A stretch of 64,000 nt of DNA from NCBI GenBank assembly GCA_045863395.1, contig BTVJ01000037.1, positions 1 to 64,000 on the forward strand. The letters run 5' to 3'. The stretch comes from Myxococcales bacterium. Its GTDB lineage: Bacteria > Myxococcota_A > UBA9042 > JABWCM01 > BTVJ01. Positions 1-64,000 of the stretch are shown piece by piece (position 1 is the stretch's first letter; each line of letters opens with the position of its first letter). Under the pieces are notes generated by a model. The model was not told where the DNA came from, did no database searches, and was given only the letters and a program-made list of their open reading frames with translations. The position numbers and the translations under genes were made by a program.

Positions 1-1292
1 ACGTAGGTCGCCGTCTTGTCGAAGAAGCCGTCGTCCGGCGGGGTGGCGCCGCCGCTCAGTGCCGGAGACCCGCTGGCGGGGGCGAAGGTGGGAGTCTCGC
101 TGGACGCCCCGGTCAGCTTCGGGTCCACGAGCCGATTCGACGCGCTCGCGGCGGTGAAGTGGGCGACCGCGTCGAAGGTGTCCGACCCCTTGGCGATCAG
201 CTTCGACGCCTCGTTGCCGTTGTCGAAGAAGATGCTGTTCTTGACGAAGAGCTTGCCGTCGGTCGCTGCCTGCTCCGTGGACGGGTCGGCGACGCTCAGG
301 GCGATGTCGGCGTAGTGGGCGAAGATCACGTTCTGGAGCTCGCCCGCCGTTCCCCTCCGGAACAGAGCGCCCGACTGGGTCTTGACGGCTGTGCCGGGGT
401 CCGCGTCGCTGCCGACGAAGGTCGCGTTCCAGATCTGCGGCGCCGACTGGGGCGTCGCGTCGTTGTTGTTCTTGTTGTTGTCCGCCTCGATGCCGTTGTC
501 GCCGAGCGCCCCGCTCTGCTTCGCGACCAGGAACTGCACGCGCCCGTTCCAGCCGAAGTCCCAGTCCAGGCTGTCGTCGTCGGTGGGTCCGAGGACGACG
601 TGCTTCAGGTCCACCGTGCCCCCGAACACCTCCAGGCCGTCGTCCGCGCCCCGGGTGGTCTGCACGTAGTCGACGATCGTCTTCTTGCCGCAGCCGCCCA
701 GGGTCAGGCTGTTCAGCTCGTTGTCGGGGGCCAGCTCGAAGCCCGCGAAGTGGACCTGCACGTAGCGCAGAGTGCCGCAGTCGTGGTGTGCGTCGGTGCC
801 GCCGTAGGTGGTGCGGGCCTCTGTGCCGGGGAAGCCCTCGATCTTGTCCGTCCCGCCCGTCACGTTGATGGGCGCCTTGCCGAGCAGCACCACGCCGCCC
901 CAGTCTCCCGAGGAGCGCGTCCCCTCGTCGGCGGCGCTGGTGAACACGATGGGCTTCTCCCGGGTGCCCTCGGCCCGGATGACGCCCGTCTGGGTGATCA
1001 CCAGCGACGAGCCCGCCTCACCAAGAATGGTGGTCCCCGGCTCGATGGTCAGGGTCGCATCCGCCACGAAGATGTGGGTCTTCAGGATGTAGGTGCTCTT
1101 GCCCTTCCAGGTCGTGTCGGAGGAGATGCCGGCGCTCACCTCGACAGTCTCGCCTTGCTCCTCGGTCGTGTCGGGCGTCTCGGACGTGTCTTCCGAGGAC
1201 CCGCCTCCTCCCTTGGCTGTATTGTCCGTCGTCCCCTCGCAGCCGGACGCCAGGAGCGCCACGGCCGCAAGCCTCCAGAACCAGTTGCTCAT
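1..1292 (-). CDS. Lipoprotein associated with TonB-dependent receptor (beta-helix-like), runs off window start
   Basis: Not in ORF track; manual translation from ATG 1292 (GAGGA upstream): [18 protein letters not shown] lipobox, then [64 protein letters not shown] motifs; frame open to position 1. Confidence 0.85.
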
Positions 1293-1342
1293 GTCGATTC
1301 CTCTTCAGCTTGACGCTGCCGCGCGCCGGACAGTCCGGCGAG

Positions 1343-4105
1343 TCACAGCGCCCACTCCAGCGCCAGCGAGCCGGACATCGCCGGCTCGACTCGCATCACG
1401 TCGAGGCTGCCCTGCTTCAGCACCGTCGGCTGCCAGGCCAGGTTTCCGAGGGACAGCTTCATGCCGAAACCGGCTCCGAGCCTCTGGCTGGCCGTGAGAT
1501 CCAGCCGGTGCACCGGCTCCTCGGTCACGTCGGGGAGCTGGTCGAAGCCCACCTCGACGATTCGTCTCCCGAACACGTTGTAGAGCAGCGAGACGTCGGT
1601 GCCGCTCTCCTCTCGGCTCCAGCCGACCCCCAGGTTGACCACGAACGGAGACTGCCCCTGCAGTGGCCGGCTCTTGCTCGTCTGGAGCGCCCCCTGCTCG
1701 TCACCGAAGATCACCTCCGAGTGGAGCACGGTCAGGTTGCCCGAGACGCGGACGCCCGACAGCGCCTCGTCGATGAACCCGAGGGTCGCGCGGCCCTCGA
1801 TCTCCCCGCCCACGACGATGGCCCCCGGCGCATTCGTGAAGCCGACGTCTCCCTGGCTCGCCGACAGGATCACGCGCTCGATGGGGTCCTCGAACTGTTT
1901 GAAGAAGACGCTGGCCGACACCACCGCGCCGTCGGACGGGAACCACTCCCAGCGCAGGTCCGCGTTGTGGATGCGTGACTGGCGCAGGTCGGGGTTGCCC
2001 GAGACGCTCCGGCGCCGGACGAAGTCAAAGTACAGGAACGGCGCCAGCTCCCGAAACTGGGGCCGCGCCAGGGTGTATCCATAGGCGGCGCGCAGGTTCA
2101 TGGTCTCCGACAGCGCCAGTACCACGTTGAGAGACGGGAGCCAGGACGAGTCCGTGCGGTCGACGCCCGGCTCCTCCGTCTTGTTGACGGCGAAGGGGCT
2201 CCCCGGGGTCAGGCGCTGGCTCGCCACCTCGTAGCGCACGCCTGGGATGATGCGGACCGGGTCGCCCGCCGTGATGTCGAGGGACGTGAAACCCGCGAAC
2301 ACCTCCAGCGCTGCTCCGTATGCGTCCGACTGGAGCGTCCGCTCCTCGGCGCGAAGAGACGGGCCGATGTGCTCCGGGGACAGCATCTCCTCGATGGGCA
2401 GATAGATGGGAGAGACGTCGTCTCCACCCAGGGCGAACCGGAAGCGCCGCGATCCGAAGTCCCTCGCCTGCGCCTGGACGGAGCCTCCCGCGCTGATCGT
2501 GACGCCGTCGAGGGGCAGCGAGAGCTGGAGCCCGCCTCCGCCGGCGAGGTCCTCGAGCTCCGAGAAGAACCGCTCTCCGCTGCCGGGTCCGTTCTTGAAC
2601 CGCCGGCGCCCGTCGGCCAGGACGTGGTGCATCGAATCGCGCGTGTCTGGCTCGTCGCGCTGCGTGACGGAGACATTCCCCTGCCAGCGCAGCGATAGAT
2701 CCAGGGCGCCCGGGAACCGGTGCTCCCCTCGGAGCTGCGAGAAGGAGAGCATCCGCGTCAGGAACTGGAGCCGGGTGGACTCGAAGTCCTCGGCATCGGT
2801 CTCGTTGAAGCCGTGGGCCACCTGGACCCGCTTCTCGCCTTGGTGGGTGAACAGGGAGAACAACCCAAGCTCGTGCTCCTGGCCGACCCGGTAGCCCAGG
2901 TTGACCAGCGCGCCGAGGGTGGCGGACTCCACGCCGCCCAGGTTGCGCGCCTGCTCCCGATACCCCACCTCGCCGTCATCGACACGCACCTTGCCGACGC
3001 TGGCGTCCACGACCTTGTCCGTGTGGCTGAAGGTGAAGTTTGCGAGTCCGCCGAGCTGGTCTCCACCGATGGGGAGGGTCCCGCCCACCGTCCCTGAGAT
3101 CCCGAGGTTGGGGAGCGCCATGCCCTCCACGCTGGTCCACTCGTTGCGAAACGCCTCCCCCGCGCGCTCCTGCGTGGCCGCGTCCTGCCCGCCCTTGCCG
3201 CCGCGCAGCGGAGCGTCCCCGGGGATCTCCGCGGGGAGGGTCCGGGAGCCGTCGTCGAAGCCATAGGCATCCGCGCTCCCACCGTCGTAGGTCCGCTGCT
3301 CCTGGAAAGTGGAGCTGGTATCGAACCCAAGGGAGACGCGCGCCTTCGCTTCGAGCTGCTCCGGGTAGGAGTTGGTCTCGATGAGCAGCGCCCCGCCGGC
3401 GAAGTTCCCCGGCAGCTCGGCAGAGTGGCTCTTTGCCACGGTCAGGTTGGCCAGCAGCGAGGTCGGGAAGAGATCCAGCGGGACGGCCTGCTCGTCCGGC
3501 TCCGGGCTCGGCAGGTTCACCTGGTTGAGGAGGGTGGCGCCGTAGCGTCCGCCGAGACCCCGGATCAGCACGTACTTGCCGTCGACTACAGTGGTCGAGA
3601 CCACCCGCTTCACCGCGTCCGAGGCGCTCGAGTCTGCCGAACGGGCGATCTCCTGGGAGCCGATGGAGTCGGAGACGGCAGCCGCCTTCTTGCGGGCTTG
3701 GAGCAGCGCGGCCTCCTTGCGCCGGTCTGCTCGTGCCTCGACCACGACCACCTCGTAGGACTCCTCGTCGGCCTCCAGAGTGATGTCCAATGTGCGGAGG
3801 GCTCCCCCGCGGATGACTACACCGGTAACGCGGCGCCCCACGTAGAGCGGGCAGGTCACCCGCAGCTCAAAGGTGCCCGGGGGGAGCGGCAGGGTATAGC
3901 CCCCGTCCGCGCCCGTCTCTGCACGGCCAGCCCCCCTTCCCTTGGTCACCAGGATGGTCACGCCTGGAAGGGGCTCTCCCGTGCCGGCGTCCGTCACGAC
4001 GCCGCGGATCCCACTGTCGCTCGGTGGGGCAGAGTGTGCGCCTGCGACGAGCGCCAGCGTGAGGATCACCCCCGCCATGAGGCGCATGGACCAGCTCGAG
4101 GACAT
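1343..4105 (-). CDS. TonB-dependent outer membrane receptor with N-terminal carboxypeptidase-regulatory-like domain
   Basis: Signal peptide, IRGVVTDAGTGEPLPGVTI N-domain, plug IRGLGGRY, barrel motifs GNPDL, NLRAAYGYTLARPQFRELAPF, aromatic C-terminus LEWAL; start 4105 or 4087. Confidence 0.92.
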   Translation of the reverse strand: MSSSWSMRLMAGVILTLALVAGAHSAPPSDSGIRGVVTDAGTGEPLPGVTILVTKGRGAGRAETGADGGYTLPLPPGTFELRVTCPLYVGRRVTGVVIRGGALRTLDITLEADEESYEVVVVEARADRRKEAALLQARKKAAAVSDSIGSQEIARSADSSASDAVKRVVSTTVVDGKYVLIRGLGGRYGATLLNQVNLPSPEPDEQAVPLDLFPTSLLANLTVAKSHSAELPGNFAGGALLIETNSYPEQLEAKARVSLGFDTSSTFQEQRTYDGGSADAYGFDDGSRTLPAEIPGDAPLRGGKGGQDAATQERAGEAFRNEWTSVEGMALPNLGISGTVGGTLPIGGDQLGGLANFTFSHTDKVVDASVGKVRVDDGEVGYREQARNLGGVESATLGALVNLGYRVGQEHELGLFSLFTHQGEKRVQVAHGFNETDAEDFESTRLQFLTRMLSFSQLRGEHRFPGALDLSLRWQGNVSVTQRDEPDTRDSMHHVLADGRRRFKNGPGSGERFFSELEDLAGGGGLQLSLPLDGVTISAGGSVQAQARDFGSRRFRFALGGDDVSPIYLPIEEMLSPEHIGPSLRAEERTLQSDAYGAALEVFAGFTSLDITAGDPVRIIPGVRYEVASQRLTPGSPFAVNKTEEPGVDRTDSSWLPSLNVVLALSETMNLRAAYGYTLARPQFRELAPFLYFDFVRRRSVSGNPDLRQSRIHNADLRWEWFPSDGAVVSASVFFKQFEDPIERVILSASQGDVGFTNAPGAIVVGGEIEGRATLGFIDEALSGVRVSGNLTVLHSEVIFGDEQGALQTSKSRPLQGQSPFVVNLGVGWSREESGTDVSLLYNVFGRRIVEVGFDQLPDVTEEPVHRLDLTASQRLGAGFGMKLSLGNLAWQPTVLKQGSLDVMRVEPAMSGSLALEWAL

Positions 4106-4164
4106 ACTCCTCCCGTCTCTCCGGCGTCCAGAGACTGCTCTTGGGACGCACTGAGGCCGCACTC

Positions 4165-4590
4165 TCAGAGGCCCATGGGCTCCGTCAGCACCGACAGCGG
4201 CGCGGCGCCGCCTGCCCGGGCCAGGTCAAGCAGGTCCATGGCGCGCCCGAAGGGCACCTCGTCGTCTGCCGCGAAGAAGACGACGTTGTCCTCCCGCGCA
4301 GCGAGCACCCGCTCCAGGCGGTCCCGGACAGACTCCAGGTCTACCGTGTCGCTGTTGAGCCGGACGACTCCTTCCTTGGAGAGGGACAGCACCAGCGGCG
4401 GGTCCACCTCGCCGGCGCTCGGCGGCTGCTCTGCCTTCTCCTTCACCGGCACCTGCGTCCAGAAGTGCCTGGTCAGAAGTGGCGTGACCACCATGAAGAT
4501 GATCAGGAGCACCAGCACCACGTCCACGAGGGGCGTGACGTTGATGGAGGGGCGCACACGCCCTTGCTTGGCGCCGACTTCGAATGCCAC
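4165..4590 (-). CDS. exbD: ExbD/TolR biopolymer transport protein
   Basis: INVTPLVDVVLVLLIIFMV TM motif with conserved Asp. Confidence 0.93.
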   Translation of the reverse strand: MAFEVGAKQGRVRPSINVTPLVDVVLVLLIIFMVVTPLLTRHFWTQVPVKEKAEQPPSAGEVDPPLVLSLSKEGVVRLNSDTVDLESVRDRLERVLAAREDNVVFFAADDEVPFGRAMDLLDLARAGGAAPLSVLTEPMGL

Positions 4591-4602
4591 GGCGATTCTC
4601 CC

Positions 4603-5022
4603 CTACGTGGATGCCTTTCGCTCGGTCACCTGGAGAGAGACTCCCGGAAACCCGATGTCCCGGCACAGCTTGAACAGCGCCCGCACCTGCCCGAATGGGA
4701 CAGCGCGGTCCGCCTTGAGCACCACCTTGCGGGACGGCTCCCGCGCGCGGACTGCCCGCAGGTGCTCCGCCACGGCGTCCAGGTCCACCCGCGCCTTCTC
4801 GAGGAACAGCGTCCCGGTGGACAGGAGCGTGAGCGTCACCGGGCTGAAGCTCCCCTTGGGCGTCGCGTCCGGATTCACCACCTTCGGGAGCTCCACGTTG
4901 AACCCCTGCACCATCTGCGGCGTGATCACCATGAAGATGATCAGGAGCACGAGCACCACGTCCACGAGCGGCGTGACGTTGATCTCCGGGCGGATGGCTG
5001 CGCGCTCACGCGATGGCGACAT
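4603..5022 (-). CDS. exbD: ExbD/TolR biopolymer transport protein
   Basis: EINVTPLVDVVLVLLIIFMV, VVLKADRAVPFG. Confidence 0.93.
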   Translation of the reverse strand: MSPSRERAAIRPEINVTPLVDVVLVLLIIFMVITPQMVQGFNVELPKVVNPDATPKGSFSPVTLTLLSTGTLFLEKARVDLDAVAEHLRAVRAREPSRKVVLKADRAVPFGQVRALFKLCRDIGFPGVSLQVTERKAST

Positions 5023-5761
5023 CGGCCCTCTCCGGCCTGAGCGTGGCGTGCGTCTCCGTGGCCAGCGTCCCGTGGACGCGGGCCTTGGGTGTCTCGACTC
5101 GCTCCGCCTGGCTCTCCACGAAGTCGACGAACTCGCCCGCGCTCTGATGCAGGGCGGTCGTCAGAGAGTCCGCCTTCCCGCTCAGGAGATTGAACGCCAG
5201 CACCGCGGGGATTGCGACGAAGAGCCCGAGGGCCGTCACCACCAGGGCCTCGGAGATGCCCGCGGAGACCGCCCCGATGCCGGCGGACTCTTCCTTTGCG
5301 ATGCCCTGGAAGGCCTCGATGATCCCGATGACCGTCCCGAGGAGTCCGACGAACGGGGCCACGGACCCCACCGAGGCCAACGCCGAGAGACCGCGCCGAA
5401 TGGATGCCGCGGCGGGCTCCAGGCGCCGCTCCACCTCCCGGCGCACAAGCTCCGCGGGCGGTACGCGAGACTTGGAAGGCGCAGACAGCCATGTGGACAG
5501 CCCGGCGCTCACCACCTCGGCGAAGGGTACGGCGCGGAAGGTGGTGGTCGCCTCCTTCACCACATCGCCGTAGGCCCCGCTCTGAAGCAGGGGCCCCGCG
5601 ACGTGGGCGAAGCGCGTCGACCGGAGCCGCATGGCTCGGAAGGCCCACAGGCGCTCGATGAAGACCGTCATGGACATGATCGCCATCACGCCGAGGGCAC
5701 CGACGACGACCCACGCCACGAGTCCCATGTCGTGGAACACCTTGATCAGATCGAAGCTCAT
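5006..5761 (-). CDS. exbB: MotA/TolQ/ExbB proton channel protein
   Basis: APFVGLLGTVIGII and GISEALVVTALGLFVAIPA signature motifs. Confidence 0.93.
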   Translation of the reverse strand: MSFDLIKVFHDMGLVAWVVVGALGVMAIMSMTVFIERLWAFRAMRLRSTRFAHVAGPLLQSGAYGDVVKEATTTFRAVPFAEVVSAGLSTWLSAPSKSRVPPAELVRREVERRLEPAAASIRRGLSALASVGSVAPFVGLLGTVIGIIEAFQGIAKEESAGIGAVSAGISEALVVTALGLFVAIPAVLAFNLLSGKADSLTTALHQSAGEFVDFVESQAERVETPKARVHGTLATETHATLRPERADVAIA

Positions 5762-5776
5762 CTCTCCTCCTCGCGG

Positions 5777-6601
5777 TCACGCCCTCAGGCGAAACGGGAT
5801 CTTCACGACCCGCCACGCGGGCGCGGGCTGCCCCCCCACCGTCGCGGGGTCGAACGTCCAGGTGCTCACCGCGGCTACCGTAGCCGCGACGAACGGCTCC
5901 TCGCCGCTCACCACCGTCAGCTCGCTCACGGTGCCCTCTGCCGTCACCACGAAGCGGACCACCACGACCCCCTCGAGGCCCGCCACCCGCGCCTCAGCGG
6001 GGTATTGGGGCAGGGTGTTGGCGCGCCGGGGGCGCGCGGGGGTCGCGTCGTCGGGTAGGAACACGGGCTCCCTCGGTGCCCGCGATGAAACCTCGACCTT
6101 CGGGGTATCGCTCGGGGGCGCTGCGTCATCGGTCGGTGCCTCGACGACGCCCTCGGCCGCCTCGGCCGCCTCACCCTCGCCCGTGCCACCGACCTCGCCG
6201 TCCACGCTCCCCTCGGTCGTCGCTTTGGCGCGCGGGGCGCTGGGGTCGCCCTCCTTGAGCCGCCCCTTCGGCAGCTCCTTGGGGGGAGCGGCGATGCGCC
6301 GGGCTGCGGGCCGCGGCGGTGGTGGCTCGACGGCGGCGGCCTCGGGGGCCGGCGGTGGCGGCTCGGGCACCTTCGGAGCCTCGGGTGGGGGCTCCGGCGC
6401 CTCGGGCGCGCTCACCGGCTCCGGCGGCAGCGGCAGGAACGCCACCTGGATCTCATCCTCCGGGACCACGTGCTCTGCCTGGGACGCCAGCCAGCTCGCC
6501 CCGATGGCCACGAGCGCCAGGGCGGCCGCGGAGAGCGTCCCCGCCACGGTCCACCGCCCCCTCCCGGACGGTGCCTCCTGCTTCTCGAATGCCTCGAACA
6601 T
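5777..6601 (-). CDS. tonB: Energy transducer TonB
   Basis: GGGAGG RBS then MFEAFEK; N-terminal TM, Pro/Glu-rich linker, C-terminal PQYPAEARVAGLEGVVVVRFVV...WTFDPA. Confidence 0.9.
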   Translation of the reverse strand: MFEAFEKQEAPSGRGRWTVAGTLSAAALALVAIGASWLASQAEHVVPEDEIQVAFLPLPPEPVSAPEAPEPPPEAPKVPEPPPPAPEAAAVEPPPPRPAARRIAAPPKELPKGRLKEGDPSAPRAKATTEGSVDGEVGGTGEGEAAEAAEGVVEAPTDDAAPPSDTPKVEVSSRAPREPVFLPDDATPARPRRANTLPQYPAEARVAGLEGVVVVRFVVTAEGTVSELTVVSGEEPFVAATVAAVSTWTFDPATVGGQPAPAWRVVKIPFRLRA

Positions 6602-6682
6602 GGTCCTCCCGTGACGTGGCGAACTGTAGGTGGTCCCCATGGCGGCACGGTGAGCGCCGTGCAACTTCTCGCGGTGGCTGGC

Positions 6683-6722
6683 GTGACGGGGCTGTTGCGG
6701 GGCGGTCGCGGGAGGCTGACGG
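6683..6722 (-). promoter_or_regulatory. Four direct repeats with exact 11-bp phasing (Pho-box/OmpR-PhoB-like operator)
   Basis: Minus-strand heptamers CCGTCAG, CCGCGAC, CCGCAAC, CCGTCAC (plus-strand starts 6716, 6705, 6694, 6683) about 80-120 bp upstream of tonB. Confidence 0.5.
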
Positions 6723-6832
6723 GGCGGGGCGCGCCGCCCCCGCGCTCAGCGAGCCCAGGAATCCTGTATCCACAGGGAGTGGTTCTCGTATATCATCGCC
6801 GCGATCCCCCAAAAGAACCCTGGAGGCACCAC

Positions 6833-8731
6833 ATGACGGATCCCCACCACGGGGGGCACGAGCACCCCGACGAGATCATCGACGAGCGCAAGGCGTTTAC
6901 CCGGCGGCAGTTCGTGGCAGGAGCGGGCGCGGCGGTCGCTGCCCTCGCGCTGCCCAAGGCGGCGCGCGCCGCGACGAGCGGCACCCCCATCTACCGCATC
7001 CACCCGGCCGTCGGCGTGGCTCGGGTGGGGAACGCCGACTCCGGCTCCTACTTCATCGGCCCGGAGGTGCCTGGCTACCTCTCGCTGGGTGAGGCGCCCG
7101 GGACCGCGGTCCCCCCGTACAAGACCCCCGACGGGAAGATCAAGCCGCAGGCGGCCCGGTTCCGCATCTTCGAGTACGCGGACGTCGACGGGCGGCTCCT
7201 GCCCATCCGCGAGGTGACCCTCGCCACCCCCGGGGTCCTGGACATCCGCTGGGACGTGCACCTTGCCAACAAGAAGGCGTCCTTCCACGGCTTCGACGGG
7301 GGCAAGGGGGAGGACCGTCCCCCGGCGCCGCTCCGCAACGCCAGCGTCGCGGACCGCAAGTCCCTGGAGATCGACTTCGGCGCGCGGGCCGTGGCCGGCG
7401 CCTCGCAGGGCCCCGTCCCCTTCGCCGTGGGCACGAGCGGCAACCCGGCGTCTGAGAGCGTGCCGCGTGACTACCTGGGGCAGCCCATCATCCCGTACCT
7501 CGGTGAGCTGCGCACGGACAGCGCCGGGCGCCTCATCGTCCTCGGGGGCAAGGGCAAGGCGGGCTACGGGACGCCGACGCCGCCGGCCATGCCCCACTGG
7601 GCCAACAACGACGGCTGGTTCGACGACGCCTCGGACGGCCCCGTGACGGCGGTCGTCACCATCGACGACGGTGGGACCCCACGCGAGGTAGCCATGGACC
7701 CCGCAGGTCACGCCTGGGTGCTGTGCGGGCCGCCTGACTTCGCTCCGGGCGTCCCCGGCTCCGTGACGGCCTACGATCTGCTGCTGGACCTGGCCGTCCG
7801 GTCCATCCCGGTGCCCGCGGACAACGGGCTCTACGACGACGGCGGGCCGCTCGCCACCCTGCGCCAGCTCCAGGACGACTTCGTGCCTGGCGCCAGCCCC
7901 GAGCTGCCGACCTTCGTGCCCAGCTTCACGGAGCACATCGAGCCTATTCTCATCGCGGCCTACAACCTCTGGTGGGTCAACGGCCTGGTCACGGCGAAGC
8001 ACAACTCCCTGATCAGCGCGAGCCTGGGGGACCCGGCCGCGAAGTACGCCGCTGCTCGCAAGAAGGTCTTCAGCTACATGCGCGCGCCCCTGGGCGTGTC
8101 GGCCTCTACCGGGCCTCGCACCATGCCCAAGATCCTCGGCGATGACCCGTACATCGGGCAGATGCCGGACTCCGTCAAGAAGCTGCCCCTCACGCACACG
8201 CAGTTTGCCCTGCTCCAGCGGTGGTCGGACGGCGCCTTCACAGCCCCCGACGGCAGCACGCCGCCACTTGAGATCTCCCCCCACGGCCTCGACCGGGCGG
8301 CCCTGGAGAACTGCGTGGGTGGCGCCTTCTTCCCGGGCATCGAGTTCGGGTGGCAGATGCGCAACCCCAACCTCTTCATCGAGCCCTTCCGCCTGCACCC
8401 GCAGGCGACCAGCGGCTACCCCGGTGAGGAGGGCGTGCCCATCGGCCCGGGCCACTTCTCGCGCCAGATGGCCGTGCCCTGGCAGGCGGACTTCAACGAC
8501 TGCCGCAACGAGGGCAACTACGCCTGGTGGCCGTCCCAGCGGCCGACCCACGCGCTCCCGACCGCGTCCGCCAGCAAGCGCCTGGACTGGGCACGGCCGA
8601 CCAAGCGCTACAGCGCCGGCAACCTGGAGAGCACCCACGAGGACATGGTCGCCCACTGGTTCAAGTATGGCTTCGTCCTCGAGGAGGGCGACGTGTTCGT
8701 CGAGAAGGAGCGGGCCGCGTCCATCCCATGA
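6833..8731 (+). CDS. LodA/GoxA-family CTQ-dependent amino-acid oxidase with Tat signal
   Basis: GGAGG RBS; TRRQFV Tat motif; YRIHPAVGVARVGN, IKPQAARFRIF, VHLANKKA, LGELRTD, NNDGWFDDASDGPV, LENCVGGAFFPGIE (CTQ Cys), MAVPWQADF (CTQ Trp), WWPSQRP. Confidence 0.92.
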   Translation: MTDPHHGGHEHPDEIIDERKAFTRRQFVAGAGAAVAALALPKAARAATSGTPIYRIHPAVGVARVGNADSGSYFIGPEVPGYLSLGEAPGTAVPPYKTPDGKIKPQAARFRIFEYADVDGRLLPIREVTLATPGVLDIRWDVHLANKKASFHGFDGGKGEDRPPAPLRNASVADRKSLEIDFGARAVAGASQGPVPFAVGTSGNPASESVPRDYLGQPIIPYLGELRTDSAGRLIVLGGKGKAGYGTPTPPAMPHWANNDGWFDDASDGPVTAVVTIDDGGTPREVAMDPAGHAWVLCGPPDFAPGVPGSVTAYDLLLDLAVRSIPVPADNGLYDDGGPLATLRQLQDDFVPGASPELPTFVPSFTEHIEPILIAAYNLWWVNGLVTAKHNSLISASLGDPAAKYAAARKKVFSYMRAPLGVSASTGPRTMPKILGDDPYIGQMPDSVKKLPLTHTQFALLQRWSDGAFTAPDGSTPPLEISPHGLDRAALENCVGGAFFPGIEFGWQMRNPNLFIEPFRLHPQATSGYPGEEGVPIGPGHFSRQMAVPWQADFNDCRNEGNYAWWPSQRPTHALPTASASKRLDWARPTKRYSAGNLESTHEDMVAHWFKYGFVLEEGDVFVEKERAASIP

Positions 8732-10023
8732 CCCGCTTCGACGTCGTCGTCGTGGGGGGCGGTCCCGCCGGCCTCGCCGCCGGGGCCGTCCTCGCCCGAG
8801 GGGGGCGCACCGTCGCGGTGCTGGAGCGGGGGAGCTGTGACCAGCTCCGCGTCGGCGAGACCCTCGGGCCGGAGGTGGGCCCCCTCCTCCGCGCCCTCGG
8901 GGCCTGGGACGACCTCTGCGCCGTCCTCTCCCATCAGGTGCCCTTCACCGAGGTGAGCTCCGCCTGGGGTTCCCCGGCACTGTCGGAGCGTCCGTCCGTC
9001 CAGCACCCCCTCGGCGAGGGGTGGCACGTGGACCGGTCGCTCTTCGACCGTGCCCTCGCCGCGTGGGCAGCCCGAACCGGCGTCGACGTGCGCTTCGACG
9101 CAGGCTCCTGCACCGTCGCACGCGAAGGCGGCGGCTTCCTGGTGCGTCCGCGGCGGGGGGAGGCGGTGTGGGGGCAGCAGCTCGTGGACGCGAGCGGCCG
9201 GGGCGCGCCCGGCTCTAGCGCCTTGGGCCGCTGGCTCGCCCACGACCGGCAGGTGGGGCTCCTCGGACGCTTCGAGGGCCCCCCCGGCTCGGGGCTCCTC
9301 CTCGAGGCCGTGGCGGAGGGGTTCTGGTACGTGGGGCCCCAGCCAGACGGCACGCTCATCGCAGCCTTGGTCACCGACGCGGACCTCGTGCCGCGGGACC
9401 GCCAGCACTTCCTGGCCTCCCTCGCCAGGACCCGCCACACGGCCCGGTGGCTCGACGGGCGCTCGCTCCTCGGGGAGGTCCACGCCTTCCGCTCGGACAG
9501 CGGGCGCCTCCTCCCGGACCGGGGCGACGGCTGGTGCGCGGTGGGGGACGCGGCCATGGCGACCGACCCCCTCGGCGGCAACGGCGTCGCGCGGGCGTTT
9601 CAGAGCGCCCTGGGGGTTGCCCTGGCGCTGAGCGAGCCGTGGGACGGGCGGGCCGCGTCTCGCCGGTTCAGCGACTACATGGATCTGCGCGCCACCTATT
9701 ACATCATGGAAGGTCGCTGGCCCGACGCTCCGTTCTGGGCGCGCCGCCGCCCGGCCCATCCAGACGGGAGCCCCTTGGAGTGGCGACAGGTGGACCTGGC
9801 GTTGCCGCCGGAGACCCTGCTTGCGTGGGTCGGGGATCCAGGGCCTGCCGCAGAGGCCTGGCTGCCCCCCGCGGCCCTCGATGCGCTCCGCAAGGCGCTG
9901 GCCGGTCCCCTCCCGGCGCACGTCGCCCTCACCCGCGTGAGGGAGGCGGCGCCCATCGGAGATCAGCGCCTCCTCGCGGGCTTGCAGTGGCTGCTCGCGG
10001 CGGGAGTGCTCGCCCCCCGGTGA
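8728..10023 (+). CDS. LodB/GoxB-like FAD-dependent oxidoreductase (CTQ maturation)
   Basis: ATGA overlap with lodA-like gene; DVVVVGGGPAG, VGETL, GWHVDR, VDASGR, AVGDAAMATDPLGGNG, RWPDAPFWARR. Confidence 0.88.
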   Translation: MTRFDVVVVGGGPAGLAAGAVLARGGRTVAVLERGSCDQLRVGETLGPEVGPLLRALGAWDDLCAVLSHQVPFTEVSSAWGSPALSERPSVQHPLGEGWHVDRSLFDRALAAWAARTGVDVRFDAGSCTVAREGGGFLVRPRRGEAVWGQQLVDASGRGAPGSSALGRWLAHDRQVGLLGRFEGPPGSGLLLEAVAEGFWYVGPQPDGTLIAALVTDADLVPRDRQHFLASLARTRHTARWLDGRSLLGEVHAFRSDSGRLLPDRGDGWCAVGDAAMATDPLGGNGVARAFQSALGVALALSEPWDGRAASRRFSDYMDLRATYYIMEGRWPDAPFWARRRPAHPDGSPLEWRQVDLALPPETLLAWVGDPGPAAEAWLPPAALDALRKALAGPLPAHVALTRVREAAPIGDQRLLAGLQWLLAAGVLAPR

Positions 10024-10030
10024 CCCCCGA

Positions 10031-10252
10031 TCAGCCCCCGAGCCGCACCGACGGGATGGACACGGGGCGGACGTTCATGCGCCGCGGCGCTCCGCTCGCG
10101 ACGGGGAGCGTGGCTGTGGTCCGGGGGGCCGCGCCTCGGACGGCCGCGGCGGGGTTGGCGACGACGCCGGCGACGGCCGCGGTCGCGGTCGTCCCGAGGA
10201 AGCGGAAGAAGGCCCGCCGGTCGTTGCGGGGGCTCTGCGATGCCTGGCTCAT
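10031..10252 (-). CDS. Small 73-aa protein with twin-arginine signal-like N-terminus
   Basis: GAGGGA upstream; DRRAFFRFLG followed by Ala/Val h-region and PAAA cleavage-like site. Confidence 0.55.
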   Translation of the reverse strand: MSQASQSPRNDRRAFFRFLGTTATAAVAGVVANPAAAVRGAAPRTTATLPVASGAPRRMNVRPVSIPSVRLGG

Positions 10253-10563
10253 CTCGTTCCCTCACCATGGTGAAGCCCGCGTCTGCGGGCGGTGGCTCAG
10301 TTTCCCGGCGCGACGGGTCGCCGCCGGTTCATGTGATATGGAGCGACCATCTTACCCGAGACGCGGCGGCGTGGTACGAAAAATGTGGGCGGAGCGACGA
10401 TGTTTCTGTTGAAGCCGAGCTCTCCCAGGCTCCGATGTTCGTGGCGATGGAGCCGTCCAACCGGCTGCCGGTCCCCACCAGTGGCATCTCGCGAGGTCCT
10501 TTCGCGTGTTCGTGCGTGGAGTCCCCGGATACCCCACACTGCGGGGCCCAAGAGGAGGAAGCA

Positions 10564-11160
10564 ATGAAGGTGCTCGTGTCTGCGTTCTCTCTCGCCCACC
10601 TGCTCGCCTGCGCCTCACCCGAGGCGCCTGCCGCACCGCCTGCACCGGCCGAAGCCGTCCCCATCGCGGCGCCGAACCGGCTGCCCGAGCTCGTACTCTC
10701 CCCCACTGCGACGCTCGTGAAGCGCGCAGAAGTGGCAGCGCTCGTCGATGCGCTCGCCGTCGAGAAGAAGATTGAGTCGTCCCATGTAGGTGCCGCGGGT
10801 GCACCGAGCGCCATCTACGCGAAGTGGGAGGCCGTCGAGAAGGCGGCAAGCAGCGAGGAGCTCCAGGCGTTGCTGCGTCACGAGCGCCCCGTGGTTCGTG
10901 CCTACGCGGCGCGTCATCTCGTGCGGGGGGCCACGCCCCTCGCGGCGCAGTCTCTGGCCCCGCTGCTGTCGGACCTGGCCGACGTCGGGTCCACCGACGG
11001 GTGCATGATTGGAGAGACCACGGTCGCAGCGATCCTCGTCGAGGACCTCTGCTACAACGCGAAGGACAAGGAGGCGGCGCGCGCCCTGCTGCGAGAGGCC
11101 GTCGATGGCGGGCCCGAAGACGTGGCCAGGCAGGCCGAGCGCTGCTTGCCCAAGCGGTGA
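10564..11160 (+). CDS. Hypothetical lipoprotein (helical/HEAT-like)
   Basis: GAGGAGG RBS; MKVLVSAFSLAHLLAC lipobox; LLRHERPVVRAYA HEAT-like motif. Confidence 0.75.
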   Translation: MKVLVSAFSLAHLLACASPEAPAAPPAPAEAVPIAAPNRLPELVLSPTATLVKRAEVAALVDALAVEKKIESSHVGAAGAPSAIYAKWEAVEKAASSEELQALLRHERPVVRAYAARHLVRGATPLAAQSLAPLLSDLADVGSTDGCMIGETTVAAILVEDLCYNAKDKEAARALLREAVDGGPEDVARQAERCLPKR

Positions 11161-11416
11161 ACGCCACCGAGGACGCGGTGGGCAGTCGCCGAAGTCGAGA
11201 GAGCCTGGCTCTGGGCGCTCTCACCGAGCTGCGCCGACCGGGTGCCCTTGGAGTCAGCACCGCGATCACGAGAGCTCGCGCGGTGACACCGCATCGCGGC
11301 GCTCGTCTACCGCGGGTGATCTTCGAAGCCCGAGCAGCGGTTGTTGCCGTCGCTGACCACACCGCCTCGCAGGTCCCGCGCGTTGACACTCCACAGCGCC
11401 GGCGCACACTGGCGGC

Positions 11417-13486
11417 ATGGGGGTGAGCCGCCCATACACCGCTTCATCAGTGCGTGTTCCAGCGTTGCTCATCGGTCTCGTCGCGAGCTGCGGCGCGAAC
11501 TCCGCCGCTCCCGACGGCTCCGTGCCGGACGGCGCCCCTTCCGTAGACCTGGCACCACCTGACACCGCGCCGGACTCTGAAGCAGACACCGCGCCGCCTG
11601 CCCCGCCCTGTCCCCCGGCCGCGCCGCCGCGCTGGGAGCCCGAGCCGCTGGTGCCGCCGGGCCGTGGCCTCGTCCCGTGGCTGGCGTCGCGCATCCCGGA
11701 CATCCCCATCCCCGAGGACGCAGGGAGCATCGGGACGTGGCAGGCAGCGCTGAGGGCGGAGCTGGTCACGGCGCTTGGCTTCGATCGCGTGGAGGCGCCC
11801 GGAGCGCCGGTCGCGGCACAAAACGTCGGCGCCTACCCGATGGGCGACGTGATCGCGGGGCGCTGGCTGGTCGAGGCCCACCCGGGGACGTGGATCCCCA
11901 CGCTGCTGCTCGCGCAGGCCTCCCCTCCGGCTGGAACGGTGCCGGGCGTCCTGCTCCAGCACGGCCACAGCGACCCAGGCAAGACCCGCACGGCGATCCT
12001 TACGCTCGGGGTGACGCTCGCGCGGCGAGGCTGCATCGTCGCCATGCCGGACTGGCCGGGCTTCGGGGACCTGGACGACGACTCCTGGGGCCACCTCCAC
12101 GCGGAGGGGAACCTGCTCGCGGGGGTGTCCATGAACGTGCCGGTGACGACCGTTCCGCGGCGCGTGCTGGACTGGCTCGTGGCCCGCCCGGGGGTGGATC
12201 CGGCTCGCCTGGGCGTCGTGGGGCACTCGGGAGGCGCCGAGACGGCGATGTACATCGCGGCCGCCGACCCGCGCGTGACCGCTGCGGCCATCGTGGATGG
12301 GGTCGACTCGTGGCCCTGGCGCCTGCAGGAGGGCCTGGCCCGTGACCCGGAGCACTACCCGGTGGGCCTCATCCCGCGCGCCAGCTACGCGGCGGTCGTC
12401 GCGCTCGTGGCGCCCAGGTGGGTCGCGGTGGTCTCCGGCGACAGCGATCACACGGCGGGCCCGAGCCATGTCGTCGCCCGCGTCGTCGCGCACGCGCGGC
12501 GCGCCTTCGCGGCCCATGGCGTGCCCGAGCGGCTGCGTCACTCTCCCGTCGCGACCGGGCACAACCTGAACGCGAAGAAGCGCCTCGCGGTGTACGCGCT
12601 GCTCGCAGACGCCTTCGGGGAGCCGGCGCTCGCGGGGCCAGAGGATGGGCAGACCTGGTCGGACGCCCCCGGCCTGCACATGGTGCCGCCGCCCGGCGGG
12701 ACGACCCTCGACAGGGTGCGGGCCCTCCTGGACGAGGCGCTCGCCGGCCGCCCGTCCCACCCGTCGTCTGAGGCGCTCCGGGTGGTGCTCTCCTGGGCGC
12801 CGCAGCCCGCCACCTGGATCGACAGGGGGCCCACCCGCACGGACCGCACCGGCGGCCTCGTGGAGCGCCCGGACGCGCCGCCCCTGCCGGCGGATCTGGT
12901 GCAGCCGGCAGGCCCCGCTCGGTCGGTCCTGGTGTGCTTCGCCGACGAGGGTCGCGTCGGCTGCTCGGCCCTGGCGGACCAGCTTGCGGCGACGGGCCTC
13001 GCCGTGGTCGCCGTGGACCTGCGGGGCCAGGGGGAGCTCCAAGGTGACTGGCCCTTCGACGACCCGTTCCAGCGCCTGCGCCTCGCCAACCTCGCCGTGG
13101 CGCTCGGCGATCCGCTGCCGAACCAGCAGGTCCGCGACGTGGGCGCCGCCTGCTCGGCCGCCCGGGCGCGCACCGCGAGCCGCGCGCCGGGCTGCGCGGT
13201 CGTCGGGCTCGGCCCGCGCGCCGGTCTGATCGCCGTGCTCGCGGGCGCCGCGGACCGCATGCTCGCCCCGGTGCTCGCGCCGGGCGCGGAGCTCGATCTG
13301 CGCGCTCGCTGGACCGCACCGAAGGGGGTGGCGCCGGCGGAGAGCTACCCGTTCGGCCTCTTCACGGTCACCGACGGGCCGGGCCTGGCGGCGCTGCTCG
13401 GCGACCGGGCGGCGCTGATCGGCGCACCATGGAGCGGCTCTCCCGAAGAACGAGACGCGGTCTGCGAGGCCCTCCGCGCGCCGTGA
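11417..13486 (+). CDS. Lipoprotein alpha/beta hydrolase (acetyl xylan esterase/dienelactone hydrolase-like) with second degenerate hydrolase domain
   Basis: LVASC lipobox; VLLQHGH, DPARLGVVGHSGG nucleophile elbow, GDSD, GHNL; second half AVDLRGQGE without GxSxG; start uncertain. Confidence 0.8.
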   Translation: MGVSRPYTASSVRVPALLIGLVASCGANSAAPDGSVPDGAPSVDLAPPDTAPDSEADTAPPAPPCPPAAPPRWEPEPLVPPGRGLVPWLASRIPDIPIPEDAGSIGTWQAALRAELVTALGFDRVEAPGAPVAAQNVGAYPMGDVIAGRWLVEAHPGTWIPTLLLAQASPPAGTVPGVLLQHGHSDPGKTRTAILTLGVTLARRGCIVAMPDWPGFGDLDDDSWGHLHAEGNLLAGVSMNVPVTTVPRRVLDWLVARPGVDPARLGVVGHSGGAETAMYIAAADPRVTAAAIVDGVDSWPWRLQEGLARDPEHYPVGLIPRASYAAVVALVAPRWVAVVSGDSDHTAGPSHVVARVVAHARRAFAAHGVPERLRHSPVATGHNLNAKKRLAVYALLADAFGEPALAGPEDGQTWSDAPGLHMVPPPGGTTLDRVRALLDEALAGRPSHPSSEALRVVLSWAPQPATWIDRGPTRTDRTGGLVERPDAPPLPADLVQPAGPARSVLVCFADEGRVGCSALADQLAATGLAVVAVDLRGQGELQGDWPFDDPFQRLRLANLAVALGDPLPNQQVRDVGAACSAARARTASRAPGCAVVGLGPRAGLIAVLAGAADRMLAPVLAPGAELDLRARWTAPKGVAPAESYPFGLFTVTDGPGLAALLGDRAALIGAPWSGSPEERDAVCEALRAP

Positions 13487-13765
13487 CCGGGGCGGCCCGT
13501 CCCAGCGGCGGCGGGTGTCCGCGCGGACCAGCGCCGTCTGCGTGCCCCGTCCCCACGCATCGCGCGGTTCCGTGAGGCGTCGGGCTGGTCGCGGTCCCGC
13601 AGATCCCCCACGATGTGGACCACATCGCGCCTGCCGCGGCCTGAAGAGAGGAGCTTGGGCATGCCCCGAGGACGTCGCATGACGCGCCGGGAGGACCTGG
13701 CGCCTGGGGCGGCGGCCGTCCGCTGCCAGCGGATCCTGGTGCGAAGCGCCGAAGGAGGTCCACCG

Positions 13766-14023
13766 ATGAGTGACACCGTTCTCTGGGGCGACCACCAGGT
13801 GGTGCCGTTCCGGTCCGAGCCCCCAGTTCTTGAGGTGCCGACCGGGCGGCTGCTCGTGTCCCAGAGCGACGACGTCGCCCGCACCCGCCACCGCGCGGAC
13901 CGCGAGTTCGCCCGCGTCAGGGGCGTTGCGCTCGTCGTCGCGGGTGCGTCGCGGGACTGGGACCTCCTCCTCGCGACAGGCCGCCTGGGGCGTGCGCGAG
14001 CGGCCGCCGGGATCCGCGGATGA
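13766..14023 (+). pseudogene. 85-aa ORF, possible decayed/internally deleted Fe-SOD (ChrC-like) remnant
   Basis: GAAGGAGG RBS; ATGA overlap with chrA; HQVVPFRSEPPVLEVPTGRLLVSQ aligns by eye with Fe/Mn-SOD N-terminus but lacks metal-ligand His. Confidence 0.4.
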
Positions 14024-15408
14024 GCGCCAACGCCCCCCCCCGGACGGAGGACGCCCCGGATCCGCTCTCCCTGCGCGCGGCCGCTCGCGTGTGGGGGCGT
14101 ATCGGCCTGCTGAGCTTCGGGGGTCCGGCCGGGCAGATCGCGCTGATGTACGAGGAGCTGGTCGTCCGTCGCCGCTGGATCGACGAGGCGCGCTTCCTCC
14201 ACGCCCTGAACTACTGCATGCTGCTGCCGGGCCCCGAGGCGCAGCAGCTCGCCACCTACATCGGCTGGCTCCTGCACCGCACGCCGGGGGGCCTCGTCGC
14301 CGGGCTGCTGTTTGTGCTGCCGGGCTTCGTCGCCATGATGGGCCTCGCCGCTCTGTACGCCGCCTTCGGCACGCTCCCCGCCATCGCGGCTCTGTTCTAC
14401 GGGCTCAAGGCCGCGGTGCTCGCCGTCGTTGCGGAGGCGGTGCTCCGCATCGGCCGCCGGGCGATCCGGACCCGCGCCATGGGCGCCATCGCGGTGGCGG
14501 CGTTCGTCGCCATCTTCTTCTTCGGGGTGCCGTTCCCCCTCATCGTGCTCGGGGCGGGCCTGACGGGGCTCGCCGGCGGGGCCCTCGCCCCCGGCGCCTT
14601 CCCCGCTGGCGCTGCGGCCGGGCCCGCCGCTCACGGGGCGTGCCTCCTCGACCGCCTCGAGGCTGCCGGCGCCCTCGCCCACACCCGGCCCTCCGTGCCG
14701 CGCGCGCTGCGCGTGCTGGTCGTGTGCCTCGCCCTGTGGGTGCTGCCCGTGGCGGTGCTGGCGGGGGTGCTCGGCACGGGGTCGGTCTTCGTGACGGAGG
14801 GGCTCTTCTTCTCCCAGGCGGCCGTCGTCACCTTCGGCGGGGCGTATGCCGTGCTCGCCTGGATCGCCCAGCAGGCGGTCGAGGTCCACGGCTGGCTGAA
14901 GCCCGGCGAGATGCTCGACGGCCTCGGCCTCGCAGAGACCACGCCGGGGCCGCTGATCATGGTCGTGCAGTTCGTGGGCTTCCTCGGCGCGTGGCGGCAC
15001 CCGGGGCTGCTCCCGCCCGGGTTGGCAGGCGTGATCGGAGCCTGCGTGACGGTGTGGGTCACGTTCGTCCCGTGCTTCCTCTGGATCTTCGCCGGCGCCC
15101 CCTGGGTGGAGGCCTTGCGCGGCCACCGCCCGCTGCGCGTCGCCCTGTCGGCGATCACGGCGGCCGTCGTCGGCGTGATCCTGAACCTGGCGCTCTGGTT
15201 CGGCCTGCACGTGGTGTTCGCCCGCGTCGGAGTGCAGCACGTGGGGCCGGTGCGCCTGCTCGTGCCCGAGTGGGGCACGGTGGATCCGGCGGCGGCGGTC
15301 CTGACCGCCGCCGCCCTCGTCGCCATGCTGCGCTACCGCGTGGGGCTGCCGGCGACGCTGGCCGCCTGCGCGGCGCTCGGTGCGGCCTGGAGGCTGGTCG
15401 GCGCCTGA
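14020..15408 (+). CDS. chrA: Chromate efflux transporter (long-chain CHR)
   Basis: SFGGPAGQIA, LNYCMLLPGPEAQQLATYIG, TFGGAYAVL, AETTPGPLIMVVQFVGF. Confidence 0.95.
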   Translation: MSANAPPRTEDAPDPLSLRAAARVWGRIGLLSFGGPAGQIALMYEELVVRRRWIDEARFLHALNYCMLLPGPEAQQLATYIGWLLHRTPGGLVAGLLFVLPGFVAMMGLAALYAAFGTLPAIAALFYGLKAAVLAVVAEAVLRIGRRAIRTRAMGAIAVAAFVAIFFFGVPFPLIVLGAGLTGLAGGALAPGAFPAGAAAGPAAHGACLLDRLEAAGALAHTRPSVPRALRVLVVCLALWVLPVAVLAGVLGTGSVFVTEGLFFSQAAVVTFGGAYAVLAWIAQQAVEVHGWLKPGEMLDGLGLAETTPGPLIMVVQFVGFLGAWRHPGLLPPGLAGVIGACVTVWVTFVPCFLWIFAGAPWVEALRGHRPLRVALSAITAAVVGVILNLALWFGLHVVFARVGVQHVGPVRLLVPEWGTVDPAAAVLTAAALVAMLRYRVGLPATLAACAALGAAWRLVGA

Positions 15409-15652
15409 CGGGCGCGTCGTGGGGCGTCTCGGTTTGGTGCGCCCGCACCACTTCTCGACGGTCCCGAGACCGTCGACAGTGTCACCTGACGTGGTGCAGG
15501 CGCTGGGAGGCGTGCCGGAGTTGCGTAAACGCCGCCGTGTGGTTCTACCTCGGGCTGCGATGCTGCGAAGGAGGAACCGTGCGATGGGTGAGCGAGGTTT
15601 GCGAGACCGGGTTCCTGCAAAGTGCGTAGTCGCTTCGAGCAGAGGGCGGAGC

Positions 15653-17086
15653 GTGCTCGAGCACTCCCCGGAGGCGGCGCTGGAGGGCATCTTGGGAGCG
15701 GGCAGCGAGCTCGTCAGCGGAGGGCCGGCCCGGTTGGCGGGGGCTGGACGGGCCGCGGCGTTGCTCGGCTGCCTGCTCGCTGGCTGTGGCGGGGCATGGG
15801 CGGCCGGGCCCATCGCGGTGCCGGCGCCTCGTGTCGGGGAGGCGCCGGCGCCCGCAGCGCCCGTCGAGGCCGTCGCGTGGATGCGAGGCACGTGGCGGAC
15901 GGCGCCGGAGGGGCCGGACGGCGGGACGGTGACCGTCGAGCGGTGGCTCCCGACGGACGGAGACGTGACGCTCGGCACCTCGGAGACCACGGAGGGCGGC
16001 CACACGACCTTCTTCGAGTACCTGCGCATCGAGGCGACGGGCGGTGCCCTCGTGTACGTGGCGCAGCCGCGCGGAGGGCCGGCGGTCCGCTTCCCCGCCA
16101 CCCTCGTGGAGCCGGGCCGCGCGGTCTTCGAGAACCCGGCGCACGACTTCCCCACGCGCATCACCTACCAGCGGGAGGGGGAGATCCTCGTCGCGAGCAT
16201 CGAAGGCCCGGGCAGGGACCCCGTCACCTGGCGCATGGCCCGCACGTCTCATCCGCCTCCGCCGGAGGCCGCTCACTACGAGGGGCCGGTCATCGATGTG
16301 CATGCCCACGTCTTCTTCGACGGGGACGGCGGCGCGCGACGGGACGCCTCGCCCGCCGGGCTCGTGCGCCAGACGAAGGGTACGCCGGGGGCCCGGGTCG
16401 GCGTCATCGTGATGGCGCTGCGCCCGGGTATCGAGGAGACGCGTCGCCTCAACGACCGCCTCACGGCGCTCGTGGCGGAGCACCCGGGCCACCTGTTCGC
16501 CATCGGCACCGTGCATCCGGCAGACGGCGCCGACGCGCTGCGCGAGCTCGAGCGCATCGCAGGCCTCGGCTTCCGCATGCTCAAGCTGCACCCGAACACC
16601 CAGTCCCTCGACCTCGACGGCGAGGAGGTCTCGGCCGTCGTCGGGAAGGCCGCCGCACTGGGGTTGCCGATCCTTTTCGACTGGTCGGGCGTCTTCGCCG
16701 CAGCGGACCTCGGCCCCTACGTGAAGCTCGCGGCCCGGCACCCGGACGCGCGGATCGTCCTCGCCCACATGGGCGGCACGAAGTTTCACGACGCGATGCT
16801 GCTCACGGCGCTGCACGAGTATGCGTGGTTCCGCGGCAACCTCTGGGTGGAGCTGTCGGCGGTGGCGCAGCTCTACGCCCGCTCGCCCTACCGCGAGCAG
16901 CTCGTGCACGTGATCCGCCACATCGGCGTCGAGAGGGTGCTGTTCGGGTCCGACTACCCCTTCGCGCGGACGACGGCGGAGGCCCTCGAGGACGTGCGCG
17001 CGCTCGGCCTCACGCCGGACGAGGAGCGCCTGATCCTGCACGACAACGCGGCGAGGCTGCTCGGGCTGGGGGCGTCGGCGCCCTGA
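15653..17086 (+). CDS. DUF6265-like domain fused to amidohydrolase_2 domain, probable lipoprotein
   Basis: LLAGC lipobox; WMRGTW...FFEYLRIE...YVAQPRG...FENPAHDFPTRITY; then VIDVHAH, LKLHP, LAHMGG, VLFGSDYPF; start uncertain. Confidence 0.8.
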   Translation: MLEHSPEAALEGILGAGSELVSGGPARLAGAGRAAALLGCLLAGCGGAWAAGPIAVPAPRVGEAPAPAAPVEAVAWMRGTWRTAPEGPDGGTVTVERWLPTDGDVTLGTSETTEGGHTTFFEYLRIEATGGALVYVAQPRGGPAVRFPATLVEPGRAVFENPAHDFPTRITYQREGEILVASIEGPGRDPVTWRMARTSHPPPPEAAHYEGPVIDVHAHVFFDGDGGARRDASPAGLVRQTKGTPGARVGVIVMALRPGIEETRRLNDRLTALVAEHPGHLFAIGTVHPADGADALRELERIAGLGFRMLKLHPNTQSLDLDGEEVSAVVGKAAALGLPILFDWSGVFAAADLGPYVKLAARHPDARIVLAHMGGTKFHDAMLLTALHEYAWFRGNLWVELSAVAQLYARSPYREQLVHVIRHIGVERVLFGSDYPFARTTAEALEDVRALGLTPDEERLILHDNAARLLGLGASAP

Positions 17087-17106
17087 CGCCGCCCCCTGCC
17101 GCGAGC

Positions 17107-17709
17107 TCAGTCGTCTTCGGGGTCCCGGGTGCCCTGGGGAGCAGGGGGGGGCAGCTCCACCCCGTCGTAGAGGGCGTCCACGGCCAGGGTCGCGCCGACC
17201 GACGGCAGCTCGAACCGGTCGCCGCGACCGTAGACCTCGAGCACCCAGGGGCCCACGGCGGTGCGGTGCAGGCGATGGACCGAGACGCGCTCCGCGTCGA
17301 TGAGCAGGTAGTCTTCGAGCGTCGGGATGCTCCGGTACATCTCCAGCTTCCGCCCTCGATCAAACGAGGCGGTGGACGGGGACAGGATCTCGGCGATGAG
17401 GCGTGGAGACGCGGCGATGTGCGACGTGCCGGGGCCCGGCTCGCAGGAGACGACGAAGTCCGGGTAGAGGAAGGCGTCCGCCGCCTCCACCTGGACCTTG
17501 ACGTCGCTGACGAAGAAGCGGCACCCATGGCTTCGAACCTGTACCCCCAAGTGCATTGACAAGTTTCCGGCGATCTGCCCGTGGTTGAGCGTCACACCGA
17601 CCATGGCGAAGACCTCGCCCGCCACGTACTCGTTTTTCGTGGGCTGCTCCGCCTCCCAGACGAGGTAGTCCTCCGCCGACATGTACTTCTTCCGGGCCGT
17701 GCTCGACAT
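17107..17709 (-). CDS. Uma2-family endonuclease
   Basis: AGGAGG RBS; EYVAGEVFAM, YPDFVVSC, AEILSPSTASFDRGRKLEMY. Confidence 0.92.
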   Translation of the reverse strand: MSSTARKKYMSAEDYLVWEAEQPTKNEYVAGEVFAMVGVTLNHGQIAGNLSMHLGVQVRSHGCRFFVSDVKVQVEAADAFLYPDFVVSCEPGPGTSHIAASPRLIAEILSPSTASFDRGRKLEMYRSIPTLEDYLLIDAERVSVHRLHRTAVGPWVLEVYGRGDRFELPSVGATLAVDALYDGVELPPPAPQGTRDPEDD

Positions 17710-18123
17710 GGCGACCTCCTGACCTCCCCAGGATGGGTGGATGGCCCTCGCAACGCAAGGGCTCCGGGATGCGAGCGGACCGAGGCTCACAGCCCTAAGG
17801 ACGAGCAGGACGGGTCGGGGTTGCCGACTGGCGCCGCGGCGGGCGCGCGCGACGGCCCGTAGGGAGACGGCACATGAGGCTTCGGTAGACCTGCATGGAT
17901 TCGGAGCTCAAGATGGCCACCAGCCCCAGGAGCCCCGGCCGGGCCCGTTCCAGGTCGAGGACGTTCTCTCCGGAGGCTGCCTCCGTTCTCCCCGATGACG
18001 GTGGAGATCCGCCCTAAGCCGGGTCCTGGAGATCACCGTGTAGACAGAGGCTGCACCCGTCGCCCAAGCCTTTCTGAAATGACTTCGGGCACCTATGTCG
18101 TTTGAGAAGAGAGGAACTTCAGG

Positions 18124-18621
18124 CTAGAGGGCGCGTCGGCGGCGAAGGATCATCCCCGCCAGACCCAGGATCATCGCCACGAACGTCACATCGACGGGGC
18201 CCCCCGTGGTCGAGCAACCGCTGCTCTCGTCGCTGCTGGAGTCGCTCGTGTTGCCCCCGCCCGTACCGCCCTCATCATCGCCACCCTCGTCGTTGCCCTC
18301 GTCGCCGCCAGGACCGCCGCCGCCAGGACCGCCGCCGGGGATGCCGCCGCCGCCCTCGTCGTCGCCCGGTCCCGCACCACCCTCGTCATCGCCGGGGGCC
18401 CCGCCGCCCTCGTCGTCGCCCGGCATGCCGCCGCCGCCGCCGCTGGGCTTGCAGTTGTCCGGCGGGCTGGTGAACCCGTCGCAGTCTGCCCCGCAGGACC
18501 CGCTGGCGCACTCGGCGTCGTCGCAGGTGTTGTCCCCGCACGCGGCACTGGCCGTTGAGGGGAGCATGAGCAGCGTCGCCAGACCGATGAGCGCCGCAGT
18601 GAAGATGGAAGCCTGCTTCAT
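18124..18621 (-). CDS. Small secreted Cys-rich, Gly/Asp-repeat protein with MYXO-CTERM sorting signal
   Basis: AGGAG RBS; signal MKQASIFTAALIGLATLLMLPSTASA; CGDNTCDDAECASGSCGADC; GDDEGGG repeats; C-terminal SSGCSTT-TM-RRRR. Confidence 0.85.
   Translation of the reverse strand: MKQASIFTAALIGLATLLMLPSTASAACGDNTCDDAECASGSCGADCDGFTSPPDNCKPSGGGGGMPGDDEGGGAPGDDEGGAGPGDDEGGGGIPGGGPGGGGPGGDEGNDEGGDDEGGTGGGNTSDSSSDESSGCSTTGGPVDVTFVAMILGLAGMILRRRRAL
18270..18440 (-). repeat. Intragenic imperfect tandem repeats encoding (P)GDDEGGG
   Basis: Repeated ccctcgtcgtcgcc-like units on plus strand. Confidence 0.8.
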
Positions 18622-18804
18622 GTCACTCGTACTCCTGTGCGAGGGAGAGGAAGAACTGGGTACTGCCCGACGTGGGGAGTGTATGACATGGTGGGAATTG
18701 CTGACCGTTGCGTAAAGAAATAAGCCACCCCCATAGCCCTCCCGGTCAGGACGGCCCATGACCGTGGCGAGCCACAGGTCGAACGTCGTGCCCTCTCACG
18801 CGTG

Positions 18805-20853
18805 TCACTTCTGCGGGGCACGGACGCGGACGCCGCCCACCGGCAGCGCGATCCACACGCGGCCCGTTCGGCTCACCACGACGGAGGTCGGCTGCCGGTG
18901 GAGAGGCTCCCGCAGCGCCACATGGCCCGCGACGAGGTCGTGGACAGCCAGGCCGTAGCTTCCGTCGAGCGTCACGAGCCACCGACCGTCGCGGCTCGCG
19001 GCGAGCGGTGCGCCCGCCGCCGCGACTCTACGCGTCGTCGTCCCGTGCACCGTGACCTGGCCGCCCTCGGCGAGCAGCCACACTCCGTCGCCGACGAGCA
19101 CGGCCTGTCCGCGAGTCTCCGCCGCGAGCGGTCGTGGGGCGCCGCCGTCGAGCAGGCGCAGGTCGAGCCTGTCGGGGTCCGCGTGCATCCGGAAAGTCCC
19201 CGGGGCAGGTGAGTCCTCCCAGGACCGGCCCGCCGTGCGGTCCACGAACGCCGCGGCGTCGGGGGCCAACGCCTCCACCGTGCCGGTCGCCTGCAGCGTG
19301 CGACCCACGGCGAGGGCTCCCGCGGCATCGGGGGATCCGTCTGCTGCGACGCCCGGCGTCCCATCGGGTGCCCCGCCCGGCGCGACCAGCGCCACCGTCC
19401 GTTCTCCGGCCGCTGCGATCCCCGCCGGGCCCCAGGCGAGCCAGCGGACCGCGAAGGGCAGGGCGGCGCGGCGCTCCTCGCCCGTCTGCGCCAGGAGCCG
19501 CAGGTCCGTCCCCTCGCGGGTCGGCAGCGCGACGGCGACGCGCGTCCCCTCGGGAGAGAACGCCACGGCGAGCGGGCCCCGGGGCGGAGCGCCGAGCCCG
19601 GCAGTGAAGATCTCGGAGCTGCTGGTGGCGTCCGTCACCACCAGCGTGAGCCCTGTGGTGGTCCCGATGGGCCCGCGCCGAAGGGACGCCACGCGCGTCT
19701 CGTCCTGAGACAGCGCGAGGGCCTCCGTCACCGGGTCGAACGCGATTCGCACCACGCCGCGCGTCTCCCAGGCTGCGAACACCTCCCCGGCAGGCCCTAC
19801 CGCCAGGGCCTGCGGCGCCTCGTCGAGGAGTGTCTCGGCCAGCAGCGCAGGCTCGCGCCCATCGAAGAGGCGGAGCGACGGCGACTCACGCGACACGGCC
19901 ACCACGGCATGGGCCCCGTCGGGTGTGACGGCGAGCGCGTCCACGTGCCCGTACTCGAAGACGCTCCCCTGCTCCTTCCCAGCGGCGTCATAGACGGCCA
20001 TGCCGCTGTCGAACGCCACGACGCGGCCTCCGTCCAGCAGGCGCGCCTGCGTCTGCGCGCTCACGGGGACGGAGGTCTTCGTCGATGCGCCGCGCAGCGG
20101 GACGACCGTGCGCGTCGCCCCGGTGAGCGCCGCAGAGCCGTCGGGGGCTATCGCGACGAAGGCCTCGTCGCTCGCGTGGCTGGCCCTGGCAGCCCCCGTG
20201 GTCCCGTCCAGGACCACGAGACCCCCGAAGCCCGCCGCGATGACCCCGTCCGCTCCCCAGGCGGCGGTCCATGGCTCGAAGGCGAGCGGCTGCGCCCAGA
20301 GCAGGCGGCCCGCCTCGGTGCTCACGGCGTGGACGCTCGCGCCTCCCCCTGGGGCGCATCCCACGCACAGGATGGCGAGGGCGGCTCCGTCAGGCGAAAA
20401 CGCGAGGGCCCGGACGGACGGGTAGGTCTCTGCCATGCAGGGCGCGGCGCGGCGAGCGTCGTGGCGCCCCCCCAGGCACAGCGGGGTCGCGGCACGGCGC
20501 ACGAGGGTGGTGGCGTCGAGAACGGCGACCCACCATGGCCAGTGGCCCGGCTCGGCGACGACCGTCGCGAGGTGCGCTCCGTCCCGGGTGATCGCGAGCA
20601 GCCGTGCCCCCGCGAGCGCCGCGGGGACCGCCGACCCCTCGGGTGGGTCGGAGACCTCGGGCCAGTCGACGCCCGGCGGGGCGAGCGCGGTCGGGGTGGA
20701 GGGGAGCCCGGGCGGATCGGACGGATAGGGCGGGTCCAGGGGGTCGGCTCCCTGCTTCGCTCCGGCTGATGCCTCACCGGCGGGGCGATGCGCCTCTCCG
20801 TGGCACGAAGGACCGAGGAGCACAAGGGCGAGGACCAGGGTGAATCGAGTCAT
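18805..20853 (-). CDS. WD40/beta-propeller repeat protein, probable lipoprotein
   Basis: MTRFTLVLALVLLGPSC; repeated ALAFSPDG, LAVTPDG, VAFSPEG, ASRDGRW blades. Confidence 0.75.
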   Translation of the reverse strand: MTRFTLVLALVLLGPSCHGEAHRPAGEASAGAKQGADPLDPPYPSDPPGLPSTPTALAPPGVDWPEVSDPPEGSAVPAALAGARLLAITRDGAHLATVVAEPGHWPWWVAVLDATTLVRRAATPLCLGGRHDARRAAPCMAETYPSVRALAFSPDGAALAILCVGCAPGGGASVHAVSTEAGRLLWAQPLAFEPWTAAWGADGVIAAGFGGLVVLDGTTGAARASHASDEAFVAIAPDGSAALTGATRTVVPLRGASTKTSVPVSAQTQARLLDGGRVVAFDSGMAVYDAAGKEQGSVFEYGHVDALAVTPDGAHAVVAVSRESPSLRLFDGREPALLAETLLDEAPQALAVGPAGEVFAAWETRGVVRIAFDPVTEALALSQDETRVASLRRGPIGTTTGLTLVVTDATSSSEIFTAGLGAPPRGPLAVAFSPEGTRVAVALPTREGTDLRLLAQTGEERRAALPFAVRWLAWGPAGIAAAGERTVALVAPGGAPDGTPGVAADGSPDAAGALAVGRTLQATGTVEALAPDAAAFVDRTAGRSWEDSPAPGTFRMHADPDRLDLRLLDGGAPRPLAAETRGQAVLVGDGVWLLAEGGQVTVHGTTTRRVAAAGAPLAASRDGRWLVTLDGSYGLAVHDLVAGHVALREPLHRQPTSVVVSRTGRVWIALPVGGVRVRAPQK

Positions 20854-21054
20854 GGGATGGGTTCGCCTCCTGCGTCCCCGGCCAGCGCACACAGAACCGC
20901 GATGGAGGTTCCCCTCTGCGTCCGACGGGCCCTCAGAGGAGGCAGCCCGGGATGGGGTAGTATGCGCTGCCGCTGCCCGAACTGCACGACCCATGGGTGC
21001 AGCCAGCCGTTGGCTTGCATTGGACGCGCCGCGGACACCGGGACGCGGGAGTCT

Positions 21055-21665
21055 GGCGTACACGCGTTGCCGCCGTTGCACACGACCGCGGTCCCCGAGC
21101 ACGTGCCTCCGCCGCTCGTGTCGTTGCTCGTGCACGCCTTGGCGTCGTTGCACTGCTGGGTGTTCGGCGTGAACACGCAGCCCGCCGCCGCGTTGCAGGA
21201 GTCCGTCATGCACGGGTTCGAGTCGTTGCAGACCGCCGGAGCGCCGCTGCACGCGCCTCCCGAGCAGGTGTCCCCGGTGGTGCAGGCCTTGTCGTCATTG
21301 CACGAGAGGGTGTTGTTCACATGGACGCACCCGCTCGCCGGGTTGCACGTGTCCGTCATGCAGACCTTGCCGTCGTCGCAGGTGATGGGAGTCCCCTTGC
21401 ACGTCTCGCCGCCGCACACGTCGCCCGACGTGCAGGCGCTCCCGTCGCTGCAGGGGGCGAGTTCGGCGCGTTCACGCACGCGCCCGTCGCCGCGTTGCAC
21501 GAGTCACCGGTGCACGGGTTGGCGTCGCTGCAGTTGATCGGGGTCCCGGAGCACGTCACCACGTCCGGTGCCCCCGGCAGGCAGGAGCCACTGTCGCGCG
21601 CGTCGCCTGCCGTGCACGGGTCACCGTCGTCGCAGGGCGCCGCGTTCGGCGTGCAGGCGCCCCCC
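21055..21665 (-). pseudogene. Frameshifted remnant of a Cys-rich CxDxxxCTxDxC repeat surface protein
   Basis: Repeats run in frame of 21356..21727 then switch to frame of 20850..21500 near 21455; several expected Cys replaced (DAR, DTS, DSR); no signal peptide. Confidence 0.75.
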
Positions 21666-21921
21666 CTCGGAGGAGCAACACCGCGAGGAGCAGAAGACGG
21701 TGCGGTGACACGGCTTGCCTCCAGCACGACGTGGACCGCAGGGTCCGCGGCTGGGGGACCGGTCCCGGCGGGAGATCACTGATTCAGCCCACATGCGCGG
21801 TGTGCACAATGCACGCGCAGGTGAAAGCTGCGCGCGACCCCGTCTCGCGCGTCCGCACAGCACAAGGGAGGAAGCACAACCGCCTCATGCGTCGCAGGAC
21901 CAACCGACGTGGGGCCGCCGA

Positions 21922-23220
21922 TCAGAACGTCGCCCGCAGCTCCAGCTCCGCGAAGTGGAGCAGGTCGTCGCTCACGTCGCTGTCGGGGAGGAACAGCGCG
22001 TAGCCGCAGCGCAGGCCGAAGATCTTGCCAGGCTTCCAGAGGATGCCCAGGTCGATCTCCGTCCCCTGGTAGCCGTCCTCGGTCTTGCCCTTCTCCGGGC
22101 GGAAGAACATATGGCCGTCGAGCATGATCTTCAGGACGGGGATGGGGGCGTAGGCGACATGGAGGACCGCCCCTGCGATGTTGGTGCGCGGGCCGATGAA
22201 GTCTGAGTAGCCGAGCCACTTGTGGGCGGTCGGGAAGAGCTGGAACCAGCCCTCGTCCTTGTCCGCCGTGCCGCCGTCGTCGCCGCTCGCGAAGAGACCC
22301 TCGACGGCCACCCGAAACGCCCGGTTCTCCAGGAAGCCGAGCCCGATCTCGGCGTTGCCGTGGAAGCCGAGGGCGTCGACACCTCCGCGCCTGCCCACCT
22401 GGACGCCGGCCTCCACGCGGTAGTCGAGGAGCTTGTCGGCGACCAGGCCCTTGTGGCGGGCACCGAAGGTCATCTCCGTGGTCTCCTTGATGGTCGCTCC
22501 CGCCTCGGTGGTCTCGGGAGCCAGGCGCGCGAAGAGGTAGAGATCCAGGTCGAAGCCCTCTCCGAGGAGCGGCCCCAGCCCCGCGTAGGCGCCGAGGAAG
22601 TAGGAGTCTCCGGCGCCGAAGTCCTCGCCCACCTGGGGCGTGGACGTGAAGCCCTCGATGAGCATGGTCACGAACACGTCGAGCCACGGCCCCTTGTCGC
22701 CAAACTCGGCGTGGGCGCGGAGCCCGTCGAAGGCCCGGCCCAGGTGGTGCCAGGCCACGGTCCCGATGACCAGCTCGTCGCCGTAGCTCATCTCGAAGCG
22801 CCCGAAGTCGAAGCGGAAGCCGGGGGCCGCGAGCGCGACGTAGCCCTCGTGCAGGCCGAGCACCGCGTCCACCAGGTCGTCGCCCCCCACCCCGAGGAAG
22901 CCGCCGGTCTGCGGCGCCATCACCGCCTGCAGGGTGAAGCCCTTGGCCACCTCCAGGTGAGCGGTTTTCAATATCATCTTGGCCCGGTAGCGGAAGTAGT
23001 CCTCCGCAGAGATTGTGACTCCCGGGCTCGCGTAGTTCCTGCGCGTCTCGAAGCGGGTGAAGAAGTCGCCGCCAATCTGGATCGGAAACTCCGCGTCCGC
23101 GCCGCTCTCCGCGCCGGCAGAGTCGACATCGACGCCGCCCACCGTCTCAGCCACCTCCGCGCTGGCGCCCACCGGTGTCCAAAGCAGGGCCGCGCACACG
23201 GCGGCCAACGCCCGTCTCAT
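21922..23220 (-). CDS. Alginate-export-family outer membrane beta-barrel (porin)
   Basis: AGGAGGAG RBS; signal peptide; GRFEMSYGDELVIG...RAFDGLR, ASGDD, FQLFPTAHKWLG, GTEID, terminal Phe. Confidence 0.85.
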   Translation of the reverse strand: MRRALAAVCAALLWTPVGASAEVAETVGGVDVDSAGAESGADAEFPIQIGGDFFTRFETRRNYASPGVTISAEDYFRYRAKMILKTAHLEVAKGFTLQAVMAPQTGGFLGVGGDDLVDAVLGLHEGYVALAAPGFRFDFGRFEMSYGDELVIGTVAWHHLGRAFDGLRAHAEFGDKGPWLDVFVTMLIEGFTSTPQVGEDFGAGDSYFLGAYAGLGPLLGEGFDLDLYLFARLAPETTEAGATIKETTEMTFGARHKGLVADKLLDYRVEAGVQVGRRGGVDALGFHGNAEIGLGFLENRAFRVAVEGLFASGDDGGTADKDEGWFQLFPTAHKWLGYSDFIGPRTNIAGAVLHVAYAPIPVLKIMLDGHMFFRPEKGKTEDGYQGTEIDLGILWKPGKIFGLRCGYALFLPDSDVSDDLLHFAELELRATF

Positions 23221-23528
23221 GGGTCTCCTCCTTCGGTCGAGTCCATGCACATGCGCAACAACCGCACGCCGGCGTCCGTCGCCAGCAGCGTGTCGCACCA
23301 GTCCTTGTCGTCGTAGCGGTAGCGGACCTGCGCCGCGCGAATCTGCCCAGTTGCCAAGAGTGGAGGCAGCTCCAGCACGTCTCTCTGCGCCCGCGAGGAC
23401 AGCTCCTGCGGCGCGCCTCGCAGCAGCACCTCGTGCACCGAGGTCAGCGCAGCGAGATCCCGCACCAACTCGTCCAGCATCGCCGCGTCGAGCACCGCCT
23501 CGCGAAGCTCGGGGAGTCTCTGGGTCAT
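23217..23528 (-). CDS. Hypothetical protein (103 aa) within nap operon
   Basis: 4-bp overlaps with both neighbours; MTQRLPEL...QVRYRYDDKDWCDTLL. Confidence 0.75.
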   Translation of the reverse strand: MTQRLPELREAVLDAAMLDELVRDLAALTSVHEVLLRGAPQELSSRAQRDVLELPPLLATGQIRAAQVRYRYDDKDWCDTLLATDAGVRLLRMCMDSTEGGDP

Positions 23529-24103
23529 CGCATCACCGGAAGCAGAATGATCGCATTTCTGGGGGCCGGGCAGACGTGCTGGCAGATGCCGCAGCCCGTG
23601 CATGCCTCCTGGACCACCCGCGGGCGCCCGCCGTCGCGGACAATCGCGCCCGGCACCGGACAGCGCTCGGCGCACGCGGCACAGCCCGTCTGCGCCATGC
23701 AATCCATGGGGTTGATGTGGGCCGTCCCCATGCGCACCCTCCCGACTGGCAAGAGCGCCCCGCTCGGGCACGCCTCGATGCATGGCGTCCCCGTGCACAG
23801 CAAGCAGGGCTGGCGCAGAGGGTCGATCATCGGGGTCCCCTCGGCTCCCCTCGCCCGCGCCGGGACGATGGCGTTCGGGGGGCACGCCGTCGCGCACAGG
23901 TCGCAGTGGGCGCAAGCGGCCAGGAAGTCCGCCTCCCCGATGGCCCCCGGGGGGCGCAGCAGCAGCGGGGCCCGGCGGCGGCGGGGCTCCGGGGCCGTCT
24001 CTTCCGCCGGAACCGCGTCTCCCGAGGCTCCTCCGCCCGGCCACAGCCGCCGCAGGAAGCCTCCGCGGAGCACCTCGCGCCTCGACAGCGTCGCGGCGGT
24101 CAC
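23525..24103 (-). CDS. NapG/MauM (NapF-like) polyferredoxin, four 4Fe-4S motifs
   Basis: GTGA overlap start; SRREVL; LRPPGA; CAHCDLCATACP, CLLCTGTPCIEACP, CMAQTGCAACAERCP, CTGCGICQHVCP. Confidence 0.85.
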   Translation of the reverse strand: MTAATLSRREVLRGGFLRRLWPGGGASGDAVPAEETAPEPRRRRAPLLLRPPGAIGEADFLAACAHCDLCATACPPNAIVPARARGAEGTPMIDPLRQPCLLCTGTPCIEACPSGALLPVGRVRMGTAHINPMDCMAQTGCAACAERCPVPGAIVRDGGRPRVVQEACTGCGICQHVCPAPRNAIILLPVMR

Positions 24104-24891
24104 GGCGCCCCCCCGTGCGCGCTGGCCCAGGGCGGCGGCAGCTCCTCCCGAAGCCCGGGCCGCTGGTCCAGCCCGGCGGACAGCGCGTGGCACTGGGTGC
24201 AGCTCTGGCGCCAGGGGTGCGTGGTCTGCAACCCCTCCCGCCCCGCGGGCCCGTGGCAGCTCGCGCACTCGCTCCGCATCAGCGTCGGGTGGGGGATGGT
24301 CGGCGGCGCCCCGACCCAGGCCCGCGTCCCCTCGCCCGGGTGCCGGAGGCCCGCGAAGCCGTTGTCTCCCATCGTGTATGCCAGCTCCTCGTCGGGGGTG
24401 AACACCCCGCCCATGGGCACGTGGCACTGGGTGCAGCTCGAGTACTTCGCGTGGCTGATCCCCGGCGCGCGCAGCTCACCCACCACCGCCCCGGTCTCGT
24501 GGCACACCAGGCACGGCAAGCCCCCGCGCTGGGGCACGGGGTGCGGCACCATGGGCGGCGCCCCGTCATAGGCCCGCAGGTGGGCCCGCGCCTCCAGGCT
24601 CTTCGCCTTCAGCTCGGGCTTCACGACGATCACCGAGTCCGGCGGAGGCACCACGGGCCGCAGCGCCGACAGGGACTGGGGGGTGCTCTTGCGCTCCCAG
24701 AAGGGCGCCTGCTGGAGCTCCTTCCACGACTTCGCCGCGGGCACCTCGCCTGTCAGTGTGGCCGGCGGGGGCTCCACGGCGGGGACCTCCAGCGGCCGGG
24801 TCCCGAGCACGAAGCCGACGACGGAGACCGCGATCACCGCCGCGGTGAACACCGTCACCTGGCGGCGGAACGTGCCGTTCTCCTGTCCCAT
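24100..24891 (-). CDS. napB: NapB-like cytochrome c with duplicated domain (four CxxCH)
   Basis: N-terminal TM; RAYDGAPPMVPH..CLVCH..CTQCH then RAWVGAPPTIPH..CASCH..CTQCH. Confidence 0.85.
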   Translation of the reverse strand: MGQENGTFRRQVTVFTAAVIAVSVVGFVLGTRPLEVPAVEPPPATLTGEVPAAKSWKELQQAPFWERKSTPQSLSALRPVVPPPDSVIVVKPELKAKSLEARAHLRAYDGAPPMVPHPVPQRGGLPCLVCHETGAVVGELRAPGISHAKYSSCTQCHVPMGGVFTPDEELAYTMGDNGFAGLRHPGEGTRAWVGAPPTIPHPTLMRSECASCHGPAGREGLQTTHPWRQSCTQCHALSAGLDQRPGLREELPPPWASAHGGAP

Positions 24892-24901
24892 GACAGCCTC
24901 C

Positions 24902-27283
24902 TCACGCCTTGCGGATGCGCGCTGCGCACTTCTTGTAGTCCGGCTGCTTGGAGAACGGGTCGTGGGCGTCGAGCGTCAGGTCGTTGACCAGCAGGCGCTC
25001 GTCGAAGAAGGGGATGAACACCGACCCCTTCGGCGGCGCCCCGCGCCCGTTGATCCACGCGGCCAGCCGCAGCGACCCGCGCCGCGTCTCCACCACCACC
25101 GCGTCGCCGTTCCCGACCCCCACGGCCGCCGCGTCGTCCGGGTGGACCTCCACGTAGGCCTGGGGCATGGCGCGCCGGAGCTGCGGGATCCGCATGGTCA
25201 TGGTCCCCGAGTGCCAGTGCTCCAGCACCCGGCCCGTGCAGAGCCACAGCGGATACTCCTGGTCGGGCACCTCCGGGGGCGCCTCGTAGGGGCGGAACCA
25301 GATCTGCGCCCGGTCGTCCTTGGTCGTCGAGTGGTAGAACTGGATGCGCCGCCCCTTCTCCACGAAGGGGTCCGCCCCCTCAGAGAACCGGAACCGCGTC
25401 TCCTTCCAGCTCCCGTCCGCGGCTTGGACCACCGGCCACCGGAGCCCCCGCGCCTTCACGTACTCCTCATAGGGCGCCAGGTTCTTGTGCTTGATGGTCG
25501 TGAACTGGCGGTACTCCTCGAAGAGCGCCCGGTCCACGTTCACGTCGTAGAAGCGCTCCCACTGCCAGACCGGCACCTCGCGCCCGGCGTCGTCCCTCAT
25601 CGCGAAGAGGAAGCGCCCGTCCTTGTCCTTCATCCCCGGGTGGCCGAGCTCGTCCAGCCGCCGCGCCACCGCGATGGTCTGCCACACGTCGTCCCGCGCC
25701 TCCCCCGGCGGCTCCACCATCTTGAACCACTGCTGGGTGCGGCGCTCCGAGTTGCCGAACATGCCGTTCTTCTCGACCCACATGGCGCTCGGCAGGACCA
25801 GGTCCGCCTCGGCCGTGGTCGCCGTGGGGTAGACGTCGCTGACGATGAGGAACTTGTCCTCGCCGGGCTTCCGGTGGTTGAACAGCTTGTGGCGGTTCGG
25901 CAGGGTCTGGCCCGGGTTCGTCACCTGCACCCAGATGGTGTGGATGTCTCCCCCTTGAGCTGCCGGCGTCGAGAACTTCTCCCACATCAAGACCGTGTGA
26001 TAGCCCGGCGTCCCGTTGAGGCGCCCCTCGGGCAGGTTCCAGCCCTTCTCCACCACCGCCCGGTGCTCGGGCTTCGCCACCAGCAGGCCGCCGGGCAGTG
26101 CGTGAGCCAGCGTCCCCACCTCGCGCACCGTCCCGCACGCGCTCGGCTGCCCCGTCAGGCTGGTCGGCGCGTCCCCGGGGCGCCCGAAGTGCCCGCTCAG
26201 CAGGTGGATGCCGTGGACCAGCGAGTTGATGGCCGTGCCCCGAGTGTGCTGGTTCATGCCCATGCACCAGAGGCTCGTGATGCGCAGGTCCCGCCGCCCG
26301 AAGAGGTCTCCCAGCATGCGGATCTGGTCCGCCGGCACCCCCGAGAGCTCCTCCACCCGCTCCGGCGTGTACTCGGCGACCTTCTTCTTGTACTCGTCGA
26401 AGGTCATGGGATCGCCGAGCAGATCCCCCTCCTTGTCCTTGCGGAAGCTGCAGAAGGACTCGGCGAACTCCTTGTCCCACGTGCCCTTGGCGAGGAGCAG
26501 GTGGGCGATGCCGTTGGCGATGGCCAGGTCCGAGTGGGGCCGGAACTCCAGGTAGTGCTGGGCGAAGTCCGTCGTCCGCGTGCGGCGGGTGCCGATGTCG
26601 ATGAGCGTGACCTTCTCGCCCTTGTTGCGCCGGTCCACGATGCGCGAGAACAGGACCGGGTGCATCTCCGCCGGGTTGTTGCCCCAGCAGATGATGACGT
26701 CCGCCTTGTCCAGGTCGTCGTAGCAGCCCGCCGGCTCGTCCACGCCATACGTCGACAGGAAGCCGGTCACCGCCGACGCCATGCACAGGCGCGCGTTGGG
26801 ATCGATGTGGTTGCTGGACAGGCCGCCCTTCACGAGCTTCAGCGCGGCGTAGCCCTCGGGGATGGTCCACTGGCCGCTGCCGTACACCGCGAAGCCCGCC
26901 GGATCCTTCATGACGCGCTTGGCGACCGTGTCGATGGCCTCCTCCCACGAGATGGGCACGAGCTTGCCGCCCTTGCGCAGGAGCGGTGTCTTGAGGCGGT
27001 CCTGTCCGTACAAGACCAGCCCCACGTGGTAGCCCTTGACGCAGAGCAGGCCCTTGTTGACCTCGGCGAGCTGGTCGCCGCGGATGCCGACGACGCGCCC
27101 GTCCTTCACTCCAACGGAGACGTGGCACCCGGTCCCGCAGAACCGACATGGGGCCTTGTTCCAGACGGCGTCGTCCTTGGGCGCCTGGGCGGCGGCGTCC
27201 TCCGGGGCGAGCCGCCCTTCGATTGCAGCGGCGGCGGCGGCCATGGCCGTGGCCTTGATGAAGGTGCGTCGGTCGAGGCTCAT
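24902..27283 (-). CDS. napA: Periplasmic nitrate reductase catalytic subunit
   Basis: DRRTFIK Tat signal; CRFCGTGC..GLLCVKG; NARLCMASAV; WGNNPAEMHP; SLTGQPSACGT; TGRVLEHWHSG; SKQPDYKKCA. Confidence 0.96.
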   Translation of the reverse strand: MSLDRRTFIKATAMAAAAAAIEGRLAPEDAAAQAPKDDAVWNKAPCRFCGTGCHVSVGVKDGRVVGIRGDQLAEVNKGLLCVKGYHVGLVLYGQDRLKTPLLRKGGKLVPISWEEAIDTVAKRVMKDPAGFAVYGSGQWTIPEGYAALKLVKGGLSSNHIDPNARLCMASAVTGFLSTYGVDEPAGCYDDLDKADVIICWGNNPAEMHPVLFSRIVDRRNKGEKVTLIDIGTRRTRTTDFAQHYLEFRPHSDLAIANGIAHLLLAKGTWDKEFAESFCSFRKDKEGDLLGDPMTFDEYKKKVAEYTPERVEELSGVPADQIRMLGDLFGRRDLRITSLWCMGMNQHTRGTAINSLVHGIHLLSGHFGRPGDAPTSLTGQPSACGTVREVGTLAHALPGGLLVAKPEHRAVVEKGWNLPEGRLNGTPGYHTVLMWEKFSTPAAQGGDIHTIWVQVTNPGQTLPNRHKLFNHRKPGEDKFLIVSDVYPTATTAEADLVLPSAMWVEKNGMFGNSERRTQQWFKMVEPPGEARDDVWQTIAVARRLDELGHPGMKDKDGRFLFAMRDDAGREVPVWQWERFYDVNVDRALFEEYRQFTTIKHKNLAPYEEYVKARGLRWPVVQAADGSWKETRFRFSEGADPFVEKGRRIQFYHSTTKDDRAQIWFRPYEAPPEVPDQEYPLWLCTGRVLEHWHSGTMTMRIPQLRRAMPQAYVEVHPDDAAAVGVGNGDAVVVETRRGSLRLAAWINGRGAPPKGSVFIPFFDERLLVNDLTLDAHDPFSKQPDYKKCAARIRKA

Positions 27284-27573
27284 GGGTGGTCCTCCGTCGG
27301 GTGAGCGGGGCGAGCAGCCGCCCCGAAGGCGTGTCGGTCGAAGCGCTCCACGTCCGAGAAGTCGACCGCGACCAGCGCCAGGGAGGCGCCCGGCAGCGCC
27401 TGCACCCGGCGGCACAGGGCAGCGTCCTCCTCGGGCGTCTCGGTCTCGAAGACGAGGGGGACCCGATCACGCGAGGGCGGCCCCACCGTGATGCGGGGGT
27501 CGGCCGCGAGGGCCTCCAGGGTCCTTTCTGCGCCCTCTGGCCCCAGCGTGAGCACCCAACTGCTGATCGGCAT
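27280..27573 (-). CDS. napD: NapD-like chaperone
   Basis: MPISSWVL start, 97 aa, LVFETE motif, ATGA overlap with napA. Confidence 0.75.
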   Translation of the reverse strand: MPISSWVLTLGPEGAERTLEALAADPRITVGPPSRDRVPLVFETETPEEDAALCRRVQALPGASLALVAVDFSDVERFDRHAFGAAARPAHPTEDHP

Positions 27574-27720
27574 CGCGTCCTCCTGCGCGGGTGGTCCCCA
27601 TCGCGTGGTGGAGCATGGCACGACGTTGCGAATGAATCAATACAAAAATGTCTCTTTACATCTGCACCGACTTGTCCTAAACAAAGTGGACGCATGGCCG
27701 GTGGCCAAGGAGGAGCCCCC
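27574..27720. promoter_or_regulatory. AT-rich divergent promoter region between nap and cytochrome/NrfCD operons
   Basis: Sharp AT enrichment (aatgaatcaatacaaaaatgtctctttaca; cttgtcctaaacaaagt) in very GC-rich background; imperfect palindromes. Confidence 0.65.
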
Positions 27721-28356
27721 ATGAAGACCGTCGATGAGTCCCTGGTCCCGCAGGCGAGCGCGCCTCACCGCCGCGGCTCACCGTCGCCGTGGTACGCGCT
27801 GGTCGCGCTCCTGCTCCCGGCCTGCGGGCCTGCGAGCGCGGCGCCCGAGCAGGCACCCGAACCGCAGCCCGGCGGCGCCTTCGTCGAGACCATCCACGTG
27901 CCGCCCGGCATCGGCACCATGCAGACCGACCTGCTCGATCTGCACGGCCGCCCGGTGGAGATCGCCTGCGCGTCCTGCCACGGCGTGCTCCCCCAGATAG
28001 GAGAGATGAAGGAGCCCGACAAGCGCACCTTCCACCAGACCCACAAGCTGGAGCACGGCAAGCTCCAGTGCCGGGCCTGCCACAACCCCGCGAACACCGA
28101 CGTGCTGCGCCTGGCGGACGGCGCCACGGTCCCCTTCGCGGAGGTCATCACGCTGTGCGGCCAGTGCCACGGAACGCAGCTCCGCGACTTCGCCCACGGC
28201 GCCCACGGTGGCGTCAACGGCCACTGGGATCTGCGCCGCGGCGACCGCTCGCGCAACACCTGCGTGGTCTGCCACGACCCGCACGCGCCCAAGATCCCGC
28301 AGGTCCAGCCGGCCCGCGGCCCCAACGACCGCTTCCTCGGAGGAGAGCACCGATGA
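27721..28356 (+). CDS. Tetraheme c-type cytochrome, probable lipoprotein
   Basis: AAGGAGGAG RBS; LLLPAC; CASCH, CRACH, CGQCH, CVVCH. Confidence 0.88.
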   Translation: MKTVDESLVPQASAPHRRGSPSPWYALVALLLPACGPASAAPEQAPEPQPGGAFVETIHVPPGIGTMQTDLLDLHGRPVEIACASCHGVLPQIGEMKEPDKRTFHQTHKLEHGKLQCRACHNPANTDVLRLADGATVPFAEVITLCGQCHGTQLRDFAHGAHGGVNGHWDLRRGDRSRNTCVVCHDPHAPKIPQVQPARGPNDRFLGGEHR

Positions 28357-29261
28357 GCGACACCGGCTTCACCCGGCGCACCGCGCTGAAGGCCACGGGG
28401 GCAACCCTGGGCGCGCTCGCCTTCGCCAAGGCCATCGAGCCCCTGACCACGTGGGCGGAGGGCGTGAGCCTCGACGAGTTCCTGCAGCGCCACTACAAGG
28501 AGCTCTCCCCCGACGACATGCAGGCCGTGCTCCGCCGCCTCGAGGCCGAGACGAAGCGCGACTACGGCGCCGACGTACACATCGAGGACGTGAAGCCCAT
28601 TCCCGGCGTGGTGTTCGGCTATGCGCTCAACCTGAGCGTGTGCATCGGCTGCCGCAAGTGCGCCGAGGCGTGCCACAAAGAGAACAACCACGATCGCGCG
28701 AGCAACAACTCGTACATCCGCGTCATCGAGATGCAGAAGGGGAGCCTCGACCTGGATCGCGGCAATACGACCTACGATCACCCGGTCCCGGCAGAAGGAA
28801 AGTTCTATATGCCGGTGCAGTGCCAGCAGTGTGAGAACGCGCCCTGCGTGCGGGTCTGCCCCGTGGAGGCGACCTGGACCGAGCCGGACGGCATCACCGT
28901 GGTCGACTACAACTGGTGCATCGGCTGCCGGTACTGTGAGGCCGCCTGCCCCTACCACGCCCGGCGCTTCAACTGGCAGAAGCCGGTGGTCCCGGCCGAC
29001 GAGGTGAACCCCGACCAGGCGTACCTCTCGAACCGCATCCGCCCCCAGGGCGTGGTCGAGAAGTGCACCTTCTGCCTGCACCGTACCCGCAAGGGGCGGC
29101 TGCCCGCCTGCCTGGAGGCCTGCCCGACGGGCGCCCGCGTCTTCGGCAACCTGCTCGACCCGAGCTCCGACATCCGGTGGGTGCTGGAGAACAAGCGGGT
29201 CTTCGTCCTCAAGGAGGAGCTCGGGACCCGCCCGCGCTTCTTCTACTTCTTCGACAAGTAG
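28353..29261 (+). CDS. NrfC/DsrO-type 4Fe-4S protein with Tat signal
   Basis: TRRTALK; CIGCRKCAEAC, CQQCENAPCVRVCP, CIGCRYCEAACP, KCTFC..PACLEACP. Confidence 0.92.
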   Translation: MSDTGFTRRTALKATGATLGALAFAKAIEPLTTWAEGVSLDEFLQRHYKELSPDDMQAVLRRLEAETKRDYGADVHIEDVKPIPGVVFGYALNLSVCIGCRKCAEACHKENNHDRASNNSYIRVIEMQKGSLDLDRGNTTYDHPVPAEGKFYMPVQCQQCENAPCVRVCPVEATWTEPDGITVVDYNWCIGCRYCEAACPYHARRFNWQKPVVPADEVNPDQAYLSNRIRPQGVVEKCTFCLHRTRKGRLPACLEACPTGARVFGNLLDPSSDIRWVLENKRVFVLKEELGTRPRFFYFFDK

Positions 29262-29270
29262 GGAGGCAGC

Positions 29271-30578
29271 ATGGCCACCGGAGCAAAGCCCACCCACCTG
29301 TGGAGCTACCCGACCTTCCTCTGGCGTTCGGTCATCGCGGCCACCGACGGGCGCCCCCTGTTCTACGCCTGGATGACCGCGCTGACGGCCGTCGCCCTCG
29401 TGGGCATCAACGCGTGGGCCCAGCAGGTCCAAAGCGGCATGATCACCAGCCACATGACCGATCAGGTGAGCTGGGGGCTCTACATCGCCAACTTCACCTT
29501 CATGGTGGGGGTGGCGGCGGGAGCCGTGATGATGGTCATCCCCGCCTACCTGTACCGCGACAAGGACATGCACGACGTGGTGATCGTCGGTGAGCTGCTC
29601 GCCGTCGCCGCCATCATCATGTGCCTGTGCTTCGTGGTCGCCGATCTCGGGCGCCCGGACCGCTTCTGGCACCTGCTCCCCGGGCTCGGGCGCATGAACT
29701 GGCCGGTCTCCATGCTCACCTGGGACGTGATCGTGCTGAACGGTTACCTGCTCTTGAACCTCCACATCGCGGGGTATCTGCTCTACATGCGCTTCCTCGG
29801 GAGGCAGCCCAACCCCAAGTGGTACATCCCCTTCGTGTTCATCAGCATCGTGTGGGCCATCTCCATCCACACGGTCACGGCGTTCCTCTACCAGGGTCTG
29901 GGCGGGCGCTCCTTCTGGAACACCGCCCTGCTCGCGCCGCGGTTCATTGCGTCCGCGTTCGTCGCCGGCCCCGCCTTCATCATCGTCACGCTCCAGGTCC
30001 TGCGCCGCGGCATGGGGGTGGAGATCGGCGACGGGCCCATCCGCACCTTGACGTCCATCCTGCGCGTCACGGTGCTCCTCAACCTCTTCATGGTCGCCTC
30101 CGAGGTGTTCACCCAGTTCTACTCGGGGGGCCACCACGTGGCGGCGGCGACCTACCTGTACTTCGGGCTCCATGGGAAGAGCGCCCTGGTGCCGTGGATC
30201 TGGGCCGCCATCGTGTTCAACGTGGCGGGCGCGATCATCCTGCTGTCGTCGGCCGCGAAGAGGCACCTCTGGGTGCTCGATCTGGCCTGCGTCCTCGTGT
30301 TCGTCGGCGTGTGGATCGAGAAGGGCATGGGGCTGATCACCCCCGGCTTCATCCCCAGCACGCTCCACGAGATGGTCGAGTACGTCCCGAGCCTCAACGA
30401 GTGGAAGGTGACAGCGGGTATCTGGGCGGCGGGCTTCGGCGTCTACACCGTCGCATTGAAGATTGCAATTCCGGTCTTGAAGGGCAAGATATCCATTCAT
30501 GGGTCGGGCGCCGTCGTGCAGCCCGTCGACTTCCACCACAGCGTCGAGGACGAGGCCAAGGCGGACGCCGCCGGGTGA
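29271..30578 (+). CDS. NrfD/DsrP/PsrC-family membrane quinol oxidoreductase
   Basis: DQVSWGLYIANFTFMVGVAAGA, DLGRPDRFWH, SIHTVTAFL, about 10 TM segments. Confidence 0.92.
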   Translation: MATGAKPTHLWSYPTFLWRSVIAATDGRPLFYAWMTALTAVALVGINAWAQQVQSGMITSHMTDQVSWGLYIANFTFMVGVAAGAVMMVIPAYLYRDKDMHDVVIVGELLAVAAIIMCLCFVVADLGRPDRFWHLLPGLGRMNWPVSMLTWDVIVLNGYLLLNLHIAGYLLYMRFLGRQPNPKWYIPFVFISIVWAISIHTVTAFLYQGLGGRSFWNTALLAPRFIASAFVAGPAFIIVTLQVLRRGMGVEIGDGPIRTLTSILRVTVLLNLFMVASEVFTQFYSGGHHVAAATYLYFGLHGKSALVPWIWAAIVFNVAGAIILLSSAAKRHLWVLDLACVLVFVGVWIEKGMGLITPGFIPSTLHEMVEYVPSLNEWKVTAGIWAAGFGVYTVALKIAIPVLKGKISIHGSGAVVQPVDFHHSVEDEAKADAAG

Positions 30579-30596
30579 GGGCCCGAGGAGCTCCAG

Positions 30597-31022
30597 ATGA
30601 TCTCACAGACCGCAGACTACGCGCTCCGCGCCATCGTGCACCTGGCCCGCAGCGGCCCGGACGCCCAGACGGCGCTCGACATCGCCGAGGCGACGCGGGT
30701 CTCGCCCGGCTACCTCTCCAAGGTCATGCAGAGCCTGGTGCGGGCGGGCCTGGTGACATCGCAGCGGGGGCTGCACGGCGGCTTCCGATTGGCGAAGAAG
30801 CCCGAGCAGGTGACGATCCTCGAGATCGTCAACACTGTGGACCCGGTCCAGCGCATCCTGACCTGCCCGCTGGGGCTCGAGTCGCACACGGTCCTCTGCG
30901 CGTTGCACCAGCGCCTGGACGACGTGATCGCGCTCATCGAGGCGCGCCTGGGCTCGACGACCGTGGCGGATCTGTTCGCCGAGGACGCCCACATGCTGTG
31001 CGACGCGCGCACGATGGGCTGA
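30597..31022 (+). CDS. Rrf2-family transcriptional regulator
   Basis: TADYALRA, YLSKVMQSL, SQRGLHGGFRLAK, CPLG...LCALH. Confidence 0.93.
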   Translation: MISQTADYALRAIVHLARSGPDAQTALDIAEATRVSPGYLSKVMQSLVRAGLVTSQRGLHGGFRLAKKPEQVTILEIVNTVDPVQRILTCPLGLESHTVLCALHQRLDDVIALIEARLGSTTVADLFAEDAHMLCDARTMG

Positions 31023-31080
31023 CCTCCAAGCAACCCCACTCCGCCAATCTCCACCGTAGGTTTGCAGCAACGCCCCGTCC

Positions 31081-31097
31081 TTGGCACAATCCACGCT
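31081..31097 (+). promoter_or_regulatory. Possible sigma-54 promoter
   Basis: TTGGCACAATCCACGCT has correct GG-N10-GC spacing, good -24 box, weak -12 box; upstream of DUF4956 operon. Confidence 0.3.
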
Positions 31098-31257
31098 GGC
31101 CGGAGGGTGCCATGGTGTCGTCGCCCACCATCGCGAGTCAGCACACGCGCGATCACAGAGGCGACGGGCGCCCCTCCCGGCGGGGCCCCGGCGTGAGCGG
31201 GGGCTTGCCGGGAGCCACCCCGGGAGCATGCGGGCCTGCGCCGCGGAGGTCCGGATC

Positions 31258-31944
31258 TTGAGCGAGTTCGAGCGCCTGCTCACATCCTACGGCGACCCGC
31301 TGACCCTCAAGGTCGTCGTGTTCTCGCTGCTGCTCGCCTTTGCCCTGTCGCAGGCCGTCGCTGCGGTCTACATCTGGACCTTTCGTGGCATGTCCTACAG
31401 CCGCGCCTTCGTCCAGGCCGTGTCCATGGGCAGCATCGTCGCCGCCATGCTGATGCTCGCCATCAACAACAACATCGCCGCGGGCCTCGGCATCGCCGGG
31501 AGCCTCGCCATCATCCGCTTCCGCACGTCCATGCGCGACCCGCGTGACATGGTGTTCGTGTTCGCGTCCCTGGCGGCGGGCATCTCTTCGGGGCTCCGCT
31601 CCTGGACGGCGGCCATCGCCGGCACGCTGCTCTTCTGCATCGCGGGGCTCGCCATGGCGTGGATGGAGTTCGGAAGCCAGCCGGTCCACGACGGGCTGCT
31701 GCGCTTCCGCGTGCCCGCGACACAGGACGCCGAGCTGGAGGTGGCGCGGGTGCTCGGCAAGCACACGCGGCACTTCGCGCTGGTGACGCTGAGAGAGGTC
31801 GGGCAGGGGACCAGCATGGAGCACGCCTACCAGGTGCGCCTGCCCGACCCGCGGCGTCGCACGCCATTGATGCAGGCCCTCGAGACCATCCCGGGCATCC
31901 AGGACGTCTCTCTGATGCTCCAGGAGCCGACGGTGGATCTGTGA
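31258..31944 (+). CDS. DUF4956-family membrane protein (MgtC-like TMs plus ACT-like C-terminus)
   Basis: GGAGG then TTG; SYSRAFVQ, INNNIAAGLGIAGSLAIIRFRT.MRDPRD. Confidence 0.85.
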   Translation: MSEFERLLTSYGDPLTLKVVVFSLLLAFALSQAVAAVYIWTFRGMSYSRAFVQAVSMGSIVAAMLMLAINNNIAAGLGIAGSLAIIRFRTSMRDPRDMVFVFASLAAGISSGLRSWTAAIAGTLLFCIAGLAMAWMEFGSQPVHDGLLRFRVPATQDAELEVARVLGKHTRHFALVTLREVGQGTSMEHAYQVRLPDPRRRTPLMQALETIPGIQDVSLMLQEPTVDL

Positions 31945-34055
31945 ACGGCGTCATCTACCGAGCCCTGTTCCTGCTGCGCACGAAGCTCGGGCCGCCCGTG
32001 CTCTTCGCGGGCACCGTCGCCGCCGCGTGGTGGGTCTGGCAGGACGTGGGACAGCGGGGCGCCGTCGTGGGCTTCGCCGAGGGGGAGGAGGTCCGCATCG
32101 GCGTGGTCAGCAGCGGCCTCATCCAGTCCATCGAGGTGCAGGTGGGACAGGTCGTCGAGGCGGGGCAGCTCATCGCGCGCATCGACCCGCTGCTCATCGA
32201 GACGGAGATCCGCACCCTGGAGGCGGAGCGGGACGCGCTGGAGGCCTCGATCAAGACCGCTGAGGCGGAGGCGCGAGCGGCTGCCAGCGAGGAGGCGCGG
32301 CGGCTGGCGACGGATGCCGAGCAGGCCGAGGTGGAGCTGAGCAACGCGACGGCGGCGGCCCGCTCCAAGGCGGCGGAGCTCAAGGCGCTCGGCGAGCAGC
32401 GGCGCAAGCTGGCTGCCTTGCACGAGCGGCGCATGGCCAGCGAGCAGGACCTGGCGGAGCTGGACACGCGCCACGCGGCGCTCAAGCGGGAGACCGCGGA
32501 GGCGGAGCGGGCGCTCACGGTCCTTGCCGCGCGCCTCGAGTCTTCTCGCAAGCGGTTCGAGACGGGGGTGCCCGACCTGGCTGCCGTCTCGTCGGAGCCG
32601 CTCCGCAAGGAGCTGTCGGGGGTGGTCCAGCGTATCGCCGACCTCCAGGCGCAGGTGCAGCAGCTCGATCTGAGGTCGCCCATCCGGGGGACCGTCGCCT
32701 CCGTGCTCGCCCGCGAGGGTGAGGTGGCCCAGACGGGGGTCCCGGTCGCCACGGTGGTCGGGTCCGCGACGGGCAGGGTCATCGCGTGCGTCACCGAGGA
32801 CCACGCCATCTCGGTGCAGGTCGGGGAGTCCGCGCTGCTCTGGCCCAAGGATCGGGGAGGAGAGCCGCTGCGGGGGCGCACCGCGTCGGTCGGCCCCATG
32901 GTCGCCCTGCTCCCCGAGCGGTGCTGGCGCACGGCGCGGATGCCCGCGTGGGGACGGGAGGTTGTCATCCATCTCGACTCCCCGGGCGCCCTGATCTCTG
33001 GCCAGGCATTCGACGTGCGCCTTGGAGCATCCGCCGAGCCGGGGGCCGTGGCCGCGGCGCCGCCTGCGCCTGCTCTGCCCGCTGCGGCACCCACCCAGCC
33101 TGGAGGCGATGGCATGGCCCCTCCGCCGGCCGCAGCTCCCCGCGCGATGACAGTCCCCCCGTCGCTGCGGCAGCAGTCCCGCTTCGAGCCTTCCGGCCTC
33201 CTCTGGGTCGAGGGGAAGAGCCGCTATGTGGTGGTCAGCGACGACACGGGCACCAAGGAGGCCGCCGACCACGCCCCCTGGATCTTCACCATGGACGAGG
33301 ACGGCAACGTGGATCCGCGACCCCTCATCGTGGAGGGGCTCACGGAGCTGAACGACCTCGAGTCCATCGCGGACGCCGGTGACGGCGCTCTGTGGGTCCT
33401 GGCGGCCCAGTCTCAGAGCAAGAAGGGCAAGCGACCCGCGTCGCGCCAGCTCTTCGCGCGGCTCGTCCCGCAGGGCGACGGCTACCGGGTCTTGGAGAGC
33501 ACGCGCCTCTACCAATGGGTGGCGGGGCTGCCCGCACCGGACCGGGCTCGCCTGGGGCTCGGCAGCGAGGACGCCCTCGACGCCTTCAACATCGAGGGCA
33601 TGACCCGCGATGGCGACGCCCTGCTCCTCGGCCTCAAGGCGCCGCTGGACGCCGAGGGGCGTGCGCTGATCTGGCGTGTCGCGGACCCTGGCGCCCTGGT
33701 CGGCGGTGACGCCGCACCCGCCACCGTTGCGCTGTACGGGCGGCTGCGCATGGACGTGATCGCAGACGGGCGGGAGGCACCAGGGGGCATCGCGGACCTC
33801 CTGCGGCTGCCGGACGGGCGGCTCCTGGTCGCGGCCACCGCGTCGGGGACCAAGACCCTCGACCAGACCGGGTCCCTGTGGCTCACCGCCGCCCCTCCCG
33901 AGCCCGGCGGCGAGATGGAGGCGCGGCGGCTCAGCGCGTTCCCGGGCCTCAAGCCCGAGGGCCTGGCGCTGTCGCCCACAGAGGGGCGCGTGACCATCGT
34001 GTTCGACCGGGACGCCGAGACCCCGGCCTGGCTGGAGATTCCGTGGCCGCGCTGA
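31941..34055 (+). CDS. HlyD-like membrane fusion protein fused to C-terminal acidic beta-propeller (DUF3616/phytase-like)
   Basis: GTGA overlap; TM, lipoyl halves (VQVGQVVEAGQLIARID; LRSPIRGTV), coiled coil; Pro linker; FEPSGL, VVSDD, NDLESIA, FNIEGMT, KPEGLAL. Confidence 0.8.
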   Translation: MNGVIYRALFLLRTKLGPPVLFAGTVAAAWWVWQDVGQRGAVVGFAEGEEVRIGVVSSGLIQSIEVQVGQVVEAGQLIARIDPLLIETEIRTLEAERDALEASIKTAEAEARAAASEEARRLATDAEQAEVELSNATAAARSKAAELKALGEQRRKLAALHERRMASEQDLAELDTRHAALKRETAEAERALTVLAARLESSRKRFETGVPDLAAVSSEPLRKELSGVVQRIADLQAQVQQLDLRSPIRGTVASVLAREGEVAQTGVPVATVVGSATGRVIACVTEDHAISVQVGESALLWPKDRGGEPLRGRTASVGPMVALLPERCWRTARMPAWGREVVIHLDSPGALISGQAFDVRLGASAEPGAVAAAPPAPALPAAAPTQPGGDGMAPPPAAAPRAMTVPPSLRQQSRFEPSGLLWVEGKSRYVVVSDDTGTKEAADHAPWIFTMDEDGNVDPRPLIVEGLTELNDLESIADAGDGALWVLAAQSQSKKGKRPASRQLFARLVPQGDGYRVLESTRLYQWVAGLPAPDRARLGLGSEDALDAFNIEGMTRDGDALLLGLKAPLDAEGRALIWRVADPGALVGGDAAPATVALYGRLRMDVIADGREAPGGIADLLRLPDGRLLVAATASGTKTLDQTGSLWLTAAPPEPGGEMEARRLSAFPGLKPEGLALSPTEGRVTIVFDRDAETPAWLEIPWPR

Positions 34056-35344
34056 CCGGCGTTGGGACGGGGCTCCGGGGAGGCTTCGCGGTCCTTGCGG
34101 CGTGCGTCCTCGCCGGCTGCTTCCGGGCTCCCACCTACGAGCCGGGCCGGTTCGCGGGACCCTGGCAGGCGCCACCGGCGGCGGGGGACGTAGACCGGGA
34201 GCAGGCCGCCGCCCTCGCCATCGAGCGGAGCCCCGACGTGGCCGCTGCCCGGGCCGCGGCGCGGGCGGCCGAGCGCGGGGTGGGGTCCGCAGACCAGATG
34301 GTCAACCCGGAGCTGCGGCTGAGCCAGCTCCGCCTGGATCAGGTGATCGAGAGCGCGCCGGTGGTGGAGCTGGGGCTGCGGTTCAAGCCCGAGCGACCGG
34401 GCGCCATCGACGCGCGAATCCACGAGGCGACGATGCTCGCCGAGGAGGCGCACGCCAGCGCGGACCTCGTCGCCCTGGAGGTGGCCGCCCAGGTCCGTGA
34501 GCTCGTCGACGTGGTCCACCTCCTCGACCGGGAGGCGCGCGCGGTGCAGCGCCTGGCGGACCTGCGGGAGCTGCTTCGGAGGGAGGTGGCCGAGCGGGTG
34601 GAGGCTGCGGCGGCGACGCGCATGGACCTGGCCGAGGCGGATCTGGACCTGGCGACGGCCCGGGACGACCTCGCGGCGCTGCGACTGGAGAGAGCGCGAG
34701 CCGCAGCGTCCCTGGCGCGCCTCGTCGGGGGCGCGACGGTCACCGCTGAGCCGGACGTGGTGCTGCTGCCCCCAGACGAGGCGCTCGTCCGGCGCGCGCT
34801 GGCGGCCCGGCCTGAGCTGCGCGCCTCGGCGGCCCGCATCGCCGCCGCCGAGGGTGAGGCGTGGGTCGCGCGCTCCGAGGCGTGGCCGTGGCTCTCCTTC
34901 GTGCAGGTGGAGTACGACATCGAGCGCGAGCCGGACCCGCTGGCCTTCGGGGTCGCGCTGGCCGTGGAGCTGCCCCTGCTGAGCTGGAACAGCGGCGCCA
35001 TCGCCGAGGCCGACGCCCGCGTGGCGGGCCTCCGCGCCGAGCAGGAGGCCACGGCGCGGCGGACGGCAGATGCCATCGTCGAGGCTGCTGCCCACGTCCG
35101 CGCGACGGCCGAGCGGGTCCGCGCCATCCGCGAGGAGCTCATGCCAGCCGTGGAGGCCGCCGCCGCGTCCATCCGGGACGCCGTGGACGCGGGCGCCGCC
35201 GACCCGACCGCCTCCCTGCGGGCCGACCTCCAGAGTGCGGGCGCGGAGCGGCGGCTCGCGCGCGCGCTGCGAGACCATCGTCAGGCGGTGGTCGCGCTGG
35301 AGGCGGCGCTCGGCGGGCCCCTGGAGGCCACGCGCGACCCCTGA
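34043..35344 (+). CDS. TolC/outer membrane efflux protein (lipoprotein)
   Basis: VLAGC lipobox; ALAIERSPDV, NPELRL, ALAARPEL, VELPLLSWNSGAI OEP repeats. Confidence 0.85.
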   Translation: MAALTGVGTGLRGGFAVLAACVLAGCFRAPTYEPGRFAGPWQAPPAAGDVDREQAAALAIERSPDVAAARAAARAAERGVGSADQMVNPELRLSQLRLDQVIESAPVVELGLRFKPERPGAIDARIHEATMLAEEAHASADLVALEVAAQVRELVDVVHLLDREARAVQRLADLRELLRREVAERVEAAAATRMDLAEADLDLATARDDLAALRLERARAAASLARLVGGATVTAEPDVVLLPPDEALVRRALAARPELRASAARIAAAEGEAWVARSEAWPWLSFVQVEYDIEREPDPLAFGVALAVELPLLSWNSGAIAEADARVAGLRAEQEATARRTADAIVEAAAHVRATAERVRAIREELMPAVEAAAASIRDAVDAGAADPTASLRADLQSAGAERRLARALRDHRQAVVALEAALGGPLEATRDP

Positions 35345-35399
35345 TCCCGGTCCATGACCGTCCCCTGAGTGGTCGACCGCTCTTCACACAGGAGCCCCG

Positions 35400-37373
35400 A
35401 TGGATTGTGCGCTCTTCGATTCCCCGTACTTCGACGCCGCGCGGCTGGTGCGCCTGCCCCGCGTCTCCGCCATTGCGCCTTCTCCCTGTGGCACCTGGCT
35501 CGCCGTGGAGGTGGGGCGCCTCGACGAGGACACGCAGAAGGTCGTCGCGGACCTGTGGCGCGTCCCCCTGGAGGGGGCGCCCGTGCGTCTCACCCAGGGG
35601 CCCTGGAGCAGCCGCTCCCCGGCCTTCCGCCATGACGGCGCCTTGTGCTTCCTCAGCGACCGCCCGTTCGGGCGGGAGGAGGACCCGAAGCCCCAGGTCT
35701 GGGCCCTGGCGGGCGGTGACGCCCTGCGGCTGACCGACGAGCCCCTTGGGGTGAGCGCCTTCCGCGTCGCCAGCGGCGCCGAGTGCCTCGCGCTGCTCGC
35801 CCCCCTCTGGGAGGGAGTGGCGCTCGAGGAGCAGGGTGCTCACGACCGGGAGCGCTCCAAGAAGGGGCCGAGCGTCATGCGCTTCGTCCGCCAGCCCGTG
35901 CGGCACTGGGACCAGTGGGTGGCGGGCCCCGCCCCTCACCTCGTGGTCATCGATGCAGCGGGGCGTCGCGACCTCACCCCGGAGGCGGGGGACAAGCTCC
36001 GCCCCGCCGACCTGGACCTGACCCTGGACCTGTCCGCGGACGGGCGGACCGTCGTCGTGCCCCGCCAGACGGAGGGCGCCGACCGGATGACCGCCGTGGA
36101 CCTGTGGGTGTTCGATGTCGCGACGGGGCAGGGGAGGGTGCTCGGGTCGGAGGCGAACACCTGGCTCCAGGGGCCGGTGATCTCTCCCGACGGGGCGCGC
36201 GTCGCCTGCACCCGCCACCGCATGGGGTCAGAGCGCCATGGGAGGCTCGACCTGTGGCTCGTGGATCTGGCGTCGGGCGAAGGGCGCGCCGTGCAGCCCG
36301 CGCTGGACCTGTGGCTGACTCCCCACGCCTGGGACGGCGATGCCCTGCTGTGTACGGCGGACCAGCGGGGCGACGTGCCGGTCTACCGGGTCGACGACGC
36401 GGGCGCCGTCAGGCTCACGGGCGAGGGCTCGCACCTGGGCCTGCGGGCGCTGCCTGGCGCGATTGCAGGCATCCGCCATCGCGTGACGCATCCGCCCGAG
36501 CCCTTCGTGCTGCGCCCGGGTGGGGAGCCCGAGCTCGTGGGTCAATTGACCGGCTTCGACGCCACCGACCACGTCGCGGTAGAGCGGCTGGAGGTGCCCA
36601 CGGACGACGGCGAGGTGGTGCGAGGGCTCCTGGTGCGCCCGCAAGGCGGGGGCGTCGTGCCCACGCTGCTGTGGATCCACGGCGGCCCCGTCGGCCAGTT
36701 CGCGGATGGCTGGCACTGGCGCTGGTCACCGCTCGTGTTCGCGGCTCGGGGCTATGCGGTCGCCCTGCCCAACCCCCGGGGCTCCACGGGGGCGGGCCAG
36801 GCCTTCGTGGAGGGCATCTGGGGCAACACGTGGGGAGGCCGCTGCTACCAAGATGTCATGGCGGTGGCGGACCACCTCGCCGCTCGCTCGGACCTCGACG
36901 GAGACCGCATGGCCGCCATGGGAGGCTCCTTCGGCGGCTACATGACCAACTGGATCGGCAGCAACACGGACCGCTTCCGGTGCCTGGTCACCCACGCGAG
37001 CCTCTACCACCTGTCCGCGTTCTGGGGGGTGACGGACCACCCGAGCTACTTCCAGATGATGCTCGGGGACGATCCGATCTCGGACCCGCGCGCCTTCGAG
37101 CGGTACTCTCCGCACACGCGGGTCCGCTCTTGGCGGTCGCCGACGCTGATCCTGCACGGAGAGAAGGACTACCGCGTCCCCGTCGGGGAGGCCCTGGCGT
37201 TGTTCGAGGCACTGCAGACCCTTGGAGTGCCCTCGGAGCTGGTGGTGTTCCCCGACGAGAATCACTGGATCCTGAGACCCCGCAACGTCGAGGCGTGGTA
37301 TGGGGCCATCGCCGACTTCCTCGCGCGCCAGGGGATGGGCCCGGGGGGCGAGTCGCAGGTGCCTGGGGTCTGA
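35400..37373 (+). CDS. S9-family peptidase (dipeptidyl/acylaminoacyl peptidase)
   Basis: N-terminal propeller; IHGGP, NPRGSTG, GGSFGG, HGEKDYRV, FPDENH. Confidence 0.93.
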   Translation: MDCALFDSPYFDAARLVRLPRVSAIAPSPCGTWLAVEVGRLDEDTQKVVADLWRVPLEGAPVRLTQGPWSSRSPAFRHDGALCFLSDRPFGREEDPKPQVWALAGGDALRLTDEPLGVSAFRVASGAECLALLAPLWEGVALEEQGAHDRERSKKGPSVMRFVRQPVRHWDQWVAGPAPHLVVIDAAGRRDLTPEAGDKLRPADLDLTLDLSADGRTVVVPRQTEGADRMTAVDLWVFDVATGQGRVLGSEANTWLQGPVISPDGARVACTRHRMGSERHGRLDLWLVDLASGEGRAVQPALDLWLTPHAWDGDALLCTADQRGDVPVYRVDDAGAVRLTGEGSHLGLRALPGAIAGIRHRVTHPPEPFVLRPGGEPELVGQLTGFDATDHVAVERLEVPTDDGEVVRGLLVRPQGGGVVPTLLWIHGGPVGQFADGWHWRWSPLVFAARGYAVALPNPRGSTGAGQAFVEGIWGNTWGGRCYQDVMAVADHLAARSDLDGDRMAAMGGSFGGYMTNWIGSNTDRFRCLVTHASLYHLSAFWGVTDHPSYFQMMLGDDPISDPRAFERYSPHTRVRSWRSPTLILHGEKDYRVPVGEALALFEALQTLGVPSELVVFPDENHWILRPRNVEAWYGAIADFLARQGMGPGGESQVPGV

Positions 37374-37400
37374 CCCGGACGCACGGGGCCTTGGCCTGGC

Positions 37401-38618
37401 TCAGCGCGTCGGGGGCGCGTGAGGTGCGGGCTCCAGGCGCGGCTCGGGGAGCTGGGTGGCGACCAGGGCCGCGACCACGAGCAGGAGCACCGACGACACG
37501 GTGGTGTTGCTCACGAAGCCCCAGCGCCCGTAGGCGGCGCCCGCGACGGCGCTCCCGATCGCGATGCCGGCCTGGCCGAGCGACACCGTCAGGCTCATGA
37601 GGGACCCCCGGCGCTCCGACGGCACGAGCTGGGTCAGCAGCGCCTGGAGCGGGCTTATGCGCATGGCGACCAGCGCCATGGTGATCGCGAAGACCACGTG
37701 GGCGGCCAGCATGGTCGAGACTGCCCACGGGACCGCGGCGGTGAGGCACGCCAGCGCCAGCGTGGACGTGACGATGAGGGGCTTTCGCCCGAGGCGGTCG
37801 GACGCGGCCCCCGCCAGAGGGCTCGCCAGGACGTTGACGGTCCCGCCGACGAGGTACATCAGGGCGACGGCCTGGCCACCGACGTGCAGGTGGGCCTCGA
37901 TCCAGGAGGGGAGGTACGTGACGTAGACGGTGACGCTCCCGAACATGAAGAAGTACACGGCCGCCGCCGCGGCGACCTCTCGCCGCCGGAGCAGCGTGGC
38001 GTAGGACCTGAACATGGCGGCAAAGCTCAGGCGGCTCCCGTCCCGGGTCACGGGCGGCTGGGGCACCCACCCCAGGGCGAGCAGGAAGGACGCCCCCAGC
38101 GTCACCCCGAACAGCAGGAAGGGCGCCTGGAACCCCATGTGCTCCGCAAGCCAGGCGCCGGCGGGGATGCCCGCGATCTGCCCGAAGGACATGCCGCTCA
38201 TCACCCAACCGCTCGCGCGGCCCCGCTTGTGCGAGGGGAACCAGTCACCGACGTAGGACACGGCCGCACCGGAGAGCAGCCCGCCGCAGGCGCCGGCGAG
38301 GGCGCGGGCCGCCAGGAACGTCGCGTAGCTCGTCACGAGCGCGTGGGCGAACAGCGCGAGCGACATGGCGAGGGTGCCGAGCAGGAGGATGCGCCGCCGC
38401 CCGATGCGATCCGACAGGGGTCCGGCGACCAGGGACGACAGGGCCATGGGGATCGCGTAGGCGGTCATCAGGGTGCCGCCCAGCGCCTGGTCCAGGTGCA
38501 GGGCTTCACCGATGCGCGGCAGGATGGGTGCGAGGATCATGACCTGGCTGGCCGTCGAGAAGACCACGAGCCAGAGGGCGCCGAGGATCAGGAGGTCGGT
38601 GGTGCGCTCACGGGTCAC
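37401..38618 (-). CDS. MFS transporter
   Basis: GPLSDRIGRRR and SDRLGRK motif A, 12 TM pattern. Confidence 0.92.
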   Translation of the reverse strand: MTRERTTDLLILGALWLVVFSTASQVMILAPILPRIGEALHLDQALGGTLMTAYAIPMALSSLVAGPLSDRIGRRRILLLGTLAMSLALFAHALVTSYATFLAARALAGACGGLLSGAAVSYVGDWFPSHKRGRASGWVMSGMSFGQIAGIPAGAWLAEHMGFQAPFLLFGVTLGASFLLALGWVPQPPVTRDGSRLSFAAMFRSYATLLRRREVAAAAAVYFFMFGSVTVYVTYLPSWIEAHLHVGGQAVALMYLVGGTVNVLASPLAGAASDRLGRKPLIVTSTLALACLTAAVPWAVSTMLAAHVVFAITMALVAMRISPLQALLTQLVPSERRGSLMSLTVSLGQAGIAIGSAVAGAAYGRWGFVSNTTVSSVLLLVVAALVATQLPEPRLEPAPHAPPTR

Positions 38619-38769
38619 GGGTCCTCGCTGGGGGTGGGCGCGACGGCCCGCGCGGCGAGAGCCTATCACGGTGCCGCGGGCGCCGCACGGGCCGTTTCCT
38701 CGGGGGCGCGGACAGCGTATGATCCCGCGCGGTGCGAGGAATGGAGGATGGCGCGTGAGGAGAGGGTCC

Positions 38770-40041
38770 ATGAGGTGGGTCGTGTTCGTGGGTCTGGCTC
38801 TCGGCGGCTGCGCGGGGGAGGCCCGACCCGGTGCTGGGGCGGATTCGGCGGTGGAGGTCGGCGCCGGCGATGGTGGTGCGTCCCACGGCGACGCGACTCA
38901 CGGTGACGCCGAAGGAGCAGACGCTGGGATGCCCTTCGACTGGTGCGTGCCAGACGTGCCCCCGGATGACGCCTGCCACGCCGCCAAACGGGACCCGGCC
39001 TCCGAGCGAGTCGCGCTGGCCACCGAGATCGCCGCGAAGCAGATGGCGCTCCACCCGGCCGAGTCTCTCGGCTGGGACTGGGGCGAGGCCGTGCTCCTGT
39101 GGAGCTTCGTCGAGCTGCACGCCGTCACCGGAGACCCCGCGATCCAGGACTACGTCAAGGCGTACATGGACGCCCACATCGCGCACGGGTTCACGATCTC
39201 CACCAGTGATTCCTGTGCGCCTGCCGCCCTCGCTGCGGCGCTCTATCGGCAGAGCCCGGACGACTCCTACGAGGCCGTCGTCGACAAGGCCCTGACCTAC
39301 CTCTCGGAGTTGGCGCTGCGCACGGACGCTGGCGCAATCAGCCACTTCGGCACCATCCCCGTCGTCTCCGTCTGGGTGGACTCCCTGTTCATGTTCGGCA
39401 ACGTCTGGATGGCCTGGTGGGGCGCGACGGGAGACGTGGCCTCGCTCGACGCGCTGGGGGAGCAGATCCGGGTCTTCTCGGCGCTGTTGCAGGACGACGG
39501 CTTCTTTCGCCACGCCTGGGGCTGGCCCGATGAGTCTCCGACGCCCGCCTATTGGGCGCGGGGCAACGGGTGGGTGGTCGCCGCAGAGGCTCAGTATCTC
39601 CGGGCCCGGCGCATCCGTGGCGAGTCCGACGCCACCGTGGCCGAGTCTCTCGGGCGACTCCTCGCGGCGGTGGGAGACGCCCAGGGCGATGAGTCGGGGC
39701 TCTGGTGGACCCTGCTCGACCACCCCGGAGACGCCTACGAGGAGACCAGCGCCTCGGCCCTGTTCGCCTACGGGATGGCGCGGGCGTGGCGCTCCGGCCT
39801 CGCGGGAGACGAGGTGCTCCCTCGTGTCGTGCGGGCCATGGTCGGTGTCCAGTCGCGAATCACACGCGACGGGGCAGGGCTCCCGGTGGTGACCGGCATC
39901 TCCGGGCCGACCACGGCGGGATTCAACGAGCAGTACGCGAAGGTGCCGCTCGTCGACGACATCTCCTACGGGGTCGGCGCGGTGATCCTGGCGCTCGTAG
40001 AGACATCGGGATTGCCGGAATCAGGAGGAGACCATGAGTGA
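38770..40041 (+). CDS. GH88/GH105-family glycoside hydrolase lipoprotein
   Basis: LALGGC lipobox; WDWGEA, VWVDSLFM, FRHAW, WARGNGW, YEETSASALFAYG. Confidence 0.88.
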   Translation: MRWVVFVGLALGGCAGEARPGAGADSAVEVGAGDGGASHGDATHGDAEGADAGMPFDWCVPDVPPDDACHAAKRDPASERVALATEIAAKQMALHPAESLGWDWGEAVLLWSFVELHAVTGDPAIQDYVKAYMDAHIAHGFTISTSDSCAPAALAAALYRQSPDDSYEAVVDKALTYLSELALRTDAGAISHFGTIPVVSVWVDSLFMFGNVWMAWWGATGDVASLDALGEQIRVFSALLQDDGFFRHAWGWPDESPTPAYWARGNGWVVAAEAQYLRARRIRGESDATVAESLGRLLAAVGDAQGDESGLWWTLLDHPGDAYEETSASALFAYGMARAWRSGLAGDEVLPRVVRAMVGVQSRITRDGAGLPVVTGISGPTTAGFNEQYAKVPLVDDISYGVGAVILALVETSGLPESGGDHE

Positions 40042-42229
40042 GCGGCTGGTAGCGGCGACTGTTGCCCTCGTGCTGTGGTCGGGGTGCGCGTCCGACCCGG
40101 CGGACGCTGCTGCAGGAGACACCGGAGCAGACAGCTCCGCTCCGGACTCCTCCGGTGCGGGCTCGGACATCGGCGCCGTCAGCGATGTGCCCGCGACCGA
40201 CGCAGACTCGTCCGAGGCTCTGATCGACGCTGCCGCAGACTCCGCGCAAGACGTTGGAGCCGCGGATGCCGCCGCAGACACGGCGCCGGACACGGGCCCC
40301 CCGTGGAGTCCCCTCCCGCTCGTCCCCTCGGAGGCTTGGTCGAACCGCAAGGCGGAGTATCTCGCCGCGTGTCACGCCGCGAGCGGACCCGGGTCCAACG
40401 CGATCTACGGCCAGGTGTGCCGCGTGGCGCTGGGCGGCGACCTGGACGAGGCCGCCATCGGCGCGGCGATCACCAAGCTCGCGAACCGGGAGGACACCGC
40501 CGACTTTCGCCTGGCTGCCCTCGTGCGGCTCCTCTACCTCGACGACCTCCACCACACGCTCCCACAGGCGCTCCGCGAGGAGATCGAGCAGTCCCTGCTC
40601 GGGTTCAAGTACTGGCTGTCCGAGCCGGGCCAGGACAAGATGTGCTACTGGTCGGAGAATCACCAGATCCTGTTCCACTCGGGCGAGCTGCTGGCCGGCC
40701 AGCTCTTTCCCGACGAGGTCTTTCCCAACGCCGGCATGACCGGGGCGGACCACGTCGCCCACGCCACCCCGCGGGTCCTCACCTGGCTCGACCGGCGGCT
40801 CCGCTTCGGGTTCTCCGAGTGGCACTCCAACGTGTACTTCAACGAGGACATCCCGGCGCTGGTGAACCTGGTGGACTTCGCCGCCGACGAGGGGATCCGC
40901 ACCCGGGCGGCCATGGTGCTCGACACCCTGGCGCTCGACCTGCTCGGCAACACGTTCAAGGGGCACTTCGCCACCGCCCACGGCCGCACCTACGAGAGCA
41001 AGCTGGTCGGCGCCCTGAGCGACTCCACGCGGGAGGCGGCCTGGGTGATGCTCGGCCTCGGGGACGCGCCGTCGAAGACCCACTTCTCGGCGTCCTTCCT
41101 CGCCACGAGCCCAAACTACTTCACGCCCGCGCTGCTGGAGGACGTTGCTCAGGCAGCGACCGGGGCCTTCGAGCACCGCCAGCGGGACGGCATCGCGGTC
41201 GCGGACGGCCCCGCGTGGGGCATCGGCTACACGGAGCCCGACGACGTGGTCTTCTGGGCGGGCATGGCGGCGCTGGCGGCCCCGCAGGTCGTGAACGGCA
41301 CCGCCGCGCTGCTCGACACCTACGACCTGTGGCAGGGCTTCCTCTTCGGCGATCTCCCAGACTCCATCCTCGGGGTCCTGAAGACCATGAAGGGCACCCC
41401 CCAGCTCGTCGAGCTCGTCACCGAGATGGAGGCCCTCTCGCGCGGGATCGCCCTGGAGGCGATGAGCACCTACACCTGGCGCACCCCCCACTACCAGCTC
41501 TCTGGTGCGCAGGAGTACAACCCGGGCTTCTGGGGCGCGCAGACCCACGTCTGGCAGGCCACGCTCGACGGGCAGGCCTACGTGTTCACCTCCGTCCCGG
41601 GAAACCTCGGGGATCTGGCCCCGGGGGTGGAGCTCGCCACGTCCTGGGTGGGCGGCTGGATGCCGCGGGTGACCCTCCACCGCAATGTCGGAGTCATCCA
41701 GTACCGCCACGCACCGGTGGACAGCTTCGAGAAGTACCTCTCGCTGGGCTACGTCCACGCCTGGTTCCCGCGCGGGGCCTTCGACGAGGTGAGGGAGGAG
41801 CCGCCGTGGGTCTTCGGCCGCAAAGGGGACGCCTGGGTGGCGCTGGCGGCGGACCAGCCGACCCGCTGGGCGGAAGACAACGACCACGAGCTGATCGTCG
41901 ACGCGGTGGAGGTCCGGTGGGTCGTGGAGCTCGGCTCCGCGGATGACGGCACCTTCGACGAGTTCGTCGCGGCGATGATCGGATCGGGCCTCACCTTCGG
42001 CGCGGGCGTCGCCTGGGAGTCACCGGCCCTGGGCCCGGTGACCGTGGGGTGGGAGACCAGACTCCGCGTGGGCGGCGCCGACGTCGACACGGGCCCGTAC
42101 CCGCGCTTCTCCAACGTCTTCGTGGAGCGCGCCCTGGAGGATCCGGTCACGGTCATCGAGAAGGACGGGGTCCGCCTGATCCTGGATGCGGACGCCGGCA
42201 CGCGCACGCTGTGGGAGGCCCCGGAGTGA
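40034..42229 (+). CDS. Uncharacterised large lipoprotein (possible polysaccharide lyase/heparinase-like fold)
   Basis: AGGAG RBS; LWSGC lipobox; D/A-rich linker; FKYW, YWSENHQI, GFSEWHSNVY, HGRTY motifs. Confidence 0.7.
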   Translation: MSERLVAATVALVLWSGCASDPADAAAGDTGADSSAPDSSGAGSDIGAVSDVPATDADSSEALIDAAADSAQDVGAADAAADTAPDTGPPWSPLPLVPSEAWSNRKAEYLAACHAASGPGSNAIYGQVCRVALGGDLDEAAIGAAITKLANREDTADFRLAALVRLLYLDDLHHTLPQALREEIEQSLLGFKYWLSEPGQDKMCYWSENHQILFHSGELLAGQLFPDEVFPNAGMTGADHVAHATPRVLTWLDRRLRFGFSEWHSNVYFNEDIPALVNLVDFAADEGIRTRAAMVLDTLALDLLGNTFKGHFATAHGRTYESKLVGALSDSTREAAWVMLGLGDAPSKTHFSASFLATSPNYFTPALLEDVAQAATGAFEHRQRDGIAVADGPAWGIGYTEPDDVVFWAGMAALAAPQVVNGTAALLDTYDLWQGFLFGDLPDSILGVLKTMKGTPQLVELVTEMEALSRGIALEAMSTYTWRTPHYQLSGAQEYNPGFWGAQTHVWQATLDGQAYVFTSVPGNLGDLAPGVELATSWVGGWMPRVTLHRNVGVIQYRHAPVDSFEKYLSLGYVHAWFPRGAFDEVREEPPWVFGRKGDAWVALAADQPTRWAEDNDHELIVDAVEVRWVVELGSADDGTFDEFVAAMIGSGLTFGAGVAWESPALGPVTVGWETRLRVGGADVDTGPYPRFSNVFVERALEDPVTVIEKDGVRLILDADAGTRTLWEAPE

Positions 42230-42465
42230 CCTGGGCGCGCTGCCGGGAGCACCGGACCGGTCCCCCTGGGGCCGCGCGTCTCCGTCGTACCGCTCCCACT
42301 CGCCCTCGACGCGGAGGTTGAATCAGCCAGGGGGGCCCGCACGGCGCCGAGCAGCAGGGTAGGGCGCTCGTGACTCCGCGGGGACGGTTGCGCTCTGGCC
42401 GCCCGCGGGGTTGCGAAGCGTCCCGCGCCCGTGCGAGCATGGTCGTCGCTGACAGTGGGAGCATC

Positions 42466-45400
42466 ATGGTCTTCGTGAGACGCCGCAGAGATCGACCCGA
42501 GCCACGGTCCGAGTCACGCCGGGCGTCGCGAGCCGGCCACGGCTCCAGTCACGCCCCCGGCGCGGCCCTCCGGCAGGCCGAGGCGGCCGCTCTCGTCGAC
42601 CGGCTCGTGCGGCCGATCACGGACACGGCGCACCTCGACGCGGAGCACATCGCTCACCTCATCGCCGGCTGGGTGCGCGCCGGCGCCATCACCCGCGAGT
42701 CGCTCCCCGCCTTGCTCGAGGTGATGCGGCAGGGCAGCACGCCCGAAGCCGCCAGCCTCGCCGGCGCGGTGGAGCGCCACCTGGCGGGCACGGACGCGGC
42801 CCCACCTGCTCCACAGGCCGCGGCGCGGCAAGCCTCGGCCGCCCGTCTGGTCCGCGCCATGGGGCCGCTCCTCGGGCTCACCCCCTCGGCCATCGACATC
42901 CGAACGGACCGGGACGCGAGCGCCCTGACCGCCGCCCGGGGCGCGCGCGCCCTGCAGACCGGCGCCGTGATCCACCTGCACTCCTCGGTGGACCCGGGCA
43001 CCGCCGCCGGCCGCGACACGGTGGCCCACGAGCTGATCCATGCGGCCCAGCGCGCCGCTCCGCCAGGCGCGTCGGAGCCGGCCCCGTCCCTGGCGGCGGC
43101 AGAGCGCCAGGCGCGCGCGATGGCTCCCGCCCTGGCAAAGGGAGGCGCGCCGTCGGTCGCCCTCGAGCCGCTGCCCGTGACCGCGCTCGCGGCGGACGAC
43201 GACCAGGAGCCGGCCCAGGAGCGCGCCTCGCAGGGCGTCACCTTGCCCCGGGGGACGGACTGGGACGTGGTCGGGGCGCGCGTCGTCGTGCGGACGAGCT
43301 GGCTGATCAGCCAGGTCCAGGCCGAGCCCGGGGCGTCTCCGCCCACCGCCGACGAGATCGCCGCGCCTGCCACCCTCGCCCTGTTCCTGCAGCGGCTCAA
43401 GGAGCGCGGCGTCCTCGGGTGGCTGACCGCGGACCAGGTCTCGCTGCTGTCCCGCGAGCTCTTCATCCCGGGCCCCATCGAGCGCGACGTGATCATCGCC
43501 TACGCGCTGCCCATGGCCGTCTACGAGCGCGTCGGCCTGCCACCTGGCGTCCCGTTCCAGTGGCACTTCGCCGGCGGGGGCGCCCGGTGCATCCTGAGCG
43601 CCGACCGCTTGATCCCGCCCGGCGCCTCGCCGGACAGCCACCCGCGCATCTCGCCCCAGCTCCAGGAGCAGATCTTCGACCGCCTGGAGCTGGCCACGGG
43701 GTACGTGCTGCGCGACGAGGCGTGGGCGTTCATCCGAGGGCGCGGCGCGCTGGAGCTGGGCTCGACGACGGTGGGCAGGCTCGGGCCGGCCTTCACGCTC
43801 ATCTACTCCCGCGAGGACATGGAGCTGCTCTTCGGCGCGGACATCTGGGAGAGCGTGCAGGAGGAGGTCGCTAGCGGCGACGTGACCGACACGCCGCGCC
43901 CACCGGGCGGCCTCACGCTGGATCCGGCGCTGACGGACGAGGATCGGGAGCTGGTGCAGCGCTTCCTCGCGGAGCTCACCCGCGGGAGCGAGGGGGGCGC
44001 GGGCGAGCGGACCACGACGATCACGCCCCACCTGGTCGCGGTCTGGCGACGGATCGACGCGCACCCGCAGAAGGAGCAGATCCTCGCCGAGCTGCGCCGG
44101 GGCGGCGGGGCGGACGGCGCGCCACTGTCCGCGCTGCGCTTCCTCAACGCCATCAACCAGGTGGAGCTCGCGGCCACGTACCGTGAGCTCGGCATGGACC
44201 CGCCGGAGGCCGACCCGGACAGCGACTGGCGGCCCATCCTCGAGGAGCCGGTCCGCGGGACGATCATCAACCGCTCCGACCTGCTCTACGCCGGCAAGGA
44301 GGGGCACTTCGTCTTCGAGACGGAGAACCGGGCCGACGCCTTCCGCGTGCCGCGGACCCGCGTGCGCTGGGTGGTCACCCCCAAGGACCGGCCGGCGGAG
44401 CACATCGAGGAGGGGCGCACCTACCACTGCGACCTGGACCCGCCCGACGTGTTCGAGGCCGACTTCGAGCACACGGGCACCTACACGGTCCATGCCTTCG
44501 TCAACCACAACTTCTACCTGCCGGCGCACTTCTCCATCGACGTGGAGGTGACGACCCAGGTGGAGCGCCTGCGCCAGGTGGAGGACACGGCCTTTGCCGG
44601 CTTCGGGCACGACACGTCCAGCGCCGCCCATGAGTTCGAGACGGCGCTCCTCGACGAGGTCGGCGCGGACCGGTTCCAGCACGGGCTCCTCACGCGGGGC
44701 ACCCTGCCGGACGGCTACGAGCGCCCCGACTTCGACCGGCGCATCGCCCTGCTCACGTCCCAGCGGGCCCGCCTGGAGGGCTTCATCGAGGAGCACGCGG
44801 GCAGCGCGAGCCCCCGGGATCAGGACATGGTCCGCTACGCCCGCGACGCCATCGAGGCCATCGACGCGGTGCTGACGGACGTCCGGGGCGAGCGCGCGCG
44901 CGGCGCCACCTTCTTCGAGGTGCGCGCGGCCTACGTGCCGGACCGCCCGGGCCTGCGCTCCGGGCCCCTGTCCCTGATCGCGTCGGCTCGCCGGGCCGAC
45001 GGCGAGATCGCGATCACCATCCACGACACGTCCCAGGTCTACGAGCCCGAGAACTTCACCTTCTCCGACACGGGCGCCACCTTCGCGGCCGCGTTGGAGG
45101 AGGTGTTCATCGACCTGTGCAAGGCCTACCCGTCCGGGCGCATGTCGCTGCGCGCCGAGGTCCTCGACGCCACCCTGAGCCCGACGACCGACACGCTCGG
45201 CTTCGAGCTGGACTGCGGCAGCTCGTGGGAGAGCATCCGCACGACGGTCTGGGACCCGGCGGTGGAGATCGCCATCAACATCGTCGGCGTCGCTGCCATG
45301 GTGTTCTTCCCGGCGAGCGCCACGGTCGTCTTCCCGCTGCTCGTGGCCTACAACGCCACCGACACCATCGCGCGCCTGGCCGAGGAGGGGGAGCGCGGCA

Positions 45401-47580
45401 CGCTGACCGCCGGGGACGTGGTGTGCGGCGTGGCGATGATCGGCATGGACCTGCTGCCGTACATCGGCCGGGCCAGGCCCTTCCTTCAGGCGGGCAACCG
45501 GGCCTTCTACGTCATCGAGGGCGTCCAGATCATGGGTCAGTCCGTGATCATGACGGCCCAGGCGCTCGATCAGATCGAGCACCTGCGCAACGGCCAGATC
45601 CGCGAGATCGCGGAGCTGCAGGAGCAGATCCGGCTCCTGGAGCACACGAACCCGTCCGATCCGCGGCTCCCGGGAATGCGCCGCGACCTGCAGCGCCGCG
45701 TGGACGAGGCCCGGGCGACCGGCGAGCGCGTGTTCGGTGAGCTGGCGTCCATGCAGGCGATCATCCTGGTCGGCGGGGCCGCGTTCCAGCAGATCGGGCA
45801 GCACGGCATGCGCACCCGCGTCTCCGAGCTCGGTGACGCCGGGATCCTGCACGACGTGCCCGGGTCCACGCCGCACTACGACCCGCAGACCGGGCGCATC
45901 GTGGCGGACGCATCGACGCTGTCGCGCGCCGAGCTGGACGTGCTCGTCGAGGCGCGCTCCACGGACATCGCGCGGCGCCAGCGGGCGGTCGCGGAGGTCC
46001 TGGGCGACGAGCGCGTGCGCCTCGAGCCCGCGGCGGGCGCCACGGAGACGCGGGTCCGCCGCTCCGGGGAGGAGGTCGTCGTCGAGGTGCCGGCCGACCG
46101 TCCGCTGGACGCCGTCCTCGACGACGTGTGGGCGTGGCGGGCGCAGCAGGAGGGCCGCCCGGGCACCGTGCGGCCCCACGGGGAGGCGCCTGCCACCGAC
46201 CGGACCGGGTCCCCGGTGTACGGCGCCGCGGACGTGGCGGCGCAGCCCCACGTGGCCGTGGGCAACCGCGTGGCGACGGAGACAGAGGCCCGCGCCGTGG
46301 TCGAGGCGCTCATGCGGGGGGACCGGGCGGCCCTGGCGGCGCTGGGGGTGGACGCGCTGCCGCCCCGCTTCGACCCGACGGCTACCGAGTGGGGCATCGG
46401 CCAGCTCGCGGATGGGCAGTTCATCGTGATCCGCGGAGACGGGGGCGCCGTGGACTGGGGGCACTTCCCCGGGGTGCGCCCCGTGTCCCACAGCCACCCC
46501 GCCGCGCCGTCGAAGGTGCTGCGCGGCGCCGACGGCGAGCCGGGGGCGCTGCGCTTCGAGGAGCTGCTCACCGCGTCCACCGCGCAGGCGTCCGCCAACC
46601 GGGTCAACGTGTTCCCGTCGGCCGCGGACGTGGCCTTCTGCGCGCGCTTCGGCGTCAACGGGCACGTGGTCCAGACGCCGTATCTGCACCTGGGCGGTGG
46701 GCGCATCGGCAACCCGGGCGACGCGGCCGGCCCGCGCGTCGAGTTCGTCATCGGGCGCCCCATGCGCGTCGGCACGATGGAGGGCTCGACCATCCCCATC
46801 TACCGCACGGAGATGACCGCCCGCGCCGGGGGAGAGGTCCTGTGGCGCGGCGACGTGTGGGCGATGGATCACCCGGCCATCGGCAGCATGCTCGACTTTG
46901 CGGCCCCGCCGTACCTGCGCGCGGCCTCCGACACGCCCGGGAGCGGCCGGACGCAGACCCGGGCGGGGCGGGAGCCCGCCGGGAGGGACTCCGAGCCCAT
47001 CGCCGACCGGGAGCCTGCCGCGGCGCGGGACCCCGATGCCGGAGCGGTCCACGGTGAGGTGGAGGTGCCGCTGCTCGCGTCGGACGTGCCGCCGCCGACG
47101 CGCCGCCAGCTCCGGGAGCTGCGCCGCCGCCACCCGCGGGGCACGAGCGAGAGCGAGCTGCGGGCCCTGTGGCTCATCGAGCACCAGGTCGCCACCCGGA
47201 GCGTCGTGTCCGGCGAGCGCGCGTGCGCCGCGCTGCTCGGCGTGCGGCGCGGGGCGCCCATGGTCGACCTGGTGCGCGTGCAGCGCAGCGGCCGGCTCGT
47301 GCCCATCGAGGTGAAGAACCAGACCGAGGCGCACCTGTCCGGCCAGGGGAACGCCGCCTTCCGCAAGTTCGAGAGCATCGCAGGGGGCTCGGAGATCGCC
47401 CGGGTGTCCCACTTCGAGGTGCTCATGCACACAGACTCGCGCCTGCCGCCCAACTTCCGCGTCACTGCGGGTGGGGTGTTGGAGCAGCTCGTCAGCGGGA
47501 CCTCCCGCTGGGAGCGCGTGCTCTTCGGCGCCAAGGAGGTCCGCGTGCGGCGCGGGGATCTCGGGGAGATCTCGCGATAG
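42466..47580 (+). CDS. ~1700-aa DUF4157 (eCIS-associated) polymorphic toxin-like protein with JAB-like and C-terminal PD-(D/E)XK-like domains
   Basis: GARALQTGAVIHL...GRDTVAHELIHAAQ; Ig/PKD-like segment; hydrophobic hairpin; EWG..SHSHP..FPSAAD; MVDLV..PIEVKN; start could be 42439. Confidence 0.8.
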   Translation: MVFVRRRRDRPEPRSESRRASRAGHGSSHAPGAALRQAEAAALVDRLVRPITDTAHLDAEHIAHLIAGWVRAGAITRESLPALLEVMRQGSTPEAASLAGAVERHLAGTDAAPPAPQAAARQASAARLVRAMGPLLGLTPSAIDIRTDRDASALTAARGARALQTGAVIHLHSSVDPGTAAGRDTVAHELIHAAQRAAPPGASEPAPSLAAAERQARAMAPALAKGGAPSVALEPLPVTALAADDDQEPAQERASQGVTLPRGTDWDVVGARVVVRTSWLISQVQAEPGASPPTADEIAAPATLALFLQRLKERGVLGWLTADQVSLLSRELFIPGPIERDVIIAYALPMAVYERVGLPPGVPFQWHFAGGGARCILSADRLIPPGASPDSHPRISPQLQEQIFDRLELATGYVLRDEAWAFIRGRGALELGSTTVGRLGPAFTLIYSREDMELLFGADIWESVQEEVASGDVTDTPRPPGGLTLDPALTDEDRELVQRFLAELTRGSEGGAGERTTTITPHLVAVWRRIDAHPQKEQILAELRRGGGADGAPLSALRFLNAINQVELAATYRELGMDPPEADPDSDWRPILEEPVRGTIINRSDLLYAGKEGHFVFETENRADAFRVPRTRVRWVVTPKDRPAEHIEEGRTYHCDLDPPDVFEADFEHTGTYTVHAFVNHNFYLPAHFSIDVEVTTQVERLRQVEDTAFAGFGHDTSSAAHEFETALLDEVGADRFQHGLLTRGTLPDGYERPDFDRRIALLTSQRARLEGFIEEHAGSASPRDQDMVRYARDAIEAIDAVLTDVRGERARGATFFEVRAAYVPDRPGLRSGPLSLIASARRADGEIAITIHDTSQVYEPENFTFSDTGATFAAALEEVFIDLCKAYPSGRMSLRAEVLDATLSPTTDTLGFELDCGSSWESIRTTVWDPAVEIAINIVGVAAMVFFPASATVVFPLLVAYNATDTIARLAEEGERGTLTAGDVVCGVAMIGMDLLPYIGRARPFLQAGNRAFYVIEGVQIMGQSVIMTAQALDQIEHLRNGQIREIAELQEQIRLLEHTNPSDPRLPGMRRDLQRRVDEARATGERVFGELASMQAIILVGGAAFQQIGQHGMRTRVSELGDAGILHDVPGSTPHYDPQTGRIVADASTLSRAELDVLVEARSTDIARRQRAVAEVLGDERVRLEPAAGATETRVRRSGEEVVVEVPADRPLDAVLDDVWAWRAQQEGRPGTVRPHGEAPATDRTGSPVYGAADVAAQPHVAVGNRVATETEARAVVEALMRGDRAALAALGVDALPPRFDPTATEWGIGQLADGQFIVIRGDGGAVDWGHFPGVRPVSHSHPAAPSKVLRGADGEPGALRFEELLTASTAQASANRVNVFPSAADVAFCARFGVNGHVVQTPYLHLGGGRIGNPGDAAGPRVEFVIGRPMRVGTMEGSTIPIYRTEMTARAGGEVLWRGDVWAMDHPAIGSMLDFAAPPYLRAASDTPGSGRTQTRAGREPAGRDSEPIADREPAAARDPDAGAVHGEVEVPLLASDVPPPTRRQLRELRRRHPRGTSESELRALWLIEHQVATRSVVSGERACAALLGVRRGAPMVDLVRVQRSGRLVPIEVKNQTEAHLSGQGNAAFRKFESIAGGSEIARVSHFEVLMHTDSRLPPNFRVTAGGVLEQLVSGTSRWERVLFGAKEVRVRRGDLGEISR

Positions 47581-48489
47581 ATGGGCTGGGACCTGACGGC
47601 GCTCGTGGATCCAGCGCGCCCCGAGGACACCGGTGCGCTGCTCGTGGCGTGGGCGGCCGCCTTTGGAGACGGGGTCGCCGAGGCCACGCTGCGAGGCGGC
47701 GCCATCGCCGGGGCGCGTCGCGCGGTGATCCGCGGCGCCGCGCAGGTGCAGGGGGCGCTCGCCGAGTGGGCGGCGGAGCACGTGCGCGACGACGGCGCGC
47801 TCGACGTGGAGCTGCTGCTCGACGTGGAGGGCGACCCCGACATCTGGCCCGCGCCCGTCGCCCTGGCCTGCGGACCACGGCACGCCGGACCCCAGGGCAC
47901 GGGGCGCCGCGTGCCGCTGGTGCTGGGCTTCGGGGACCGGCGCGCCTACGCGGAGGGGGTACGCCTCGCCGGGGGGGTGACCCTGGACGAGACCTTCGTG
48001 CGTCAGGCCCTGGAGGGGATGTGCCGCGCGCTGCGCCCGACGACCCTGGTCCTCGAGGAGGAGCAGGCTACGGGGCTCCCGCTCAACGCGCACCTCGTCT
48101 ACCACCGCGACGTGAGCGGCTTCGAGCAGGATCTGCGAGACATCGCCCAAATGACGCTGCACGGGGGAGGCGGCCTGGACGGGGCGCGGGCGCACGTCCC
48201 CAAGCTCTCCGAGGCGCTTCGGACCTTCCGCATCGTGTTCGCGGGGCGCGTCCCGGAGCACAGCCGCGAGCTGGTCCGCCTGCTGGAGGCGCACGCGGCG
48301 GCGGTGATGGATCCGGCCTGGTCTCTCGATCACGGCACGCTGGAGCGGGCGCTGCTGGAGTCGGAGGATCTGGACCTCTTCGCCGACGACGGCCACGGGG
48401 TGGGCTTCGCAGCGCTGCCGTTCCTGGAGGAGGTCTGCGAGGACCCCTACGTGGCGCTCCTGGAGGCGGCGGCGGGGGGGCGCTCATGA
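47581..48489 (+). CDS. Hypothetical acidic protein, putative immunity protein
   Basis: ATG directly abuts toxin TAG; no signal peptide; function inferred from position only. Confidence 0.65.
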   Translation: MGWDLTALVDPARPEDTGALLVAWAAAFGDGVAEATLRGGAIAGARRAVIRGAAQVQGALAEWAAEHVRDDGALDVELLLDVEGDPDIWPAPVALACGPRHAGPQGTGRRVPLVLGFGDRRAYAEGVRLAGGVTLDETFVRQALEGMCRALRPTTLVLEEEQATGLPLNAHLVYHRDVSGFEQDLRDIAQMTLHGGGGLDGARAHVPKLSEALRTFRIVFAGRVPEHSRELVRLLEAHAAAVMDPAWSLDHGTLERALLESEDLDLFADDGHGVGFAALPFLEEVCEDPYVALLEAAAGGRS

Positions 48490-49265
48490 GCGCACCGTGG
48501 ACGACGGGTGAGGGGCGCTTCCTGATCCTGCCGCGCCAGGCCGGGTCTCCCGAGCGCGGCTGCGGGCCCGGGTTCGACGAGGAGACGGGGGCCGACGTCC
48601 TGATCACCGTCAGCGGGCTGCAGGAGAGCACCGCGCAGACGCTGCGGGCCTCCCTGGCGCCGGACGTCCCCGGGGTGTCGCGGCTGCTGCACGTCGGCCC
48701 CGTCGACGGGCAGCCGCTCTGGGCGCTGGTGGAGGAGCTGCCGCCCGACGCCGCGCCCGTCGGCGAGCGCCGCGGCGACCCGCTGCCCACCGGCGAGGTC
48801 GCGCGGCTCGTCGCGCGGATCGGCGACGCCATCCGCCAGGCTCACGCCCGTGGGCGCCCGCTCGTCGGGCTCCGCCCGGAGCTGGTCTTCCGCGGCCCGG
48901 ACGCCGTGATGGTCGCCCCCCGCTGCGAGCCCTTCCTGACGACGGCCGCGAGGCCCTGTACGGGCCAGCTCCCGGTGTTTCCGCGCGTCTATCTGTCTCC
49001 GGAGGCGCTGGCGCTGCGGCCCGTGGACGAGCGGAGCGACGTGTTCTCTCTGTGCGCCATGGCCGCCGCGTGGGTGACGGGGGTGCACCCCTTCGAGGAG
49101 ACCACCCTCATGGCGCACGTCATGGCCATCGCCTCCGGGTCGCCGGGGCGTCTGCCAGACCCGTGGGACGGCCCGCTGCGTGCCGGGATGGCGCGAGACC
49201 CTGCCGCCCGGATCCGCGTCGACGCGCTGCTGGAGCAGGTCGCTCGGCTGGAGCACGACCCGTGA
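48486..49265 (+). CDS. Ser/Thr kinase-like protein, probable pseudokinase
   Basis: ATGA overlap; WALVEEL, QAHARG, LVGLRPELV in place of HRDLKPxN, YLSPE, DERSDVFSL, GVHPF, DPAAR. Confidence 0.75.
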   Translation: MSAPWTTGEGRFLILPRQAGSPERGCGPGFDEETGADVLITVSGLQESTAQTLRASLAPDVPGVSRLLHVGPVDGQPLWALVEELPPDAAPVGERRGDPLPTGEVARLVARIGDAIRQAHARGRPLVGLRPELVFRGPDAVMVAPRCEPFLTTAARPCTGQLPVFPRVYLSPEALALRPVDERSDVFSLCAMAAAWVTGVHPFEETTLMAHVMAIASGSPGRLPDPWDGPLRAGMARDPAARIRVDALLEQVARLEHDP

Positions 49266-51337
49266 CCGACGGAGAGCAGGCAGCAGGGCCCGACGCCCGC
49301 TTCCTCGCCGACGTAGTGCTGGCGTGGCTCTCGGCGCTGCTCGACGGGGCGGCCTCGGACGACGGCGCAGGGGCCCTGCGAGAGGAGTGGGGGCGCATCG
49401 TGGGGCCGGGTCGGAGCGATCTGGCGCTCACCCGCGTGGCGAACCAGCTCTCGCTTGACTCCGTCGACCAGCTCCTGCTGGTCCTGGCGGTCGCCCCGTA
49501 TCTGGACCCGCGCTTTCGCGACCGCTACCGCGCGCTCCAGCGCTCGGGCCTGGCGGACCGCTGCACGGTCGCCCTGGCGCTGGACCTGCTCTGGCCGGAC
49601 GGCGCCTCCCGTCTCTCTGCCTTGTCGCGCTTCGGGCGCGAGCGCCCGCTCCTGCGCAGCGGGCTCGTCACCCTGGAGCCCGCGCCCAACTCCACCGGCG
49701 ATGCGCTGGTCGACCAGATGCTCTGCGTCCCCCAGCGGACGGTGGATCTGCTGCTCGGCTCGCCGCGCCTCGACGAGCGCACGCGCCAGTATTGCGTCGT
49801 CGAGTCTGACCCGGTGCGCATCGACCAGGTCATCGTGGCGGAGGCGTCGAAGCGGGAGGTGCTCTCGCTGGTGCGCAACCACGGCGCGTTCCGGAGTCAC
49901 GCGCGCAGGCTCGGCTTCGAGCGGGCCATCCCCTACGGCCGGAGCATCACGATCCTGCTCGCGGGCGCTCCGGGCACGGGGAAGACGCTGTTTGCCCGCG
50001 CGCTGGCGTCCACGGTGGGCCGCCCCCTCATCCGGGTGTTCTCCGACAAGCTGGCGGAGTCGCAGGAGGCCATCGAGCCTGCGGTGACGGCGCTCTTCCA
50101 CGACGCGCTGCTCAACGACGCGGTCGTGTTCTTCGACGAGTGCGAGGGGTTGTTCGGACACCGCGGCACGAAGCTCGGGTTCCTGCTGGCGGAGATGGAG
50201 CGCTTCACGGGGGTGCTGCTGCTGGCGACCAACGCCCCGCAGGCCCTGGACCCAGCGCTGGACCGGCGCATCGTCTACCGCATGGACTTCGAGCTGCCGG
50301 ACCCGGTCGAGCGCGAGCAGATCTGGGAGCTCCACCTGCCGCCGGAGGCGCCGCTCGACGGCGACGTGGACCTGCCGCTGCTCGCCAACCTGTTCAACTT
50401 CCCCGGGGGGACCATCAAGAACTCGGTGCTCGTGGCGCTCAACAAGGCCATCGAGCGGTCCGCGGAGGCTCCGACCATCGACATGGGGCTGCTGCGCTCG
50501 GCGGCGGAGAGCCAGCTCCGCTACAACCTGGACGACTTCGCCGTGCGCAGCCGCGTGCGGCTCACCCTCGACGACCTGGTGCTGCCGGCCGCCGAGCGCG
50601 AGAAGCTCGACGAGATCCTGGAGGCCTGCCGCAACAAGGACTTCGTGCTGAACAAGTGGGGCTTCGGGGAGCGCCTCGTCACGGGGAAGGGCATCGGCTG
50701 CCTCTTCGACGGGCCACCCGGCACGGGCAAGACCCTGTGCGCCGAGATCCTGGCCCGGGAGCTGTCTCGGCAGCTCTTCCGCGTCCACATCCCGAACATC
50801 GTGAGCAAGTGGGTCGGTGAGACAGAGAAGAACATTGCCGAGATCTTCGGCCGCGCCCGCGCCACCCACGCGATCCTGCTCTTCGACGAGGCGGACAGCC
50901 TGTTCGGCAAGCGCACGGAGGTCAAGTCGTCCAATGACCGGTATGCCAACCAGGAGGTGAACCTCCTGCTGCAGGAGATCGAGCGCTTCGAGGGCATCGT
51001 GGTCCTGACGACCAACCTGTTCGGCGGGCTGGACGACGCCCTGAAGCGGCGCATCCACTACCGCATCAGCTTCCCCAAGCCGGAGCTCGCCGAGCGGGTG
51101 ACTCTCTGGCGGCGCCTCATCCCGCGGGAGGCGCCGCTGGCTCCGGACGTCGACTTCCAGGCGCTCGGCAAGGTCTACCCGTTCAGCGGCGGAAACATCA
51201 AGAACGCGGTGCTCCGCGCGGCCTACCGGGCGTGCGCCGACGGGGGAGTCCTGACGATGAGGCACCTCTCCGACGCGGCGCGCCTGGAGTGCGAGTCTGC
51301 GGGCATCCTGGTGCGGGAGGCGCCCGTGGTCGGCTGA
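49262..51337 (+). CDS. Double-domain AAA+ ATPase, Afp15/Pvc15-like
   Basis: GTGA overlap; N-terminal winged-helix-like region; GAPGTGKT/VFFDECE and GPPGTGKT/LLFDEAD; SKWVGETEKN, DRYANQEVNLLLQ. Confidence 0.9.
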   Translation: MTDGEQAAGPDARFLADVVLAWLSALLDGAASDDGAGALREEWGRIVGPGRSDLALTRVANQLSLDSVDQLLLVLAVAPYLDPRFRDRYRALQRSGLADRCTVALALDLLWPDGASRLSALSRFGRERPLLRSGLVTLEPAPNSTGDALVDQMLCVPQRTVDLLLGSPRLDERTRQYCVVESDPVRIDQVIVAEASKREVLSLVRNHGAFRSHARRLGFERAIPYGRSITILLAGAPGTGKTLFARALASTVGRPLIRVFSDKLAESQEAIEPAVTALFHDALLNDAVVFFDECEGLFGHRGTKLGFLLAEMERFTGVLLLATNAPQALDPALDRRIVYRMDFELPDPVEREQIWELHLPPEAPLDGDVDLPLLANLFNFPGGTIKNSVLVALNKAIERSAEAPTIDMGLLRSAAESQLRYNLDDFAVRSRVRLTLDDLVLPAAEREKLDEILEACRNKDFVLNKWGFGERLVTGKGIGCLFDGPPGTGKTLCAEILARELSRQLFRVHIPNIVSKWVGETEKNIAEIFGRARATHAILLFDEADSLFGKRTEVKSSNDRYANQEVNLLLQEIERFEGIVVLTTNLFGGLDDALKRRIHYRISFPKPELAERVTLWRRLIPREAPLAPDVDFQALGKVYPFSGGNIKNAVLRAAYRACADGGVLTMRHLSDAARLECESAGILVREAPVVG

Positions 51338-51542
51338 CCCGGCGCCCGGCGTCAGGACCACCTGGCGCGAGCGCGTCCGCATGAGAGGAGGGGGCCTCCC
51401 GGCGAGGGGGAGGGCACCTTCGGGGACGCGTCGGAGTGGTCCGCCGTCGCGAGGTCCGCACCGACCCCACCGGGGCCCCGCTCCGCGCTTGTGGCGGGGC
51501 CCGCGCGCACGTAGCATGGGGAGCCCCGCCCACCGGAGGACC

Positions 51543-53969
51543 GTGTTGCGCCTTTGTCTCGTCGCCCCCGCCCTCGCACTCCTCGTGGCCTGCATGCCCC
51601 AGCGCATCCCCGGGCAGGATGACGTCCCCGACTCCGTGGCGGCGCTCGACGTCGGCGCGGATGGGGAGGCCGACTCGGCCGAGGACGCCGTCGCCGACGT
51701 GGAGCCGCTGCCGGATGTGGTTGTCGCCGACGCCGCTGAGGACGTGCCTGTGCTGGACGTCCCCAAGCCGCTGGACCTGGGGCCCGCGGACGTCGCCGAC
51801 ACCGCCGCGCCGCTCCCCACCGGGCCGTGCGACTTCGTCGGGCTGCTGGGTGGCGGGGACCCCGTGAGCGAGGCGGCCCACACGGTCGGCGCGTACCGGG
51901 TGACCGTGGACCCCTTCGCCCTGCGTGCCTGGCACGAGAGCGAGCCCGGGCAGGACGTCGTGGCCACCGCCCTGTCGGGCGGCATGGTCCACGCGCGGGC
52001 GGGGGCCCTTCAGGTCTCGGAGGTGGGCGCGACCTGGGCCGTCGCGTTTGCCCCGGGCACCACCTGCACCGGGGCGCGGGTCGCGACCGTGGCGAGCGCC
52101 CATGAGCGTGCCGTCATCGCGGGCTACTTCGACGACGGCGGCCCCTGCCTGGGCCTGACCTTCCGCGTGTCGCTGTGCCAGCCGCGCCCCGACGAGCTGC
52201 GCCTGCTGGTGGAGCTGGTCGGCGAGGGCTTTGCCACGGCGACCCTGCGCCTCGCGTCGGACCCGGGGGAGCGGATCCTGGGCCTCGGCGCCCAGGCCCC
52301 CGTGACGACCCTGAACCTCAAGGGGCGGACGATCCCCGTGCTCGTCCGCCCGGGCGGCATCGGCCGCGGGCAGTCTCCGGTCACGGAGCTGGTGGAGGCG
52401 GAGACCCCCGGCGCCGGCGGGTCGCCGGACAGCACGCCCTACCCCGTGCCCTTCTTCATGACCAGCGCCAGCCGGGGGCTGTACCTGGCCCACGACGAGG
52501 TGTCCCTGTTCACCTTTGCCCCCAAGGCCACCGAGGTCAGCGCCCGGCGGTCTCCCCTCGACGTCCGGGTCCTCCGGGGGCCGACCCCGCTCGCCCTGGT
52601 GCAGCAGCTCACCGAGGTGACCGGCCGCGCCACGCCGCCCCCCGCCTGGGTCGAAGAGGGCGCGATCATCGGCCTCTCGAGCGGGACGGGGCCGGCCCTC
52701 ATCCACCTCGACGCGCTCCTCGAGCAGGGGGCGTTGGTCTCGGCGGTGTGGCGCCCGGACTGGAGCGGCGCGGGCCGCCCGTGGAGCTGGCCCATGCCCC
52801 CCGACGATGCAAAGACGTGGGCAACGTGGGGCGCCACGCTCGCGGACCGCGGCATCCGCACGCTCTGCCAGGTGGACCCCGTGCTGCGGCCCGTCGCGGG
52901 TGGTCCAGGTGGGGCCCGGGACCTCTACGCAGAGGCGGTGGAGGGGGGCCTCGTCGTGACTGTCGAGGGTGCCCCCGCGGTCGTGACGGGTGACGACGGC
53001 GTGGACGGGGTCCTCCTCGACGCCACAAACCCCGCCGCGGCCGCGTGGATGAAGGACGTCCTCCAGAAGCTGGTCCAGGGGGCCGCCGGCTGCGACGGCT
53101 GGACCGCTCCCGGCGGGGAGCTGTTCCCCGTGGAGGCGGTCGCGGACGGAGACTCCGACAGCGCCCACAACCTCTACCCCGTCGCCTGGGCGCACCTGCT
53201 GTCGGAGGCCGTGGCAGGGCAGGGGCTGGTCCTGGCGCGGGCCGGCTTCACGGGGACCCCGGCGTCAGGAGCAGTCCCCTGGACCGGCGAGCAGCTCACC
53301 ACCTGGGACGACCAGGACGGCTTTGCCAGCGCCCTCCGCGCCTTGATCGGTGGGGGAATCTCGGGCATCGCCTACAACCACATGGAGACCGGCGGCAGCA
53401 CGTCCGTCGCTTCTCTGGGACTCGTCTTGGGGCGCGAGCCGGAGCTGCTGCGCAGGTGGGTCGAGGCGAGCGCGTTCACGGCGCTGCTCCGCACCCACGA
53501 GGGAGACTCTCCCGAGGACAACGCCCAGATCTACAGCGACCCTGAGTCCATGGAGCACTTCGCTCGTTTCACGCGGGTCTACAAGGCGCTCGCGTTCTAC
53601 CGGGGCCAGCTCCACGAGCAGGCCACGAGTCAGGGCTGGCCGCTGGTGCGCCACCTGGCGCTCCACACTCCCGGCGATGCCCCGTCCTGGCTCGTCGACG
53701 ACGAGTTCCTGCTGGGAAGCGAGATCCTGGTCGCACCGAGCGTGGAGCGCTGCCTGACGCCCCCGGACTGCCCCCACGAGCGCAAGGTCTACCTGCCGCC
53801 GGGAGTCTGGACCCACCTGTGGACGGGCAAGGACTACGGGGTGATGGCGAGCGGAACGAAAGTCACCGTGGAGGCCCCGGTCGGGCGACCCGCGGTGTTC
53901 TACCGCAAGGCGTCGCCGGTCGGCCTGTCCTTCGTCCAGAACCTGACGTTGCTCGGTGTGGAGCTCTGA
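51543..53969 (+). CDS. GH31 (YihQ-like) lipoprotein with substituted catalytic residues
   Basis: GGAGGA RBS; LLVAC lipobox; YPVPFFMTS, HNLYP, LRTHEG, FLLGSEILVAP, VYLP, PVGRPAVF. Confidence 0.82.
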   Translation: MLRLCLVAPALALLVACMPQRIPGQDDVPDSVAALDVGADGEADSAEDAVADVEPLPDVVVADAAEDVPVLDVPKPLDLGPADVADTAAPLPTGPCDFVGLLGGGDPVSEAAHTVGAYRVTVDPFALRAWHESEPGQDVVATALSGGMVHARAGALQVSEVGATWAVAFAPGTTCTGARVATVASAHERAVIAGYFDDGGPCLGLTFRVSLCQPRPDELRLLVELVGEGFATATLRLASDPGERILGLGAQAPVTTLNLKGRTIPVLVRPGGIGRGQSPVTELVEAETPGAGGSPDSTPYPVPFFMTSASRGLYLAHDEVSLFTFAPKATEVSARRSPLDVRVLRGPTPLALVQQLTEVTGRATPPPAWVEEGAIIGLSSGTGPALIHLDALLEQGALVSAVWRPDWSGAGRPWSWPMPPDDAKTWATWGATLADRGIRTLCQVDPVLRPVAGGPGGARDLYAEAVEGGLVVTVEGAPAVVTGDDGVDGVLLDATNPAAAAWMKDVLQKLVQGAAGCDGWTAPGGELFPVEAVADGDSDSAHNLYPVAWAHLLSEAVAGQGLVLARAGFTGTPASGAVPWTGEQLTTWDDQDGFASALRALIGGGISGIAYNHMETGGSTSVASLGLVLGREPELLRRWVEASAFTALLRTHEGDSPEDNAQIYSDPESMEHFARFTRVYKALAFYRGQLHEQATSQGWPLVRHLALHTPGDAPSWLVDDEFLLGSEILVAPSVERCLTPPDCPHERKVYLPPGVWTHLWTGKDYGVMASGTKVTVEAPVGRPAVFYRKASPVGLSFVQNLTLLGVEL

Positions 53970-53999
53970 CTCCGGCTGTCGCGCCAGAGACCCGGGGGA

Positions 54000-56360
54000 T
54001 CAGGGCGCCCGCCTCTCTTCAGGCGGCGGGCGCACCGGCTGCCGCAGCCCCGGCACGGGCCGGGGCGCAGACAGCCTCGGGAGCGCACCTGCCCCCAACC
54101 GCAGGGGCTCGACCCCGGCAGCCTGCTCGAGCGGGCCGTAGATCGCATACAAGTAGACCATCAGGGTCCGTCGCAGCTCCCGCGCCACGTCGGGTCGCGC
54201 GACGAGCAGATTCTCGCGCTCGTAGTAGTCCCACCTCCAGTCGTAGAGCCACGCCTCCCCGGTCAGGCGATTGAGGATGAAGTTCCACTGGTCGGTGCGT
54301 ACCGAGAGGTGGCGCAGCGGGTCGTTTCCCTTCCACAGCGACTCGGTGATGTAGAACTGGTGAAACGTCACCTGGGGGCGTTGATCCTTGCCGTCGATGA
54401 GTGCGGGAACCAAGCTGAACCCCTCAAATGGAAACTGCCCCTCGAGCCCAAGGACGTTCACGATGGTGGGCGCGATGTCCAGGGTGGTCGCGATGGCCTT
54501 GACCCGCCGGGGTTTCACGAACGGGGCGCTCACGATCATCGGCACGTGCAGAGACACCGTGTTCAGGTCCTGCCCGTAGTGCCTCTTGGCGTGCCGCGGC
54601 ACGTCGAAGCCGATGCCGTGGTCCCCCGTGACGATGATCAGGACGTCCCCCGAGTAGGCCTTCTGGATGCCGTCGAGCAGGCGCCCCACCTGGCGGTCCG
54701 TGTGAGCCAGCTCGGCGTCGTAGATGTCCTGCTCCTCGGGTCCGAAGGGGCCGATGTCCGCCGGCGGGATGTGGGGAGAGTGGGGGTCGAAGTAGTGGGC
54801 CCAGAGGAACAGCGGCTTCGTGCGCTGCTGCGCCACGATGGTCAGCGCCGCGTCGGTCACCTGCCGCGCCGTGTGGTCGTTGGTGGGCCCCCACGCCAGG
54901 GCGGGCCCCTCCTGCACGTGGTTGAACCCCTGGGTCAGCCCCTTCCACCGCGAGGTCTTGAAGTAGGACGCCGGGAGGACGGCGGCGGTGTCGTAGCCGT
55001 TGTCGCGCAGGACCTCGGCCAGCATCAGGTTCGAGGGCTCGAGCGGGTAGGGGTGCTTCCCCTCCAGGCGCCGGGCGATCTGGCTGTCCCAGCGGGACGT
55101 GAACAGCGCAGGAAAGGAGAGGCGCGTCGACGGGCCCTGCGTGAACGTGTTCTCGAACAGGACCGCGCTCTTGGTAAAGCGCTTCAGGTGGGGAGTCGTC
55201 GGGCGGTGATACCCGAGGAGGGTGGTGTTCCGAGCGGCCAGCGTGTCGATGGTCACGATGACGATGGGGAGGCTCTCCGGGATGTGCCCGGTGACGGGGT
55301 AGCCCCACTGGCCGCGAACCTCCATGATGCCCGAGTCCAGGTCGCCGTCCGCGCAGTCTTGATCGATGCCGTCGTTGGGGATGTCGATGGCGCCTGGGTG
55401 CACCCGGGGGTCGAGGGGCTTGCAGTCTCCCCCGCCGAACATGGAGAGATAGCCGTCGCGGTCCACGTCGAGCGCCGGGCGCAGCAGGGTGAGCGCGAGG
55501 CGGCTCGCCAGCAGGCGCTCCCCGAGCACCTCGCGGGCGACCTGCGCCGAGGGCGACAGGGTGACCGCGTGGGCGCCGGACACCGCCAACAGCACCGTGA
55601 GGACTCCGGTGGCGGTCCAGCGCCACACCCGCCGCTCCAGCCTGGCCCGCAGCGACAGGGTCGCCACGACCGCGACGGCCAGGGCGACCATCGCTCGCAG
55701 CGTCGCCTCCCACGGCAGGAACGACACCACCCACCAGTTGACGATGATCACATACAGGGTCGCGGCTACGGCCAGCACGGCCAGCAGGCCGAGTGGCCCG
55801 ACGGCCCGGTTGACCACGGCGCGCACACCGGGGATGCGAGACAGGAGCCCCAGCGTCGCCCCGAACAGCGCCCGAGCAAAGGGGAGCAGGAGCAGGCCAA
55901 CGACCGCGAGCAGCAGATGCAGGGCGAGCACTGCCAGTGCGATGAGGTCGGGGCGCGCCCACTCGACGACGAGCCCCCGCGTCACGCCCAGGGAGACCAC
56001 CGCGGCGCCAGCAAGCAGGCACAGCCCGCCGAGCACGCCGCCCGCGCGGCGGTGGTGCTCCTGCGGAGTGCCGGCCGTGAGCCAGCGCCACGCGGCTCGG
56101 GCGGCGACGCGCCCCGCCTCGTCGCCCCGCTGGGGCCCCAGGGAGACGGCCCACACGATCCCGAGACCAGAGCCCACGCCCAGGCCCGCCAGCAGAGACA
56201 GGAACAGACCCGCCAGGGCCCCGGACGCCAGGCCCCCGGCAGGCGGTGGGTTCTCGGAGAGCGCGGCCGCCACCACGTCCGTCGCCCACTGGGCCATGGC
56301 TCCCAGCACTGCGAAGCTCACCGCGACCGTCACGTTTCGCCGGAACGACCCCATCGTCAC
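54000..56360 (-). CDS. Membrane-anchored sulfatase/alkaline-phosphatase-superfamily protein
   Basis: Multiple N-terminal TMs; DCKPLDPRVHPGAIDIPNDGIDQDC motif; IVTIDTL, QGPSTRLS, WAHYFDPH, YDAELAHTD, TGDHG, LHVP. Confidence 0.88.
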   Translation of the reverse strand: MTMGSFRRNVTVAVSFAVLGAMAQWATDVVAAALSENPPPAGGLASGALAGLFLSLLAGLGVGSGLGIVWAVSLGPQRGDEAGRVAARAAWRWLTAGTPQEHHRRAGGVLGGLCLLAGAAVVSLGVTRGLVVEWARPDLIALAVLALHLLLAVVGLLLLPFARALFGATLGLLSRIPGVRAVVNRAVGPLGLLAVLAVAATLYVIIVNWWVVSFLPWEATLRAMVALAVAVVATLSLRARLERRVWRWTATGVLTVLLAVSGAHAVTLSPSAQVAREVLGERLLASRLALTLLRPALDVDRDGYLSMFGGGDCKPLDPRVHPGAIDIPNDGIDQDCADGDLDSGIMEVRGQWGYPVTGHIPESLPIVIVTIDTLAARNTTLLGYHRPTTPHLKRFTKSAVLFENTFTQGPSTRLSFPALFTSRWDSQIARRLEGKHPYPLEPSNLMLAEVLRDNGYDTAAVLPASYFKTSRWKGLTQGFNHVQEGPALAWGPTNDHTARQVTDAALTIVAQQRTKPLFLWAHYFDPHSPHIPPADIGPFGPEEQDIYDAELAHTDRQVGRLLDGIQKAYSGDVLIIVTGDHGIGFDVPRHAKRHYGQDLNTVSLHVPMIVSAPFVKPRRVKAIATTLDIAPTIVNVLGLEGQFPFEGFSLVPALIDGKDQRPQVTFHQFYITESLWKGNDPLRHLSVRTDQWNFILNRLTGEAWLYDWRWDYYERENLLVARPDVARELRRTLMVYLYAIYGPLEQAAGVEPLRLGAGALPRLSAPRPVPGLRQPVRPPPEERRAP

Positions 56361-56414
56361 CTCGCGGCCCTGCTACCACGGCCCGGCGCAGCCTTCAAGT
56401 GTGCGGGCGTCATG

Positions 56415-58121
56415 TCAGTCGAGGGGCACGAGGTGCAGCCTGTGGGCCGGTGAGGCGTCGTCAGGGAAGCGCAGCTCCAGGGCGCTGGCCCAGAGCGCCC
56501 CCTGAAAGCGTGCGACGGACGGGAACAGACCCTGGACGCCGTCGGCGAGGAGCGTCGTGGTCGTCCACCCCTCCGCCGCGCGGCGGGTGAGGCGCAGGTC
56601 ACCGGTGGTCTCGTCCCCGTGCACGATGAGGGGCTGCCCCGAGGCGCTCAGGCCCAGGGCGATGCCCGCACCGACCCGGTGCCCCCCGCCGTCGTCCGCC
56701 ACCTGCACGACGCCCGCCCCGTCGGAGGGGCCGGAGTAGTAGCGCAGGGCCCGGTCCGTGGCGTCCTGGTACGCGATGGCCACCGCGCCGCTCGGCAGCA
56801 GGGCGAGGGTGGCGAAGGCGCCGACCCGACCCGTGGAGGCTCCCTGGGCCGCCGCGTCTGCCGCACCGTCGATGAGCGCGACGGTCGGCGCACCGCTCAG
56901 CGGCGCTCGGGCGAGCTTGAGCGAGCCTGAGAGCGAGTCGTGAAAGGCGATGAGCGTGTTCGCCGCGTCATCCACGGCCATGGAGGGAAACAGCCCCACG
57001 CCGCGTCCTGGCGCCGCGAAGGCCTCCCAGTCGTCATCCGGCGGGACCACCCCCTGCGCCACGATACGAACGGCGCCCCAGTCATCGGGGGCTCCGGGGT
57101 TGGCGCGCGCGGCCACCCACAGGCCGAGGCCCGTGAGGCGCCCCCCCTCCGCAGGGCCCAGGTCCGCGAGGAGCGAGGCGACCCGGGGCACACCCGCCGG
57201 GTCGGAGGCGACGGCAAGGTGAGTGCCCGGGTCCCCGTCCGTGGCGAGGGTGTAGGCCACGGCCGCGTAGCCCTTGTCGGGCTTGACGACGGCGAAGCGA
57301 AGCGCCCGCTGCGCCTCGTCCCGGTAGGCCAGGTACAGGAAGGACCCGTGTCCCGCGGCCTGGAGCCACGCACCCACATCCGGTCCGGGCTCCGCCAGGC
57401 CATGGCGCGGCCCCAGGGGATCTCCCTCGACCGGCGCACCAGCGGGAAGCCCATCGATGACAAGCGGCCCCTCGGTGCGCGCCGCGCCGCCCTCGACCTC
57501 CCACCGCGAGACGACGACGTCCCCCCATGCGGCGTCGTAGGAGGCGTGGAGCAGCATCGGCCCCAAGGCGACCAGGCCGCCCCAGAACCCGGCCAGCCCC
57601 TCGGACACGGGCGGCAGGGGAGCGCACGCGCAGGTGTCTGGTGGGACGCAACCAGGGCCCGCGGACAGCGGCCCCGTCGTGACGCGGATGGTGCCGGGCT
57701 CGCAGGGGAGGGCGCAGTACCCGACCGCCTCGACGCACCGCCCGACGTCCGCCATGCAGGCGTCCGCAGGACCACACCCGGCGCACGGGAGGCCCTTGGC
57801 GCACACGCCGGCCACGCATCGCGCCGGCGCGTCGCAGTCTGTGTCCGCGGCGCACGCGGGGGGGGCGCAGGCGCCTCCCCGACAGACCTTCCCGGGGCAG
57901 TCTCCGTCCGTGGCGCAGGCGGGAGTGGGTTCGCAGTGCCCGTTGAAGCAGGTCAGGCCGGGGCAGCAGTCCCGGTCCTGGACGCAGGACGTGGCCACGA
58001 TGCACACGCCGCTGGTCCCGCAGGTCCAACCGGGCGGGCACTCGGCGCGGTGGGCGCAGGCGACGGGCGGTGGGTCGGGGGCCTGGCAGCCGACGAGGAG
58101 GAGCAGCAACGCAGCGCGCAT
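56415..58121 (-). CDS. Cys-rich lipoprotein with C-terminal beta-propeller-like domain
   Basis: MRAALLLLLVGC; CxxDxDC repeats; repeated IAY/IAF..LR/LK blades. Confidence 0.8.
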   Translation of the reverse strand: MRAALLLLLVGCQAPDPPPVACAHRAECPPGWTCGTSGVCIVATSCVQDRDCCPGLTCFNGHCEPTPACATDGDCPGKVCRGGACAPPACAADTDCDAPARCVAGVCAKGLPCAGCGPADACMADVGRCVEAVGYCALPCEPGTIRVTTGPLSAGPGCVPPDTCACAPLPPVSEGLAGFWGGLVALGPMLLHASYDAAWGDVVVSRWEVEGGAARTEGPLVIDGLPAGAPVEGDPLGPRHGLAEPGPDVGAWLQAAGHGSFLYLAYRDEAQRALRFAVVKPDKGYAAVAYTLATDGDPGTHLAVASDPAGVPRVASLLADLGPAEGGRLTGLGLWVAARANPGAPDDWGAVRIVAQGVVPPDDDWEAFAAPGRGVGLFPSMAVDDAANTLIAFHDSLSGSLKLARAPLSGAPTVALIDGAADAAAQGASTGRVGAFATLALLPSGAVAIAYQDATDRALRYYSGPSDGAGVVQVADDGGGHRVGAGIALGLSASGQPLIVHGDETTGDLRLTRRAAEGWTTTTLLADGVQGLFPSVARFQGALWASALELRFPDDASPAHRLHLVPLD

Positions 58122-60400
58122 CACGCCCTGCGCCGCAGCAGGAGCGCGACCACGAGCAGCGACAGCAGCCCGCCCGACGCTCCAGCGGAGCAGCCCCCCG
58201 GGGCGGCAGCGATGGCAGGCTCCGCGGGCGGGGTCGGCACCAGGCCGTCGCTCCCCGTGACCACCCGGACCTCCGCGGGGCTCTCGTCCAACGTCCGCCA
58301 GGCGCCGGGGAGCCGCCCCCGGACCTCGACGAGGTGCTCCCCGGGCAGCGCGAGCAGCGGGTGGGCCACGCGCACCGCGCTCGCCTGCGCGAAGGGGCGC
58401 CAGAGGGTCCCGTCCACCCGCCACTGGGTCTCTGTGAGCGGATCCACGGCGAGGGTCACCGCGCCGTCGCCGCCCGCGATCACCGAGGCCGTCGTCTCCA
58501 CCGAGGCCGTGAGCGCGCCTTCGGCCTTCGGGTGCAGCGACAGAACCAGCGCGATCCAGTCCTTGAGGGGGCCGTCGGGCGCGATGCCCTCGACGGCGGC
58601 GCTCAGCGGCAGGTTGATCGCGCCCTCGATGAGGGGGCCGAGGTCAGCCTCGAGCGACAGAGGCTGGCCGAGCAGCAGCGTCATCGCGAGCTCCACCACC
58701 ACGGGGACGATGCGCCCGAGCTCCGCCGTCGGCAGGAGCTCGTTGTAGGTCTCCCGAACCTCCGTAACCCCCACCCGGTCGAGGGTCAGGGTCAGCACGT
58801 TGGGCCCCACCACCACCACGGAGGCCTCCACCTCCACGTCCGCGTCGATCTCGAACACCCGCACCCACCGCTCCGCCACCAGGACGTACAGCGAGATGCC
58901 CGCTCCGGGGAGCACCACCCGCATCAGGCTCTGGTGCCCGTCCACGGCCGGGGGTGACAGGGTGGTCACCGGGAACGAGCCCGCCGTCAGGTGCGGCTCC
59001 AGGGTGAGGAGCAGGGGAGCCCGGTCCCCGGCGAGCCCGCGGAGCCCGGGCAGGAGCAGGTCGATGGCGCCGGACGTCAGGGTCAAGCCCGTCAACCGGC
59101 GGACGGTCTGGCTGTCGATCTGGAGGCACAGGACGCCGGTGGCCGCCGCTGCCCAGACCGCCTCGTCCACCAGCGCCTGGGGCACCGCCGCCCCCACGTG
59201 GTAGGCCCCGGACCCCTGGAAGGCCGGCGCAGGCCCGCGCGTCCACGACGCGAAGTCTGGTGGCGGCCCCATGGCTGCTGCACAGGGGTGGACCTCGGCG
59301 GCCTCGACTCCACCGTCGAGCGTCACGTTGAGGCCCCCCGCGAGCACCGCGAACGCGGCGGGGGCGGGCGCAAACGAGAACGCGAGGTCCCGCACCGACG
59401 GGAACACCTCGCCGAGCCCGGCCGCCACGCTCGCGAGGAGGTCCAGCAGCGGGAGCCTCCCGCCGATGCGCAAGGGCTGGCCGTTCAGATCGCTCGACAG
59501 CACGTTGGCGACCAGCTCGTTGGCGATGCCGAGCAGCGCCGGCTCGAGCTGCTCCTGGAGGGAGGCGACCAGGGTGTCCAGGTTGCCCTCCTCGAAGTTC
59601 AGGATGCAGACGGCCTCGCACTCGAAGCAGGGCTGGGTGTCGCCGTCCTGGCACTCGGGCGCCGTGGCGCACGCGGGCTCCGTGCGGAAGGCGGGCGGCT
59701 CGAGGGTGAAGCTGACAAGCTCCGCGCCCACCTGGAGCTTGCCTTCGAGGTCCGTGTCCAGCGCCACGTCGATGACCACGTCGGCGCCCGCCATATAAGT
59801 GGGACCGCCGTCCTCCCCGCCCTTCTGGTCGATCACCTCGCACGCCAGGTCGACGTCGGCCCTCGCGGTGCCCCCTTGCCCGCCCTTGAACGTGGCGCTG
59901 CCCGCGATGCGGCCGCTGGCGACCCCGATGCGCCCACCGCTGATCGAGATGCGGATGCGCGCCGGAACGGGGGGGTCATCGACCAGCTCGACCTTCAGAG
60001 CGTCCCAGTCCAGCGAGAGCACCATGTTCTGGAACCAGAGCTTCGCCTGCACCTCGATGAGGTCCGGGATCCCGAGCTCCGGCAGCACGATGGGCTCCGA
60101 CAGGAACTGGTCGAGGGGGATGAGGATGCGGCCGTGCTCGTCCTGCTCGAAGACCAGCGTGATCAGGTCGCGAATGCGCTCTGCGACCAGGTCGAAGCCG
60201 CTCTGGGTCAGCCGCACGCGGACGGCCGGGGCGACGAGCGCCGTGGGAGCCAGGTCCCAGGTGCCGCCGATCAGGTCGTCAACCGTCCCCTGGAGGCCGC
60301 CCTGGCACCCTCCGAGCGACAGGTCACCCGGGGTGCACCCGGAGATCACGGCGACGAGGAGCGCGGCGGCCAGCGGTCGATGGGGTCGGGGCGACGACAT
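58121..60400 (-). CDS. Large MYXO-CTERM surface protein (possible LBP/BPI-like fold)
   Basis: VAVISGC N-terminus; VRLTQSGFD; C-terminal GGCSAG-TM-RRRA. Confidence 0.8.
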   Translation of the reverse strand: MSSPRPHRPLAAALLVAVISGCTPGDLSLGGCQGGLQGTVDDLIGGTWDLAPTALVAPAVRVRLTQSGFDLVAERIRDLITLVFEQDEHGRILIPLDQFLSEPIVLPELGIPDLIEVQAKLWFQNMVLSLDWDALKVELVDDPPVPARIRISISGGRIGVASGRIAGSATFKGGQGGTARADVDLACEVIDQKGGEDGGPTYMAGADVVIDVALDTDLEGKLQVGAELVSFTLEPPAFRTEPACATAPECQDGDTQPCFECEAVCILNFEEGNLDTLVASLQEQLEPALLGIANELVANVLSSDLNGQPLRIGGRLPLLDLLASVAAGLGEVFPSVRDLAFSFAPAPAAFAVLAGGLNVTLDGGVEAAEVHPCAAAMGPPPDFASWTRGPAPAFQGSGAYHVGAAVPQALVDEAVWAAAATGVLCLQIDSQTVRRLTGLTLTSGAIDLLLPGLRGLAGDRAPLLLTLEPHLTAGSFPVTTLSPPAVDGHQSLMRVVLPGAGISLYVLVAERWVRVFEIDADVEVEASVVVVGPNVLTLTLDRVGVTEVRETYNELLPTAELGRIVPVVVELAMTLLLGQPLSLEADLGPLIEGAINLPLSAAVEGIAPDGPLKDWIALVLSLHPKAEGALTASVETTASVIAGGDGAVTLAVDPLTETQWRVDGTLWRPFAQASAVRVAHPLLALPGEHLVEVRGRLPGAWRTLDESPAEVRVVTGSDGLVPTPPAEPAIAAAPGGCSAGASGGLLSLLVVALLLRRRA

Positions 60401-60459
60401 GGGGTGGCAATCTACCACATTCGGGGTGCAGCGCGGGCGGCTGGATGTTCAGCGGGAGC

Positions 60460-61332
60460 TCAGTCCGAGACCCGGTTCCGGCCTGCGCGCTTCGCCGCGT
60501 ACAGGTGCTCGTCGGCCTCCCGGACCAGGTCCGACGGGCGCAGCATCGCCTCTCCGAGCACGCCCACGCCCAGGCTGATCGTAATCTTGAGCTTGTTGCC
60601 CTCGAACTCGAAGTCGTGCTCCTCGACGGTCTTGCGCACGATCTCCGCGAAGTCGCGTGCCCCTTTGCGGTCCGTCTCCGGCAGGACGATGGCGAACTCC
60701 TCACCCCCGTAGCGCGCGAACACCTCCTCCCGCCGGATCCGGTTCTTGAGGATGGTCGCGACCTCCTTCAGGACGTAGTCGCCGGTCAGGTGTCCGTACT
60801 TGTCGTTGGTGGCCTTGAAGTGATCCAGATCGAACATGATCACCGCGAGGGCGCGGGTGTAGCGCTTGGCCCGGCTGAACTCACGCTCCAGCGCCTCGAG
60901 CAGGTAGCGCTTGTTGTGGATCTGCGTGAGCCCGTCGTGGATGGTCATGCGGTAGATCTCCTCGTGGTAGGCGCTCTCGATGTTGCGCCCCGCGAGGAAC
61001 TTGAAGATGGTGTCGCCGATCTTGACCAGATCGCCGCTGGTCAGCCGCGCCCGCACCGTCGGCCGGTCATTGAGATAGGTGCCGTTGGTGCTGTCCAGGT
61101 CGATCAGCCACTTCTCGCCCTTCCAGGACTCGACCCGAGCGTGGCGCCGGGAGACGCTGTCCGTGTTCAGGACGATGGTGCTGTCCGGGTCGCGGCCCAC
61201 CGTGACCACCTCCACCCCCAGGTCATGCTTGGAGCCGATGTTGGCGCCGTAGATCTCTACGAAGCACTCCCCCCCTTCGATGGGCAGGTCGACGATTCGC
61301 TTGGTGGTCGTGATGCGTGTCTTGGCGTCCAC
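60460..61332 (-). CDS. FHA-GGDEF diguanylate cyclase
   Basis: VGR..SVSRRHA..DLDSTNGT FHA; DGLT, FDLDHFK, ARYGGEEF. Confidence 0.95.
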   Translation of the reverse strand: MDAKTRITTTKRIVDLPIEGGECFVEIYGANIGSKHDLGVEVVTVGRDPDSTIVLNTDSVSRRHARVESWKGEKWLIDLDSTNGTYLNDRPTVRARLTSGDLVKIGDTIFKFLAGRNIESAYHEEIYRMTIHDGLTQIHNKRYLLEALEREFSRAKRYTRALAVIMFDLDHFKATNDKYGHLTGDYVLKEVATILKNRIRREEVFARYGGEEFAIVLPETDRKGARDFAEIVRKTVEEHDFEFEGNKLKITISLGVGVLGEAMLRPSDLVREADEHLYAAKRAGRNRVSD

Positions 61333-61473
61333 AGGGGCTCCGTCCCGTCACTTCGCAGCCCCCGTGGAGCGAGGGTGGTGCCTTCGATCCTTCCGTGGCG
61401 CGGCTGATCCGGTGTCAGGCTGCAACTATACATGGGTCGACGGTTGGCGCAACCCAGCCATCGAGATCCAATG

Positions 61474-63177
61474 TTACCGCGGGGTTGCGTTGCCTGCGTC
61501 AGAGGGGGCCCCCGGAGCGATGGCGTAGATGGAGGCGACCGGAACCCCGAGCGCCGTGATCACGTGCTCCGGCCTCTGCTCCCGGACCGCGGCCGCGGCC
61601 ACGGGCCACTCGGGGCTCTCGGGCGCCCACAGGAGCACCAGGTGGTCCGCCGACTCCGGCGCTGCCAGGCGCACCTGGTGGCGGAGGACGCCCTCCGCGT
61701 GCAGCCGTCGGACCACTCGCTCCATCTGGTCGCGCCGAGGCAGCAGCGCGACCGACTCACCGTCCGGGACGGCGGCCAGCCAGGCGATCACCGGGCGCGG
61801 CAGCCAGGCGTCGCTCGCGAGCTGCTCGCCGTCCCGCGCCGCCCCCGCGGCGCTCCCCCCGAGCGCGCCGGCCCACACGACCCCGTCGGCTCCCGCCTGG
61901 ACCGTCTGCACGAGGCCCGGGCCCGCAAGGATGGCGATGGACGCGGCCATCAGCGCAGCACGTCGCCCGGGAGCGCTCGCCGCGACGGCGCGAACGGCAG
62001 CGACGAGGCCCAGGGCGCCCAGCAGGGCGGCAAAGGGGGCGAGGGGGAGCAGGCGATCGACGCCCTTGTAGTAGAGCGGTGTCCCGTTGGTGCCGCACAG
62101 CACCAGGACCGTGACGCCCAGCAAGGTGGGAAGCAGCAGCTCCACGGTCGCGGCGCGCTCCCCGCGGCTCCGCCACCGCCAGACGTCCCGGGCCAGCACG
62201 GCCGCTCCGCCCAGCGCGAGGACCACCACGGCCACGGGCAGGTGCTCGACCAGCCACCACAGGGAGGCCCCGAAGGGCGCGTCCGGGCCCGCCGCGCTCC
62301 AGCGAATGCCCCCGTGGAGCACCGGCTCCGGCGCCGCCGACAGGGGATCGAGCAGGTACTTCACGAGGAGCTTCCCCACGTCGCCACGTGCGAGGGGCCA
62401 GGCAGCGAGGGCGATGAGCGGACCGGCCGCGAGCACCAGCAGGACGTGTGGCGGCCATGCGCCCATCGTCACGAGCCCCCGCGCGCCAGCCCGCGGGCTC
62501 GTCGCGTCGTCGCCCCCACCAAGGAGCGGAGTGGTCGGTCGCTCGGCCGGCAACGCGACGTGCGCGTACACGAGCAGAGGGACGAGCAGGAACACCCCCT
62601 GGCCGTCCGCGGCGAAGGCGACCGCCAAGGCCAGCGCAGCGGGCACGGCCCACCGGCGGCGCTCCACTGCCGGCGCGAAGCACAGCGCCAGGGCGACCCA
62701 GGCGAGCGCGATCACCGGCTCTGCGGACGCGGTGATCGCCGTGGCGCCGAAGCGGGGCATGCCGGCCAGAAGCAGCCCTGCCGCCACGCCGCCCCACGGA
62801 CCGAGGGCTCGCCACCCGATGGCCACGGTCAAGGCCAGCGCCAGCGCGGCGCAGGCCAGGCCGCCCAGGGCCACCGCCTCGAAGGGACCGCGCCCGCTCG
62901 ACAGCGCCGCCCAGGAGGCGCCGTGCACGAGCTTGACCAGCGGCGCGTGGTGGTCGTGCAGAGACCACGCCGCCATGGCGCCCGGCTGCTCGGGGTCGCC
63001 TCGAAGCCATCGGCCTGCACGCGTCGCGCCCTCCACGTAGGCCTGCCCCTCGTGCGTGACCGGGGCGTCGGGCAGGGCGCTCGCCCAGAGGGTCGTCGCG
63101 AGGACCACCAAGCCGAGGGGGACGAGCAGCCACGGCGCCCGCGCCAGGAGCTGCGTCGGTCTGGGCAGCCTGCTCAC
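61474..63177 (-). CDS. Polytopic membrane protein, GT-C (ArnT/PMT-like) glycosyltransferase-like
   Basis: THEGQAY, HAPLVK, many TMs, DRLLPLAPFAALLGA; degenerate family motifs. Confidence 0.6.
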   Translation of the reverse strand: MSRLPRPTQLLARAPWLLVPLGLVVLATTLWASALPDAPVTHEGQAYVEGATRAGRWLRGDPEQPGAMAAWSLHDHHAPLVKLVHGASWAALSSGRGPFEAVALGGLACAALALALTVAIGWRALGPWGGVAAGLLLAGMPRFGATAITASAEPVIALAWVALALCFAPAVERRRWAVPAALALAVAFAADGQGVFLLVPLLVYAHVALPAERPTTPLLGGGDDATSPRAGARGLVTMGAWPPHVLLVLAAGPLIALAAWPLARGDVGKLLVKYLLDPLSAAPEPVLHGGIRWSAAGPDAPFGASLWWLVEHLPVAVVVLALGGAAVLARDVWRWRSRGERAATVELLLPTLLGVTVLVLCGTNGTPLYYKGVDRLLPLAPFAALLGALGLVAAVRAVAASAPGRRAALMAASIAILAGPGLVQTVQAGADGVVWAGALGGSAAGAARDGEQLASDAWLPRPVIAWLAAVPDGESVALLPRRDQMERVVRRLHAEGVLRHQVRLAAPESADHLVLLWAPESPEWPVAAAAVREQRPEHVITALGVPVASIYAIAPGAPSDAGNATPR

Positions 63178-64000
63178 GGTGCTCCCTCTCCGGCCGGAGC
63201 CTGCTCCACGACCGGGTCGATGCACACCTGGCGCCACCGGGAGCTCTCCGCGCTCACCTCGATGACCACCGTCCCCACGCCTGCGCGGGTCGGGACCTCC
63301 AGCGGGGTGACCACGGGCGTGCGTCCGGGCAGCGTAGCGCCCCCGGCGCGCTCGCCGTCGACCGTCACTGCGATGTGCACGTCTGCGCCCGCGCCCGTGC
63401 CATCCACCAGGGCCGCGCTCCCTCGGAGCGCCCGCCCCAGCGAGACCCGCGGGAAGGTGAGGCGCACGGCCAGGCCCTCCTGCGGGTGCGCCCAGATGCA
63501 CGACACGAGGCTGCCCCCTACCCGGGCCACGGCGCGCCCCACCTGCATCCAGCCGTCGGGGCCGCAGCGGTGGCGGCTCCCGGTCCACGGTGTGCACGGG
63601 ATCGGCGGGCCCTCCGGTGGCACCAGCTCCACGGTGGCCTCAGCCAGGCGGTCGAGCAGGCGCTCGCCAGCGACGAAGGGGCCGTCGATGGGCAATAGGC
63701 TCAGCCCGTCATGCTCAGGCCCGGGCGCGACCTCGGGGCGCCAGGCCCCCTCCGAGGGCGGGGTCGACAGGTCGGCGAGGGCGACGGCTCGATAGCGCCC
63801 GGCGAGGGCGCCTCGGTGCGGCGGTGGCGCGGGCATCACGGGGAGCGCGTCCAGCTCGGTGCCCAGGCCCAGGAGGGTAGGGCGCACGACCCCGAGCTCC
63901 CCCGGCCTCAGGGAACCCTTCAGCGCAGCCGCAAGCGCGGTCGCCTCTGTCGGATCTCCTGCGGGCCGGTTTGCGCGAGCGGCCTCGACCCACCCCCACG
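63174..64000 (-). CDS. Hypothetical protein, 5' end outside window; C-terminal beta-sandwich (NPCBM-like)
   Basis: Frame of 63174..63887 stays open to window end; CIWAHP motif; GTGA overlap with downstream gene. Confidence 0.7.
   Translation of the reverse strand, partial: WGWVEAARANRPAGDPTEATALAAALKGSLRPGELGVVRPTLLGLGTELDALPVMPAPPPHRGALAGRYRAVALADLSTPPSEGAWRPEVAPGPEHDGLSLLPIDGPFVAGERLLDRLAEATVELVPPEGPPIPCTPWTGSRHRCGPDGWMQVGRAVARVGGSLVSCIWAHPQEGLAVRLTFPRVSLGRALRGSAALVDGTGAGADVHIAVTVDGERAGGATLPGRTPVVTPLEVPTRAGVGTVVIEVSAESSRWRQVCIDPVVEQAPAGEGAP

Follow-up and report, generated by a model that had tools for sequence, protein, structure and literature searches.

A four-gene DUF4157 toxin cassette with two coupled partner genes and an Afp15-like ATPase: a probable satellite of an extracellular contractile injection system

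The window analysed here, a stretch of 64,000 nucleotides of a Myxococcales contig, contains four adjacent genes predicted to encode a DUF4157 toxin, an immunity-like protein, a pseudokinase and an Afp15-like ATPase. A preliminary description had left two readings of this locus, which raise the question of whether it is an orphan cassette supplying cargo to an extracellular contractile injection system (eCIS) encoded elsewhere, or a stand-alone conflict system. The four open reading frames of 1704, 302, 259 and 691 amino acids were confirmed on one strand, with the abutting or overlapping junctions originally reported (TAG-ATG at 47580/47581, ATGA at 48486 and GTGA at 49262), and the motif GGGAG stands 4 nt upstream of the gene 1 ATG at 42466. 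The genes and domains are as follows:

42466..47580, + strand: gene 1 (P0001), polymorphic toxin of 1704 aa, very probably eCIS cargo
42847..43056, + strand: DUF4157 / PVC-metallopeptidase domain of gene 1 (PF13699 eCIS_core, aa 128-197, E 1.8e-11)
44221..45900, + strand: conserved central body of gene 1, of no known family, with a hydrophobic segment at aa 930-964
46243..46929, + strand: internal warhead candidate of gene 1 with a JAB/JAMM-like motif (E1308, H1342, H1344, S1385, D1388 plus H1400) and a putative fold
47119..47577, + strand: C-terminal warhead of gene 1, PD-(D/E)xK restriction-endonuclease fold (E1584, D1601, E1615, K1617)
47581..48489, + strand: gene 2 (P0002), predicted immunity protein for the nuclease tip, 302 aa
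48486..49265, + strand: gene 3 (P0003), pseudokinase of 259 aa, proposed immunity protein for the JAB-like domain
49262..51337, + strand: gene 4 (P0004), Afp15/Pvc15-like WHD-AAA-AAA ATPase of 691 aa, proposed cargo unfoldase/loader

The flanks had been described as unrelated glycoside hydrolase-type lipoproteins; the hydrolase part of this holds for GH31, the next gene downstream, and for GH88, the second gene upstream, but not for the adjoining upstream gene (40034-42229), for which a Pfam search returned no match. No promoter-like site was found for the cassette and no terminator was found 3' of gene 4. In four sludge runs from two studies, RNA contigs cover the flanks on both sides just as they cover the cassette, and this coverage therefore demonstrates neither expression nor an operon.

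The PF13699 match of gene 1 exceeds the curated cut-off and lies where the DUF4157 domain had been expected (about 42860-43060). Its HExxHxxQ...E signature is intact (H188, E189, H192, Q195, E213), with H188, E189, Q195 and E213 forming invariant columns in toxin alignment A3, and the domain is preceded by a charged, low-complexity N-terminus. The central body, for which no match was found in Pfam or the PDB, recurs in the genomes G001, G155 and G311 and in the loci L035-L038; it contains the hydrophobic segment (hydropathy peak 2.18) and is a putative delivery or translocation region. Seven homologues align with gene 1 across its N-terminal and central parts but end in unrelated C-termini, the variability that a neighbourhood survey had been expected to reveal, and tips are likewise exchanged for unrelated ones in L035, L037 and L038. 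No sequence relatives of the whole toxin were found in the PDB, and an Atlas search with its C-terminal part gave nothing. The proposal of a multi-warhead toxin is supported, two candidate warheads being present in this 1704-aa DUF4157 protein; from N- to C-terminus it would comprise a loading region with DUF4157, the conserved body, a metal-dependent domain bearing the JAB motif and, at the end, a PD-(D/E)xK DNase.

When the whole genome was searched for tube, sheath, cap, gp25, baseplate J and spike genes, none was hit on C37, the contig of the window, in agreement with the earlier statement that structural genes are missing nearby. The same genome nevertheless encodes eCIS cap, sheath, tube, hub, spike and baseplate genes, split over contigs C80, C90 and C18. 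None of the 16 WHD matches in the genome lies on these contigs, and an Afp15-like ATPase was not found on any of the three. Since an eCIS is encoded elsewhere on contigs without such an ATPase, the locus is better read as a satellite cargo cassette than as a stand-alone system. Homologous toxins occur in or beside eCIS operons: that of L036/37 follows Baseplate_J and DUF6519 genes, and those of G273:C1 and L111 adjoin sheath and tube genes. A location in or next to an eCIS operon was found for the homologues L036/37, L086 and L111, but not for gene 1 itself. Tube genes were detected in all five relatives tested. One cultured carrier, P0054, bears the name Hyalangium versicolor. A T6SS-like locus, with gene labels assigned by eye, is present on contig C11 of the same genome.

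Gene 1 is very probably an eCIS cargo, which would be packaged and injected by a system whose structural genes lie elsewhere. The class of system is already known (Zhang 2012, PMC3482391; Geller 2021, PMC8213781). As far as the accessible part of the former describes them, PVC-SS polymorphic toxins resemble gene 1 in the N-terminal HExxHxxQ-E motif, in the variety of C-terminal toxins, REase-fold and JAB types among them, and in a CDC48-like ATPase nearby; their ATPase, however, goes with tail genes and many of the toxins have no immunity gene, whereas the present cassette is remote from structural genes and has two warheads and two partner genes. The eCIS toxins with antitoxins in the available portions of Geller 2021 and Danov 2024 (PMC11297309) share with it DUF4157, linkers of more than 1000 aa and some toxin-immunity pairs, but 88% of them lie within ten genes of the operon, unlike this cassette. 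An immunity gene had been called unusual for eCIS cargo; it is indeed uncommon, but examples are already published in Geller 2021.

The identification of gene 4 as an Afp15-like double-AAA protein with a DRYAN motif was upheld. Pfam recognises the WHD (PF22977) and two PF00004 AAA stretches, Walker A and B are intact in both AAA modules, and DRYAN is located at aa 559. According to the excerpts available for the Pvc15/Alg15/Afp15 loaders (PMC11495950; bioRxiv 10.64898/2026.05.27.728243), ATPase-dependent loading relies on a disordered N-terminal stretch ahead of DUF4157. Gene 4 resembles these proteins in its N-domain and D1-D2 AAA arrangement; they are, however, encoded once per operon, and the D1 module of Pvc15 is degenerate, whereas this genome carries 12 dispersed full-length WHD-AAA paralogues, half of them without a toxin beside, and gene 4 retains both Walker modules. 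Gene 4 would unfold the toxin and feed it into the tube of the eCIS, a step that would also remove the immunity proteins from it.

We somewhat favour the view that gene 4 loads the gene 1 cargo. A rather doubtful alternative accepts the toxin and its two partners but takes the ATPase for an incidental neighbour, or has the cargo exported via a T6SS. The number of paralogues and their frequent separation from toxins fit an incidental neighbour, as does the occurrence of an adjacent ATPase in only 7 of 26 cassettes combining the JAB-like domain with a pseudokinase (19 are without), while the locus on C11 would fit T6SS export. Against this, the ATPase gene overlaps gene 3 at GTGA, and an ATPase at the same position in G001:C319 is 61% identical to gene 4 and its sister in the tree; moreover, among the WHD matches listed for relatives, 12 of 141 lie within 10 kb of DUF4157, against 1.5 expected, and no VgrG or PAAR link was found in the cassette. 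None of the 141 listed matches lies within 30 kb of CIS_tube; the survey covered the best 150 of 245 matches, and weaker operon-adjacent copies occur in G001:C73 and G273:C1, so this figure is no evidence that the operons lack an ATPase. Cassette ATPases fall in three places of a quick, midpoint-rooted tree, and the single operon-adjacent reference belongs to a clade other than that of gene 4.

The nuclease tip has a confident AlphaFold model (pLDDT 91.9), whose best structural match is NucS (2vld), with an only moderate Z of 8.3 (rmsd 2.7, 102 aligned). Nucleases of the PD-(D/E)xK fold dominate the top 40 rows of the search, the top rows agree, and E1584, D1601, E1615 and K1617 are invariant in alignment A5. 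The tip matched none of the numbered Tox-REase families in Pfam at E 0.1 or NCBIfam at E 0.01, and no PDB sequence relatives were found for it or for gene 2. Gene 2 belongs to a family of 21 members for which no Pfam or NCBIfam entry was matched, and searches of 60 relatives and of 400 genomes of the phylum yielded no homologues. In 7 of 7 loci with a gene 2 homologue, on unrelated carriers, the same nuclease tip lies directly upstream, which makes gene 2 likely to be the immunity protein of the tip and supports its original description as immunity-like. Two family members are fused to a copy of the tip without ExK. Complex prediction for tip and gene 2 gave a score of 0.60, with 0.00 for the best control, and was rated as weak support: the mark was reached by 116 of 157 solved pairs and 2 of 215 mismatched pairs, but scores up to 0.60 include only 18 of these solved pairs and both mismatched ones. 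Contacts agreed between runs by at least 66%, and the partner pLDDT was at least 82. The Atlas look-alikes of gene 2 (Imm52, TsiV and Imm64) are weak, with TM mostly below 0.5 and under the Atlas naming bar. The pair thus resembles the Tox-REase-5/Imm52 and TsiV-type pairs in its REase-fold tip and in this weak resemblance of gene 2, but differs in that tip and gene 2 have no Pfam match. With high confidence, gene 2 is assigned as the immunity protein of the tip, predicted to neutralise the DNase by binding and blocking it.

The internal domain is a second candidate warhead, recognised by its sequence motif. The E-HxH-S-D motif occurs in all 28 loci with this domain, and E1308, H1342, H1344, S1385, D1388 and H1400 are invariant in 27 of 27 aligned members. 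The E, H[ST]H, S, D signature at the toxin position is shared with JAB/JAMM (Tox-JAB) toxins, but here about 40 residues separate HxH from S, the carriers contain DUF4157 instead of RHS, and the partner is a pseudokinase. The fold is putative: comparison with Prok-JAB gave hhalign probabilities of 0.8% and 2.3%, no match was found in Pfam (27 members) or the PDB, and a single-sequence model of aa 1261-1704 had a pLDDT of 40 and yielded nothing above Z 3.3 in a fold search. No such locus was found in viral contigs.

Gene 3 has a protein kinase fold, the best matches in a PDB profile search being PknE/PknB (E 6e-13), and has lost its catalytic motifs (HRD replaced by LVG, DFG by PRC, and the beta3 Lys missing), so that the earlier designation as a dead kinase proved correct. 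The catalytic Asp is missing in 25 of 26 pseudokinase copies adjacent to a JAB-like domain, while four true kinases in the same set of loci keep HRD. A pseudokinase is found nearby in 26 of 28 loci with the JAB-like domain, and among 401 genomes the two are confined to the same 4, but no pseudokinase is present in four loci with the body only or seven with the tip only. It is also present in 20 of 21 new JAB loci outside the set used for model building, which come from 10 genomes of one family and are therefore not independent. The exceptions, L036/37 and L101, carry the domain with an intact motif and no pseudokinase; L101 is a true exception because its HxH is preserved as HNH. Conversely, of 34 loci with a pseudokinase, 8 lack a JAB-like domain within the stretch examined. 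The minimal arrangement of a toxin with a JAB tip, a pseudokinase and an ATPase is seen in L097 and L099, and the same cassette order with another tip in G001:C319. As the pseudokinase tracks one toxin domain, and an ATPase accompanies it in only 7 of 26 such loci, the suggestion that it is a general controller tied to the ATPase was not sustained.

Gene 3 is very probably dedicated to the JAB-like domain as its partner, and is fairly likely to be specifically its immunity protein, a dead Hanks-type kinase that would bind and block the JAB-motif domain. For a catalytically dead protein kinase, this apparent role as an antidote is unexpected. A chaperone or loading adaptor dedicated to the same domain, acting in folding or hand-over to the ATPase and not as an antidote, seems unlikely, although the tight coupling would fit it equally; the pseudokinase lies upstream of the toxin, between it and the ATPase, in two loci (L086, L109), and the accessible text of Danov 2024 (PMC11297309) discusses adaptor and chaperone roles near eCIS cargo. 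This function is opposed by the downstream immunity slot of the pseudokinase, which immediately follows the toxin gene in 5 of 5 loci with a terminal JAB-like domain (start -16 to +36 bp from the toxin stop), by its fusions to different N-terminal domains just downstream of the toxin stop (L078, L110, L112) and to the tip-immunity family of gene 2 (P0022), and by the orphan pseudokinases and the 19 of 26 loci without an adjacent ATPase.

JAMM domains are zinc proteases, and the JAB-like domain might instead free the C-terminal tip, with the pseudokinase as inhibitor or timer and a single warhead remaining. For most of the 28 loci the domain is the penultimate one and a variable tip follows, which agrees with such a release protease, as does the placement of processing peptidases before the tip in the available part of Zhang 2012 (PMC3482391). 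We regard this as very unlikely, given that the domain is terminal in five loci and in P0057, P0062 and P0063, with nothing to release, and that toxins with the same body but no JAB-like domain exist (L038, L080-L082).

Another reading is a conflict or anti-phage system that works on its own inside the cell, its toxin staying resident under the gating of the ATPase and the dead kinase, independently of any eCIS. The missing structural genes nearby would fit it, as would the matches of the ATPase to IetA models and, weakly, of gene 3 to PD-T4-6 kinase models. It is extremely improbable, as the IetA match is far below its cut-off (152 vs 510 bits), all such matches are to generic AAA or kinase cores, this genome and the relatives tested encode eCIS genes, homologous toxins lie inside eCIS operons, and the exchange of tips and immunity genes resembles that of exported toxins. 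The anti-phage systems IetAS, PD-T4-6 and MADS gave core-domain matches only (MAD6, 20 vs 460), with no match for genes 1 and 2.

Computed here are the anatomy of the cassette, the fold of the tip, the two domain-to-gene couplings and the eCIS genes of the genome. Taken as a whole, the locus is probably a satellite eCIS cassette of a two-warhead antibacterial toxin, two immunity genes and a loader ATPase, for which toxicity, binding, neutralisation and loading are predicted. Hanks-type Ser/Thr kinases are abundant in these bacteria. One could speculate that the JAB warhead attacks such kinases or a kinase-like target, that the pseudokinase is an uncleavable decoy of that target which protects the producer, and that a single eCIS with a split operon is shared by the dispersed ATPase paralogues, each loading a cargo of its own; this combination is quite unlikely, but its decoy component, if true, would represent immunity by substrate mimicry.

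Neither toxin-partner pair matches a Pfam Tox or Imm model, and neither domain pair was found in Pfam or in the literature searched, and such families may be listed in the papers' supplements; a pseudokinase partner was not found in the accessible parts of Geller 2021 (PMC8213781) and Danov 2024 (PMC11297309). A specific role is proposed for a bacterial pseudokinase family, which would act as partner, and probably as antidote, of a previously undescribed toxin domain with a metal-binding motif, and a predicted new nuclease-immunity pair is added. The finding bears on two open questions of eCIS biology, namely how producers survive antibacterial cargo, a question raised in the part of Geller 2021 available, and how cargo is chosen. 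Searches based on operon proximity would miss cassettes that bring an ATPase of their own and lie remote from a split structural operon; such cassettes would provide natural loader-cargo pairs for the study of specificity.

The preliminary description claimed four genes joined by abutting or overlapping stop/start codons, and both the genes and these junctions were confirmed in the window:

40034-42229, upstream neighbour: 731 aa, without a Pfam match, adjoining a GH88 gene
42466-47580, gene 1: 1704-aa toxin, DUF4157 found at nt 42847-43056
47581-48489, gene 2: 302 aa
48486-49265, gene 3: 259-aa pseudokinase, with a kinase fold and without HRD, DFG and the beta3 lysine
49262-51337, gene 4: 691-aa Afp15-like ATPase with WHD-AAA-AAA architecture, DRYAN motif and both Walker modules

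The G+C content of this cassette is that of its flanks. Homologues that carry a taxon name belong to Polyangia, Haliangium, Kofleriaceae and Hyalangium, which makes a myxobacterial host probable. The gene order recurs in contig C319 of genome G001, where a toxin (42%, other tip) is followed by an immunity-pseudokinase fusion and an ATPase (61%). In every homologous locus inspected, the upstream neighbour (window 40034-42229) had no relation to the cassette.

The gene 1 toxin is polymorphic: seven aligned homologues have the N-terminal region and central body in common and differ at their ends. The toxin of locus L038 has an HNH-type tip, and the next gene is SuFu-like (both labelled by eye). 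The C-terminal tip of gene 1 is predicted to have a PD-(D/E)xK nuclease fold; the model is confident (pLDDT 91.9), the best structural match is NucS (Z 8.3, rmsd 2.7, 102 aligned), PD-(D/E)xK nucleases dominate the top 40 structural matches, and Foldseek indicated the same fold, but with no E < 0.001. E1584, D1601, E1615 and K1617 are invariant in the tip alignment, and no Pfam or NCBIfam family was found for the tip.

Gene 2 is the partner of this nuclease tip. A search of 1.84 billion representatives gave 23 matches to it, 20 of which were aligned together with gene 2; two repeat-driven matches and the fusion P0022 were set aside. At all seven genomic loci, the gene immediately upstream encodes this tip at its 3' end, although L030 has just the final 50 residues. 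The carriers are unrelated, among them further DUF4157 bodies and, in Bacillota, a short protein. The latter (L031:9091-10918) has 298 aa and an apparent signal peptide, which implies exchange of the tip-immunity pair across phyla and export routes. The tip is basic (pI 11.4) and gene 2 acidic (pI 4.8). Co-folding of the two scored 0.60 versus 0.00 for the best control, which is rated as weak support, since the benchmark mark was reached by 116/157 solved and 2/215 mismatched pairs, but only 18 of those 116 solved pairs, and both mismatches, scored at or below 0.60; contacts agreed between runs to at least 66%, with partner pLDDT of at least 82. Two members of the gene 2 family, P0019 and P0021 (partly also P0016 and L034), are fused to their own tip copy without ExK (36% and 28% identity), possibly a decoy or a built-in oligomerisation partner.

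A second domain of gene 1 (aa 1260-1488) fits the Tox-JAB signature given in Zhang 2012 (PMC3482391); E1308, H1342, H1344, S1385, D1388 and H1400 do not vary among the 27 members aligned. Structure prediction, profile and fold searches did not confirm a JAB fold. DUF4157 is annotated on 11 of 15 further proteins with this JAB-like domain.

The coupling of the pseudokinase to the JAB-like domain is tight and unexpected. The two occur in the same four genomes among 401 of the phylum; the domain model was built with those loci included, so the informative part of this count is that no further locus appeared. As a test, both models were fixed and applied to a further 55 genomes from a single order; this yielded 21 new JAB-like domains in 10 genomes, eight with a pseudokinase at the strict threshold and 20 after retrieval of their regions (weakest E 4.7e-11). 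Overall, a pseudokinase is present at 26 of 28 JAB-like domains, counts that are not independent events since the carrier genomes are kin; the link spans at least three toxin bodies and four families. Loci L036/37 and L101 have no pseudokinase although the motifs are intact, and eight of 34 pseudokinases have no JAB-like domain in the fetched stretch. No pseudokinase was found at body-only (0/4) or tip-only loci (0/7, four being short contigs). Where the JAB-like domain is terminal (5/5 loci), the start of the pseudokinase frame lies between -16 and +36 bp relative to the toxin stop codon, with a 4-bp overlap in three and one copy split; where another tip succeeds the domain, a further small gene comes before the pseudokinase, either separate or as its N-terminal fusion partner. 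In L086 and L109 it lies upstream of the toxin. At L107:6771-11972 and L108:4144-11238, DUF4157 toxins are followed by several small genes and a pseudokinase, with no JAB-like domain detected; these may be orphan immunity genes or partners of a very divergent domain.

Judged by their motifs, the adjacent pseudokinases are distinguishable from ordinary kinases: the catalytic Asp is absent in 25/26 and DFG in all where aligned (24/26), and HRD is retained in four true kinases from the same stretches. Kinase-derived proteins that inhibit a partner toxin are known in HipS and SidJ, but the target of HipS is a kinase, and SidJ is itself an enzyme.

The ATPase is a looser member of the cassette, adjoining in 7/26 loci (window, L078, L086, L097, L099, L109 and L111), some fetched stretches stopping at contig edges. 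The minimal form, in L097 and L099, is a JAB-tipped toxin, pseudokinase and ATPase. In a quick unrooted tree, the window and G001 ATPases are sisters within a clade of 13, 11 of them beside a DUF4157 or large toxin gene; other cassette ATPases lie outside this clade, which suggests repeated recruitment. The window's own genome, G000, has 12 full-length ATPases among 16 WHD (PF22977) matches, five of them about 6 kb or less from one of nine DUF4157 genes. A sixth, the closest paralogue (55%; C46:6424-15925), abuts the gene of a 2101-aa protein that has an ADP-ribosyltransferase domain at its C-terminus and no DUF4157 match; a 293-aa gene comes next. Across 60 relatives, 12 of the 141 WHD matches listed have a listed DUF4157 match no more than 10 kb away, versus 1.5 expected under uniform placement (best 150 of 245 WHD and best 150 of 291 DUF4157 matches; several pairs are one orthologous locus).

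Other arrangements of these domains were also observed. A CpXC (PF14353) zinc-ribbon gene replaces the pseudokinase in two ATPase and DUF4157 cassettes of G000 (C50:10733-17479, C30:56127-66192). In L039, L041, L043, L044, L049 and L050, a 2-hydroxyacid dehydrogenase gene, an ATPase and a giant DUF4157 protein (2300-3800 aa) follow one another; this conserved ATPase-giant pair, found in several families, looks vertically inherited. Three short stand-alone WHD genes without AAA domains (G000:C44:24828-25792, C44:50680-51650, C24:68983-69986) each precede a ~105-aa gene and an HTH-like gene within apparent integrated elements. Small DUF4157 proteins with peptidoglycan-binding domains (G000:C19:24208-25440, C24:15097-16599), one with an M15 carboxypeptidase, are likely cell-wall-directed cargo.

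An eCIS encoded elsewhere in the genome (97% complete), as one of the two initial readings supposed, was found by profile matches at three separate loci on other contigs:

C80:6320-19139: cap, two sheaths, two tubes, CIS_tube-LysM and hub
C90:17194-18324: spike OB-fold
C18:52867-58793: gp25 and baseplate J

None of the 16 WHD matches lies on these contigs, and no Afp15-like ATPase accompanies the three loci; the C80 block lies away from the ends of its contig. The tape-measure position there is taken by a 1573-aa ORF without a Pfam match. Homologous toxins follow baseplate J and DUF6519 in L036/37, and in G273:C1 and L111 they have sheath and tube genes as neighbours; tube genes are present in 5/5 carrier genomes tested. 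G000 also has a T6SS-like cluster (C11:89887-100897, labels by eye).

Most likely, each of the toxin's two warheads would be bound by its own immunity protein when the toxin is produced. The adjacent ATPase would unfold the toxin and thread it, by way of its N-terminal region, into the eCIS tube, as Alg15 and Pvc15 suggest by analogy, and after injection into bacteria the tip would cut DNA while the JAB-like domain may act as a metal-dependent nuclease or protease. The domain-to-gene couplings are observed; we infer binding, toxicity and loading. The strongest alternative, though unlikely, is that the ATPase is incidental or that delivery is by a T6SS, which is compatible with the other alternatives. 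That the pseudokinase is a chaperone or adaptor is slightly less probable, a release-protease role of the JAB-like domain is improbable, and a stand-alone defence system is very hard to credit.

Titles and abstract openings, from a collection with a minority of the subscription papers, yielded neither a pseudokinase partner of a toxin domain nor satellite ATPase cassettes in myxobacteria; most pseudokinases met there belonged to T7SS (YukC/EssB), viruses or Legionella. Polymorphic DUF4157 toxins accompanied by a CDC48-like ATPase (Zhang 2012, PMC3482391), occasional immunity genes at eCIS (Geller 2021, PMC8213781), cargo near eCIS operons (Danov 2024, PMC11297309) and cargo loading by Alg15 and Pvc15 ATPases (PMC11495950; bioRxiv 10.64898/2026.05.27.728243) have been described. 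The class of system is already known; the coupling of a pseudokinase to the JAB-like domain is its unexpected part.
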